Assembly: GCA_964016885.1 (NCBI GenBank) | Contig: OZ024747.1 | Coordinates: 81,220,001-81,284,000 of the forward strand | DNA length: 64,000 nt | Direction: 5' to 3' | Source: Eledone cirrhosa | Lineage: Eukaryota | In this document: in pieces, positions 1-64,000 of the stretch | How the letters are laid out: every line of letters starts with the position of its first letter | How positions within the stretch are numbered: the stretch's first letter is position 1 | Translations under genes and position numbers: made by a program | Notes under the pieces: generated by a model | Told to the model about the DNA's origin: nothing | The model's input: only the letters and a program-made list of their open reading frames with translations | Database searches by the model: none

Positions 1-190
1 GCAAAATATGAAATGCATGTCTAGTTGTGGTCGACATATGAACAGAAACAATTGCAAATAATATCTGTGATGTAAAATATAAATACAGGCTGACTGAAAA
101 TGTACAATTGTAATAGGGGAATATAGCAATACCTTTAGAAAAAAGATATAGATTATATGGCTAAAAGAAACACATGATTACACACACAAA

Positions 191-243
<53 letters not shown>

Positions 244-264
244 AATATATATAATTATTATAAT

Positions 265-432
265 GAAATGACAGGAGGCTGGATTTGTGTAAATCCTTGA
301 AAGGTTTATTATACTATGATCATTTCAATGACCGGGTTCCGTATGAATCCGGTGATATCATCAGGTATTCGAAATATAATACGTGAATGTAATAGATAAA
401 ATCCATGGGGCTGAAAATCGAGGACCCGAGTA
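265..432 (-). repeat. Dispersed repeat family A (probable Penelope-like pLTR fragment), copy 1
   Basis: Homologous to 9633-9872 and 14232-14439, flanked by (TA)n, and contains a hammerhead motif. Confidence 0.65.
311..368 (-). ncRNA. Minimal type I hammerhead ribozyme motif (family A)
   Basis: Minus strand reads ATAC-CTGATGA-TATCACCGG...CCGGTCATT-GAAATGATCATA-GTAT. Stem I is ATAC/GTAT and stem III is the palindrome ATGATCAT. Confidence 0.7.
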
Positions 433-704
433 TAAATATATATATATATATATGTCTATATATATATGTGTCTATATATATATATGTGTGTGTGTGTCTA
501 TATATGTGTGTGTGTATGTATATATATATATATAGTGCGCCATCAATAAAACAGGGAAAAAATGGCGCACTGTATCTCTCTCTAGTGTGGTACCTTTTCA
601 ACATATTATATTTTAAAGTGCCCAGGATTTCCTCTCCTTTGAGCACATTATTTACAGGGAACGGCGAGAGTCTATGGCTCCGTTTATGTAGCGTGATATA
701 TATA

Positions 705-2568
705 TCTTTATATATATAAAAGCGAGGATGTGTGTGTGTCTGTGTACAATTTTGCATACTTAAGGTTTTTACAATTACCAATTGAATTTGACCAAATTTT
801 CTGTACAGGTTGCACAGGTCGCTAAGATTGTCACATCACAAACATTTTTCAAATCGATCCACGTTGAGCAATAAAAAATCGATATCAAAATTATGGGTAG
901 AAAAATTGATGTAAGGGAGATAACAAACTTTATTGACAATCCTTATAAAAAAGGGAGATAACCAACTTTTCAGAAATATAAACATCACATTCATTTGAAG
1001 ATAAATCACTAATATTATCGTTTGTTTCTTGTTTATTCTTTGTTGCACTTTCAAAGTTAAAAAAACACTTGTTGTTTTAACTTTTTTCACTATATTAAGT
1101 GTTAATTTTCACGTTAAGGGCCTAATCTCGCAGCAGTCTCGAATTGACGAGATTTTGATGATGGTTTGTTTATTTTTAGAACAATCGTTATGGGACTTTC
1201 CATTCAAACCATTGGGACCTACAACTTTTACATTTTTAAAACTTTCATAAGCCATGTTGATACAAAAAAAAAATTTGTTGCACTTTCAAAGTCAACCGTA
1301 ACGCTTCAATTCATACATTTTGACGTTACAACTTTTCACCAAATATGCCCCGTAAAAGAAACTATGCACATATTGGATATCGGTCGAAGAAAACAATGCT
1401 TGTAAATGACGCTCCGCCGATAAGCGAAAATAGACAATCACTAAATGCGGTGATTGCAACATCTTTGTCCGCCGCTGAGCGTCGGTTAGTGCGGCGAATC
1501 AATAATGTTGCAGCAACTGCTGCAGCACAAGCTGCAGAGACTACAGAGCAATGTGAAACATGCCTTGCTATGGATGCTACAGATACTGCTGCAGCAAGAT
1601 CTGCAGAGACAGTACAAAAATATGAAAGACGCCGTGCACGTAATGCTTCAGCTAATGTTGCAGCAAGAGTAATTGAGACTGAGCAAGCACGCTCACGATG
1701 GTACCTTGAGGCAGTTAATTATGACCCTAATGTAAACTATCAAATCCATCCTGATATTCAAATATATGCCATGTCAAATACTTGCCAACATTGTAAAGCT
1801 AAAAAGTGTGTGCGTGGGGGGGGGGGGGGGAATCAGCTGGAATGTGCTGCTCCAACGGTAAGGTTAAATTTCCCACCCTTAGGGAACCACCGCAACCTCT
1901 CCAGATGCTTCTAACAGGTAAGCATTCACAATCACGTGATTTTCTGAAGCATATCTGACAGTACAACATTGCGTTTAAAATGACCTCTTTCGGTGCAAAA
2001 CGTCTGCTCACGAGTTGGCAGTTGAGATCTCTTTGGGTTTGTTCCGAAAAGAAAAACAAAAAATATCGTCTATCCTGAAGTGCTTTAGTGTTAACAAAAA
2101 ACTTATTACACCTCTGCCTTGACTTTACCTTACTCATTACAAAACATACCAATGAATATGTCATGCAGGATATTTTGGATTATAAGTTAAAAATTTAACC
2201 ATACACAGCAAAGGATGCTCTCAAAGAATAGATTTTCTCTTATTCTACTCTCATTGTTTTTTTTGTTTGTATATAACTCTGCTTTCATTAGAACTTTTTG
2301 TACTTTAGCAAAACTGCCTGTTTTTTTACAGATATGCAACGCGTATTGTTTTTAATCATTTGTATAACTACATCCTGTTCAGTGTTTTCCTTCATTATCA
2401 ACATAGTTTTATGTGTACAAAGATTGCACTAAATATTCGTTTGCATTAATTATTGAAGACTACTGCTTATTTTGACAGGTTGGGACAAATAATGTTCTTC
2501 TTTTACTTCCTAGCTGTATATTTTTAGCATAATTTCAAACCCCGAGCAACGCCGGGTAAATCTGCTAG
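705..2568 (+). mobile_element. Helitron, internally deleted and non-autonomous, retaining the 5' part of RepHel
   Basis: 5' A|TC end; 3' hairpin CCCGAGCAACGCCGGG followed by CTAG|T. Disrupted coding remnant CQHCKAKK...ESAGMCCSNGKVKFPTLREPPQPLQMLLTG...I*QYNIAFKMTSFGA is typical of the RepHel N-terminal zinc-finger region. Confidence 0.88.
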
Positions 2569-2602
<34 letters not shown>

Positions 2603-2704
2603 TAATAGGAAAAGAGTCAGGACCCCAACAGCTGAGCTCCAGCCATTTCAACAGCTACATCCAAACTAACCTCAGCTGTCGGGGTCCCAACTCTTTTCCT
2701 ATTA
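2603..2704. repeat. Imperfect 34-bp inverted repeat within a dispersed repeat (related sequence at ~58480-58580)
   Basis: taataggaaaagagtcaggaccccaacagctgag pairs with ctcagctgtcggggtcccaactcttttcctatta. Confidence 0.7.
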
Positions 2705-2920
2705 CCCACTCTACTACCCTAAGTATCGACTACTCTGGTGTGTTATGGTCCACCTGGTATCTTACCACACTTTCTTTGTTAGTTATATATATATATATAT
2801 ATAGAAAAATATGCATACATATATATATAAATATACACACTAATACATAAATATATATATATAAATATACACACACAGATACATACATATAAATATACAC
2901 ACACATACATACATATATAT

Positions 2921-3070
2921 ATTAGAAATAGAAGCTTTCACTGTATTTTTGACTAAAGATACTTTAGCCTGATAAAACATGGAAAAAAGATGAGTATTGA
3001 CATACATGGGAGTTGAACCCACATCTTTGGTTATCCAGTCAGAAATGCAGCAAAAGCTTCTATTTCTAAT
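2921..3070. repeat. Fold-back element with ~34-bp inverted arms
   Basis: attagaaatagaagcttt (2921-2938) pairs with aaagcttctatttctaat (3053-3070); the arms extend inward with ~4 mismatches. Confidence 0.7.
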
Positions 3071-3105
3071 TTCAACCTCGCTTGCTGTTTGAAAACAAAC
3101 TCACT

Positions 3106-3165
<60 letters not shown>

Positions 3166-3190
3166 ATATATATATATATATAAAAAATGT

Positions 3191-3222
<32 letters not shown>

Positions 3223-3502
3223 TTATAAATATATATATATAGTCAAAATTATAACATACAGAATATCGATGGTCAATTTTCATTGGAACCAGGAAATGTA
3301 TGATTGATTGTTTATGGATAAAATATGAATAAATGGTGTTACAGATGATTCAGAAATGATTTAAAATATTAGTTGTAAATGAATCATCGCATATGATTAA
3401 TATAGAATTTCAAAGAGTATTGTAAATGTTAATATATGTATGAAAATGAAGATGAAAATCAGAATGTTAATCTGGACACACACACATATATACACACACA
3501 GG

Positions 3503-3537
<35 letters not shown>

Positions 3538-3575
3538 CATCATCATCGTTTAACATCCATCTTCCATGCTGTATG

Positions 3576-3610
<35 letters not shown>

Positions 3611-3725
3611 ATTGTGGTTGATACTGTATATGGCAAATTTGATGGTTTATGACCATGGAGTTTTGTACCTGTTGCAAATACATATATATATATATATAGA
3701 TGTACACATATATATGTACATGTAT

Positions 3726-3780
<55 letters not shown>

Positions 3781-4165
3781 CATATACACACACATTTATA
3801 CATACATATATAAACGTACATACACACACATATACATATATATATAGTTTTTCTGATACAAGGTTCCCGGTGCATGTTATGAATCCATTAGACTAAATAT
3901 TTTAACGATCGTTTTATCTCAGTGGTTAGTTTGGGGGAGTTTAAAGTTGAGATACTCAAGGAGAAGGTAGATCATGGCCTATTACCAGATGTAGCTGTAG
4001 TTTCTGTAAATAATAATAGTTTTATCATACAGAATCTATGTAATATTTGAACTTGAAAAGATCTGTTTTCTTCATTTAGTGGCTGGTACTGTTCATCATT
4101 GGTTTATGAAATCTGGATTGCTGTTTGTGGTTTGGTTTAGTGGGGATGATGAGTGTGAGTTTACA

Positions 4166-4230
<65 letters not shown>

Positions 4231-4682
4231 AAGGGTATCTTTCTGAATATGGCTGATGGACTAGGCAAAATCAAGTTCCTGAAGCGAGTTGATGTCAGGT
4301 TGACATCTCTTGCTGCTATGGTACCATGTAGCTCAGTACAACCTGATAGGGTGATCACTGACTAAACCAACTCCCCCACTAGACCCTGGTATGGTGAGGA
4401 GGGTATATGGAAACCCAGCAGCACAAAAACAAGAGCTGTCAAATGGCAGATGAACTCCAAAAAGTCAATGGCCATTCACCCCAATTATAGGTTAAATAGC
4501 CTCACACACCAGCAATTAGCTAAACATGCTGAGTATGGCCACACCTGCTGGAGAGGTTAAACACCATGACAATTACACATTATATATATATATTTGGTGT
4601 GGGATGCTTAAAAGCGTCCGTATGCAGTAGGCCATTTGAGCAGAGTATAATATCATTTGGAAATTCTGCTTCAAGGGATAAA

Positions 4683-4777
4683 GACGTATCTGAAGAACTT
4701 GCGATTTCAGAGTCAGGTTCGATCCTCGCATCGATCGTACCTCTAGCTAGTCGCCAGAGAAACGATTGTAATATGTC
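4683..4777 (+). ncRNA. Type I hammerhead ribozyme motif with a long stem II insertion
   Basis: GACGTAT-CTGAAGA-[~60 nt closed by CTTGCGA/TCGCCAG]-GAAACGATTGTA-ATATGTC. 7-bp stem I, predicted GUA cleavage triplet, followed by AATAAA. Confidence 0.65.
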
Positions 4778-4821
4778 TAATAAATTCTAATTCGTCGCAG
4801 CACTGATTCTCCGTTTCTTAT

Positions 4822-4864
<43 letters not shown>

Positions 4865-4872
4865 ATAATAAT

Positions 4873-5020
4873 AAAATTGATGACTAAAATCCAAAGAGGG
4901 CTCGATAAGGAAAATATATATCAAATATATAAGAACCATAGAGCAAATATTTATTAAAATAACAGATTAAAGTTTAAGCAAAGAATCGCTGCTTTCACCC
5001 TTAACGGGATCTTCTGAAAT
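4873..5020. repeat. Dispersed repeat family B (two modules; also ~14031-14208, ~21418-21608, ~39015-39050, ~42310-42382)
   Basis: Shared modules gactaaaatccaaagagggctcgataagg and cagaagatcccgttaagggtgaaagcagcgattctttgc. Confidence 0.7.
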
Positions 5021-5917
5021 AATAAATATATATATATATATATATATAAATTTTCATGTACATATTGGTATCTATATATGAAATTTGAATTGTAGTCATC
5101 TACAAATGACCATAGTAATATGAGTTGATAACTATAGATAATAGTGGAAAAATGTAGCTTGAATCACCTGGAAGGGATAGCCCCCTCCCTCCGATTCTAA
5201 GTAATTGCATTAAACAGTATGCTAATGAGCCATTGGCCATTTTTGCTGTCTGGTTGACACAATAATTATTGGGAAAATTTCGAATTTGAAATATAGTCAT
5301 CCCTACACAATTGACCATAATAACAATAGTTGCGAAAATCCGGCATTTGTGTCCAGTACTCAAATATACTGCAGCTCATCAAAGGTGCATCTATAGTAGA
5401 TATAATACATAGAATAATGTATAAATGTCAGGAAATTTAACAGTGTAGGAATTATCATATACATACAGACACATGTGTGCAAGTGTATGGAGGGGGAATA
5501 TCAGGTGTAGTTTGGTGAATTTAGGGAAGCATGGAAGTTTTGAAGGATGCAGTGTCCTGACAGCTAAACACTGATAGAGATGGTTTGTTCCATGCTTCAG
5601 AAATTCTGAGCATGAAAAAATATTCAGAGTTACTTTACCTGGTTTTCTCAGTGACAGACTATTGTTATGATCATTTGAAATAGGACAATTACACTTCAAA
5701 TTAAAAATGTTCCTAATGCTTCTGAAATCAGCCAAGTGTTTACACTTCTAACTATGTACAGGCTTAAAATATTTAAAAAATACATATAGTCCAGCAGCTC
5801 CGTAGCATACTGGTTAATTCAATACACTGGCCTCTGATAGTTGCATGCTTCAATTACTCACAGGCACCTCTGTCCAATTCTTTCCATCTTCAGGTCTATT
5901 TCTCAATTATTATTAAT

Positions 5918-6102
5918 AATTGTTTCTACTTTTGGCACAAGGCCAGCAAATACCCAGTGTATTACTGGTACTTTATTTTATCGACCCCGTAAGGATGAAA
6001 GGCAAAGTTAACCTCGGCGGGATTTGAACTCAGAATGGCAAGGGCCATAACTCTATGCGTCAAAGCATGGCATCCGACCCTCTACCGATACTGCCAATCC
6101 AC
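5918..6102 (-). mobile_element. tRNA-derived SINE (abundant Octopus-type family)
   Basis: Minus strand has an A-box-like TGGCAGTATCGG, a B-box GAGTTCAAATCCC and the conserved body actttgcctttcatccttacggggtcgataaaataaagtaccagt. Many copies occur in the window. Confidence 0.85.
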
Positions 6103-6589
6103 AATGACCGACTATTATTATGATTAATTGCACTGGGATGACTACACCTAAAATTTCAAACTTTCGCAATGTTTCTTAAGTCAAGCAGTTTATATAATCA
6201 AAAAATATATCATCCTAATACAAAGGTTAAAACATGATAATGAATTAAATATGACATATAAATACAATGAGATAAATATATAAAAATGTTGGAAGTATGA
6301 ATACACATTAAAAAATGTTAGTATGAACAAAGACTATATGATAAATGTCATGTACATGAGATATATGTTTAGAAGAAAAATTAAATACTATGTCTGTAAA
6401 CATATAAGTACATATATGTAATGTGGGAATAGAACCATAGTAGTAATTGTTCAGGGTAGATATCTGAACTGATCCAATCACAATATAAGATCAAGAAAAG
6501 AAAAAAGATGTAGAATCTGAAAACAAATGTATCCATCTGGTATTTGAATGATCCGATGGGATATATAACTGTAACATACAAGCACTTAC

Positions 6590-6766
6590 CAGGTATACAT
6601 CTGGGAATTAAACTCCATGATCCATTGAGACACTTGACATGTGAGGTGTCATTTAGTACGAGGCCTTCCCTGCAGCGAAAGTTGATGAATGTTTCATGGT
6701 CCACCCATGCACCTTCACGACCATGCATCACACTCCCATTGAGAATTGAAGGTACCTGGCACTGAC
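6590..6766 (-). CDS. Internal coding exon encoding a complete Sushi/CCP domain
   Basis: Acceptor atttacag| and donor |gtaagt. 177 nt, phase 1-1, encoding (G)QCQVPSILNGSVMHGREGAWVDHETFINFRCREGLVLNDTSHVKCLNGSWSLIPRCIP with 4 Cys plus the conserved Trp. In frame with the 46664-46755 exon. Confidence 0.92.
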
Positions 6767-7683
6767 CTGTAAATATTCAATAAAACAAAATATATACAGA
6801 AACTTTATATGGCTGTTGGAATTGATAGAAAAAACAACAAATTCTCCCTCAGGAGGCAACTTGAAATCATATAAAGACAAACAACAGAGATATTTTTAGA
6901 TATGCTAAACCTGAAAAAAGAAAAGATATGATAGTCACAACTGAAATTCCATTGAACATTATTAGGAGCTGAACATTAAACAACAAAAAAATGCAGGATG
7001 TAAACTGTTGAAGGGAGACAATTTAGGCATTTAATGATAATGATGTGAACCAGCTGGAAAATAAATATATCTAAACTTTCTTTAATCCATTTTGTTGAAT
7101 CATAATAAAAAGTAACTGAAGGTTGTTTTGGGTTTTTCTGATTTGCTTCTTTACAAATTTGTATATGACAACCAATAAAGTAACTGGCAAATCGTCAGTT
7201 ATTAAATGCCTTGGTTTTTGCTCCAGCTCTCTGCACCCTCAATTTAAATCTTGAGTTTAACATTGCCTTTCATCGTTTTTGAATAAATGAGGAATCAGTC
7301 CAAGGGGGTGGACTGGCAAAATTGTAAAACAATTGGACTCTACACTTTGCAGTATCTATCTGTATTTTCTGAGTTCTGATCATGCTTTCTGTCAATGGAA
7401 GTATGACAGCAATTCTGCTAGTTGTTGCAACTCGTAGACACTATAAAGAGTGGAGAGATCAAAGGAAACATAGTTTTCTCAGTCCAATCTGATGATTGCC
7501 TTCTTTTCTTTTCAGTTTTCCTTTTACCACAACTGATTTGTTTATTTACAGCATTGTATAGGAATAGTTCCATCGCTCACTCACTCACTCTGATCGATTG
7601 AAAAGACTCTAGACCTCATTCGCTTACCGAGTGGGGTGGACCTAGTCAATCGGACCAAGGAAACAATGTTTCCATTGGTTTTA

Positions 7684-7972
7684 CCATTGCTGATACTATC
7701 TACTGGTCGCAACTCCTGGCAGAAAGAGCAACGTGAAATAAAGTGTCTTGCTCAAGGACAGAACACATCAACCAGTGTGAGAATTGAACTCACAACCTCA
7801 TGATTGCAAATCCAACTCTCCATTGCTGATACTATCTACTGGTCACAACTCCTAGCAGAAAGAGCAATGTGAAATAAAGTGTCTTGTTCAAGGACAGAAT
7901 GCATCACCCAGTGTGAGAATTGAACTCCCAACCTCACGATTGCAAATCCAACTCTCTAACCACTAAGCCACA
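7684..7972 (-). mobile_element. tRNA-derived SINE (second family) with a 136-bp tandem duplication
   Basis: Head TGGCTTAGTGGTTAG...GAGTTCAATTC and body gtccttgagcaagacactttatttcacgttgctc. Units 7684-7819 and 7820-7955 are near-identical. Confidence 0.8.
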
Positions 7973-8139
7973 CATCTTCACTAATAGTTCCATAATGACT
8001 CCAATAAAGTAAACCTGAGATCTGGTTATTTTAGTTGAAAGCTACATCTTTTCATTGATTATATCCTGGTATTGCTGAAGCTGTCAGCTTCTTACCAACC
8101 CTTCTCTCACTCCCCTAACGGACTGCATGAAACATAATC

Positions 8140-8580
8140 AACATCATTGTCGTCATCATCATTTTATGTCTGCATGTGTTCGATGTTTCCTTTTCAGCAT
8201 AGCCTCCTTCCTCTCATTATATGCTTTCATAATCTCCTCTATGAGATTTACCATTTTGAGATTAGCTCTAATTATCTATCCCCAGGTTTTCCTCTGTATT
8301 TCTGTAATACAGCTTTCTTCCACAGGCATCAGCTGGTATTTCTTCACCAAGTGTTCCTCATTCATATACATCACATGTCCAAACAAGCACAGTCTCCTCT
8401 TTTGCACACTATATATGATTCCTATTATATCTAGCTTTTCATTCAGTTCATCCATGTTCTGTTGTTCCTGTACACTAACATTACACATTCAATAGAGCAT
8501 CCTCCTTTCATTTCTCTCCAGCCACTATATAATCTCTGCATTTACTACCCATGTCTCACTGCTATGGAACATCATCTGCA
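8140..8580 (-). mobile_element. Old degenerate RTE-clade LINE 3' fragment
   Basis: CNVSVQEQQNMDELNEKLDIIGI...RRLCLFGHVMYM...RKTWG is homologous to the C-terminus of the RTE copies at 18-20 kb and 43 kb; decayed (GAT)n tail. Confidence 0.75.
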
Positions 8581-9683
8581 ATATTTCAGTTAAGAATTAT
8601 CTTATAATCTTTTTGACAATTTAATCTTACTAGATATCAAATGTTACCCTTTCCAACTTCATATTATAACACACTATCATATCCAACCATTTCCCTGAAC
8701 ATTTATAAGAGCCACCCAAACTCTAAGAAAAATGTAAAATTCGTTTTTTGTTTTATCAGGAATAAGAAAATCTCAATGAAATATCCTTATCTATGGGAGA
8801 AAGCAAATAGCAGGAGGTATGTGCAGGATTTTGAATGATAATATTAGAATTGAATTAATTTCAATCCTGAGCCAGCATATCAGGATGAAATCAAAAAGTC
8901 ACTACAGTATATAAATCACTGAAGAGATAACACTACAGATTCATAATTGGATTTTCCTGTGTAATCAGTGTGCCTTCATACAATTGAGCAATATACTTGC
9001 TATTGTTGGTTTGAATTATGATTCTCATACAGGTACAGATACTTGGAAAATTATAGCTTTTTAAGAAACATCAATAGCGAATCTGATGAATTTTAGTAGC
9101 CAATTAAGAGCTAAAAGGAATTATTAGTCAAGTTAAAGCACAGTGTACTCAATCATTAACATTATTTATATTTTATAGAAACAAGATAATGGAGTTTTCA
9201 AAAATACAGAGCATTCACAACATTTAGTACTAATCTAATATTCTTTTATTGGTTTTATCATTAAATTGTGACTATACTGGGGCACAGACTTGAAAGGATT
9301 TTAATGAAATATGTTGACCCCCCCCCCCCCCCCCCATCACTTTCAAGACTGATACTTATATTACTGATCTCTTTTTTGATGAACTGATTAGTTGTAGGCA
9401 TAAACATAATCACAGATGCAGACACATAAACACTCAAGTATATATATATGATGGTCTGCCACACAGTTTCAATCTACCAAATTTCACCTGAAACTACAAA
9501 TACACCAAATCACACATCTTTTTTCTCCAGTTTCCAGTGTCCTTTGGTTTCCCATGTGTGAGTTTTTAACATATGCATACACATACACTCAGATATATAC
9601 ATATATATATATATTTATATATATTATTGAGTAAAATGACAGGACACTGGATTGGTGAAATTCCTTCAAAGATTTATTATAGC

Positions 9684-9745
9684 AAACACTATGTACATTT
9701 CAGTGACCAAGTTTCTTAAGATCCCGGTGACATCTTCAGGTGTTT
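9684..9745 (-). ncRNA. Minimal type I hammerhead ribozyme motif (family A, copy 2, within repeat 9633-9872)
   Basis: AAACAC-CTGAAGA-TGTCACCGG...TTGGTCACT-GAAATGTACATA-GTGTTT. 6-bp stem I; palindromic stem III ATGTACAT. Confidence 0.75.
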
Positions 9746-10490
9746 ATTGTATAAAAGTTATATAATAAAGGAATAATGGTAAACACAATCCAAGAGGCTA
9801 AAAAAAAACAGAAAAATGTTTTTGACCTGAAGGCGGTCAGGGCCAGTAGTTGTCAATTTGGCTGACCACCTTAAAATATATATATATATATATATATATA
9901 TACTGACTTGCTGACCAATCACTCCTCAATGTAAAGGCACTAATGTGTCGGTAACAGAGAGATCTCACAAGATATTATTGGTACAACAATTTACTTATCT
10001 TGTACAAAAAAAAACCCTACAGAGCAAAGAATCAGTTAGAACAATGAAATATTACTTTATATTAGCAATACACAATTCTACTGACATGCCCAAACAACTG
10101 CTGTTTCTTGTTCTGAAGAAAGGTGATAATTACCACAATTAAATGGATAATCATCAGTGGGCCAATCTTAATCAATCAATCCATTAATTAATCAATTAAT
10201 TAATTAACGAAACATACAAGACATCAACTGTCCATGAATAAGTGAGAGACAAGACCTAAACCTATGCTGCATGTCAGGCAACCTGCCAGGGACTTCTAGA
10301 ATCATGGATAGTGGAAGGCAGGGGGAATACAATATATGGCACTGTACCAACAATGAAGCACTCAACCAATGCTTTTGAACATGGGAATTATTATAATGAA
10401 GATATTGGTATATAAAATATATATGCCAACTAGCTGACCCTCACTGTAAAGGTGCAAAAATTACCGAAACGTGTATATGTACATATGTAT

Positions 10491-10668
10491 AATTGTTTCT
10501 ACTTTTGGTACAAGGCCAGGAAATACCCAGTGCATTACTGGTGCTTTATTTTATCGACCACGTAAGGATGAAAGGCAAAGTTAACCTCAGCTGGATTTAA
10601 ACTCAGATCGTAAAGGGCCGTAACTATGCTGCAAAGCATGGCATCCGACGCTCTACCGATACTGCCAA
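10491..10668 (-). mobile_element. tRNA-derived SINE, same family as 5918-6102
   Basis: High identity to 5918-6102. Confidence 0.85.
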
Positions 10669-13337
10669 ATGATATATAAGTACAGCTAAATAATTAAATT
10701 TATATATGGCAATCAATACATAATATATTCAATGTTTTCTGTTAAGATGGTTGTATTTATAGCAGTGAGATATTCATAGAAATATATGGACACATGATGC
10801 TTTTATCAGCACAACCACAAGGAGAGTCTTATACATATTAGGGTTGTTATTGCTTATATACAGAATGATGCAGAAATAGATGATATGGTGATATAAGGAA
10901 ATAATTGAGGTATCTAGAACCCAAATCTACTTAAATAACCTTGCAAACTTTATTAGTGCTATCAATAAATGGATGGGAAACTGCTTTTACTTTAGCCCAG
11001 CTTCAGCTCCTAAATATATTTCAAACAAGCTGCTTTCTTTTTGCTTCTGTGTAATATGGTGTGTAACTTGTTTTAAAGTTGAATTTTGTGAGACAATTTA
11101 ATATATACCAATAAATGAAGTACTGAGTTTATAAAGCAAACCAACTAGAATAAGAATAAGAAAGATCACCTGGCTTAACCTTTAATTTAAATCTAGCATC
11201 CAGCATGGTATGACATTTGTAAACGTTAGTCATGAATGATTATTTCCCCACTATTCACAACTATCACATATTCTTTAATAAGAATAATATTAATGTCAGC
11301 TTTAGTTGTTTTCTAAATCCTTTAAAACAACTGCATCTCTAGATATACACGAAGGTCATTTATATATATTTGTGTTTGAACACATGTATTCATATACTTC
11401 AGTGAAGTTTGATGGCATGATGTGAAGGTAAGTGTTCTGTTCATTTAACCATTTGGACAATCTGTTCCATAGAATTGGAATTTCAGAGTCATGTGTTAAA
11501 GGTCAAATATGTCATAATCCTTTATTAGCTAGGAATTGTAATGATGCAATAGAGAGAGTGGAAATTCTACATTTCTTCTATTTGAATTTACAGAATTACC
11601 AAACTCACTATAAAATGGAAATAATTGATTAAAAAGACATAAAGAAAAACAGGCAATTTAAAAACTAATCTGTTTAGTTAAAATCCTTTTTGTCTAAAGA
11701 AAAATAACTTGGTGAGTACTCAGTTCAGACTCACTACAGTGTATAAACATTTTGATTTTGTAAGCATGATATGTTGATTAAACTCCTGCACTCCTTCCCC
11801 ACTTACTTTGATATGCCAGAGGTTAAAAGCTTATAGAAATTATAGCATCCTCAATAAAATACGACAGCCAGTCAATTTAATGTTTGTTGAAACAAGTCAA
11901 TTATGGAAAGTAATAGAAAACAGAAGATTCAAAATAGTTCGTCAATGCGGAAACCATTTTGAGAATCGACTTGCTATTTGAAGTTGTGCTTGAAATATTT
12001 TAAAAAGTAGATGTTCGTTAATATCATAAGGAAATTCAAAAGACAATAAAGTGAAAATGTTTTCACGATAAAAATCACTATTATTCTGTGTTATGGGTGA
12101 AATAAGTGGGTTTAGCTATATTTTTAATTAAATTACTTCAGTGAGCTCTGAAACTTGATCAATAATACACACTTTAAATCTTAGAAACTAAATTCTATCT
12201 GTATGCCAGCTAACAAGAACACATGAGCTACAGCAAATTCTGGAACTTTTAGTAGCCAGTCACAAGGTAGGAACCTATAGTTATACAGTTTCAACTCCAT
12301 CTACGTCAACATTGTATTTCACGTCATATCATATATAAAATAAGTACTAGATTTAGTAAATGAAAAATCATAGAAACTGATGATGCATGAATAAGAATAC
12401 AAAACATACCAGAATATGCTTCTACTTTCTTTTCCTTTCTGGTTTCTGTCAATGGGCTGCAACTATGCTGGAGCACTTCTTTCAACAACATAGTTGAACA
12501 AACTACTCCTAGTACTTACTTTATCGATATCTAATATCGATCTCTTCTTTGACCCTATAACTGTCGATATTGATAGCTAGTCCCGCAGTTGGTTAGCTGG
12601 GGTAGTCTCTCATACCCCCCCCCCCCCATTCATCAGCTTCTCATAGTAACATTTCCAGGTTTCTTTCATTTGAGAATCAGTAATGCTTAGTGCACCAGAG
12701 CCATTTTAAACATACTTGCCCCGAACAAACCATCTGCAATGTTTAGGTTGTAGTTAATTTTATCAGTCAGATATACTAAATTAAATAAAGTTATGTACTT
12801 TCTCAAGAATATTCAATGTTGTTACCCCGTGTGAATAAAAGAGGAAGAACAATTTAGTCACATTCATTAGTTAATGTATTTATTTGTTATGTTTTACAAC
12901 AGAGACTATGTAGAGTCAGGAGGACTCTTTAGTCATATCAAAGACATGAAAACTTCTCTACTGCTGGTATCATAATAAAATGCAATCAAGACACTCTGTA
13001 AAATGGTTGGTATTAGAAAGGATGTCTAGCTATAGAAACCATGCCAGGAATAGAATATACAAGTGAGACATGGCCTTTGACCAGTCTAGGGGGACATTAA
13101 CACAAAATTAAGACTGACTTGGACAGAGATGACTCATTCAACCTATGCTGACCTGGAGAACAGATGTAAAATATTGATGACAATGATGATGATGATTTTA
13201 TGATTTGTTATGTTTGCAACTTTCCACCTATAAATGGCTAAGATTTCTTTAGTCTGGTTATTCATGTGATATGAAAGATATAGTACCTATTTTCCCATTG
13301 AGATATGAATCATTATGGATATCCTTTAATTACTTAA

Positions 13338-13813
13338 CCCTTTCATTACTATAATTCTCATGAAAGATGCTGTCTATGATTTTCAAACAATTTTGAAAAA
13401 TATTCAAGTATTTCGAAAAGTTTAATTATATAACTAACATTTTCATTATCTCTCTGATGTTTGACATATCACAAATGTTCCTACACAAAAGTATGATGGA
13501 ATATCGTTAGATGAAAATATAAGCACTTTTAACCCTTTAGCATTTACATTATTCTATATTTACAATTATATTTTCACAATAAAGTCTTTATCTTGCATAA
13601 TTATCTCACATAATATCGAATCTATGAGATTGATGTTATTTATTTTGAGAGCAATACCTTAGTGTAGGTATGAGTGGCTAGTTACAGCTGGTTAAACAGA
13701 AAGAGGTGAGAGAAAGTTGGCCAGATATGGTGGTTTAAATGCTAAAGGGTTAAAATAATTAGCTTATTAATGTAGAACCAAAGACAATTTCCTACAGTTT
13801 GGTATCAAATGAG
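13338..13813. mobile_element. Older piggyBac-type MITE, host of a nested MITE
   Basis: TTAA-CCCTTTCATTAC left end and degenerate right end GTATCAAATGAG-TTAA. The body resembles 48245-48470. Confidence 0.5.
13533..13749. mobile_element. piggyBac-type MITE
   Basis: 14-bp TIRs CCCTTTAGCATTTA/TAAATGCTAAAGGG with TTAA on both sides. Confidence 0.85.
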
Positions 13814-14275
13814 TTAAGGAAGGTCAATCATTTCAAATTTATTGGGATGTAGTAAATTGATAAGAAATATTCACCTCACCATCAAGCCATCTCATATATA
13901 TATATATTGGTTTGTCCGATGAACGAATGAGGACGTTTTTCGTATTCGTCTTATTCGGATGTGCTGTAACCAGTGGCGCCGAATGGACGCCCGACAGACT
14001 GGTCGGTCAAGGTGATATAGTAATAATGATAAATTTGAAGACTAAAATCCAAAGAGCGCTCGATAAGGATAAATATATATCAGATATATAAGAACCGTAG
14101 AGCAAATACTTCTGCGTTCACAGATTGACTTTTTTAGTTTCAGAAGATCCCATTAAGGGTGAAAGAAGCGATTCTTTGCTTAAACGTTAATCTGTTATTT
14201 TAATAAATATATATATATATATATAATTATAAAATAACAGGAAGCAGGACTGGTGTAATTCCTTAAAGGTTTATT

Positions 14276-14333
14276 ATACTATGAACATTTCAATGACCGG
14301 GTTCAGTACGAATCCGGTGACATCATCAGGTAT
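14276..14333 (-). ncRNA. Minimal type I hammerhead ribozyme motif (family A, copy 3, within repeat 14232-14439)
   Basis: ATAC-CTGATGA-TGTCACCGG...CCGGTCATT-GAAATGTTCATA-GTAT. Confidence 0.7.
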
Positions 14334-14437
14334 TCCGAAATTTAACAAAGGAATATAATAGACACAATCCAAGGGGCTGAAAAGCAGAGCGATGCTCAAC
14401 CAAGTTGAGAAGGCGGCCAAAAATTAGCAGTTGCCAG

Positions 14438-14470
<33 letters not shown>

Positions 14471-14519
14471 TATTATTATTTATTATTATTACTATATATA
14501 TATATATATATATATATAT

Positions 14520-17462
14520 CCTGGGTATGACATTAAACTACATCCAGTGGCAAGGCTCCAGTTCGGGAGTTCAGGAGCTGTGGGGAATGTGGAGTTACCC
14601 TTAGTTGTCATAACTCCCAGGTCTGCTCTGGCCCGGAGTAGTAGTACCTGTTAGGGCCCCATTTATGGGTTAAATAACTACCTTATTTGAGTGGCGCTGG
14701 TAAGGTATTGTCAGCCATTGAAAAGAAATATGGAGAGTCGATCTAACAGCACTAGGGTTAGAGCCCCTAATTACACTGTCAAGGAGAAATCTGGTCATTA
14801 TGACTCTGCTGGCTTAGAGCCACAGAGAGTGCCAGTAGATGATGGATCAGATGTCTCTGAGACAAATATAAAGAATGCAGTTTTGTCCTGCAGAAGAGCC
14901 ATCAAATTGGGCACTTTGAATGTGAGGACTATTCGGACGCTGGAGAAGAGAGAGGAGTTGGGACATCTGTTCGAGGAGAGTAGTATACAGATACTTGTGA
15001 TCCAAGAACACAGGATCCTACACGATGAGCCCGTGAGGAGTGTGATGATTGGGAAGAGGAGCCAGCTCATCACCAAATCGGCAGTGAGGAATATGACCAA
15101 TGCTGCAGTGGGAGGAGTGGGTTTTGTTTTCAGCACAGTCTATTGGTAAGGGAAATAATTCCTGTCTCCCCGTGAGTGTTGAGGGTAACCTTCAATGGAA
15201 ACCCAAGACTGACAGTCATCTCAGCCTATAGTCCAACCGAGGAAGACAGTGATGTGAGTGTGGAAGAGTTCCATGAGGAGGTGTGTAGAGTTGTCAACAC
15301 CACTCAAGCACACAAAATCCTGCTTGTTTTGAGGGACTTCAATGCATATGTGAATAAGGGGGGCAGTGAAGGTCCTTGCTTGTACTTCCATAACAACACT
15401 AACCGAAATGGAAGACTACTGAGAGACACCCTGCTGGAGGCGAACTTGATAGCGACCAACCTAAGGTTTAGGAAGATGTGGACCTACATCTCAGATATGC
15501 ACCTGTCCAAGTCCCAGATTGATTTCATTCTGGTGAGGAAAAAGTGGCGGAATAGTGTTCTGAACACAGAACCATACAACTATTTCAGTACACTGGGTAG
15601 TGACCACCGACTTGTTATGAGTGAGGTCCGGGTGAGCTTAAGAAAGAGCAAGGCTCAGCCCCGGAGAGCAATCTATGACTGGGGAGCTTTCAAGGAAGAT
15701 GATAAGCTACAGGAGAGGTTCACAGTGGAAGTGAGGAACAGGTTCACTGCTCTGTGTGGAGAAACAGAGGAGAGGAGATTGGATGGACTGGGGAGAGTGT
15801 GATGAGGAGGTACGGACACTTCACCAATGCAGTGGCGGAAGCAAGTGAAACCCTGGTGCCGAGGAAAAAGAACAAAAGAAAGCATGTCAGCTCTGCAAAC
15901 CCAAAAGTGTGTGCAGCCAGAGAACACCTGAAAGCTGCCAAGGACCAATTCTAAGCTGATCCTACGGAGGAGAGGATGGAGTCTGTGGAGGTGATGAGGG
16001 AAGAACTCTGTACCGCTTACACTGTGGCCAGAGAAGAGGCACTGATAGAGAAGATCAGAAGTGTGGAGAGGGCAGTTGACAGATTTGGATGTAAGGAGAG
16101 CTGGATGATCATCAACGAGATCACATGGAGGAAGAGAAGGTGTTCGAGTCAGATCCAGGGAATGGGGCACGAGGATAGGAAGAGGAAATGGCTAGACCAT
16201 TTTAGCACCCTACTAGGAGAGCCACCCTCCACAGCCCAGAGCACTGGGGAAATCAGGCGGCTGTTTGAGGAACTGGATATTGAGACAGCCTGAGATGGAG
16301 AAGAAGCTCAGGGACAACCAGAACGGCTTCAGAGAGGGAAGATCAACCACCAGTCACATCCTGATGCTGAGGAGGTTATTAGAGGGAGCTAGAGCAAAGT
16401 GCCTTCCTGCGGTCATGGTTTTCATTGACTTTAGGAAGGCCTTTGATTCTGTGGACCGTCACTGCCTGATGAAGATCTTACAGGCTTATAGAATCCCCAA
16501 GAGGATAGTGGACCTGATATCACTGCTCTACACCAACACCAAAGCCCAAGTTATTACACCTGATGGGATGACAGTTCTTTGAGATACTGGCTGGAGTGCT
16601 CCAGGGAGATACATTGGCTCCCTACCTTTTTATGATCGTAGTGGACTATTGTATGCGCCTTGCACTGGAGAAACACCAGGACCCTGGCTTTACTGTAGCA
16701 TTAGCTCAGAGCAGGAGAATTAAGGCGAAAAAGGTATCAGATGCTGAATTTGCCGACGACATAGTTTTGGTGACAAATACAGTGAAGGAGGCAGAGGATT
16801 TGATGCGGGAGGTTGAGACTGTGTCGATGAGTGTGGGGCTGAGAATGAATAAGACTAAAACAAAATATCTGGTGGAGAATGTTGAGAAGCCAGAGGGGAT
16901 CACTAATGTAGGCGGGAAGCTGCTAGAATTGGTTGAGGACTTCCTGTATTTGGGAGCAAAGATTGGGAATACGGAAGATGATGTGGTTGAGAGGAAGAGC
17001 AAAGCCTGGGCAGCGTGCCACAGCTTGACATCGGTGTGGAAGTCGGACCTTCGTAAAGACCTGAAAATCCGCCTCTTCATTGCTGTAGTGGAGTCTGTGC
17101 TGCTGTACGGGTCTGAGACTTGGACACTGAACAAGAAACTCACTCAGATGGTGGATGGGTGCTACACGAGGATCCTGGGGATGGCTCTGAACATTAATCA
17201 GTATACACTGAGGATGAAAAACACAGAGCTGTATGGGAGCCTCCCAAATGTCAGCTCAAAAGTGACAGAGTTGACCTTGCACTCAGTGCTCCTGTGGGAG
17301 CCCCTACATGGACACACTGGAAGAGGAGACCAAGGTTAACGTATGTTGATGCCCTGAGGACAGACACTGGTCTGTTGGATACGCAGGACATGGCAGCGAT
17401 AATGAAGGACAGAGACCGCTGGAGAGAACTCATCCATGGATCTTGAGAATTTTACAAGCCCT
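14520..17462 (+). mobile_element. Near full-length degenerate RTE-clade LINE (APE endonuclease plus RT)
   Basis: APE motifs GTLNVRT, IQEHR, ISAYSPT, DFN, QIDFIL, SDH. RT motifs QNGFR, FIDFRKAFDSV, QGDTLAP, FADD, FLYLG. Contains stops, frameshifts and an internal deletion near 16290; flanked by (TA)n. Confidence 0.92.
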
Positions 17463-17622
17463 AGATATATATATATATATAATATATATATAATATATAT
17501 ATATATATTATATATATAATATATATATATATAATATATATATATATAATATATATATATATATAATATATATATATATATAATATATATATATATAATA
17601 TAATATATATATATATAATATA

Positions 17623-17683
<61 letters not shown>

Positions 17684-17752
17684 TATAATATAGATATATA
17701 ATATATATATATAATATATATATAATATATATATAAATATATATATATATAT

Positions 17753-17785
<33 letters not shown>

Positions 17786-18168
17786 CTATATATATAATAT
17801 ATATATAATATATATATATATATAATATATATATAATATATATATATATAATATATATAATATATATATATATAAATATATATATATATAAATATATATG
17901 TAATATATATATATATATAATATATATATAATATATATGTAAAATATATATAATATATATGTAATATATATATATATAATATATATATATATAATATATA
18001 TGTAATATATATATATATATATATATAATATATATATATATATAATATATATGTAATATATATGTAATATATATATAATATATATATATATATAATATAT
18101 ATGTAATATATATATAATATATATGTAATATATATATGATATATATATATTACATATATTACATATAT
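17463..18168. repeat. Long degenerate (TA)n/(TAA) microsatellite; continues at 20752-21262 after the LINE insertion
   Basis: Directly visible. Confidence 0.95.
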
Positions 18169-20751
18169 ATGTTGCTTGGTGCTTTCGACAGTGAGGAGGA
18201 GCATCTGGAGTCGGACAGTGTGGAGGGACAGTGGAAATTTCTGAGGGCAAGCCTGCTGTTGGCGACAGACGAGGTCTGTGGCTGGAGCGGGCCTGTGGGC
18301 AGGGGGAGAGTGGCATGGTGGTGGAGCAGTGGGGTGGGGGGGTCAATTGGGGCCAAGGGGCGGGCTTGGAAGGTGTGGCGGGATGGGGGAGGTGGAGTGG
18401 ACTATCAGGTGGCCGGGGGGGAGGCTGGGAGAGGAGTGTACTTGGCAAGAGGGGAGGCTGGGGGGGGAAAGTTCAAGCGTGTTCTACAGCGCGATGACCA
18501 GGGGCGTGGGGTGTTCGGGATTGCCGGGCAGTGCGTCAAGGAGAGCCGTGATATTGTCGGGGAGAAGTGTGTGCTTGGCGATGATGGCATACTTGCCATC
18601 GCCGACACTGATAGGAGGGTGGCTTGGAAGTGTCACTGTGAAGGGCTGCTGAATGAGGAGAGTGAATGGGAGAAGGACGGTCTCCCCCATATCGACCCGA
18701 TAGAGGGACCAGCAGTGTTGGTCGAGGGGAGTATGATGGGTGGGGCAATCAAGGATATGAGGACTGGTGGGGCGGCTGGGCCTTCGGAAATGGTTGCTGA
18801 GATGCTGGGGGCATCTGGCACGGTGGGACACACCATGGTCACCCGCATAGTTAACCGGGTCGTGCAGAATGGGGTTGTTCCGAAGGACTGGCATGGCGGC
18901 ATCGTCGTTGACTGTTGTGAGGGTGAGGGGGACGCCCTAGATGGGAGTAACTATAGAGGCATTAAATTGATCGACCAGGTCATGAGGGTCACGGAGGGGG
19001 TGATGGCGCAACTGATCGGAGAGGGAGTTGATCTGGGTGAGATGCAGTTCGGGTTTGTGTCGGGCGGGGGCGCCACAGACGCTCTTTTCATGGTGCGACA
19101 ACTGCAGGAGAGGTGCCTGGCTAGGGGTGAACCCCTCTACTTGGCTTTTGTCGACCTGGAGAGGGCCTTCGACAGAGTCCCCCGCTCCATTGTCTGGTGG
19201 GCTCTTGGAAGGCTGGGCGTTGACGAATGGCTTGTGAGGGCTATGCAGGCCATGTGTGGGGGGACAGTCAGCAGGGTTGGAGTTGACAATGAGTATAGTG
19301 AGGAGTTTGGCGTGGGGGTTGGCGTCCATCGGGGCTCTGTTCTCAGCCCCCTACTGTTTGTTTATTATTGCCCTTCGGGCTGTGGCAGAGGAGTTCGGGA
19401 CAGGCTGCCCATGGGGGCTCCTGTGCGCGGACGGCCTGACACTCGTGGCGGAATCGATGGCCGAGCTGGAGAGGAGGTTCCAAACATGGAAGCGCGGCCT
19501 GGAGTCGGGGGGACTTAAGATTGGCCTGGCTGAGGCCGGGGTTCTGGTTTGTAGGAAGGAAAACAAGGCGGCGGTCCCTTCTGGGAAGTGGTCGTGCTCG
19601 GTGTGTAGGAGGGGCGTGGGTGGAAACTCCATCTTGTGTCCTAAATGCAAGGTGTGGGTGCATAGAGGATGTGGTGGGATCACAGGTAGGCTAACTAGGA
19701 GCATAGACTTTGCATGTGGCCGGTGTTCTGGTGCAGTGGGTGGCAGCGGGTGCCCACAAAATACTGGCTCTTTCGGTTGCGCAGAGGGTTCTATAGAAGT
19801 GGTGGACAGCTTCCGTTGCCTGGGCGATGGGGTCGGCAGTGGGGGAGGGTGCTCTGAAGGTACTGTGGCTGGAGTCGGAACTGGTTGGAGAGGGTTCAGA
19901 GAGCTTGTACCACTATTGGCTGCTAAAGGGTTCTCCCTAAAGATGAAGGGCAGGTTGTGCGATGCCTGCGTACGAGCAGCGATGTTGCATGGTAGTGGGA
20001 CCTGGGCATTGTGTGCAGAGGATATACGCAGACTGGAGAGGAACGAGGCTTGCATGCTCCGCTGGATGTGTAACGGTGATATACGTGAGCGGCAAAGCAT
20101 AGACGAGCTGAGGAGGAAATTGGAGATAAGAGGGATCAGATGTTGTTTGCTCGAGAGAGGGCTGCGTTGGTGTGGACACGTGATGCGCATGAGGGTCGAT
20201 AGCTGTATTACAAAGTGCAGGGCAATGGAGATGGACGGTGGCCACGGAATGGGCAGACCTAGAAAGACATGGGATGAGCTGATAAACTCCGACCTCACAC
20301 ACTTACACCTCTCCAAGACAATGTCACTGGACCGTGACCTTTGGCGGTGCTCAGTAACAGAGAAGACCCGCCTTGCCAGTAGGCATCTCTAACAAACTAC
20401 ACCCCGTCCCGCCACCACCCCCACCCCATCCACACCACCCCGTTCCATGTAAGGTTATGTTGGTGCCGCGCCATCCAGGCCGAAACAAACGAGATCGTGT
20501 AGGTGTCACGACAAAAAAACACACAGTCCACGCTGTAATGTGGCCGTGTAGGCAACACGGTAAAAACCTCCCAGACCCACACTGTAAATGTGGTTGGTGT
20601 TAGGAAGGGCATCCAACTGTAGAAAACCTGCCAGACAGTCCTATGCGAGCAAGACAATCACTCTTGCCTCAAGTGGGACTACCCCCGTCCAAACCCATGC
20701 AAGCGTGGAACACGGACGTTAAACGTTGATGATGATGATGATGATGATGAT
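18169..20751 (+). mobile_element. 5'-truncated RTE-clade LINE copy, A-to-G hypermutated
   Basis: RT motifs are recognisable but altered (NYRGIKL, QFGF, FVDLERAFDRV, HRGSVLSP, CADG, CLG). A 4-nt duplication causes a frameshift at ~19357. Ends in a 3' UTR and (GAT)n tail. Collinear with 42899-45460. Confidence 0.95.
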
Positions 20752-20790
20752 ATATATAATATATATGTAATATATATATAATATATATGT

Positions 20791-20821
<31 letters not shown>

Positions 20822-20824
20822 ATA

Positions 20825-20864
<40 letters not shown>

Positions 20865-20947
20865 TATATATAATATATATATGTAATATATATATAATAT
20901 ATATATATAATATATATATATATAATATATATATATATAATATATAT

Positions 20948-20991
<44 letters not shown>

Positions 20992-21028
20992 TATATATAA
21001 TATATATATATATAATATATATATATCT

Positions 21029-21067
<39 letters not shown>

Positions 21068-21265
21068 ATATATATATAATATATATTATATAATATATAA
21101 TATTATATAATATATAATATTATATAATATAATATATATATATATATTATATAATATATATATATATATATATTATATAATATTTAAATATAATATATAA
21201 TATATATATAATATTATATAACATATATATATATATAATATATATATATACAATATATATATAGT

Positions 21266-21413
21266 AATTGTTTCTACTTTAGGCACAAGGCCAGCAATTA
21301 CCAAGTGCATTACTGGTACTTTATTTTATCGACCCCGTAAAGATGAAAGCAAAGTCAACCTCGGCAGGATTTGAACTCAGATTGTAAAGGGACGTAACTA
21401 TGCTGGAAAGCAT
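21266..21413 (-). mobile_element. tRNA-derived SINE (5918 family), partial
   Basis: Conserved body and B-box. Confidence 0.8.
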
Positions 21414-22997
21414 AACAAATTTGAAATCTAAAATCCAAAGAGGGCCCGATAAGGATAAATAAATTTTTTATTTGTCTTCCTGTCTTCCCTCGGTTGCAAC
21501 GTTTTTTGAAATATTTACTTCTGCGTTCACAGATTGATTTCAGAAGATCCTGTTATGGGTGAAAGCAGCGATTCTTTGATTAAACTTTAATCTGTTATTT
21601 TAATAAATATAATATATATACATACATAATATATATATATCCCCCAATGATAAAATCCGTTTTGCTAAAGAGTTTGCTATCCCTTTATTTTTATTTATTT
21701 AATTGTGTTATCCCTTTATTTTCATTTATTTAATCGACATTTGTAGCACAAATGATGTGGATGCTTTTGTTACATCAACTGTTTGTTGTTAAGATTTATT
21801 TTGCTCTGTTTCCTATCTTGTTTTATTTTATAGTTTATTTTACTTTTCTTTTCTTTTGTTTCATTTGAAAAATCTTTTTAATAATAGTTATAGTTAGAGG
21901 TTTTATGACTCCATGGGTGGCTATTGGTTTCCAAGCCGTCTTAATCGAGGAATTACATGTTGTGTCTTGAAAGGATCATTTCCAAGCGATACACAATAAT
22001 CACTTGAGGAAATTGAATGGTTTAAAATAAAATGAGAAAAATAAAGTTAAAGAAAAAAACTGAATCCCTAAATGAATTCAAAGATTACAAATTGCTAGCA
22101 TTGCCTTGCATCATGTATGTGGTTCAGTTGCATTTAATGGATCTGACAGACACAGCTCTGTTTAAAATGAATGGATTTAGGAAAAAGATGAAAGGCAAAT
22201 AAATTGAGATGAACACTAATGATGCAGCATAGTTTCTTTATTTCCTTTTTCAACAACAAAAAACTCACAATCACCTTGAAAGCTAATGTCATCCAGCATC
22301 TTACAATATTCACTGAGTAAAACACTTCATATTACTCTGCTTCTTCTCATCTCACTATTGCCTCAAGCATAACCTTAACACCAACATAGCTATAACTAAC
22401 TACAACGACAGCCATCACCATCACTACAGTTGATTCCATCCATGACAACTACTATATAATCGCAATATCATGAGTGATGGTTGCCACCCTATCAACGATA
22501 ACCGCAGCCACTGCTATTTACTAATATTCATCAAAAACTATTATCATTTTTGACATGGACAACACCAATACTACTGCAGTTTTTGCCATCAATTTGAAAT
22601 GCAATTAATCTTCTACATCTACTAACATTCACCAATATATCTGTTATCATTGTGTCCCTACCCAACCCATCATTCCCTTATCTTCATTGCCATTTACAAT
22701 TTCCTCCTTCCTAAAGCTAGAAAACAAACAGACACACAAAAACATAGCATATAAAATATTCTCCCATTAAAAATAGAAAGGACACATACACGCAAGTGTA
22801 TGTATGTATGTCTTAAAAGACACAGGAGAACACAAAGCCAGAACAAAGCAATGGAGAGTCCCAAAGGAGCCTACAGTTGCCATGTATTTGCTAGAAGGTG
22901 CAAGTGTTTGGCTGGATTAAAGAGCCACATTTGTGCCTCACATTTTTGAACGGGCGATGTCAATGCTTGAACACGAGTTTGCAGTCATCATGCATGC

Positions 22998-23076
22998 ATG
23001 TATGTATGTATGTATGTATGTATGTATGTATGTATGTATGTATGTATGTATGTATGTATGTATGTATGTATGTATG
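22998..23076. repeat. (TATG)n microsatellite
   Basis: Directly visible. Confidence 0.95.
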
Positions 23077-24359
23077 GATGTAGGCTTAGGCTCAGGCATG
23101 GTTGACTGGTTAAGAAGTATGCTGTGTAGCAATATGGTAACAAGTTCAATCCTACAGTGTGGAATCTTGGGTAGGTGACTTCTACTATAGTCTTCTGCAG
23201 ATAAATGCTATCTGAGTGTTTAGATATACACATATATGAATACATAAATAACTAATTCTCTACATATGTCTATATCTGTTTAATGATTAGGTCTACTATA
23301 GGTGATGTATCATTGCACTACTCAATAATCTGACATAGGATGCATATATTTCTTACAAACATGGCATTAGAATCACAAAATCACCATTTTTCCTAGATAT
23401 TCTATTATATTCATAAATGGCAAGTAGTCCATCACAACTATGAATTGGATTCAATTCTCCATTTTCTTTAAAAAATAAATGAACTTATATATATATGTTC
23501 AGTAGAAATTGTTTTGGTAAAAACAGGAGTAAGCAGGAGAAAGCTCTCTACATTCAAAGTGTGTAGTTACGATGGAGATTCAGTATAAGAATATGTATGT
23601 AACATCAGCATATTTCTTAATGGTACTCTTATATTTATATATAGGAAAATGTTTAACCGCGACAGCAGAGCTCAAGCCGTTTCGACGGCTATTTCTGGAC
23701 TATATATATATATATATCATCATTTTGGAAGCCTCTATATATATATATATATATATACCTATGTTACAAAACTCCATGGAAAAATACTGTCAACTATAGA
23801 GTTTGAGAAGATTAAGTTCAATTCAACTCCTTTGTGAGATTCAGTTTCTTGAGATTAGCTTTCACCTACTCTACTAGGCCTTTCTTGGTTTTCCTCTTCA
23901 ACAGCTTCCTTACAATTAGAATTCATGTCCCTTCTTCATCCAGCAATGATGCTCCATATACAATACATGTTCATATAAGTGCACTCTTCTATCCTGCAAG
24001 CTACATCTCATTCCTCCTCTGCCTAGTTTTTCTCTCAGCTTTATCATTAGTGAACACTAAAAAAATATATATCAAATGTAGCATGCTCAATTCATTTTTC
24101 TCCAACTTTTCCGTATCCTATTCCTTCTTTGCCCATGACTCACTATCATGCAGGCATCATACAATCTACCCTTTGACCAAAAGGAGAATCAGTTTGTTGC
24201 TAACAGAAATAGTAGCTCCTTAAAATGTATCCATCCTGTTCTTATTCTAATTGTTATGCTTTCACATCAGCCACCCAACTGCTAATTAACTCACCTTGCT
24301 GGATTACATTAATTTTGCTCACAAAATGCAAGGGGTTATTGCGAAGAGAGAAGGTCTAG

Positions 24360-24700
24360 ACAGAGAGAACATAATTCAAAGAGAGAGATGGCAATTGATG
24401 GTGCTTTTGAATTTTTGTAAATTGTAGTGATCGGGAAAGCAAGAATGTGGAAATAGAATTCCATAGGCGAGATGTGTGAGGGAAGAAACTATCAGCAGAA
24501 AATAAATTTTTATTGCATTCAGGGAATTCAACTGTAAATGGATGAGATTTAGCTGCCAATCTGGTGCTCTATTGCAGCTCAATAATATGAGGCAACTAAT
24601 AGAAAAGCTCACCAGAACAAGTCATATGAAAATGTTTATAAAAAAAGCTAAGAAGGGCAAAACTTTGACGGTGTGATAGTGATACTGTTATTGATAACTT
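24360..24700 (-). mobile_element. Degenerate CR1/L2-group LINE 3' fragment
   Basis: DSFFPHTSRLWNSI matches the SFFxRxxxLWNxLP C-terminal motif of CR1/L2-group ORF2. Confidence 0.6.
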
Positions 24701-26090
24701 ACATAAGAATGGTCATTAGAGTGGAATATCTTCATTTATAGTGATTCGAATATAACTGACTAGCAGTTATATAAATCTGAAATGATCTCTTTAAATGTGT
24801 GATCAGTTAGAGTAAACATATAATATTTACAGGAAAGAGTCTGATATACTTGACCAAAACAACAAATTTGTCTATAAATGAAAACTGGCACAATGATAAA
24901 TTTTACAAACAGTATAAATTAATAAAATATGTAAACATTAAAACTATAATTGACAAATAGAACAGAGTTGAAGAACTAAACAAACATAATAAGCTTATTG
25001 AGAAAATCAATAAGAATGATAAAACTAACCATATTCAATGACCAGTACAAAATAAAGAAACTGATTGAATTACTGATACAAGACCAAATTAACAGGGATA
25101 GAAATAACAGACAAGAGAACAAGTAAACTGCCAAAGGTAACAAGTGTGGCACAAATTGACAAACATTTGTGCTCATAATTCATCCTTTTGACAGTAGCCT
25201 GTCTGAGAGCACCTCTGCTATAATGATACACAACTTCTTATTTTAAAATGTTTGTATTTAAATTAAAACCTTCCATCATAATTGTGTTACATAACATTTT
25301 ATTAAGTTATATTGCAAACACCATCTTAATAATCAAAAAGTTAGTCAATTTTTTATTCTCTCCAAATATTTGATTTATTTCCAAATTAATTGAAACACAT
25401 GGGCAGTGCAATTCATTAAAACTATGGTCATGAAAGGGTTACAAACATGGCAGATATGACAAATTAGCAATCTTGCAATCATGTATAGCAAAAGGATAAT
25501 ATAAATTCCATCTTGTGGCCTGTGTCACTATATGGAAATGAAATATCTAAACTGAATTCATTCCCTGCACCCTTCAAAAAATTGTGTTTTGTGGTTTGTA
25601 TTCCTGAAACATTTGAGATGGTAAAACAAGTAAAAAGTTGCTCTTCATGCCAAAATCAAGAAAATACATGATTTAAAAAAATATATTTTTGAAAGTTATT
25701 AAACGATGGATTAGAAAAGATTTACAAATTCATAAAATCTATGATAATAAAAATGAACCAAGAATTAAAACAACAATAAGAAACAAAATATTTCTGAAAA
25801 TTAACAGAATTGATGTACTAATAATAAAAAATTTGGTAAAATAGTAATATTGAAATTACACAGTAACAGTTAGAGTGAATTATAATTAAAAATTTGTAAT
25901 CACTCACCAGAAAGATTTCTATTAATTTACTTGTATGGATGGTCTGTTTGCACACACACACACACAGATATATATATGATGACCAACTGAATATACACGT
26001 GTTTTTTTTCTCCCAAATTTTTCTCTCATTTTCCCTGTTCCCTCCTAGCATCATTCTATACTTTCTATTCATCTTCTATTTCTAACTTCA

Positions 26091-26126
26091 TCTTCTGATG
26101 AAGGACTAGTGTCTGAAACGTTAAGA
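26091..26126 (+). ncRNA. Minimal type I hammerhead ribozyme motif
   Basis: TCTT-CTGATGA-A-GGAC(TAGT)GTCT-GAAACGTT-AAGA. Stem I is TCTT/AAGA; stem III is the palindrome ACGT, typical of dimer-active Penelope-like hammerheads. Confidence 0.7.
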
Positions 26127-26318
26127 CTCTCTTCCTGCTATTTCAAGTATTAAACTAACATATTTCTTCCATCTACTGTGCCAGATGTTTGTTACTTTGT
26201 TATTACTTTTACACACACACACACACATAAAGTGAATAAGGTATGGACTGTTTAATATCATTTCCTTTTGTTGATTTGCTTTTGTCCCAGTTGAAAAACT
26301 TTCATACATTTCTTTTGT

Positions 26319-26376
<58 letters not shown>

Positions 26377-26615
26377 CATATATTATCCTGTACAGTATTT
26401 TACTCATAGTCTTCATTCCCTCATAGTCTTCTTTTTCATTGATATTGGCAACACAAGCAAAGCAATTCTGTTTTTTAGATGCTGAAATCACAAGGACTTC
26501 CAGCCAATAGAGGGTGAATGGAATTTGTGTCAGGTTTTATTTGTTTTTGTTGTCCTTATGTTAACTAGCTTAATATCTTGTACTTTTGTACAATTATTTA
26601 CACATACACAAACAT

Positions 26616-26649
<34 letters not shown>

Positions 26650-26915
26650 CAATAAATAATATATTATTTCTTCGTGTCAGTTTTATGTATCATCATGGAA
26701 GAAGCAAATCTCTAAGTAGATAACGAAGGAAATAGAAAAATGTGGATTATACTGGGTTCTTTACCTCTCACACAAAGTCGCAAACATACAAATACACTAA
26801 TGTAAACACAGACAAAACCTTTAAATGTGTGTATGTGTGAAATACATATAGATATGTATATATATGCATGCATGACAATAGTTGGTGCAAATATACTTAT
26901 GTGTGAAATATACAT

Positions 26916-27230
26916 ATACACACCACCTCTTTCAATGTAAAGTTATGTTGGTACCACAACATCCAGCCCGAAATAAATGAGGTTGTGTAGGTGTCACGAC
27001 AAAAAAAACACACAGTCCACGCTGTAATGTGGCCATGTAGGTAACACGGTAAAACCTCCCAGTTCCACACTGTAAATGTGGTTGGTGTTAGGAAGGGCAT
27101 CCAGCCATAGAAAACCCGCCAGACAGTCCTATGCGAGCAAGACAACCACTCTTGCCTCAAGTGGGAAAACTCCCGTCCAAACCCATGCAAGCGTGGAATA
27201 TGGACGTTAAACGATGATGATGATGATGAT
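26916..27230 (+). mobile_element. RTE LINE 3' UTR copy with (GAT)n tail
   Basis: Aligns with ~20430-20751. Confidence 0.85.
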
Positions 27231-27829
27231 TTCTTTGTGAGCAAAAGTAAAAGTATACACATGTTTTTTTATGTATATGATGATTATTATATATATACAC
27301 ATCCATGACACACTTATACATACATGCACATTAAATCATTGCACTCAAAATATAGTTTTCTTACTCCCATTTCTTATCACACAGCTATGGTGATCTATTT
27401 CAATTTTTGATCTCAGCTCTTTTTATATTAATCTTGGATAAATCTTGCATATTTAATGAACAATATGAATATATGAGTGACAATATCGAATATACCAAAA
27501 AACTTAGAATATATTAAAATTATGATTAAAAAAATACAATACTTTTTCTGACTCACATAAGATTCTAGAATTAGAAGAAAGCTTACTTTTTAATCTTGAT
27601 ACTCATTTTACTGATATATTTGCAACTTTCTAGAAAATTCTTAGAGTGTTTTCTAAGTTTTATATATGTTTGTTGGTCTGTCTCCCTCTCTCCCCTATCT
27701 CTCACAAGCATGATAAACATACATAAAGAAATGACAAGGATATATAGATATATATATATATAGTGGTGGAACACTGGAAGGTAATATCCGTAGTGGTAGA
27801 GCACTCAGTCCAAGGGACGAGTTAGATAG

Positions 27830-27996
27830 AAGTGGTTACACAACAGTTAGTTCACCATACCGAGAACAATTGTTTCACCTTCGCGGATCTTCAGCTCGGG
27901 ATGTATATGGTTATAGGAACAGGAAGGACAACCTGAAGATCCGCGAAGGTGAAACAATTGTTCTCGGTATGGTGAACTAACTGTTGTGTAACCACT

Positions 27997-27997
<1 letters not shown>
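27830..27997. repeat. Perfect 65-bp inverted repeat with a 38-nt spacer
   Basis: 27830-27894 is the exact reverse complement of 27933-27997. Confidence 0.95.
27860..27899 (-). ncRNA. Minimal type I hammerhead ribozyme motif in the left arm of the inverted repeat
   Basis: CCGAG-CTGAAGA-TCC(GCGAA)GGT-GAAACAATTGTT-CTCGG. Perfect 5-bp stem I, palindromic stem III, very short stem II. Confidence 0.6.
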
Positions 27998-28033
<36 letters not shown>

Positions 28034-28556
28034 TTATATATGTGTGTGTGTGTGAGTCCTGGGTTCAATCGGGCTTTCCTGATGATTTCTTTTGAATGAA
28101 ATAGTTCTTGTTCTGTAGAAGCCATTTCTATATTAAACATTATACACACACACACACACACGTTTATATATATATATATATATATATACATGCACTCATA
28201 CTCATACATACATGAATATTTGAATGAAATTGGAAAGTTGATAGGTAAATATTATATGAGGAGATTGGTTTTTATTTTGCCCAAACGTACCATAAGTTAA
28301 ACTATTATGAAGATGGCAACATTATGGCCTCATTGAACCATGGTTAGATTTATTTGTATTTTAATAATCTGATTGAAATAAATGAAAGAATAACTATCAT
28401 TGTGATTTAATGGACAAGGTTTTAGATAGTATTCAAGATATCATAATAAATTATTAAATGAATAAATATATAAAACAAGGACTTAACACTTCCTGTAAAT
28501 GCAGTCCATGATAGTTGAGTAAAACAAATGTCAAATCAAGAAATTATCATTATTAT

Positions 28557-28735
28557 AGACAGAATCAGTAGAGGGTTGGACGCCATGCTTTGCAACATAG
28601 AGTTACGGTCATTTACGGTCTGAGTACAAATCTCACCAAGGTCAACTTTGCCTTTCATCCTTATGGGGTCGATAAAATAAAGTACCAGTAATGCATTGGA
28701 GTAATTGCTGGCCTTCTGCCAAAATAGAAACAATT
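28557..28735 (+). mobile_element. tRNA-derived SINE (5918 family)
   Basis: Reverse orientation relative to 5918-6102; conserved body. Confidence 0.8.
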
Positions 28736-31165
28736 ATTTTATATAAAATCCTGTTTTAAGCTATGTTCCAAACATGAACTTAATTATGAGAAAGTTAGTA
28801 ATGTTACTAAATACCTCTAAATTCTTAAATTTTTGAAAATCATAGCCAGACTCTTTCATTAGTGGTAATGAAATGTTACACCCATTTCCTATTTGAATGA
28901 TTAGGTTTAATAAGAGAATTTAGTTTCACCATTGCTTGCTTTAATATTCCAAATTTTTTATATTCATTTTTGCAAATCATTCCAAATATTCAGATCCGAA
29001 ATGACTTGGTGTAAACTTCTTTACTTATGGAATATGTCTTCTGCACAACTGTTTTTATGTTAAAAGTTGATATTATTTCTCTGCTCAATGATAATTGGAG
29101 AATACATTTCAGTTATGGTACATGTAAATAGATTAGTGTCCTATTTATAGATATTTACCTCTCACTTAATGCACTAAAACTGGATCTGAAAACAATTTGT
29201 AGGAAACCTTGTAGTCCATTAAAATGATAGTGTGTATGTATATGTGAAAATGAATATTGGTCAAGTGAATACATTGGTCAAATAGATATGGCACAGCTTT
29301 CTTTGCAAAGACATCAAACTCTTCTAACTTTAATATGCTAATCTATTTTATGCTACCAAGAAAGGGGTAATTTAATTGTATATTACCTAAAGCTTGATTT
29401 AATTAAACTGTATTCGCCTACACTACTGAGTTTGAAGCTGCAAAATTTAATTGATACTTCCACAATTCCACCTACTTTTCTTGAATTCTAATGTCATACG
29501 ATTCAATTAACTGCTGTAGAATGAAACACTTTCTTTATGATGAAACACTATACTACTGGAAATGGACGGCTCTTTCTCTTGAAGTTATTATCTAAATAAT
29601 TTTTCTTAAATCAAACTTTATTACCTTTGAAAAAGGAGGGTCGTATTAGATGTAGTCATGGACTTGCAAAAGATGAGAAGGTTGACTTGGAGCAAAATAA
29701 CAGTATAATATATTCTTTAATGACTATAAATGTAGTTGATAGCTATTTTCTATATGAAGTTGATAGCTATTCTCTGGATAGCTATCAACTTCATATAGAA
29801 AATTGCAAGACATTAAAAATAATGAAGGTGGAAAAATATATAGTTAATCTAGTTGAGATAAAATACTATAGAAATATTCATGCTAGTGGCTGAGCCCACA
29901 GTATGACCACTGAAATATTGGCCTCTAATCCTAGTCTGAAAATCAGTCTAGAAGAGGGAAAAACTTACCCAAAACCCTATTATGGAATTTGAATTAAGTA
30001 TTATGGTTAACACTGTTAGAGAGTTGCTCAATTATGAGTCAAACAGTCTCATTGCCTTGTTATTTATACAGATAGCAGAAGGCTAATAGAAACAATTCTT
30101 ACAGAAATATCAGAGTGAGAACGTGCAGAGATTTCTGACAACTCTCGCATCCAGTCTCATCTCCAAATGCCATGGTCATGTCCTGTTATTAGATCCAGAT
30201 GACTTTAGAATGAATGTAAATGATACTGTGATACAGCACAAGTTCTCCCCACTTAAAGGTAAGTCATGTGCAAGTCATAATGTAATGCCCAACTGATGTG
30301 ATCTACTGACACTTTTGTTGCAGTAGTTTGGGTATCATGTGTATCAGTGATACTGAAATACTACTATTTTCACAGTTGTTTCACTTGTAAAGGCACACAG
30401 GAGCTGTAGTATAGGTGGAAGCAGTTGTGCTTTACAATTTTCTAATTCTCCGTACAGCTGTGTTGCTCATTAAAAAGCTGCATAAACAAAGACATGTTCT
30501 TCATTAATAACCAACGGCAGAACATGACACTAGTAACAGCATATTTTATATGAAATAAAAACTAGAGAATTATTCAATGTCTAACATACCTTGCTAGCTT
30601 CATTTCATTATTTTGTTGGTTTAAATACTTTTGAAAGAAACTTGTAGTCAATGAATGATTAAGTGTATAAACTCTTCAAATAATATATGAGCAGGCTAAA
30701 TATAAGATTATTGAAGAAAGGGGAAGAAATTGTAAGTAGATCTTAGATCTTCATTCTCTTTATCTTACTAGTAATTAAACTGCTTAATAACAATCTGATC
30801 CTTATTTGAAAGTAAATCCAGCTAGTGTTCATAAAATTAATTTCAAACCTTATAAACTTGATGAGTAACATCAATAATACTATAGTATAGAGAAAGAAAA
30901 GAAACCTACAAAGCTCAATATTCAGAAAATGTCTATGTTGGATACAATATACCAAGGAAATGGACAGCATCTTGATATTATGACTGCAATGAATAAAGGA
31001 ACAATTAAAGCATTAGAAAGATAGACAACCAAGTCTAGATGGAAGAAGTATAAAAATATAGTGAAAGAAAGGTACACACACATACACACACACACACATT
31101 CCAACCCTTGCTAGCAGAAAAGGCAGATGATAAAATGACAATGATGATGATAATGGTGATACATA

Positions 31166-31246
<81 letters not shown>

Positions 31247-32276
31247 AAGGTATATATTGAGTTAGAAACTCAAAATAGTCTCTTACAATTAAATAGCTCA
31301 GGGAAAGAGATTTTTCCGAGCCATATGGTCCCTTACAATTTGAACACAGATATGTATATATCTGTGTTTATCTCTCTCTTTTATATTCAATTATTATAGT
31401 ATATATATATATATATATATATGGTTCCTAAACAGAAAGAATGCTGCTTTGTAGATGCAAAATATTGGAAAGTATTTCAGTAATGATTAATGAGAAAAAA
31501 CTGAGTATGATCAAATAAGAAGACTCATTGAATATGAGTTAAGAAAATGACTAGTTATTATTGACAGTGGATGTTGTATGCAAGATAAACAATTCTCCTA
31601 TCATGGGTATGTTAACAGTTGATTGAGGAAGAAAATGTGACATTCTATCCATATAGGGATATATGGAGCAGAGACAGAATAAAAAAAAGACTTCTAATAT
31701 AGTAGTTAGATTCATACTTTATAAAAGTATATTTCACAAATAGGACCATGACATATGGAAATCTACTATTATGGAAGAACTATACAACATATTCAACCAT
31801 TGGAAAATGAATATAAAATTATTGTAATGATGATGATGATGATGGTGATGGTGATGGTATAATATGATACAGAGTATCGATGAAGAAATAATCTATACAC
31901 TAAACATGTATGGTATTATACAGAATATTCCTTACAAAGGACATAAATTGCTTTCTGAATACAAATCTGTCAGCCACATTTCTTTTTCAAATGTTCACAT
32001 AAATAGCTGCTGCAGTGTGCAGCCGAACCTTCATAAACTCTATATTGCATTAAATATCATATCACAAATTTTCAATAAAGTCCAGAAAGGTCTTCTATAC
32101 CTCAACTATGCTTATTAAATCTATTGATATTCTATATGTGGTATAAACCAGATATTTAATACAAAGTGTTCAGTAATGATTTTCATGTATGATAAATATA
32201 TTTTAAGAGCCACTTTCTTCCAGTATGTATGAATATAGACATTCTCACTTGTATATACACACACAAACATGCCTTC

Positions 32277-32309
<33 letters not shown>

Positions 32310-32613
32310 TATGTACACACATATACATGCTATGCTTTTGTCATTAAGATGTCTCAAAAAGTATCTTCTTTATATATATACACCAATCATTTCCAATGAT
32401 GAAAGTACTTTAAAGAACTTGCCTTAAGAAGTTATTACAGCAATCATTTTTAGTAATAACAATGAGTTTCAGTAGAAATGCAATCAGAAAACTTAATTAA
32501 ACTCTTTATGCCGACAATATTCCTTTCACCATATCTTAAAATGATTAAAACATTTGAAAACAGATAACTAATTATTCATATTAATTTTACCAAAACATGA
32601 TTAAAATTGTATA

Positions 32614-32829
32614 ATCATCATCATCATCATCATCATCGTTTAACGTCCGTGTTCCACGCTTGCATGGGTTTGGACGGGGGTAGTCCCACTTGAGGCAAGA
32701 GTGATTGTCTTGCTCGCATAGGACTGTCTGGCAGGTTTTCTACAGTTGGATGCCCTTCCTAACACCAACCACATTTACAGTGTGGGTCTGGGAGGTTTTT
32801 ACCGTGTTGCCTACACGGCCACATTACAT
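32614..32829 (-). mobile_element. Young 5'-truncated RTE 3' end with (GAT)n tail
   Basis: Essentially identical reverse complement of ~20535-20751. Confidence 0.9.
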
Positions 32830-32880
32830 TATAATAATAATAATAATAATGATAATGATGATGATGATGATAATAATAAT

Positions 32881-33003
32881 AATTGTTTCTACTTTTGGTA
32901 CAAGGCCAGCAGTTACACCAGTGCATTACTGGTGCTTTTTTTTTTATTAGTACCCCATAAGAATGAAAGGCAAAGTTAACCTCAGTGTGATTTGAACTCA
33001 GAA
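32881..33003 (-). mobile_element. tRNA-derived SINE fragment (5918 family)
   Basis: Conserved body and B-box. Confidence 0.75.
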
Positions 33004-34104
33004 TATAGCATATGTATATGTGTACATATGTATGTATATATGCATTCTGATTTTGTCTTGCTTTTCTATGGTTAGAGGCCCTTCCTAACACCAATGATTT
33101 TACATGTACTAGGAGTATTTTTGATGGCACCAACACTACCACCTTAAGCATATAACAGAAATGAGTTGCCTATGTATTTCAATTAATCAAGTATCTTAAG
33201 GGATTTAGTTATATATTTAACTGTCCCATTATCAATTTATAATTTGGAACATAACTTAGAAGGGTTCTTACATAAAACTATGATAGAAGGATTATAAGTA
33301 AACTTAGACTTTTTACAACAAACAGTTTCATGTGGTTTGTATCAACTGGGGTACAATTTTAGATAAATGTCATCTACAGTATTGCTGGTAGTTGAAACGA
33401 ATGTAGAAGCCATATTAACAAAACTATTTAGTCAATATAGAGCAACTTAATGGTATATTGGAAAAATAATAGAGTAACTGAAATTAAAATTACCAGTATT
33501 ACTTGGTAGTAAGTTTAGAGATAAAGATATCATGGTGGTTATATGCTCTAACATAGACTGGTTTTTGCTATAAAATAATTTATTTGATCTAAAATATATG
33601 CAAAGGATCATGAAGCATCACTGCATTAATTATTGGTAGATCAGTTGAAAATAATACATATTTCAAAAGACAGATTTTATAGGAGAATAAATTTAATATC
33701 AACTTCCTCGCTTTTTATAGCTTGGATTTTCTAACTTTGTGTTAACCAATGCAGTAAAGCATGATCTAAGTTGAAGGGGCACTGGGTATAACAAACAAGA
33801 TAACACTGTTGTAAATGATTGGTTGAGGAGAAGAATAGAAAGACAGATTTCTAACATGATGGAATAAACAACCTTGTTATGTATTATGAGAAAAAATATT
33901 GATGAAGGTAGCGATTGCATTGAAAAATAATACTAAATTTTGAATGGTAAGATGCTAAGCTCCCTTTCATTTATTTTATTTCATCCTAATATCTAAAAAA
34001 AATCAGATCCTATGAATTTGTATGCAAGACTTTTCAACCATCCCTCATCTATGATATATGCCTGTATTTATAAAAATAAACCAAAACATTTTAATATATT
34101 TGTG

Positions 34105-34294
34105 CACATATACCTATATATATATATATACACATATATGTATATATATATATATATGTATATATACACATATACATATATATATATACATATATATATA
34201 GATGTATGTATATATATATGTATATATATATACATATACATATATATATATATATATACATATATATATAGATGTATGTATATATATATGTATG

Positions 34295-34365
<71 letters not shown>

Positions 34366-34424
34366 ATATATATGTATGTATATATATATGTATGTATATA
34401 TATATTTATATATATATGTATATA

Positions 34425-34467
<43 letters not shown>

Positions 34468-34574
34468 TTATGTATACATATATATAGGTATGTATATATA
34501 TGTATACATATATATATATGTATGTATGTGTATATACACATATATATATACATATATATATATATATTTATATA

Positions 34575-34642
<68 letters not shown>
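34105..34642. repeat. Compound (TA)n/(TATG)n microsatellite
   Basis: Directly visible. Confidence 0.95.
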
Positions 34643-34643
<1 letters not shown>

Positions 34644-35093
34644 GCACACACATATTCACACAGTACGACCACTAACACCTCTTTCATAATCAGTGGTTTG
34701 AAAACATTACAGTATCACTACAGCATATCACTATCCTACCACAACACTACAATCTTCATACAATACACACCACCTACACAACATATAGCACCACCATCAA
34801 CTTGCATCACCATTCACACTCCTACAAGTGCCTCTTACCCGTTCATCTATCACGGCTGTCACATTCTTTATGCAAGGAAATGCGTTGAAGCATGCACTGA
34901 TCAATAGATTTATTGTCAGAATATATTTTATCATTGATCAGTTGTGATAAATAAAATATGCCGGGAGCTGGTTTTCTCAGCACAATAATGGTATGAAATG
35001 AAGTTAAACGAATACATGATACGTCCAAACAGATTACAACAGCCGAGCTCAATAAGGTAACATAACACAACTATAGCTTTCTTTCTCTCCTGC

Positions 35094-35095
<2 letters not shown>

Positions 35096-35192
<97 letters not shown>

Positions 35193-35421
35193 GTACATAC
35201 ATATATATATATATATATAATATATCATATATATAATGTGATGATGATGAATATATAAATATATATATAATGTACATACATATATATATATATATATAAT
35301 ATATCATATATTTAATGTGATGATGATGAATATATAAATATATATATATATAATGTATATATATATAAATATATATATATATAATGTATATATATAAATA
35401 TATATATATATATAATGTATG

Positions 35422-35484
<63 letters not shown>

Positions 35485-35582
35485 TACATACATATATATA
35501 TATAATGTGATGATGATGAATATATAAATATATATATATATATAATGTATATATATAAATATATATATATATATAATGTATG

Positions 35583-35628
<46 letters not shown>

Positions 35629-35741
35629 GTACATATATATATATATATAATATATCATATATATAATGTGATGATGATGAATATATAAATATATATATAT
35701 ATAATGTATATATATAAATATATATATATATATAATGTATG

Positions 35742-35786
<45 letters not shown>
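35096..35786. repeat. (TA)n tract with a four-times repeated taatgtgatgatgatgaatatataaat motif
   Basis: The motif recurs near 35235, 35313, 35504 and 35665. Confidence 0.85.
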
Positions 35787-35788
<2 letters not shown>

Positions 35789-36147
35789 AGAATGACATTT
35801 TCTATTAGCAAGATTTAGAGCTAAGATGCTCATGACTTTCCGATGAGAATGAAGAATGCTCTTGGTTTACTTAACTCAATAGCAGCAACAACTACATACA
35901 CAGGTCTAACCTAATAAATCTTTACAGGCCATAGTTAAAATTATTAGGAAGGATGTAAAATAAAACACAATAATACACATTTGATAAATGATTATGAAAA
36001 ATGAAAGATCCCTTTAATATCAAAGTAATGAAGAAAGTTCATGAGAATATATAACTTTGATCATCACAATCCTTAAACACAATCTGTCAAAACTGAAGTA
36101 AAGCTTGTAGCATAAAATACAAAACAGTAGGTAAAGGAATACTTTAA

Positions 36148-36470
36148 CCCTTTAGCATTTACGTTACTGTATATCTACTATTATATTTTCATTGTAAAGG
36201 CTTTACCTCACATAATTATCTCACATAATATTGAAACTATGAGATTTTGATATTGCCGAGATTAACTTTACCTTTCATCCTTATGGGGTCGATAAAAGAA
36301 CATACCAGTAATACACTGGTGTAATTGCTGGCCTTGTACCAAATGGATAAATAATTATTTATTTTGAGAACAATACCTTAACATCAACATGAGTGGCTGG
36401 TTACAGCTGGTTTGAACAGAAAGAGGTGCGAGAATTCTGGCCGGTTACGACTGGTTTAAATGCTAAAGTG
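36148..36470. mobile_element. piggyBac-type MITE (13533 family) interrupted by a SINE fragment at ~36255-36345
   Basis: TTAA-CCCTTTAGCATTTA...TAAATGCTAAAGTG-TTAA. The extra segment matches the SINE body. Confidence 0.82.
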
Positions 36471-37751
36471 TTAAAACTTTCTGAGAAGAAAACCCTTTCC
36501 ATGACAAACATTCTACTGTGGCTAATTGTAACCAATGTGATTAAATAGGAAATTGCTAGGCTAACGTAAAAGATGATTTACCTTCTAATTGTTAGTTTAG
36601 CAAAATTCTATAAGACAAAACCAACAAGAATTTTAAAGAATATTTTCCCTGCTAAAGCAAAGGGCCATATGATAGTCTTCATACTCACGAGGTGGACAAT
36701 TTTATGGCAATATAATTATTAACTATTTAATTTCTGTGTATCTGATACTAAAAAGAAAAAAAACAATTAAAAGAATAAGAATGCCAGATCAATAAATTCT
36801 CAGCAAATTATTTTATATATTGGGAACAACTTATCACAAGCTGGGATGATCCCCATTCAGACAGAATCACTATGGTTGGGGATGCTACAATAATTCCCTG
36901 CAAATAAAACTATATACTATATCAACTGACTTGCTTAGTAAAGTACAAGAAAGAAACGTTATGCTTGTCTCAATGCAATTATTTGTTAAACTAGTAAAGT
37001 AAAAGGACTTAAAATTTAAATTGTTTAGATTACAGAAATATTTTTTCATCAATTTTAACACAAGATTGCACTGAAAAATACAAAAGATAATTAAGCAGCA
37101 AGGAAAAGAGATATATTGATTTTGATACAGTGAATTGTGATAAATATGAAATGTTAATCTGTTTCTTTTCTGAAGCTAGTGGATAATGTATTATTTTTGG
37201 AATATAGTGGAATGTAGGGCCAGATTAAATTAACAAAGGTCCCTGTGTTAGAGAACATTTGGGAGTCCCCACTACCTGTTTGGAATAAACTTAATCAACA
37301 TTTTAGGCACATATATATAAGCCTTTACATAGAACAAGGCTGAGATTCCAGCATTAATCCATGCTGACTTCTAAAACAGTCAAAAGAAAACACCCAAAGA
37401 AAAAGTAATGTATTGAATAACTATTATAAGATGTGAAATGTTTTACAAAAGTGTCATGTTTCCTAACTATAATTTAATATATAGTTTAACATATAGTTAA
37501 AACAGGAAGCCCCTCTGCCCTGGATTATAAGGCACTGGTCTGCGCCTCACCCAGTCCATATGGAAATCCCCTATAGTTGGTTATTTATTTATTTAAAAGC
37601 TCAGTGTGAATGTTATTACTAAAGTCCAAGAAAGGGTGCTGGATTAACAGAATTGGTAGAGTATTGGATTAAATACTATTCTGCCTCTTAACATTCTGAA
37701 TTCAGATCCTGCCAATGATAAAAGAAAGTATGTCAAGTACTGGACTAAAGA

Positions 37752-37990
37752 GTAAAGACACCCTTTGGTCATGAATGACCATGGAATTTGCACCTAAAAA
37801 GTTCCCCTCCAAGGCACAAGTCCGGGCAAGGTTGTTTGTGGAAGACCAGCAGTCACCCAGGCATATTAGTTTCTCCTAACCAAGGGAAACAAAAGGCCGA
37901 TACAGCTTGGCCCCAGTGATGTCACAATTCATTACTGCAGCTGAGTGAACTGGAGCAACATGAAATAAAGTGTCTTGCTCAAGGCCACAA
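37752..37990 (-). mobile_element. SINE-like repeat sharing the body of the 7684 family
   Basis: cagctgagtgaactggagcaacatgaaataaagtgtcttgctcaagg. Confidence 0.6.
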
Positions 37991-38461
37991 GTACTGAGCT
38001 TGAATTATTCAATTATGCCCTTCCTCCGATTTGCTGGCCTTATGCCTAAATTACAAATCATTATTATAGCTGAGGATACCAAAGCAAGAGTTTGTATACC
38101 ATCACAATCATTGTTTTATGCCCCTGGTGTAAAACTAACCTGAAACATCATATCTAATTAGGATATCCCTAAAGACCATAGTAAATGAATAAGCTACCTG
38201 AATAGAGATGATACCAAAGTTGTGTCTCAAGGGGGCAAGAGTTTCAGATCCTTTATCAATAAATGTAGTTTAGTGCTTGACAATAGCACTTAATATTACT
38301 AGTCTAAGACTTCTGTTTAGCTAAAGAATTACTTCCTCATTTATCAATTCATCCTCTCTCTTTCCATATATATTTATACACATACAAATATATGCGTACA
38401 CACACATACACACACACATATGTATATATATATATATATATACATATACATATTTAAATAT

Positions 38462-38498
<37 letters not shown>

Positions 38499-38521
38499 CC
38501 CACACACAGACACACACACAC

Positions 38522-38554
<33 letters not shown>

Positions 38555-39087
38555 CAGATATACTTCTGTATGAATCAAACTAACTCAGTATCCATCCATC
38601 TATCAATTTATCTATTAGTTTAGCTATTTATCTCTTGATAACAAAAGCAATCAGCCGTCCTACAAAATAGATACAACAAATATGGTAAACATATATCAAG
38701 CCTTTGTTCCTGAAGGAATGATATCAATCAACTATTCAACCCAATCATTATAGTAATTCCATGACTTAGTAACTAAAGGGAATAAACCTCTGTCAACTAG
38801 TTTTATAAGTTTTTATTATTATATAGTCATTTCATAGTGTTTCATCCTTGGGAAAGTTATTTAATTTCATTTGGCAACAGCAGCCTAGCCTAATTCATAA
38901 TATATTCCTTATTTCCTTGTATATATATATATATATACATGTGTGTGTGTATGTGTGTGTATGTATATATGTGTCTGTGTGTATATATTTATATATATAT
39001 ACTAATAATAATTACGAAGACCAAAATCCCAAGAGAGCTTGATAAGGATCGTATATATATAATAATGATAACATATATGATAACATT

Positions 39088-39697
39088 CTAGCAGTGGTAC
39101 ACGGCGTTGCACGGGGATAAGGTATTTTGGAATGCCAACAGACCTAATCGTGGAAAAACTGCATGCCTGGACAATATGTAAAGAAAATAAACCGAATACT
39201 CTGATGGCTGGATAATCTTTAAGATTTTCCTCGATGAAGCAAGAAAAATGCAGGTTTTCACCTAATGCGGGCCTAGGGGATCAAGAAAATGAATATTTTT
39301 TTATGTGCATAATATGCCTTGAAATTTCTGGAAAATAGCTAGACGTAACGCCTAAAAAAAGCTGAAAAAATGAAGTTTTTCACTTAATGCAGGCCCTAGG
39401 CCATAAAAAAGTTGGATCTTCTTTGCTTACAGTATGAAGAAGAGACTGACTAATACATAGTTACAATTTCAAGGAAATCAGTCTGATGTAATGCCTAAAA
39501 AAATAACCTAAAAAGCTGAAAAAACACAGTTTTTCACCTATCAAAAAGTTGAATTTTTTATGTGCATAACACTCCCTCATATGTAATACACATGTAAAGT
39601 TTGAAAAAAGTCGGTTGGGTACTTCTCAAGTTTTGGGGATTCAAACTCACAGACACACACACATAGACAGACATCCTCAGTTTTATATATATATATA
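39088..39697 (-). mobile_element. Non-autonomous Helitron
   Basis: Minus-strand 3' end CCCCGTGCAACGCCGTGTACCACTGCTAG. The 5' end tatatataaaactgaggatgtctgtctatgtg matches the 705 element. Confidence 0.8.
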
Positions 39698-39742
<45 letters not shown>

Positions 39743-41212
39743 AAGATGGATGTTAAACGATGATGATGATGATGATGATATATATATATATATAATAGGG
39801 TGAAAGCAGAAATTCTTCCCTTAAACTTTAATTTGTACTCATAATACATATACACACACACACAAACACGCACATTTGATGTTTAATTTAGATGGTGAAA
39901 TGGCAGTGTTTTTAGGGCAGCAAATTAAATGTCTCAGTATTTGTTCTAATTCACTGTGCTCTGAGTTCAAATCCCATTTATGTCAACTTTACTTTTCCTC
40001 CTTTAGGGGTCAATAAATAAAGCAACAATCCAAGAGTGATGGATTAGTGGAATTTTTAAAGAACTGGATAGGTTCCTTTGCTATACCTGATCCAGCTATG
40101 TACATTCAGAGTTGTCACCACTTTCTCTCAGATATTATCAGCAATTGCAAAGACATTGTTTGGTTTATCTTCCCCTTCCATTTGTTTTGTATTTCTGTTT
40201 GATTGCTAACATTACTTTTATTTATTGGTCATTATTATAGGTTTATTATTTGACATTTCCAAGACTTTTCTCTCTCACTCTCTCTCTCTGATATGTAACA
40301 GTTAATCCATATAGAACCATACATTTATGAATTCATTCCATGGCTTATATATATCCTATAAAGGAGAAGGAGGTGGTTAGGCAGGGGGATAGAGACTATG
40401 GGTCTGTCTACCTCATTCTTTGTTTGCATTTCACCCCAATATACGCAGGGAAAAGCGGGCATAAAATGATGATGATGATGATGATGATGATGACAAAAAC
40501 ACACACATACAAACATATATATATATATATATATACAAACACATACAGCCACAAACAAATACATATGCGTGAGATGAAGAGCAGTTATCTAAAGTCATTA
40601 AAAGTCATCTTGCCAATTTAACAAGAAAGTAGCACAGGTGAGATTTAAGTTTTCCATGGAAGACTGATTGAAATTAATATTTCTTCCATCTATTGAAATA
40701 AATGAGATTCTTGTCTCCATTTCACCAACTATTGCATGTTAAGTACAGAAGTATCAGAATAGTGGTATATAGCACGTGACAGGATTGGTTAAGAAAAGGC
40801 ACTGCTAATGCACACGTGTTGGGGGACGTGTTGATAAAGCAATTATAGCTAATTTCCACACAATTGAATATTCCAGGGCTATAAAAGTGACACAGGAGAT
40901 TTGTCGATGATACTTTGTATTTCCTTCTATGCTATATGTCTTAATTTATATATAGCATTCTTGCACAAGTTTGGAAACAGACAAAGCATACAATTTCAGA
41001 GATTAAAGTATAGAGTATCCTAACTTGTGTTCTGTTGCTCAATTATTTATAGTTTATTAGTATCGGACATGTTGGCATGTGTAGGTATGCTTGCATATAT
41101 ATCTATGCATATGTGCGTGTATGTGTGCGCGTATGCGTGTGCGTGTGTATGTATATCTACATATATGTGTGTATCTTCTCATCAGCGAAAGTACATGTTC
41201 AAAGATAATATA

Positions 41213-42057
41213 TCTATACATATATATAAAATTGTAGTTGTCTGTGTGTGTGTGTCCTCATTTTTGCAAAGTCTATACATATCCACATTTCTACTCCGAT
41301 TGACTTCTAACTTGCATTTATATATTCCTTGCGGTCTAAAGATGTTAACTGCAGCTTTTATTTTTCAATTTTGTTATTTAATATAAGCGAGGCAAGCCAG
41401 CGCAGTTACCACTTATTGCCAATAAACATTAACCCTTTGTGCACCATTCATCTAACTGTAGACCAACAAATACCAACTAAATGGAGCATTGAGAAGAACG
41501 AGGTAAGCCGTTTCCTCCCGAACTATTAGTTCACGTGGGATTCTCTGCTACACCTTTTCGTAATAATACCGAACAACTGCTGGTCACCCCTTCCACCAAA
41601 AGCCTTACAAAGCGGACATTTGCATCGGGCAGATGGATCGGGTGCAAATCTACACCAGGCCTACGCGAGAAATTCGCAAAGGACTGCACCGAGAGGGCTA
41701 GAGAGAAAGAGTAACTTAGTGACAAGAGTGCGAATGAACTTTTGAGGTAAGTAGCCTACGCCTTACTGCTATTGCAGTGGAACCTTCTGCCAACTTAACC
41801 TGTGACTTTCTCTTTCACATTTACTCCAAAAGGCCAAAACAGAGGAGTATGAAAAGAAGGGGCTCAACAATATTTCTATGAACAATGCACGTAGACAGCT
41901 AAATTGTACTTTCAACTTCTTAATTTTCTCCAAATAAAACAAGTTTCCTGTCGGTATATTTTCTTGAGTTTTTAACAGCCACTCACAAATAAATGTTTCC
42001 CATTGGAGGTGCTATTACCAATGTTCTTACCCGTGCAACGCCAGGATAAACTGCTAG
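41213..42057 (+). mobile_element. Non-autonomous Helitron
   Basis: 5' end A|TCTATACATATATATAAAATTGTAGTTGTCTGTGTG; 3' end CCCGTGCAACGCCAGG...CTGCTAG|T. Confidence 0.8.
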
Positions 42058-42094
42058 TATATATATATATATATATAGTAATAATAATAATAAT

Positions 42095-42275
42095 AATTGT
42101 TTCTGGCACAAGGCCAGCAATTATCCCAGTGTATTACTGGTGCTTTATTTTATCGACTCCATGAGGATTAAAGGCAACGTTAACCTCAGCGGGATTTGAA
42201 CTCAGATCATAAAGGGACGTAACTCTATGCTGCAAAGCATGGCATCAGACCCTCTACCGAGACTGCCAATCCACC
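42095..42275 (-). mobile_element. tRNA-derived SINE (5918 family)
   Basis: High identity to 5918-6102. Confidence 0.85.
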
Positions 42276-42395
42276 AATAATAATAATAATAATGATAATA
42301 ATGTTTTTTAGATTCAGAAGATCCCGTTAAGGGTGAAAGCAGCGATTCTTTGCTTAAACTTTAATCTGTTATTTTAATAAATATATATATATATG

Positions 42396-42800
42396 ATCAT
42401 CATCATCATTTTAGGTCCGCTTTTCTCTGCTTGCAAGGGTTGGACGGGTCCTATTCAGCACAGCATCTCTCCACTTGTCACGGTCCTTCGTCATCTCCTC
42501 GGTGAGTTTCAGCGATCTGAGGTCTGCTCTCACCACCTCTGCCCATGTTTTATATGGTCTACTTCTTCTGTGTCTTCTTTCTACTGGGATTTCTTGGCAC
42601 TTCTTTACTCAGCGGTCATCCTCCATGCATCACAGGTCCATACCATCTCAGCCTTCTCTCCTGCACACCACATCTTATCCCTCTTATACCCAGTTTTTTT
42701 CTCAACTCGTCCATGCTTGGTCGTTCACGCACATTGACATTGCACATCCATCAGAGCATACTGGCTTCATTTCTCTCCAGCCGTCGCATATCCTCTATAT
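42396..42800 (-). mobile_element. RTE-clade LINE 3' fragment from a different subfamily
   Basis: Minus-strand remnant RRLERNEASML..MCNVNVRERPSMDELRKKLGIRGIRCGVQERRLRWYG; (GAT)n tail. Confidence 0.8.
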
Positions 42801-42898
42801 TTAAGGCATATATATATATACACACCTTAAATATATACCTTAAATAAAATAGTTGTAAATATTGTGAAGGTATTTCTTCTTGCAAAACTTTAGAAAAG

Positions 42899-45460
42899 GG
42901 GTGTATTTTGTTAGAGATGCCTACTGACTGTAGTAGGTTTTACTTTGTATTTAGGTAAGGCGGGTCTTCTCTATTACTGAGTACCGCCAAAGGTCTCGGT
43001 CCAGTGACATTGTCTTGGTGAGGTGTAAGTGTGTGAGGTCGGAGTTTATCAGCTCGTCCCAGGTTTTTCTGGGTCTGCCTATTCCGTGGCTACCATCTAT
43101 CTTTATTGCCCTGCACTTTGTTATACAGCTATCGTCCTTCATGCGCATCACGTGACCATACCAACGTAGCCTTCTCTCGAGTAAACAACATCTGATCCCT
43201 CTTATTTCTAATTCTTTCCTTAGTTCGTTTATGCTTTGTCGTTCACGTATATTACTATTACACATCCAGCGGAGCATGCAAGCTTCGTTTCTCTCTAGTC
43301 TGCGTATATCCTCTGCACACAATGCCCAGGTCTCACTGCCATGCAACATTGCTATTCATATGCAGGCATCGTACAACCTGCCTTTCATTTTTAGGGACAA
43401 CCCTTTAGCGGCTAATAGTGGTATAAGCTCTCTGAACTTTTTCCACCCAGTTCTGACTCTAGCTACTGTACTTTCAGAGCACCCTCCCCCACTGCTGATT
43501 TTGTCACCCAGGTAACGGAAGCTGTCCACTATTTCTATAGAACCCTCTGCGCAGTTGAAAGAGCTAGTATTTTGTGAGCACTTGCTGCTACTTATTGCCC
43601 CAGAACACCGGCCACATGTAAAATCTATGTTCTTAGTTAGCTTACCTGTGATCCCACTACATCTTTTATGCACCCAAACTTTGCATTTGGGACACAAAAT
43701 GGAATTTCTACCTACGCCTTTCCTACACTCTGCGCATGGCCACTTCCCGGAAGGGACCGCCGCCTTATTTTCTTTCTTACAAACTAGAACTTTAGTCTTA
43801 GCCAGGTTAACTTTAAGGCCTTTTGATTCTAGGCCGTGCTTCCATGTTTGGAATTTCTTCTCTAGCTCGGCCATTGATTCAGCTATGAGCGTTAGATCAT
43901 CTGCGTATAGGAGTTCCCATGGGCAGCCGGTCTTGAACTCCACTGTTATAGCCTGGAGGGCAATAATAAATAGTAGGGGGCTAAGAACAGAGCCCTGATG
44001 AACACCAACTTTTACACTAAACTCTTCACTATATTCGTTGTTAATTCTAACCTTGCTGACTGTTTCTTTATACATGGCTTGTATAGCTCTCACAAGCCAT
44101 TCATCAACACCTAGTTTTCTAAGAGCCCACCAGATAATGGAACGGGGGACTCTGTCGAAGGCCTTCTCCAAGTCGACGAAAGCTAAGTATAGGGTTTACT
44201 TTTAGCTAGGTACTTCTCCTGTAGTTGTCGTACAATGAAAAGAGCGTCTGTGGTACTTTTTCCTGACACAAACCCGAACTGCATTTCATCTAGATCAATT
44301 CGCTCTCTGATTAGTTGCACTATTACTTTTTCCGTGACCTTCATGACCTGGTCGATTAATTTAATGCCTCTATAGTTACTCCTATCTAGGGCATCTCCTT
44401 TACCCTTATAACAGTTAACGATGATGCTGCTACGCCAGTCCTTCGGAACAACCCCATTCTGTATGACTTGGTTGACTATCCGGGTGACCATGGTGTGTCC
44501 CACCGCACCAGATGCCTTCAGCATCTCGGCAACTATTTCCGAAGGCCCAGCCGCCTTGCCTGCTTCATATCTTTGATTGCCTTACTGGTCCCTCTATTGG
44601 GTCGATGTGGAGAGACTGTCTTTCTCCCATTTATTCTCCTCATTTAGTAGCCTTTCATAGTGACACTTCCAAGCTACCTTCTTATCGGAGTCGGTGATGG
44701 CAAGTACGACGTCATCGTTAAGTACACACTTCTCCCCGACAATATCATTGTTTTCCTTGACACATTGCCTAGCAATCCTGAACACCTCACGTTTTTGGTC
44801 CTCATGTTGTAGAACATGCTTGAACTTTCTTTCCTCTGCTTCCCTTCTTGCGAAGTACACTTGTCTCCTAGCTTCCCTCCTGGCCACTTGATAGTCTTCT
44901 CTGCTTCCCCCATCCCGCCATACTTTCCAAGCCTGCTTTTTGGCCTTAATTGACCCCTCCACCTTACTGTTCCACCACCATGTTACTCTCCTCCTGCCTA
45001 CAGGCCTGCTCCAGCCACAGACTTCGTCTGCCGCCGTCAGCAGGTTTGCTTTCAGGAATTCCCACTGTTCCTCTACCTTGTACGACTCTAATTGCTCTTC
45101 CTTACTGTCAAAAGCATCAAGTAATATGCTTTGGAATTTATTTTTGGCTGTGGGGTCCTTTAGCTTCCATATTTTTCTCCTGAGGATAGTCCTCTTCTGT
45201 TGTCTAGTACGTCTCGTCCTGACTATTAGGTCGCTAATTATCAGTCTATGTTGGGAGGTGCATTCTTTATGGGGGAGGGATTTAGTGTTTACAACATTCA
45301 CTTTGTCACGTCTTCTGGTAAGGATATAATCTACCTGGCTGGTATGTTCCCCTGATCTGTAGGTGATCAAGTGATTGTCTCGTTTTTTGAAGTTAGTGTT
45401 GCAGATAGTTAGGTTATTTGCGTCGCAGAATTCTAGGATTCTGGAGCCTTCCTCATTTCT
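42899..45460 (-). mobile_element. 5'-truncated RTE-clade LINE with consensus-like sequence (partial APE, RT with embedded PHD-like finger)
   Basis: SQVDYIL, SQHRLII, NCYKGKGD, NYRGIKL, QFGF, EKAFDRV, HQGSVLSP, YADD and YLG are all intact; several indels. Confidence 0.95.
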
Positions 45461-45884
45461 ATATATATATATATATATTTATTAAAATATATATGTATAT
45501 ATATATTATTATTACACTGAAATTTGAGCTATTTTCGAATGTCAGTAAGCTCACCAACAACAATGCAAGCATATGAATGTATCCAGTTCTACATTTGTCT
45601 CCCTAACATCATTACTTCCCATGAGAATAAATAAACTCTGATACTTTTTTGCAAGACTGTACTCTTTCAAATGTACAGTTTTCTTTATAAAGAGGTGGTA
45701 TATGAAGATGCTTGTATTTTTAAATGTTCTCAGCACATCGCAGTAGTTCAGAAATTTCTCACATTGCCAGACTATATAAAATCCTGCACCACTCTCATAC
45801 AGGTCCTGCATTTGTCTGCTGATGAAGATACCGTATGTATATACAGTTACGTAATTTTATATATATATTTCATATACATGCCCC

Positions 45885-46140
45885 CATGACGGAGAGGCGT
45901 CACAGAAAAAAGCACCCAGCACTCACTGTAAAGTGGATGTGTAGGTGCCATGGAAAAAAAGCACCTAGCACTAACTGTAAATGAGGTTGTTGTTAGGAAG
46001 AGCATCCAGCTGTAGAAATCAAGCCAGAATCAGTTCCCATATGAGCAAGACAAGATCAGCCGGACACTGCCCACAACAGGACAATCCGTCTAACCCATGC
46101 TAGCGTAGAAGAACGGACGTAAAACGGTGATGATGATGAT
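45885..46140 (+). mobile_element. RTE-type 3' tail element with (GAT)n
   Basis: Homologous to 63223-63480 (minus) and related to the 20500-20751 tail. Confidence 0.8.
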
Positions 46141-46663
46141 TTCTGATAGAAACAGATAACCATATACAGAGAAAATATATATAGTATATGTGTTATCATT
46201 GTTATTAAAATGAGCAACACTGTACCCCAGTCACCACTGCTAACAAGGAGGATGACATTATCGGTAGCAGTATTATTATATTCATCATCATTCTTACATT
46301 TATATTGATTTCTTCTATGGTTTTACGGGTTCAGTGAGACAGGAATAGAGTATATCTCCCAGAATCTTAATCCTGTTTACAGAATTTCATGGGTGTCTAC
46401 AAAGTAAACCTTACTTTGTCACGATGCATCAAAATATACAGAAATAAAAATTACAAGCTGCTGCTGCACCTAAGGGGATTATGACACTCACATATGTATA
46501 TGAAGATGTCTAAGAAACATATATTAAATATATATTAAAACACAACAAAGATACCAATGATAATACATTGTGAAATTATATTACTCAAGATAGTAAGGTA
46601 TAATCCTTTCTACAAACTGAAGTAAATAAAATTTAGTGAGGAATTATTTTTTTCAAAACTTAC

Positions 46664-46755
46664 CCCAGCATTTTGGAGGGGGATGTGACCATGATCCATT
46701 CTCCTGACACTGAGTGGAGAAAGATGGGCCGTCGAAAGTTGTCCTCACATTGCAT
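46664..46755 (-). CDS. Internal coding exon; C-terminal half of the same Sushi domain
   Basis: Acceptor atcatttcag| and donor |gtaagt. 92 nt, phase 2-1, encoding (R)CNVRTTFDGPSFSTQCQENGSWSHPPPKCW(G). Joins in frame to the 51627-51711 exon. Not in the ORF track. Confidence 0.9.
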
Positions 46756-47272
46756 CTGAAATGATTGAAAAACAAATAATAAGAAATGTAATAATAATGA
46801 GAAAAAAGTCATGACAATATTTGCAATTTTTATTCATTCATTTTTCATTTCATTTTGTGCATGGTTTTACAGCATTTATTTCATGTCAATATGGCTAAGA
46901 TAGTTCCATAAATTTTAATATTTACATATATTTGATTCAAGCTTTGGTTGGACATGATATATTTCCATCTAACTACAAACAACTCCTGAAGTAGGTCTTA
47001 TTCTCATGTAGTTAAACTGAATAAGAATCATAATGTATTTTATGAAGAGTCACAAACAATGGTTGTAGTAGTGATGGAGACAATGACTGTGGTCTAGCAC
47101 TATAAAATCATTGCAATTAAAGGAATTAATATCTTATGATATAATCAATCTATTTTAGGTGTCATACTCTCAGAGTTAATCAGCATAGCTACAAAACATA
47201 TTTTCCTGTCATAAACAACATGTTTGGTTCATGAATTTAAAACACATAGTGGCACAACAACAAATGTTTTAA

Positions 47273-47499
47273 CACTTTCGCATTTAAATCTGCCGTATAC
47301 AGCCAGAATTCAGTATAAGTGGCTGGTTATGGCCGTATACGGCCATAACCAGCCACTTATACTGTCGTTAAGAAATTGTTCCCAAAATAAATGACATCAA
47401 AATCTCGTAGATTTGATATTATGTGAGATAATTATATAAGATGAAGTCTTTACTACAAAAATACAATAGTATATAGTGAGTAATGTAAATGCTAAAGGG
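47273..47499. mobile_element. piggyBac-type MITE (13533 family, opposite orientation)
   Basis: TTAA-CACTTTCGCATTTA...TAAATGCTAAAGGG-TTAA. Confidence 0.82.
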
Positions 47500-49192
47500 T
47501 TAAATTTTCATTGTTAAAGCTGAGGTTAGCTGAGTGACCCAATGACAAGTCTCATACTTAAAATGGGGGTACTTTTTTAGTTAACGTTTAATGGCTATAT
47601 ATCCTTCCTGACACCAGACATTTTACTCACGGATTACAACACTCAAGGGTATGGTATACCTGTCATAAATTGAATATACACTGCTGTTTTTATGTTCACA
47701 GCACCTAGTTTTCCAAAGCAGTCACTCATCTAAGTATCAATTAACTATTAACATCCTGTTTTGATTTAGCAGAAAATATCTAAAAAGAGGTTTGTTAATT
47801 TCATAATATATTTACTAAGTGACTGTGAAAATCTGCAGTAAACCAACGATGTTAATTTTTAATGTGAGGTAGTCATAGTGCTGCTTTATAGTTTTCACGT
47901 AAATCTTACTAATGTTGATTCATGCGATACACAACTTTAAAATTTAAACTTCGCATTTTTCAACTCTGGGATCAAACAAGAACCAATGCTTTCAATGTGA
48001 TGTAGCTATAAATGTAGTGTGTACAGTGGATGCAAAATTGAAGATAATATCCAGATATGTAATGTACACTGCTTACACTCCTTTGTTGTTTATAAATTGT
48101 TACAGCAGTTAGATTTTACATATGGATGCACTTACATCAGCTGATCAAAAAAGAAGGGGAAGTAACATTTATTTTAATAGCTTGATATACCGTAGAACAA
48201 AATGTCATCTGTTGACCAGTTTATTTCTTCCATTATTATATTTCTAATGCAAGAACTTATCTGTGATTTTCAAATAATTTTGAGAATAATCTGGAATTTG
48301 GAGGAAACTACTTATATAATTAATTTTCTTATTATTAAGTTGATTTGAGACATATTTTAACAAACGTTCTTACATACTATTATGGAAAGGTTTGAGAGAA
48401 ATATAAGCATTTTACAACAAACATCATGAAATCATGAGCAATTTAAGGCATCTTGATAATGAAAGGGTTAATAATATATTAGCTGAATCTCCAGCAATAA
48501 ACTCCTGAACAGTTTTTAAATAGCAATTTCAATCTAACATATACAGCAAAGTAGCTATAGCTAGAATTGTTATTAAATGCATCATTCAATCAACAATGCT
48601 GTTTGAATAGGTCAATTCAAGCAGAGCTAAGACTATTTAAGAGCATCAACAAGACAATCATTGAACCAATATTTGAACTTTTAATGCCTGCATGTGTAGA
48701 TTAAAAATTTACTGTCAAATAGCCTTGCCTAGTCAGCATATTGTCTGAAATATTTCAAGTGATATTCTTGTAATTATCTCAGTTGCTTGTTGTTTTTAGA
48801 TTTTAAACATCTCTAGAGATAATACTTATGTCTATTAATGTTATGGATAAATTCAGTTGATCAAACAGCTTTAATTCCCTATATATATATTATATAAATA
48901 AAACAACATATTTAAATTTAGTATGCAAAATGCGCCTTTCGTTTTTTTAATGGAATTCTTCACAACCTGTAACCATTTTCATAGAGTTTTTCCTTAAATT
49001 TATTCTTGTACCTGATGAGAAAGGCCAGTTTTAAAATGTCTCCTTCATTATACAGTAGTGGTCATAACTGGATCCCAAAGCCTAAGGTTGCACATAGATG
49101 TTAAATGTATGGAATTTAATACAATTTAAATAAGCTTCTTGTATGATATTGACCATTGTTTTCCTTGGGCATTTATCTATGAATATCCTGCG

Positions 49193-49246
<54 letters not shown>

Positions 49247-49369
49247 TATATGTATAGTATATTTAGCAATATACTGTATGTTTAATTAAAACTATTTAGA
49301 AACCATACGCTATCGGTTTTAAAGTAGTGACTATGTTACTTACTTCTGTTTGGTGAAAGAAGGGAGAGA

Positions 49370-49411
49370 AGCTAACAGTCTGTTTCACGCTGTTTGGCGA
49401 TCATCAGAGCC
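49370..49411 (-). ncRNA. Minimal type I hammerhead ribozyme motif
   Basis: GGCT-CTGATGA-TCGC(CAAACA)GCGT-GAAACA(GAC)TGTT-AGCT. Confidence 0.7.
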
Positions 49412-50059
49412 ACACACCTCCTGCTTCTGCCAAAAATTATAGAAGCTGGATTCTTATAGAATTCCAGTAATATATATATGTGTGTGTGTATGTATACTGA
49501 AGGAATTGTACCTTCAAGACCTTTAATAATAAAATATATATTTCACACACATCCTATACCATGCCTATCAAGTTATCTCAGATGTATTTAGCCAATGTTT
49601 AGACATTATGAATAACATGATAAAATAAAAAAAATAGGTTTGTGTAATTAACATCTAGTGTCTATATTAATATCTAGTCAAAATATTCCCCATAATAAGA
49701 GTAGGAGGATTAAGAACAATACCAACGAAACCACTTTTACAAAACATGAAAGCAAATGATACTAAAAGAAAAATACAATACAAAATAACACTATAAATGT
49801 TGAATAATACAGTCATAGAGAAAGCATTGTTATATAACTAATAAATTAACAACATTCTGTTTAATTTTGGTTCTGTTGTTTACTCTAGACTAAATTTAGC
49901 AATAGGTTTTAATATTCTCAGACTGTCTTGTAAATATGTAACCCTTGATCAATAGAACTATATTATCCACCAGTATATTTACTAATGTTATTATTGATAA
50001 TTTGCACAGTAAATATGAAAATGACTGGATCTTTTATTGCCTGTTGTGTCTCAATATGT

Positions 50060-50510
50060 ACCATAGACAGACAAAATGTTCCTGAGTATATGTGCAATGC
50101 ACACCAGAGCCGTCTTTTGTGGGAGAGCAATTCGTGATTCAAGGTCTATTTACTTAAGATACTCTCTCAGTTTTATTGGTATTGAGCCCAAAGCTCTTAA
50201 AATAATTGGAATTATCTTTAAGTTTTTAGGTGGCATTAACCATATTTGGGTAATTTCAATCTTTAAGTCAGTATACTTTGTTATTTTTTCAATCCTTTTC
50301 AAATCTATGTTGTCTTCTCCTTGGATAGTAACATAAATAATCTGGCATTCATGCCTACGTCTCAACCTAAAAATAATATCAGGTTTGCTCTGTTCAAGTC
50401 TATAATCCATTTAGATTGTAAGGTCTCACAGGATCTACATTTTGTCACTGTCATCTAGTATTGATATTGGGACATACTGGTACCATTTATTGGACACTTG
50501 ATATCAATAT
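50060..50510 (-). mobile_element. Degenerate R2/R4(Dong)-like non-LTR retrotransposon fragment (restriction-like endonuclease domain)
   Basis: KPDII...EDNIDLKRIEKITKYTDLKIEI..IW...IIPIILRALGSIP matches the PD..D..EK..KY RLE motif. Confidence 0.75.
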
Positions 50511-51626
50511 ATATAATAGTAAATATGGTTTTTGTTGGACTTCCATCAGATGATTCAATCAATGGAACTGTTTGCACATAAAATTAACATGTGAGAGGAT
50601 CAGCATTCCATAGTTCTCAGTGACATTTGGCATGACCCAATGGGTAAAATGATTAGTCACTTAAATTGCCAGCACAACACATTTTTGCCAGCTGAGTGGA
50701 CTTGAGCAACATGTAAAAATCTGTTTTGCTCAACAACATAATCCACTATCCTCTCTGGAAATCAAACTCATGATCTTACAGTAATTTACAACTTGCAACT
50801 TCACATATGATTACTGGATCTTGTAATATCTATCAAGTCTCAATAAAGACCTTAGACACAGTATCTTTCTGAATATACATGTAGTGACCAGCCAGGAATT
50901 TTTTGTGGGAGCTATTATTATTATTATTATTATTGAAGATCATGTATATGTCTGAATGGCTTCTCAATAGCAGAATATTTTTAGTCATTCATATTTGGCA
51001 TCATTTTAAAATGTTCATTCTATTGTTAGTTCTGCTATCATTGCTCGGTCTCAAAGGGCAAAAGAGTAAGGCTGTCTTTGACAGGATTTGAAGGATATCA
51101 GAAACACTGCCAATGCATTATTACTTGGCATTAGAGTAAAGAGATATAACATTTTGACTGCAATAATAAAATAAAATAGGATAGAAGCAAATATTCTGAT
51201 AGTGGGTTTTAATGTTTAAATGAATTTGTGAATATAACTGTCAATAACATCAAATAATAGACTCCAAATACTATAATGTAAAAGAAGGATGTACTGCATT
51301 CTATATAAGTAATAAATCATTTTGAAATCTTCATGATGTTGCCACTGTCTTTGCATATTACACAAGGACAGATGACATGAATTCAATTGAGGAAAAAAAT
51401 AGAAAGTAAAAAGATAAAGAAAATACTATAACCAAAGGAAAGTAAATTAATCTAAAGAGAGTATAGAATTACTCTTATTTCCTTTTATTCTAATCTCTAT
51501 CTCTCTGTTTCTTTCTGTATTTTTCTCTTTATTTCACTATCTGTGTCTCTCTTTTGGTGTAACTGTGTGTTTCTGTTTGTCTGCCTGTTTATTACTCACC
51601 CACTTTCTTGCATTAGAATAACTTAC

Positions 51627-51711
51627 CTGAAGAAAAATACAGCTCCTACAGTTGTACGATGTCCATCTAAATAGCCATTCCTCAGAGGACCTGGTAAACC
51701 GCAGTTAGTTT
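51627..51711 (-). CDS. Internal coding exon of a multi-Sushi/CCP-domain protein; N-terminal half of a Sushi domain
   Basis: Acceptor ttacttcag| and donor |gtaagt on the minus strand. 85 nt, phase 1-2, encoding (E)TNCGLPGPLRNGYLDGHRTTVGAVFFF(R), the Sushi start motif C-x2-P-x4-NG. Confidence 0.9.
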
Positions 51712-52070
51712 CTGAAGTAAGAAACAAAAAAGCAAGGGAGTGTATCTGTAACTTATTATGAAACACATTTATAGCATTAGATAAAAGTATTATATATAGA
51801 AATAGTAAATAAAAAAAATACAGCAATTTAGCATAAAAGACTGGTGAATAGCAACCATTTAGCTTAAGCAGAGAAAGGGAAAAAAATATTTATTGCCTTA
51901 TATCACTGTGGGTTTTGAGCCAGATATGATTACAAGATAGTTATAAGGAAGGTATCAAGGAAAGAAAGACAAAAAAGGAAATGGTAGCATGAAAGTACAG
52001 ACGTTAAATGATGAAATAATAAGATGCAGAGTCACAATTGACATGATTTATGCAGTAGATTTTGTTAAGG

Positions 52071-52106
<36 letters not shown>

Positions 52107-54164
52107 GGGAGAGTGAGCATAAGAGTGAGAAGGGGGACAGAGGAAGATAGTAAGAAATACACATATACATATATACATTAGTAACAAAAATAGAAAAACA
52201 TTAATGAGAATAAAAGTGTAGGTAATGTTATATCAACATTAAGGAAATAGTATTGTTCTATCTCTACTAACTCTAAACAAGAACAATAGAGTTAAAACTC
52301 AGAAATTTTTTGCAAACACTAATCATCACAATATCTAATGACTTATCATGGCAACACATATATAACATTATATAAACAACATCCTAAGGAGTAGCATACT
52401 TCTTTAAGGTCAGAAAATGCTCCATCCCTAATCAATTCTCTACAAAATGTAGTATTGCAGCCTACATTACAGTATTGCTTGCATAGGTGGCAAATTAACA
52501 GAGGCATTAGAATGAAGGACAAAATGTATTTTCATATTTGTTCTGGTTTTCTGCATTCTGAGTTCAAATTCTAACATGGCCAACTTAACCTTTCATCTTT
52601 TTTGTGTCAATAGGATAAAGAACTTGTCGTAGGTTGACTGAGTTGTTAGAGCTTTGAATAAGATGCCTAACTTTATGTTTCAACACTGTGAATCCCAAGT
52701 TCAAATCTCACTTTGGGTTATTTGTGTTGTGGACTTAATCCATCACTTAGTTTAACACCACCACCTGGCCCTTTGGAGAATTCAGTGTATGAACTCCACT
52801 TTGGTGCAAGCATACATTCTGTTATAGAATGTATGTTTTCAAATTTATATTTACAATATATATATGTATGAACACTACATTATAAACGCTAGTCACCATC
52901 TGATTTCTTGATATGTAAATGGTCTTTGACTGATCTCTAGTTTGGTTCTAGTCTGACATTTTGTTCATATATAAGAACGAGGTACATATATCCGATTGGA
53001 GATTGAACTGATCAATACATAGTGTAGGTATAAATATTGTAAATATACACTCCAGAATTGAGGTTAGTATTTGAATCCAGGAAAATTATAATCATTTACA
53101 CATCCTTACATCTACCTATACATACACATACTTTAAATTACACGTATGAATGAAATGGACTCAAATATAAAGGGGAGTTGATTCATTTATTCAAAACTGA
53201 GGCCTCACACAGTCAGTATAAAGAAGTGAGTACTTTGAAGAAATGAATGCATATTATATATATGAACATTTGAAATCTATTTGCTTTTCTTATAAAAGTT
53301 GCCACAATGCACATGATAACTATAAATTAGTCAAGTAAATTGGGTAAATTACACTTAGAGGACGTAACTAGGCAGGCAGGGACGTCTTAGGAATCAAACT
53401 ATGCAACTGCTGTAAGCTAACTGGCAATAGTAAACATTACACCAACATGCCAGCCCAACTTTTCAATGTCTAATTAGAAACTTTAACAGTTAGATAAATG
53501 TTAGAAGTTCAACTTATATGTTGAAATGTTAGCCAGAAACTTTGGTGTAATGGTTCTCATAGCTGTCCAGCATATGGCAGGTGCAGAGTTTGATACTGGT
53601 AGATATATCTGTCCACAGTTTTTCATCTCCAATAATAATTTATCTGATTTATTTGAATGTTTTATAGTTAATATACGTACTGTGGCAGCTTTCATATGAA
53701 ATGCAAATAAATTTCAAATTTACAAATTTGCCCGGGGTCTTCATAAATTTATTGGTTTATATATGTAGCTATTTCAGAACTTAGTAATTTCTTCAAATCA
53801 CAACGGAGCAAAAGAAAGTTTATGAAAAATAAATCTGAGTTATGATGATAATTAACAATAACAAAAAAAAAAAAACAAAAAAAAAAAACATTGATAAATT
53901 TATTGCAAAACACTTTTGATTTGACAAATTCATGAACTAGTTTTGCAAAATGAATGTATATTATCATCTTCCATTAGTTTTCCAAGCTAGCACATGTTGG
54001 AATGTATGGTATGTATGTATATATATATACATACATATATAGTATTATACATATATGTATATATACAAATATACAAATACATATATATATATATTTCGTT
54101 TCTGAACAAAATGGCGTAGGACAGAACAAAGGAGAGGCACAGAAACAAAGAAAGGAATCCCCCA

Positions 54165-54207
54165 GTCACTGAAGAGGTCACAGAGTGTGTGACGAAAGAA
54201 CTATGAC
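54165..54207 (+). ncRNA. Minimal type I hammerhead ribozyme motif with a near-canonical core
   Basis: GTCA-CTGAAGA-G-GTCACA(GAGTG)TGTGAC-GAAAG(AA)CTA-TGAC. Predicted CUA cleavage triplet. Confidence 0.75.
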
Positions 54208-54356
54208 AATATATAAACAACTATCTGGTTGTGGAACCAACCAACCAACCAGAAATTTATAAATTTATAAATTTATTATAAATTTATTATAATAAATTGA
54301 AGTGAAAGCAACTGGTGCGTGTGTTTCTTATTGGCAACATGACCCTCCCAAAGTAT

Positions 54357-54434
<78 letters not shown>

Positions 54435-54580
54435 AAAAAAGGAACCAAATAAATATATATATTTAAAAAAAAAAAATAAGACTCCAGTTGCCTTTTCGAT
54501 TTCATCTCTTTTTCTTTATACTTTCACTCGTGTAGGACACCCCGGTTATTTTTCATTTTGTAAAAAAAACCTCACTTTCT

Positions 54581-54700
<120 letters not shown>

Positions 54701-55464
54701 ACTATGTACACAATATGAAACACAACTTTAATTAATTTTGAAAACCATACAATGCACTAGAAAGAAAATCAAGATTGCTAAGATAACAAAAGATCCTTAC
54801 CTAAGCAAATTTGATTATCAGGAATTTGCTGTTGAAATGGCAAGAGCACAGCCATTGGGCCCTAACTCTGTAATATATTTACACTCTATTATCCCAAGTA
54901 TCGAGTCCTCTGCTGAATAATGGTCTTACTAGTTTAAAACTATTAACTCTGATCAATATATATGAATATATATATGTATACATACATGTGAATGCCCACA
55001 TGTGAACATACACATATTTATACTAAACTGTTGGCAGAGCTCACTTAAGGATTGGTTGAATTTGTTAAGTTCACTACTTCAATATGTATCACCACTCACC
55101 ATACACATTCATACATATCTATATATATTTAGAGATAAATATTCACAGAAAATATTATCTGCACTCACAAACACACACATATATACCAAAATGTATTGTG
55201 TCTATACATAACAAAAAAGTTTTAATTAAACAGTTGAATAAATACATAAATAAATTGAAGGATTCTCATTGGATAAAAAAACCTAGAAAATCGAGGAGAC
55301 ATGACATGGAGAGTAATATAACTTGGGAAAATAACTGAAAGAGAATAATATTTAAATATATATATATACTCATTCACATGCCCATATATATATATATTGT
55401 ATGATATAATTTAATGGGAGTCAAATAAACAAGACATCACAGGAAATAGATATACATTTCCATA

Positions 55465-55520
<56 letters not shown>

Positions 55521-56027
55521 TAAAGAGAAAACATTGACAAAAATAATAATAAAGAGATATATTATGTAAACATTTTTAACTTGACATTTAATATTTTATA
55601 TATCATGATCATCATCATATATTTTCATAACAATTTGAACTTGAAATAATTGCATATATATTTGTTTGTCTGTTTCATATACATTTCTTCTATTTTGTTA
55701 TATTTGTGTCTGGTTTGTGAACTATTATTATTGTAATTGATAGTGCTGCTGTTGTTGTTGTTAAATGCTATCTTCATCATTGCACAGTGTTGATGTTAAC
55801 TACCAGTATTTTTCTTCTTACCATCAGGCTTCATCTTGGAGCTTAAGATGATGAGATTTTGCTTTTTACTCTTCTAAGTGGTATCCATCACTTTTATTAT
55901 AATTGTTATTCATCATCATCCTCATATCACGTTCACTTTTCCCTGCTTGCAATTATTATTATTATTATTATTATTATCATTATTATCATTATTATTGCTA
56001 GTGTAGATTCAAACTTCTATACCTCTT

Positions 56028-56470
56028 CACTATAAAGTGGTTGTGATGGTGATATGGCAAAAAGCACCCAGCCCACACTGTAAAGTGGTTGTGTAGGTTT
56101 TACCTGCAAAAAGCACCCAGTCCACACTGTAAAGTATTCGTCTATGGCAAAAGGGCCCCAGCCACACTGTAAAGTGGTCATGTAGGTGTCACACCAAAAA
56201 GCACCCAGTCCATACTGTAAAGTGTTCATCTATGGCAAAAGGGCCTCAGCCCACACTGTAAAGTGGCCATGTAGGTGCCACACCAAAAAGCACCCAGTCC
56301 ACACTCTAAATGTGGTTGGCGCTAAGAAAGGCATCCAGTTGTAGAAACCAAGCAAAGATCAGTTTTGTATGAGCATGACATGGTTACCTGACCTAGCATT
56401 GCTCACAACAGGATAACTCATCTAACCCACACCAGCAGGGAAATGAATGTTAAATGGTAATGATGATGAT
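56028..56470 (+). mobile_element. RTE-type 3' tail element with an expanded internal tandem array
   Basis: About 6 copies of caaaaagcacccagtccacactgtaaagtg, then the RTE tail and (GAT)n. Confidence 0.8.
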
Positions 56471-57699
56471 ATATATATAGATATTAATATTATTAGAAGA
56501 GTTTTGAAGCTATACTAGTGACTCGAGGACAAGAAGTTTTGTGCTTAACGAACAAGTCAGAATTAGTTTTAATGAAACCCAGTTTTGGTGAGTGCATAAT
56601 GTATGAAACTCCTTGTACTCAAGTCCTTGGTATAGCTTTACAACTATAATAAAATATACATCCTTCTACCCATGTACTGATTTTTGTTTCTCATACTTGC
56701 ACAGCCAAACTTATGTATTTATGTAGGTATGTCTGTATGAAGGTTTACCAATGCACAAACAGATTGAATAGTATTAATTTGGCATAAATTTTCTCCAAGT
56801 GATTATTCTGTGGATGTATCTGCCTTATACAAGCTGAAAGGACATGTAACACTATCAGGGCAAGTAAATCCTCAGCCTATGTCTCGATAGTGGTAAAGTT
56901 TAAATATACGTGTGGTGAATCTTAACACTAACATGCTAATTGCAACAAAGGCTGTTGTTAGATTGAAGAATTGTAAGAAGATAAAACTAGTGTGTGGAAT
57001 AGAGATAGTGAGTGTGTGTGCGAGGAGGGGTTGTAACTAACATAGAACACTATAATACAGCAAGGTGTTAATGTTAAATTTATCTCTTCTTATATTGATC
57101 TCTGTTGAAACAATTTAAGGTAAGACCACAGTTTCACAGAAGAAATACTCCTATTGATTGCAGACTTGAATGAATGGAAGGAAGAAAGGAAATTAAATAT
57201 TGATGACAATGAAGAAGACGAGAATGATCAACATGATGATACATATATTTCTTATTCCTACTTTCCATATTATTCCATCCTCTTAATATAGTTTCCTCAT
57301 TATTCAGCTTTTATTTATTGATGATGATAGTAGTGGCAGTGATGATGGCGATGATGATAGTGGTGTTAGTGATGGCAGTTGTGGTGATAAGCATTGAGAG
57401 GAAAAGGAGCAAGTGTATGCAATTTCAAATTCACTCTGGTCATACACATACATTATAGTTTTAATTAATCCTTCACATCCTATAATGAATAGTAGAATAT
57501 GTCTTAAAGCAGGTTTTGTTAATTCAAATGTTCATAGTATCTTTACTAGGGGCTGATTGTTGTGAAAAATTTGATGTGATGCAGTCATAGTGCTGTTGTG
57601 TACGTTTTAAGAGTGCCTTGCTAATGTAGAACACACTAAAGATTAAAGACAAACACCAACAACAAAAGTATATTGTGTCCATGATATATATTGGTTTCT

Positions 57700-57848
57700 T
57701 ATATAGGGACAAGCCCAGCAATTTTGGGTGAGGGGAAGTCAATTAAATCGACCCCAGTGCATGACTGGTACTTTTATTTTATCGCCCCCATAAGGATGAA
57801 AGGCAAAGTTAACCTTGGCGGGATTTGAACTCAGATCATAAAGGGCCG
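57700..57848 (-). mobile_element. tRNA-derived SINE (5918 family), partial
   Basis: Conserved body and B-box. Confidence 0.8.
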
Positions 57849-60800
57849 ATATATATTGAACTTTCAAAAGCCAGCTCTAGATACATAATCCTAGAATAAA
57901 CATTATTTATAAAGTTCTGAGCTTTAATCCGTCCATGGGGTATAATGTAAAGACACACGTGCTGCTTCATATCAATTCATCCAGATTCACTGCACAGAGA
58001 TAAAAACTTCTGTAATATTCCAGCAATTCAATGAACTATGTGAGTCACCTTACTTGAGGCATTTATTAAGTTACAAAGCATACTTTACAAATGTTTTTTC
58101 TATCCTATTTCGTGATGAATAAGACTCTGTTTTAGGAGGAGGGTGAATGCCAAGGTGGGTGGAGTATTTATGAAAGATGTAATGTTTATGCCTTTACCAA
58201 GAGCAATCTGAAAACAAGTGAATTGAATTAGCCTCTACTGGGAAATAAAATGGCATCACATGGTGCTTATGTTCTGTGATGTTCATTATGCTGTTTGATC
58301 ACAGTTTATCAATAATCATCATAAAATTATCAAAAGTTACAACATGAATATTGTTCACATGAAAGCTATCATTATCAGAGTGGAACAAGAAAAATGCAGA
58401 GTAATTACTGTAAGTTCACGATTATGATATACTGCAACTGAAAATATGTCAAATATATTATATATATATCAGAATGGAGGGGGTAAAAACCAGTTAGACC
58501 ATTACTCACAAGAGTACTCGATACTTGGGGTCAGATCTAACTGTTGAAACAGCTGGAGCTCAGCCAACAGGGTCCCAAATGTTTCATATACATATATATC
58601 CTAAGTCCCAGCATTGCTTTCCCACCATGGTTGACGTTAATAAAAGGAGTGCTATATCATGACAAAAAGCATCTAGTCGACCCTGTAGGGTGGTAGTAAC
58701 AGAGCCATGATAGAATATTTCCAATACATGCTGTAAAGTGGTTGTTGTTAGGAAGAGAGTCCAACTGTAGGAATCAAGCAAAACATAGTCACTTGACCAG
58801 TCTAGCTTCAGTATGTGTCAATCTATTTATCTCAAGGAAGCATAGAAGGTAAATGTTAAATGGTGATAATGGTTATGATGACCACAATATATAAATTTCT
58901 GTATCTTTCAAAAGAGTTATTATTAAGAAAAATATATTAATATTTCAGTTTGTTAATTTTATTTTGTCTGTGTCACAGTTGAAATAGTTTGATTTCTATG
59001 CATCACCAGATGCAATATTTCCTATGCTTTACATATATACACTTGTTCTAAGATTGAACTAATGAAGCTTTAGTTCATAAGGGAAAATACACATATTTAA
59101 CCTGTTAAACTCAAATAAAACTAAAGGGGAGTTGGGGTCCTATTGGTATGGGCCTATGATTTTGAGGACCCTTCTTACTTCACATTTTAGTTATTTTATT
59201 CTGTTATTTGTATGTACAGCATGTACATTATATGTAAATGTATATATCTGTAACCCATACATAAATCATATGCATTAAGGACTGATTACTAAAATGTTTA
59301 ATGATCAGTTTGGAATAGAGCCTACATTTATGACCAGCTTTGGACAGGCCTAATTACAATAATTATATTATTGACATTAGAATTGAAATTCATGAAGCTA
59401 GTTGCAATGGATGTTTGAACTCAGAATCAAGAAAATCAAAACTAAATACTGTGAAACGTTTAGTTAAGAAACACTCATTCTTCCACAATGAGAAACAATC
59501 CTATAAGACTTTTCATTTAGAAATCTTAACTAATGGTAGGAATATTAGTTGGTGATTTATGCTAAGTAAACTGAGTTCTAAATTAATGCTTCTTTTGTTT
59601 TCATGAGTTCCCAATGACTTTTCTTTGTCTATATTTCCAATGTTACATTACACATTTCCTCACCCTTTTTTTTACCTCAAGCAGGACTGATAAAACACAT
59701 CTTAGACAGGTTTTGAAATTTCTAACAGGATTGTTTTAGAGAAAAGTGAAATAGTATAATATATCATGAGTTAAGGTAAGACTGTGTGGTCTAGTTTTCT
59801 TTATAATTACATGAATTTCAGTTTAAACCTTTGGTGTAACATATTAGACAAGTGCTTTGACCAAAGCCTAGTAAGTGACATTTGGTGGACAGATATTCTG
59901 TAGAGAAGACCAACAGAGAAACCACTCATGCTTTTAGGTAGAAAGCTTACTCTATCACATGGTTAAAAACTGCCACCTAGCTCATAAATGCCTTTAGCAG
60001 ATGACAAAAGGTGACAGATACATTTATAGCAGAGGAAGAGAGTTAACTTAATCAGCATTAAGATATTATTACAATTATTCTATTGGCATTAGCAGGATAA
60101 AATGTAAAGGTGACCTCAGCAACAAAAATTGCTAAAATTAATTTCTGTGAAACATAAAGTCAAGAGATATAATACTGTAGCTATCTCCACAAAAGTAATA
60201 CCACTATCATCTTAAGACTTTACTTGGCACTACCACCTTTCCGTGCTGATAGGGTGCTTTTCAGCATGGCACCAGTAGGGTGTGCAGGTGCTTTATACTC
60301 TGGCACTAGCACTACCTCATTTCAATAGCAGAGTACTTGTGTCCTAATCCAGGCTGTAGAGGCAGTGATGGGAGGAGGGGTGTAGGGCGAGAGGGGTGGG
60401 CAAGCTACAAGTTAAGAGAGGGAGCCATCTCACCATGTGAGAGCAAGTGTTGGGTCTTGGTGGTGGTCTTGATGGAAGTGTGTTCTACATAGCCATATAT
60501 TGCTGCATGTATATAATAAATCATTTCAATAAATAGAAAATACAACCACAGCCACTGACATTAATGTGAGAATACCTGTAAAATAATTAGGTGAAGTCAA
60601 ACACTAGGTTTGTCAATTTTGTTTGTGTGTGTGTAAGCGCAGTAAATATATACATATATATACACCAGGTCCAAACACAAAGGAATCAAACTTCCCCTGT
60701 CACTACTGCTGTCTTTCTTTCTCCCCCCATCTCTCACTATTATGAGTAAATGGAGGCCCACGTGCTGGCTATCCTGCAGCTTCGGCGGACAGAATAGAGA

Positions 60801-62562
60801 AGGCATTTCCCCAGAGGATGGTGAGGGAGATGCGCTGGAAGAACCATTCCAGCTCGCGAGGCTCACATCTGTGGGTAGCCATCTCTGTACCGATGGTGGT
60901 GAGTGAGAAGGTGGCCCTAGGGCCAAGGACAGCAGAAGTCTCTCTGGTCTAAGACAACATCATTCCTTTCTTTTAGCAGTCTCAAAGATCATCAAAAGGG
61001 TCATGAAAGTCTGATCTTCCTTCTCTGACAAAGCCATTAAAAATATTTTAAAAAGTCATTGAGTGTAGATTTAGGAAGGAGGAGCTGCCTACAATATACG
61101 CAAAAGCAAAACTTCTTTCTAAAAAAACTGAGTTTAATGTGGTAAGTTCTTAGAATATCATGATCACAGGGAACTGTTCTGATTTATTACTGTGTTCTGA
61201 AATATCACTTATTATTGTTTGCATAACTCTCTCTCTCTCTCTCTATATATATATATCTATGTACACACACACGTGAATATGCACACACATGAAAGCATGT
61301 GTGTGAGTATGTCTGCAAGCATGTGCACTCACATACTTTTACAAGCATTATCTTTAACAAAAACCTCATTGAGAATTAGTTAAGAAATATCATTTCAGTA
61401 TGAGACAAAAAAAAAAACTAAAAAAAAAACTAGCAAAAACAAAATAAATAACAGAGCAGAGAAGGAATATGGTAAAAAATAAAACAATAAAAAACAAAAA
61501 AACATAAACAAATATGGAAAAAAATGCAAAGTCAGCTCTCAATCAACACAATTTTCATTATCTTGTAAATTGTTGTCATGATAAATTTCTAAAGTTGAAA
61601 TGTATGAGTCTTGAACACAGCAAAATGTTGCTTAGTTGGTTTCTGTATAAAAGGAAAATTCAACATTAATGTTACGAGTACTATTTTTTTTTTATTTTTC
61701 ATCAACCATTTTCCATTTGCTGATTTGTTTGTTTGTTCCTTCAGTTGTAATATTTCATATTAATGAAATGGAAATATTGTAACTATGAAACTTTTATAAA
61801 ATTGTATTTCAATAAAAGTAAAGTATAATAAGTATGATAATCATGATGCTGATGATGATTATGATATAAGGTGACAGATACATTTAGAGGAGAGGAGTAG
61901 ATTTGATTTAAGCAACATTTAAGACATTATTGCAATTATACTATTGGCATTAGTAGGATAAAATGTAAAATTGACTTAAGCAACAAGAATGTGAAAACTA
62001 ATTTCTATGAAACATTTATACAAGATATGTAATGTTACAGACATCTCCACAAATGTAATGATGATCATGGTAATGTCTGCACGGAAGATATATATATAAT
62101 ACATCCTTTATTTGTGAGACGTAGGAAACACTATGGTGAATGTTGTAGAGGTTGAATTGCGAAATAAGAGACAATAGCATGGTTATAGTAAATAGTAGAT
62201 CATTTATATGTGTAAGGAAAAAAAATACAGCCACTGAGGATACCTGTAAAATATATGTGGATGTTATACGTAAATGTAGTTTGAGTGATATTCTATATAA
62301 TCTGACTATCAAAGAACTACATACACACAGGCACACACAGCACACATACATGCATGAACATGCAAACACACACCCACAAGTATGTTCATACATGACAGCA
62401 AATGCAAAAAAGAATATGTCTGCTGATACAATTAAAATCATCTGAAGAAGACTAAAAGTATCATTGTAAGATACTATAACATCAAAAAAAACCTACAGGC
62501 ATCATGCTAATTGCTACTTGAATTAATCAGGTGTTTATATTTAGTTCCTTCTTGTTGTGTGT

Positions 62563-62618
62563 GAATATATATATATCTACATATATATATATATCTACAT
62601 ATATATATATATATATCT

Positions 62619-62664
<46 letters not shown>

Positions 62665-63011
62665 ACATTATATATATATATGTACATTATATATATATAT
62701 ATATGTACATTATATATATATATATCTATATATATATGTACATTATATATATATATATCTATATTTATATATATATCTATATATATATGTACATTATATA
62801 TATATATATGTACATTATATATATATATATATTTACATTATATATATATATATAATATACATTATATATATATATATATATAATATACATTATATATAAA
62901 TATATATATACATTATATATATATATAATATACATTATATATATATATAATATACATTATATATATATAATATACATTATATATATATAATATATATGGA
63001 CATATATATCT

Positions 63012-63049
<38 letters not shown>

Positions 63050-63222
63050 CATTATATATATATAATATACTTTATATATATATATATAATATATGTATAT
63101 CTCCATATATATATCTATATATATATATATAATATACATTATATATATATATCTATATATATATATAATATACATTATATATATATATATAATATACATT
63201 ATATATATATAATATACTTTAT
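62563..63222. repeat. Degenerate (TA)n/tacattatata microsatellite; continues at 63612-64000
   Basis: Directly visible. Confidence 0.95.
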
Positions 63223-63610
63223 ATCATCATCATCACCGTTTTACGTCCGTTCTTCCACGCTAGCATGGGTTAGACGGGTTGTCCTGTTGTGGGCAGTGTC
63301 TGGTCGGCTGACGATGCCTTGCTCATACAGGAACTAATCTGGCTTGATTTCTACAGCTGGATGCCCTTCCTAACACCAACCTCATTTACAGTGAGTGCTG
63401 GGTGCTTTTTCGTGGCGCCTACACGTCCACTTTACAGTGTGGGCTGGGTGCTTTTTTTGCCGTGGCACCTCCACGACCACCTTGCGGTGGGGGGAGTGCG
63501 GGCATATTGTTTATATGCTTCAGCATGTACCCATGGGAGGTCGGGTACCCTGTATTACTGCGTGACGCCAGAAGTCACGGTCGTGTGTCATTGTCTTTGA
63601 GAGGTGTAGT
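63223..63610 (-). mobile_element. RTE-type 3' tail element inserted in (TA)n
   Basis: (CAT)n then cgttttacgtccgttcttccacgctagcatgggttagacgg; homologous to 45885-46140. Confidence 0.82.
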
Positions 63611-63671
63611 TTATATGTATATGTATATATATATATCTCCATATATATATCTATATATATATATAATATAC

Positions 63672-63736
<65 letters not shown>

Positions 63737-63739
63737 CAT

Positions 63740-63807
<68 letters not shown>

Positions 63808-63874
63808 CTCTATATATATATATATATATATCTATATATATCTAATATATATATATATATATATATATGTACAT

Positions 63875-63906
<32 letters not shown>

Positions 63907-64000
63907 AATGTACATTATATATATATAATTATATATATATATGTACATTATATATATATATATGTACATTATATATATGTACATTATATATATATATATA

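Follow-up and report, generated by a model that had tools for sequence, protein, structure and literature searches.

A single copy of a LINE family in the genome of Eledone cirrhosa carries a dense, strand-specific set of A-to-G changes in a neighbor context characteristic of ADAR enzymes, and further copies of this kind lie elsewhere in the genome. The best explanation is that LINE double-stranded RNA (dsRNA) was hyperedited by ADAR and reverse transcribed into germline DNA, repeatedly but rarely, a reading to which we assign a probability of about 0.8. The preliminary description of the locus had proposed the retrotransposition of a hyperedited LINE RNA in the germline; the ADAR neighbor signature, independent edited copies, and an ADAR2-like gene in the genome now support that proposal. 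An A of the reference that is read as G is called an edit below.

The focal copy lies in a 64,000-nt stretch of one contig (the window), and the coordinates of its parts are collected in Table 1. Matches to the RVT_1 and PHD profiles indicate that it codes for a reverse transcriptase (RT) of the non-LTR type, and self-comparison of the window revealed no LTR-like structure. We take the family to belong to the RTE clade, an assumption drawn from motifs, the tail type, and the literature on RTE LINEs. A 27-letter degenerate motif of the ORF has 6,020 matches in the 3.0-Gb genome (1,796 contigs), which we count as at least 6,020 family copies; they lie in both orientations. An inverted copy in the window (the sister) reaches further 5' than the focal one, which is 5' truncated by comparison. 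A 49-nt word common to both flanks (18089-18137 and 20753-20801, the latter directly after the tail) is a possible target-site duplication, of low complexity, located within the microsatellite and 31 nt off the 5' junction; no exact-junction duplication of at least 8 nt was found at the flanks of the focal copy.

Table 1. Coordinates of the focal LINE copy, its flanks, and its inverted sister in the window
Feature	Position	Strand	Remarks
Focal element, non-LTR retrotransposon truncated 5'	18169-20750	+	RT-domain and PHD-finger matches, (GAT)n tail
Hyperedited ORF body (RT domain, PHD-type finger)	18169..20270	+	264 of 679 A read G
4-nt insertion, local duplication, frame shifted	19355..19358	+	Sole indel within the element relative to its subfamily
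ORF end and 3' UTR, almost unedited	20271..20745	+	2 of 138 A
Natural 3' terminus of the family, a (GAT)n microsatellite tail	20729..20750	+	Identical tail type on other copies
5' flank, (TA)n microsatellite, unedited	17466..18168	.	10 G in 703 nt
3' flank, (TA)n microsatellite, unedited	20751..21260	.	3 G in 510 nt
Inverted unedited sister, other young subfamily	42897..45460	-	Both ends truncated; lacks 3' UTR and tail; lacks 28 nt present in the focal copy

Aligned with the sister (45127-42954, minus strand; 2,209 nt, 82% identity), the focal copy shows A-to-G changes at 269 of 717 A, G-to-A at 8 of 602 G, T-to-C at 32 of 477 T, and C-to-T at 21 of 401 C; copies of the sister's own subfamily are 99% alike. 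The spectrum was scored against a majority sequence built from the 29 genomic copies nearest to the focal one (L032-L060), which differ from that majority by a mean of 0.25% and carry 0 to 4 A-to-G changes each. Against this majority, 267 of 823 A are read as G (one of them, at 20749, sits in the tail and may be due to the alignment), while none of 692 G is read as A, the sense-strand mark of APOBEC-type DNA editing. Other changes amount to one C-to-T, no transversion, and T-to-C at 2 of 550 T, both at sites where the subfamily itself varies. The two directions, whose possible balance had been raised as an objection, are thus unbalanced at 267:0 (binomial p 8e-81). The earlier hand counts hold: 16 A-to-G, 0 G-to-A, and 4 other changes at 19801-19920 were reproduced exactly, and the 29 A-to-G among 61 A counted at 19141-19356 become 28 among 60, with 0 G-to-A and 10 C/T changes.

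Since the 29 close copies carry 0 to 4 such changes, the focal copy is the derived one, as the preliminary description had argued from the loss of invariant motifs. The reverse, that the sister is a G-to-A-mutated copy, is ruled out by the A carried by 29 of 29 close copies. A functional subfamily sharing the same Gs, the other objection raised at the outset, is ruled out as well: the focal copy's best 39 other genomic matches are 87 to 88% identical, two Gs were tested and it alone among the 6,020 motif matches has them both, and its conserved motifs are lost. Apart from the A-to-G changes, it differs from L039 by 0.12% and is among the youngest copies of its subfamily. With next to no other change beside the 267, all of these must date from a single burst or from events close together.

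The motif changes noted before are real (catalytic YADD to CADG at 19424, YLG to CLG at 19817, HQG to HRG at 19327, and NCYKGKGD to DCCEGEGD at 18910), and amino acids are altered in 148 of the 740 codons, none of which was turned into a stop codon. Non-synonymous sites were freely affected (172 of 520, and 93 of 188 synonymous sites). The edits are confined to the element: they begin 3 nt from the 5' junction, already at full density, continue at 21 to 55% per 100 nt up to 20266, and then drop to the low level of the 3' end (Table 1). Because density is full so close to the junction, a longer edited template was probably shortened during copying. A LINE of another family 700 nt upstream on the same strand is unskewed (19 A-to-G, 37 G-to-A).

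The neighbors of the edited sites point to an ADAR. Within 18169-20270, A was edited after U in 95 of 150 instances (63%), after A in 120 of 223 (54%), after C in 31 of 130 (24%), and after G in 17 of 174 (10%; p 1e-28), and U>A>C>G is the textbook order of ADAR 5' neighbor preference. On the 3' side, the counts were 115 of 219 before G, 81 of 223 before A, 33 of 109 before C, and 34 of 126 before U (p 3e-6); the rate of 0.53 before G, compared with 0.27 to 0.36 before the other letters, is ADAR2-like. The triplets most edited were UAG (40 of 52) and AAG (52 of 72), those least edited GAC (2 of 34) and GAA (5 of 64). The deaminase domain PF02137 scores above the cut-off at four genomic loci, one of which (C6) holds a candidate ADAR2-like gene with the zinc-ligand motifs HAE, PCG, and SCSDK; a serine in it presumably occupies the S486 position, as we assume from sequence context. 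According to Eggington 2011 (PMC3113232), the 5' neighbor is the most influential one for ADAR, and ADAR2 prefers a 3' G in CAG, AAG, and UAG. Porath 2017 (PMC5625713) describes 5' G as depleted in all metazoans tested, ties the 3' G preference to Ser486 of ADAR2, and reports for octopus hyper-editing a weak 3' G preference, at 20 to 25% of sites; with a 3' G at 115 of 263 edited sites, the focal copy shows a stronger preference than the octopus figures given there. Neighbor preferences are also reported for squid RNA editing (PMC4384741).

Further A-to-G copies were sought in the genome, and each was tallied against its nearest unedited copy. Of 40 loci listed with a short edited query (18260-18480), 30 were examined; one, L062, has 81 A-to-G and 1 G-to-A, and the other 29 are not skewed. 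When the motif was searched with G fixed at 20047, all 23 matches were examined and five proved skewed: the focal copy, L062, L129 (28 A-to-G to 1 G-to-A), L132 (70 to 6), and L141 (70 to 0). The 18 unskewed matches include a borderline case, L140 (17 to 7). With G at 18943, two of nine matches were skewed, both already known copies; with G at 19673, three of 18 were, namely the focal copy, L241 (35 to 3), and L246, whose skew is moderate (35 to 11). The ADAR-like 5' context recurs in these copies: pooled over L062, L129, L132, and L141, edits follow A in 103 of 413 instances, U in 83 of 283, C in 37 of 300, and G in 26 of 297 (p 2e-12). In L062 alone, where edits are patchy, the neighbor bias is not significant (p 0.29 to 0.43), and edit patches switch on and off along both L062 and L241.

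The focal set of edits recurs in no other copy. The edit sets of L062, L129, L132, and L141 differ pairwise, and the focal copy and L062 have 39 edits in common, with 154 and 41 private to each. This partial overlap indicates that the edited copies are separate events, and the spread of their background divergence, from 0.12% to about 4% (1.5 to 4% in the older ones), that they persist and age. The 3' end and tail are kept in L062, L129, L132, and L141, while L246 reaches the 3' end and L241 reaches position 20693. As in the focal copy, the last 200 nt are nearly unedited in L062, L132, and L141, though not in L129. A 2-kb inverted repeat adjoining L141 turned out to be microsatellite only. 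On the preferred reading, hyperedited RNA would have been retrotransposed no fewer than six or seven times in this family. Set against a total of at least 6,020 copies, the edited ones make up roughly 0.1%; this is good to an order of magnitude only, since six or seven is a lower bound and the total was counted with one motif and not at sites 20047 and 19673. In a second LINE family, whose copy in the window is not skewed, none of 19 motif matches was hyperedited; L218 has a light cluster (15 A-to-G, 3 G-to-A) with edits after 5' G at 0 of 185, and L220 has 8 A-to-G and 0 G-to-A.

A mirror search with C fixed at 20050, meant as a negative control, gave 39 matches, of which 30 were fetched; the other 9 show the motif C alone. 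Two of those fetched are skewed in the opposite polarity: L150 has T-to-C changes at 63 of 119 T and one C-to-T, and L152 has them at 57 of 155 T and no C-to-T. Read on the antisense strand, sites are changed in 68 of 97 instances after U and in 5 of 38 after G (p 4e-11), which is the ADAR context. Both are internal fragments of 600 to 700 nt between microsatellites and have neither 3' end nor tail; of the 28 ordinary copies of this search, 26 reach the 3' end (compared with 0 of 2; Fisher p about 0.014, calculated by hand). A second mirror site gave two matches, both unedited; the antisense census covers these two sites only, and the ratio of sense to antisense copies is rough. Such antisense-edited fragments were unforeseen in the preliminary description. 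In the simplest reading, both strands of a duplex were edited, with sense RNA inserting by way of its tail and antisense pieces by a tail-independent route, and the capture of the antisense strand as tail-less cDNA is the least certain step of our proposal. Its rivals for these two fragments are editing in place and editing of cDNA within a hybrid. With these two, eight skewed copies besides the focal one, A-to-G and T-to-C together, lie at separate loci on six contigs.

Both rivals can be stated for the A-to-G copies as well. In the first, an unedited copy inserted, a host transcript folded onto an inverted copy (for the focal locus, the sister 22 kb away), ADAR edited this RNA, which then served as template for repair or conversion at the locus. 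The sister extends over all of the edited region and lacks the unedited 3' UTR, so that the edited range roughly matches its extent; editing drops at about 20270, no more than some 110 nt short of where homology with the sister ends (20377), which is what a local hairpin predicts. Editing in place would also account for the two strand polarities; the 3' junction of L152 occurs once in the assembly, where no source locus with a matching junction was found, and inverted family copies lie within a few kilobases of L150, L152, and L129. However, edits also occur, at 4 of 10 A, in the 28 nt of the focal copy that the sister lacks, the light editing of the last 200 nt recurs in three other copies, and the self-complementary (TA)n flanks are unedited. 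No inverted ORF copy was found in the 10 kb fetched around L062, the youth of the focal copy leaves little time for a second event, and both T-to-C pieces lack the 3' end that ordinary copies mostly reach. We therefore regard an origin at the locus itself as unlikely. Under the preferred reading, editing before insertion, the sister is an imperfect candidate, a possible but unlikely duplex partner of the focal transcript; thousands of copies in both orientations, together with the antisense-edited fragments, suggest that duplexes form.

The second rival places the deamination, by ADAR or another adenine deaminase, on the DNA strand of an RNA:DNA hybrid, either an R-loop or an RNA:cDNA intermediate. 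ADARs are reported to deaminate dA in hybrids with identical sequence preferences (PMC5389660), and editing of the cDNA strand would yield T-to-C changes such as those of L150 and L152. For the sense A-to-G copies, however, 2.1 kb of antisense RNA would have to lie on sense DNA and a 39% conversion would have to survive repair; ordinary priming should keep the tail intact, yet both T-to-C pieces are tail-less, and no copy with both polarities was seen among the skewed copies. We consider this route improbable. Errors of reverse transcription or of second-strand synthesis, provoked by a dNTP pool skewed towards low dATP, are more doubtful still in our judgment. Skewed pools cause such errors in vitro for retroviral RTs and would be expected to strike one copy with a strand-specific burst of a single type, in which slippage could favor a 3' G, but they do not explain why a 5' G is avoided sixfold and the order U>A>C>G is followed, a pattern repeated on both strands in other copies, or why edited patches start and stop along L062 and L241.

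The preliminary description had also called for the G-rich sequence to be found in raw DNA. Four sequencing runs were compared (X1, X2, X4, and X21), of which X1 and X2 come from one sample, of a kind not on record, and provide 1.4 billion letters of contigs each. Both contain a 328-nt contig in the G form on 18259-18586 that covers 49 edits, at depths of 34 and 29, and differs from the assembly at two other letters. Family contigs in the A form at 18943 are 7,100 to 8,000 times deeper; this ratio is close to the 6,020 copies and thus as expected of a single-copy DNA sequence. No piece in the four runs spans the element or either of its junctions, two heavily edited bins (19030-19118 and 19386-19474) have no depth, and wherever X4 and X21 have coverage, the form is A alone. 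The sample of X1 and X2 may be the assembly's own source, and as a single sample it does not demonstrate inheritance across individuals. Although the missing depth, the missing junctions, and the two other letters could be held in favor of an assembly or sequencing artefact, this is very unlikely given the single-copy depth in two runs, an enzyme-like context and a sharp confinement to the element that are not known error modes, and the eight further skewed copies, several of which have ordinary background divergence.

The following course of events would account for these observations. The transcript of an active LINE subfamily would pair with antisense LINE RNA along 2.1 kb or more, a partner that should be plentiful given thousands of copies in both orientations, and about 39% of its adenosines, the proportion seen in the copy, would be deaminated, probably by ADAR. 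Since the 3' end was nearly unedited, the LINE RT could still bind there, and it may have primed on a nicked (TA)n microsatellite, as the tail, the 5' truncation, and the flanks suggest. The RT itself would have been made before editing or supplied in trans, because inosine is decoded as G and the edited RNA would code for CADG in place of YADD and yield no active RT. By placing C opposite each inosine, the RT would fix the A-to-G changes on the sense strand, with copying ending at 18169; the resulting copy would be dead on arrival. The event probably took place in the germline or the very early embryo, since the copy is in the assembly at single-copy depth and older edited copies show 1.5 to 4% background divergence. 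The T-to-C fragments may be antisense-strand pieces of such duplexes that were captured as cDNA without the LINE tail.

The individual elements of this proposal have precedents. Kim et al. reportedly described A-to-G hypermutated retroviral genomes in 1996, and cases in avian retroviruses are known. There, too, A-to-G changes are fixed through reverse transcription, but in exogenous viruses or vectors in cultured cells and not in inherited endogenous LINE copies. ADAR hyper-editing of repeat dsRNA (PMC5625713) likewise produces dense A-to-G clusters in repeats, on either strand of the duplex and with strong 5' G depletion; as described there, it is known from RNA reads only, whereas the focal pattern is in genomic DNA and has a stronger 3' G preference than that paper's invertebrates. 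A known analogue is APOBEC G-to-A editing of LTR elements (PMC4866542, Knisbacher and Levanon 2016), where single germline copies carry hundreds of changes of one type, strand- and context-biased, that wreck the ORF. That editing is C-to-U on cDNA of LTR elements, while the changes described here are A-to-G, most likely on RNA, in a non-LTR element; that study, in which invertebrates served as the negative control, reports vertebrate sites by the hundreds of thousands, while edited copies are rare here. A trace survey (PMC2873906) treats A-to-G clusters as RNA editing and G-to-A clusters as DNA editing.

On the side of the element, the octopus RTE-clade LINE RTE-2_OV (PMC9115989, Petrosino et al. 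2022) is, by description and not by sequence, a comparable young and abundant LINE with an RT domain. Octopus RTE elements are reported there to be active, transcribed, and insertion-polymorphic, and the accessible portion of that article makes no mention of edited genomic copies. ADAR also meets LINE RNA in the restriction of human L1 by ADAR1 (PMC5224506, Orecchini et al. 2017). In contrast to the present case, that restriction is independent of editing: ADAR1 bound but did not edit ectopic L1 RNA, with no editing in over 2.5 kb, and its authors leave open the editing of endogenous intragenic elements. We found no description of ADAR-hypermutated LINE copies in a germline genome in the openly searchable literature, to which subscription journals and supplements do not belong, and prior mention is possible. 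Thus, the chemistry is known and an analogue is known; their combination is apparently undescribed, and the antisense class is unexplained.

A role in transposon defense, which the preliminary description had suggested, fares poorly as far as mutation is concerned: at a frequency of the order given above, the mutational route would be a leak or by-product, a fossil of editing and not the main defense. The edited LINE copies would be the ADAR counterpart, in a non-LTR element, of the endogenous retroviruses scarred by APOBEC. It is tempting, if tentative, to go further and suppose that edited sense RNA, by way of its spared 3' end, and antisense fragments, by tail-independent capture at (TA)n, both reach germline DNA. 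On that view, A-to-I editing would mutate any RNA that the LINE RT grabs, host transcripts included, in a recurrent, heritable, and strand-specific manner, and the genome would preserve the germline activity and site preference of ADAR as datable fossils.

Several questions become testable from assemblies alone, including whether active retrotransposon RNA is a target of ADAR in germ cells, with what frequency edited RNA undergoes reverse transcription, and whether elements are disabled in this way. It can also be asked whether part of the A-to-G substitution at edited sites in animals with heavy editing could stem from retro-copying. How much edited RNA is written back could be measured in any animal genome by a simple three-letter scan of its young repeats. 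RNA editing is usually held to be non-heritable, and the edited LINE copies of E. cirrhosa are candidate direct evidence of A-to-I edits entering germline DNA via retrotransposition.

Six other copies of the focal family, to which the hypermutated LINE of the window belongs, are likewise A>G-skewed (L062 to L246 in the table). These copies differ in age, and along both L062 and L241 the editing is patchy. Part of the 3' UTR of the edited copy L129 is duplicated in tandem, near the equivalent of focal position 20640. Two internal LINE fragments without tails, L150 and L152, are hypermutated from T to C instead, and at their T>C sites the ADAR context lies on the antisense strand. Read on the A>G strand, both flanks of L150 lack C and are rich in G; the flanks of L152 differ from each other, one having the same polarity as those of L150 and the other the opposite polarity. 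The flanks of these two fragments may be edited (TA)n.

Light A>G clusters were also found in the second LINE family, at L218, where a 5' G is avoided entirely, and at L220. The decayed member of this family in the window, which retains endonuclease and RT matches, displays no A>G skew versus its relatives; relative to them, G>A is in excess (37, vs 19 A>G).

The 31 nt directly preceding the focal 5' junction (18138-18168) include microsatellite units inverted with respect to the remaining flank, possibly a target-templated filler. In the unedited sister copy (42897-45460, minus strand), both ends are truncated, 28 nt are missing and frameshifts occur, even though its subfamily is 99% homogeneous; this copy is followed by an older related LINE 3' end (about 42800-42395). 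Many short copies with the 3' end of the focal family are present in the window (20428-20752, 26916-27230, 32610-32828, 45906-46140, 56237-56493, 63198-63478), of which the third matches the 3' end of the focal copy at 99% identity. They represent either extremely short copies of a LINE or SINE-like elements. An interspersed repeat of ~190 nt occurs in many copies and both orientations (5908-6102, 10480-10668, 21226-21413, 28543-28745, 42058-42287, and others).

The genome contains four loci with the adenosine-deaminase domain PF02137, one of them ADAR2-like, with the domain split over two exons.

Locations of LINE copies and adenosine-deaminase loci (C, assembly contig)
Feature	Location	Strand	A>G/G>A
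Focal family, A>G-skewed, L062	C3:120.34 Mb		
L129	C2:337.75 Mb		
L132	C3:27.99 Mb		
L141	C1199		
L241	C4:331.77 Mb		
L246	C11:39.53 Mb		
T>C fragment L150	C2:391.94 Mb		
T>C fragment L152	C3:106.93 Mb		
Second family, decayed LINE	window 14691-17450	+	
Second family, L218	C4:336.13 Mb		15/3
Second family, L220	C160		8/0
PF02137, ADAR2-like, L194/L195	C6:13.64 Mb		
PF02137	C1:146.45 Mb		
PF02137	C25:17.35 Mb		
PF02137	C1:320.73 Mb

Follow-up and report, generated by a model that had tools for sequence, protein, structure and literature searches.

A>G hypermutated copies of a LINE in an octopod genome carry the neighbour signature of ADAR editing

Retroelements that were hypermutated by a deaminase and still integrated have been described among APOBEC-edited endogenous retroviruses (Knisbacher and Levanon, PMC4866542), and the octopod LINE copies reported here most likely share this property with them. 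According to the available portion of that paper, the retroviral copies are also strand-biased and motif-bearing, with hundreds of sites per copy and wrecked reading frames. However, they result from G>A changes, through cytidine deamination of cDNA, in vertebrate LTR elements, whereas the changes here are A>G, follow the ADAR rule and affect an invertebrate LINE. LINEs were left out of that screen, and the same portion of the paper describes other mismatch clusters as negligible and invertebrates as being at noise level. A>G-hypermutated retroviruses have also been cited, namely RAV-1, avian leukosis virus and HTLV-2/STLV-3 (PMC8586724, available in part). In these, as is proposed here, A>G hyper-editing of RNA was carried through reverse transcription. 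Those viruses are exogenous, however, and their hypermutation was seen in culture or rarely, whereas the copies described here are chromosomal, belong to a host LINE and recur within its family. Hyper-edited animal repeat RNA obeys the same rule and forms dense clusters in repeat dsRNA (PMC4365171; for cephalopods PMC9068888; both in part), but there the edits are confined to RNA and here they stand in the genome sequence. In human cells, the accessible text of PMC5224506 states that ADAR1 left ectopic L1 RNA unedited and that restriction of L1 was independent of editing. ADAR would meet the LINE RNA or particle in both cases, without L1 edits there and with massive editing here. Restraint of retrotransposons through ADAR editing has been proposed for cephalopods (PMC9068888, in part), while the test on human L1 showed no editing. 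For one mouse provirus, ADAR was considered and rejected on context (PMC12548423, in part), and A>G enrichment was found in RNA traces and not in DNA traces (PMC2873906, in part). The available parts of the papers on cephalopod editing (PMC9068888) and on an octopus RTE element (PMC9115989) mention no edited genomic copies. No report of ADAR-hyperedited LINE copies in a genome was found in the literature searched, which was screened by title and start of abstract with most subscription papers outside its scope, and this is not proof of novelty.

The window analysed here is a stretch of 64,000 nt (C7:81220001-81284000) of a 3.0-Gb assembly, and its features are listed in Table 1. The LINE copy in it has (TA)n on both sides, where a target-site duplication was unreadable. 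Inspection of junctions showed that 5′ truncation varies among copies of this LINE and that they end in a simple-repeat 3′ tail. In the sibling copy L236 (3781-7149), a single frame of 1122 aa comprised an endonuclease (PF03372/PF14529), an RT (PF00078) and a PHD finger (PF00628), the last immediately after the RT domain. Having endonuclease and RT in one frame, in this sibling, the element is an APE-type non-LTR retrotransposon. Judged by architecture and tail, the family is probably RTE-like. In the available parts of PMC9115989 and PMC6007223, RTE-2_OV of Octopus vulgaris likewise has one long endonuclease and RT frame (1109 aa, against 1122 aa here), and RTE-clade LINEs have a microsatellite-like 3′ tail, as does the octopod LINE.

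Table 1. Coordinates of the LINE copy, its surroundings in the window and the two antisense-edited fragments found elsewhere in the assembly.
Feature	Position	Strand	Description
5′-truncated non-LTR retrotransposon (LINE) copy	18169-20751	+	RT and PHD-finger coding region, 3′ UTR, (GAT)n tail; Pfam RVT_1, PHD; end-to-end alignment with young siblings
A>G hypermutated tract	18171-20453	+	265/725 As; dense until ~20260, then only 20266, 20349, 20453
Interval of the initial annotation	19141-19356	+	28 edited sites inside
Stretch matched by read contigs	18259-18586	+	48 edited sites; 328-nt contig in runs X1 and X2
RT catalytic motif	19424-19435	+	CADG in window copy, YADD in sibling L010
4-nt insertion relative to sister and siblings	19355-19358	+	reading frame shifted; alignment blocks
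Unedited element 3′ end	20491-20727	+	0/73 As changed in 20491-20725
(GAT)n tail	20728-20751	+	sequence
Upstream (TA)n flank, unconverted	17470-18168	.	TGT 8 vs TAT 259
Downstream (TA)n flank, unconverted	20752-21260	.	TGT 3 vs TAT 187
Sister of the initial annotation: older inverted relative	42903-45127	-	82% identical to window copy; without A>G or T>C excess
L137 fragment	C2:391.94 Mb locus, 1450-2044	antisense-edited	internal, 595 nt, tailless
L142 fragment	C3:106.93 Mb locus, 1059-1752	antisense-edited	internal, 694 nt, tailless

A similarity search with 19000-19500 returned 3789 candidates. Of these, 40 were scored and gave 30 loci, comprising the window copy, a second copy (L002) and 28 young siblings that differed from one of their number (L005) by 9-27 positions over 1.8-2.4 kb. 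L006 and L007 look like a single duplicated locus. At least 15 siblings covered 2584 sites, from which 12 polymorphic ones were removed. Over the remaining 2572 sites the window copy differed from the young siblings by 265 A>G, with 2 T>C and a single C>T besides; G>A was absent, and with it any APOBEC-type sense-strand change at sibling-agreed sites. Since the 28 sibling loci carry A and other differences are few, the change ran from A to G and the window copy is very young.

The initial annotation had used as ancestor the sister copy (45127-42903, - strand). This copy differs from L005 at 115 of 1982 sites; it is an older relative and was rejected as ancestor. In full alignment with it, the window copy showed 266 A>G and 8 of the reverse change, besides 33 T>C and 21 C>T. 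The counts that had been drawn from the sister in 19141-19356, 2 of 15 As converted where G preceded and 11 of 16 where T did, were nevertheless exact (Fisher p = 0.003), and they held when the young siblings replaced it (1/14 and 11/15, respectively). The remaining classes against the sister were 14/19 after A and 1/10 after C. The clustered conversion of A-runs was also confirmed, as both quoted run conversions are present in the alignment.

The proposed neighbour rule extended over the whole copy. Outside the interval first considered, 16 of 170 As after G were converted against 86 of 145 after T, with the young siblings as reference (p = 8e-22). Across 18171-20453, and leaving out two As beside polymorphic sites, conversion reached 61% after T (97/160), 52% after A (120/232), 21% after C (31/147) and 9% after G (17/184; p = 1.5e-29). 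The 3′ base mattered as well: 115/227 As were converted before G, 81/232 before A, 34/131 before C and 34/132 before T (p = 3.7e-7). G was depleted at -1 and enriched at +1; among trinucleotides, TAG (39/52, 75%) and AAG (53/75) stood at the top and GAC (2/39) at the bottom. AA pairs became AG 68 times and GA 29 times. No effect was found at positions -4, +2, +3 and +4, and only a weak one at -2 (p = 0.04) and -3 (p = 0.02). Hyper-edited sites are known to be depleted of G upstream and enriched in it downstream (PMC4365171), and the same ADAR 5′ rule is given in PMC8586724, in the available part of each. A T>C excess on the same strand, equal to the A>G excess, was not seen (2 against 265). 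Edits fell on every codon position (86/261, 70/233 and 108/214) and changed the residue in 149 of 739 codons, with the RT motif YADD becoming CADG; selection at synonymous sites was thus not the cause. Local RNA folding of the sibling L010 was rejected as a determinant of the sites: edited As leaned, at most, towards being unpaired (0.73 vs 0.65), a difference mostly gone within the 5′ classes.

A single transition on a single strand, in ADAR context and with siblings carrying A, supports the preference of the initial annotation for ADAR over GC-biased conversion or RT error, and the signature points to ADAR as the enzyme. Retrotransposons do pass through an error-prone RT step in their cycle, and misincorporation under dNTP imbalance could be imagined there, as could GC-biased gene conversion of the locus or its descent from a G-rich subfamily. 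We find all three hardly credible. Biased conversion should also have produced T>C, A>C and T>G, of which 2, 0 and 0 were seen. A G-rich subfamily should have left progeny, but among the 643 copies matching an all-R motif at 19613-19633, G at 19622 occurred in just two, the window copy and L002, and the latter has a different edit set. The antisense fragments described below weigh further against RT error and biased conversion.

Editing was confined to the element. The first edit (18171) lies 2 nt from the 5′ junction, and editing was fairly even up to 20260 (mild overdispersion, p = 0.03) before falling to 3 of 65 As in 20261-20490 and to none beyond 20490 (Table 1). The LINE lying 700 nt upstream showed no A>G excess relative to 11 of its siblings (A>G 5-15 vs G>A 9-25). 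As the flanks and this neighbour are unaffected, the change belongs to the element sequence and not to the chromosome region. Regional hypermutation was ruled out on the clean flanks, the neighbouring LINE and a short 3′ copy at 32610-32828. The 4-nt insertion in the window copy repeats a unit that itself holds an edited base, and suggests slippage during or after copying of edited RNA.

Further edited copies were recovered by exact degenerate motif scans of the assembly in which G was required at one ADAR-favoured site. DNA-similarity searches with edited queries found few of them (1/29 and 0/29 other loci). Since motif scans overlook copies with another mismatch, such as L104 (G at 19867, not matched), the counts of edited copies are lower bounds. 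Requiring G at 19207 gave three matches, of which only the window copy was edited; at 19867 two of six matches were edited, and at 20047 seven of 27 had an A>G excess, with one locus unscored owing to too small an overlap. At 19622, the only site for which all matching copies were counted, the edited share of copies was, as a rough figure, at least about 0.3% (2/643).

Excess was scored against the nearest relative among 177 projected loci and was present in six further copies (p = 1e-11 or lower in each). A>G made up 78 of 87 differences in L002 (contig C3), 67/72 in L077 (C1199), 68/112 in L104 (C3), 28/38 in L103 (C2), 53/106 in L108 (C4) and 52/120 in L102 (C2), while the window copy lies on C7. 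L102 and L108 are older and show ordinary decay alongside the excess. None of 56 unselected young loci had an excess. With the six copies pooled, the edited share of As by 5′ base was 39/414 (G), 52/431 (C), 146/622 (A) and 109/424 (T); the rule was weaker in L002 (four-class p = 0.07; G vs T/A p = 0.013). Their 3′ ends were spared too: the last 230 nt of the seven A>G copies had 7 of 450 As edited, against 116 of 552 at 19990-20260 in the six further copies. All seven had a (GAT)n tail, that of L108 being 7 nt short of the counting cut-off and visible in the junction sequence. L002 and the window copy had 39 edits in common, with 34 predicted by context (p = 0.10). For L077 the figure was 31, against 24.4 predicted by trinucleotide context (p = 0.003), only two of them at cold sites, and this surplus is unexplained. 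The edit sets differ, and the six copies are independent of the window copy. C1199 (L078-L080) is a 22-kb unplaced contig with seven LINE pieces in both orientations, the sole edited piece being at the contig end.

T>C hypermutation was found by a mirror scan with C at the antisense counterpart of two palindromic sites. It gave 61 and 27 matches, all of which were examined, and two of these 88 were T>C hypermutated: this change made up 67 of 76 differences in L137 and 57 of 61 in L142. With the antisense strand as the frame of reference, the As converted were 37/55 after T, 9/25 after A, 10/54 after C and 1/20 after G in L142 (p = 2e-8), and 31/45, 15/25, 17/45 and 4/19, respectively, in L137 (p = 9e-4). 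The rule is thus mirrored exactly on the antisense strand, as neither RT error nor biased conversion would have it. Both fragments have a microsatellite on each side and lack the LINE 3′ end, which was reached by 97 of 110 unedited scan matches vs 0 of 2 T>C copies (p = 0.017). The edited strand tracked the tail state, with a tail in 7/7 A>G and 0/2 T>C copies (p = 0.028). These copies show that both strands were editing substrates, as expected of a sense-antisense duplex. Plain sense-strand retrotransposition does not predict T>C copies, and an extra step is needed. Tailless insertion is a known route, represented by tailless retropseudogenes (PMC5322556, in part); for edited antisense LINE fragments, the literature searched yielded no instance of such capture.

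The microsatellite at 1753-3022 of the L142 locus, on the side of the RNA's would-be 5′ part, is C-interrupted (ACA 137, TGT 1) and matches the T>C polarity, and the other flank is not C-interrupted (ACA 5, TGT 13). The copying that produced the L142 fragment may thus have taken in edited (UA)n RNA as well. All microsatellites near L137 are G-interrupted, so the flank pattern of L142 may be ordinary. L161, L162, L167 and L171 are unedited internal fragments without the whole 3′ end, and could be deletions or unedited tailless captures.

The edited copy was also sought in DNA reads. Runs X1 and X2 are of one sample with an unrecorded library, possibly the assembly's own. Each yielded a contig over the stretch given in Table 1, with 2 other letters and at a depth of 34 and 29, respectively. 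Against a summed depth of tens or hundreds of thousands for the LINE family, these values resemble those of a single copy among many hundreds. A residual depth of 27 (X1) and 20 (X2) at 19907 carried the G of the window copy, and 0.19 (X1) and 0.18 (X2) of its sampled words were present, with 0.03 expected from unedited copies. Three of 30 bins were empty in both runs, no contig crossed a junction, and contigs covering 18943 and 19331 had A throughout in X1 and X2; read contigs drop rare variants, and such gaps in their coverage prove nothing. The RAD runs X4 and X5, which barely covered the tract, showed no sign of the edited copy. A 48-site pattern at single-copy-like depth in two runs means that the tract is not just an assembly error, and there is a real template for part of the window copy (18259-18586), the rest being unconfirmed.

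It is accordingly quite improbable that the edited copies are an artefact of assembly, produced by edited RNA reads or systematic base-calling error in the consensus. Such an origin would be compatible with read support for part of one copy only, from an unrecorded library, and with the terminal position of one edited copy on an unplaced contig of 22 kb. However, hyper-edited RNA molecules differ from one another, and only a fixed template would give two runs the same pattern in a 328-nt contig at a depth of about 30. Eight of the nine edited copies are internal to contigs of chromosome scale, where each has distinct flanks and junctions of its own, and the 56 unselected young loci have no excess. 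The clustered error described in the available part of PMC2873906 is G>A, not A>G.

The inverted sister, 22 kb away, was unsupported as pairing partner of the window copy: in 28 nt that it lacks, 4 of 9 As were edited (4.3 expected), and would-be A.C mismatches with it were edited at 7 of 15 positions (5.2 expected). Nor was there significant support for inverted neighbours as general partners. They lay within 10 kb of 4/8 edited and 4/20 unedited loci (p = 0.17; L077, where the contig ends, left out), and editing in L137, L142 and L103 did not track pairing with inverted neighbours of 75-77% identity. The even, dense editing would fit a near-perfect duplex with RNA of another young copy.

These results also bear on whether the copies could have been inserted unedited and rewritten afterwards at their site, through conversion of the locus by cDNA from an edited transcript or through ADAR deamination of DNA paired with RNA in a hybrid. 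ADAR can act on such hybrids. Rewriting would explain A>G and T>C copies alike without antisense capture, the T>C copies giving it its best footing. An inverted relative lies 2-3 kb from each T>C fragment, and the match of the window copy with its own inverted relative ends near the point where editing fades. Against this, inverted relatives are not significantly more frequent near edited loci, editing does not follow pairing with the neighbours and proceeds where the sister has a gap, and the strand goes with the tail state. The 3′ end is spared, moreover, though related 3′ sequence is the most abundant by read depth. We regard rewriting in place as unlikely.

We suggest instead, with a probability of roughly 0.84, that duplex LINE RNA was hyper-edited by ADAR and then reverse-transcribed into the genome, with occasional tailless capture of the antisense strand. 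This reading is built on the observed spectrum, context, direction, limits at the element ends, recurrence and strand-tail pattern, and on the ADAR genes that the assembly contains. RNA transcribed from a young LINE family with many copies would pair, between molecules, with near-perfect antisense RNA from the same family along more than 2 kb, and ADAR would turn about a third of its adenosines into inosine. Target-primed reverse transcription, presumably in the germline, would start at the unedited 3′ end of the edited RNA and into a (TA)n site. Inosine would template C, so that the new DNA copy carries G, and the 5′ truncation would arise where synthesis halted within the edited tract. Since damage to the edited frame is severe, the enzyme was probably supplied in trans by unedited RNA or had already been translated when editing took place. 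The process would recur, and occasionally a piece of the edited antisense strand would be captured without a tail.

ADAR deaminase exons (PF02137) were found mainly at three loci, on C6, C1 and C25. The C6 exon is 95% identical to ADAR2 of Octopus vulgaris and about 70% identical to gastropod and vertebrate ADAR2, and by this similarity the host is an octopod with an ADAR2-type gene. Its dsRNA-binding domains were not found within the 9 kb examined.

Normally temporary RNA edits have thus most likely become DNA, through the copying of edited RNA back into the chromosome, which would be a concrete case of such conversion in the very lineage whose RNA editing is most celebrated. The edited genomic copies would form a fossil record of the encounter between ADAR and retrotransposons in DNA-transmitting cells, and assemblies alone suffice to count and date them and to compare species. 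Each would be the ADAR footprint of a single molecule, extending over as much as 2.3 kb, and the lack of editing at the 3′ end may mark what the LINE enzyme needs or shields. Since their genomic G resembles an edit, these copies will confuse RNA-editing calls in repeats. More tentatively, octopod ADAR and LINE RT could together constitute a standing germline route from RNA to DNA that accepts either strand of a hyper-edited duplex, tailless antisense pieces included. Such a route would extend beyond the sense RNA of the LINE itself, and may turn edits in the RNA of other repeats and of host genes into heritable G alleles.

Other repeats were present in the window. A second, different LINE occupies 14690-17460, with endonuclease and RT remnants; it is about 96-97% identical to its own siblings, has thousands of candidate copies genome-wide and shows no A>G enrichment. 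Short relatives of the 3′ part of the edited LINE lie at 32610-32828, 26916-27230, 42477-42796, 45895-46140 and 63204-63483, and the last 250 nt of this LINE also occur in a far more abundant SINE-like family (read depth >2 million). A direct repeat (60001-60199 and 61861-62059) is 80% identical over 200 nt. Tandem repeats were found at 7684-7956 (136 nt) and at 56053-56310 (90-nt units).
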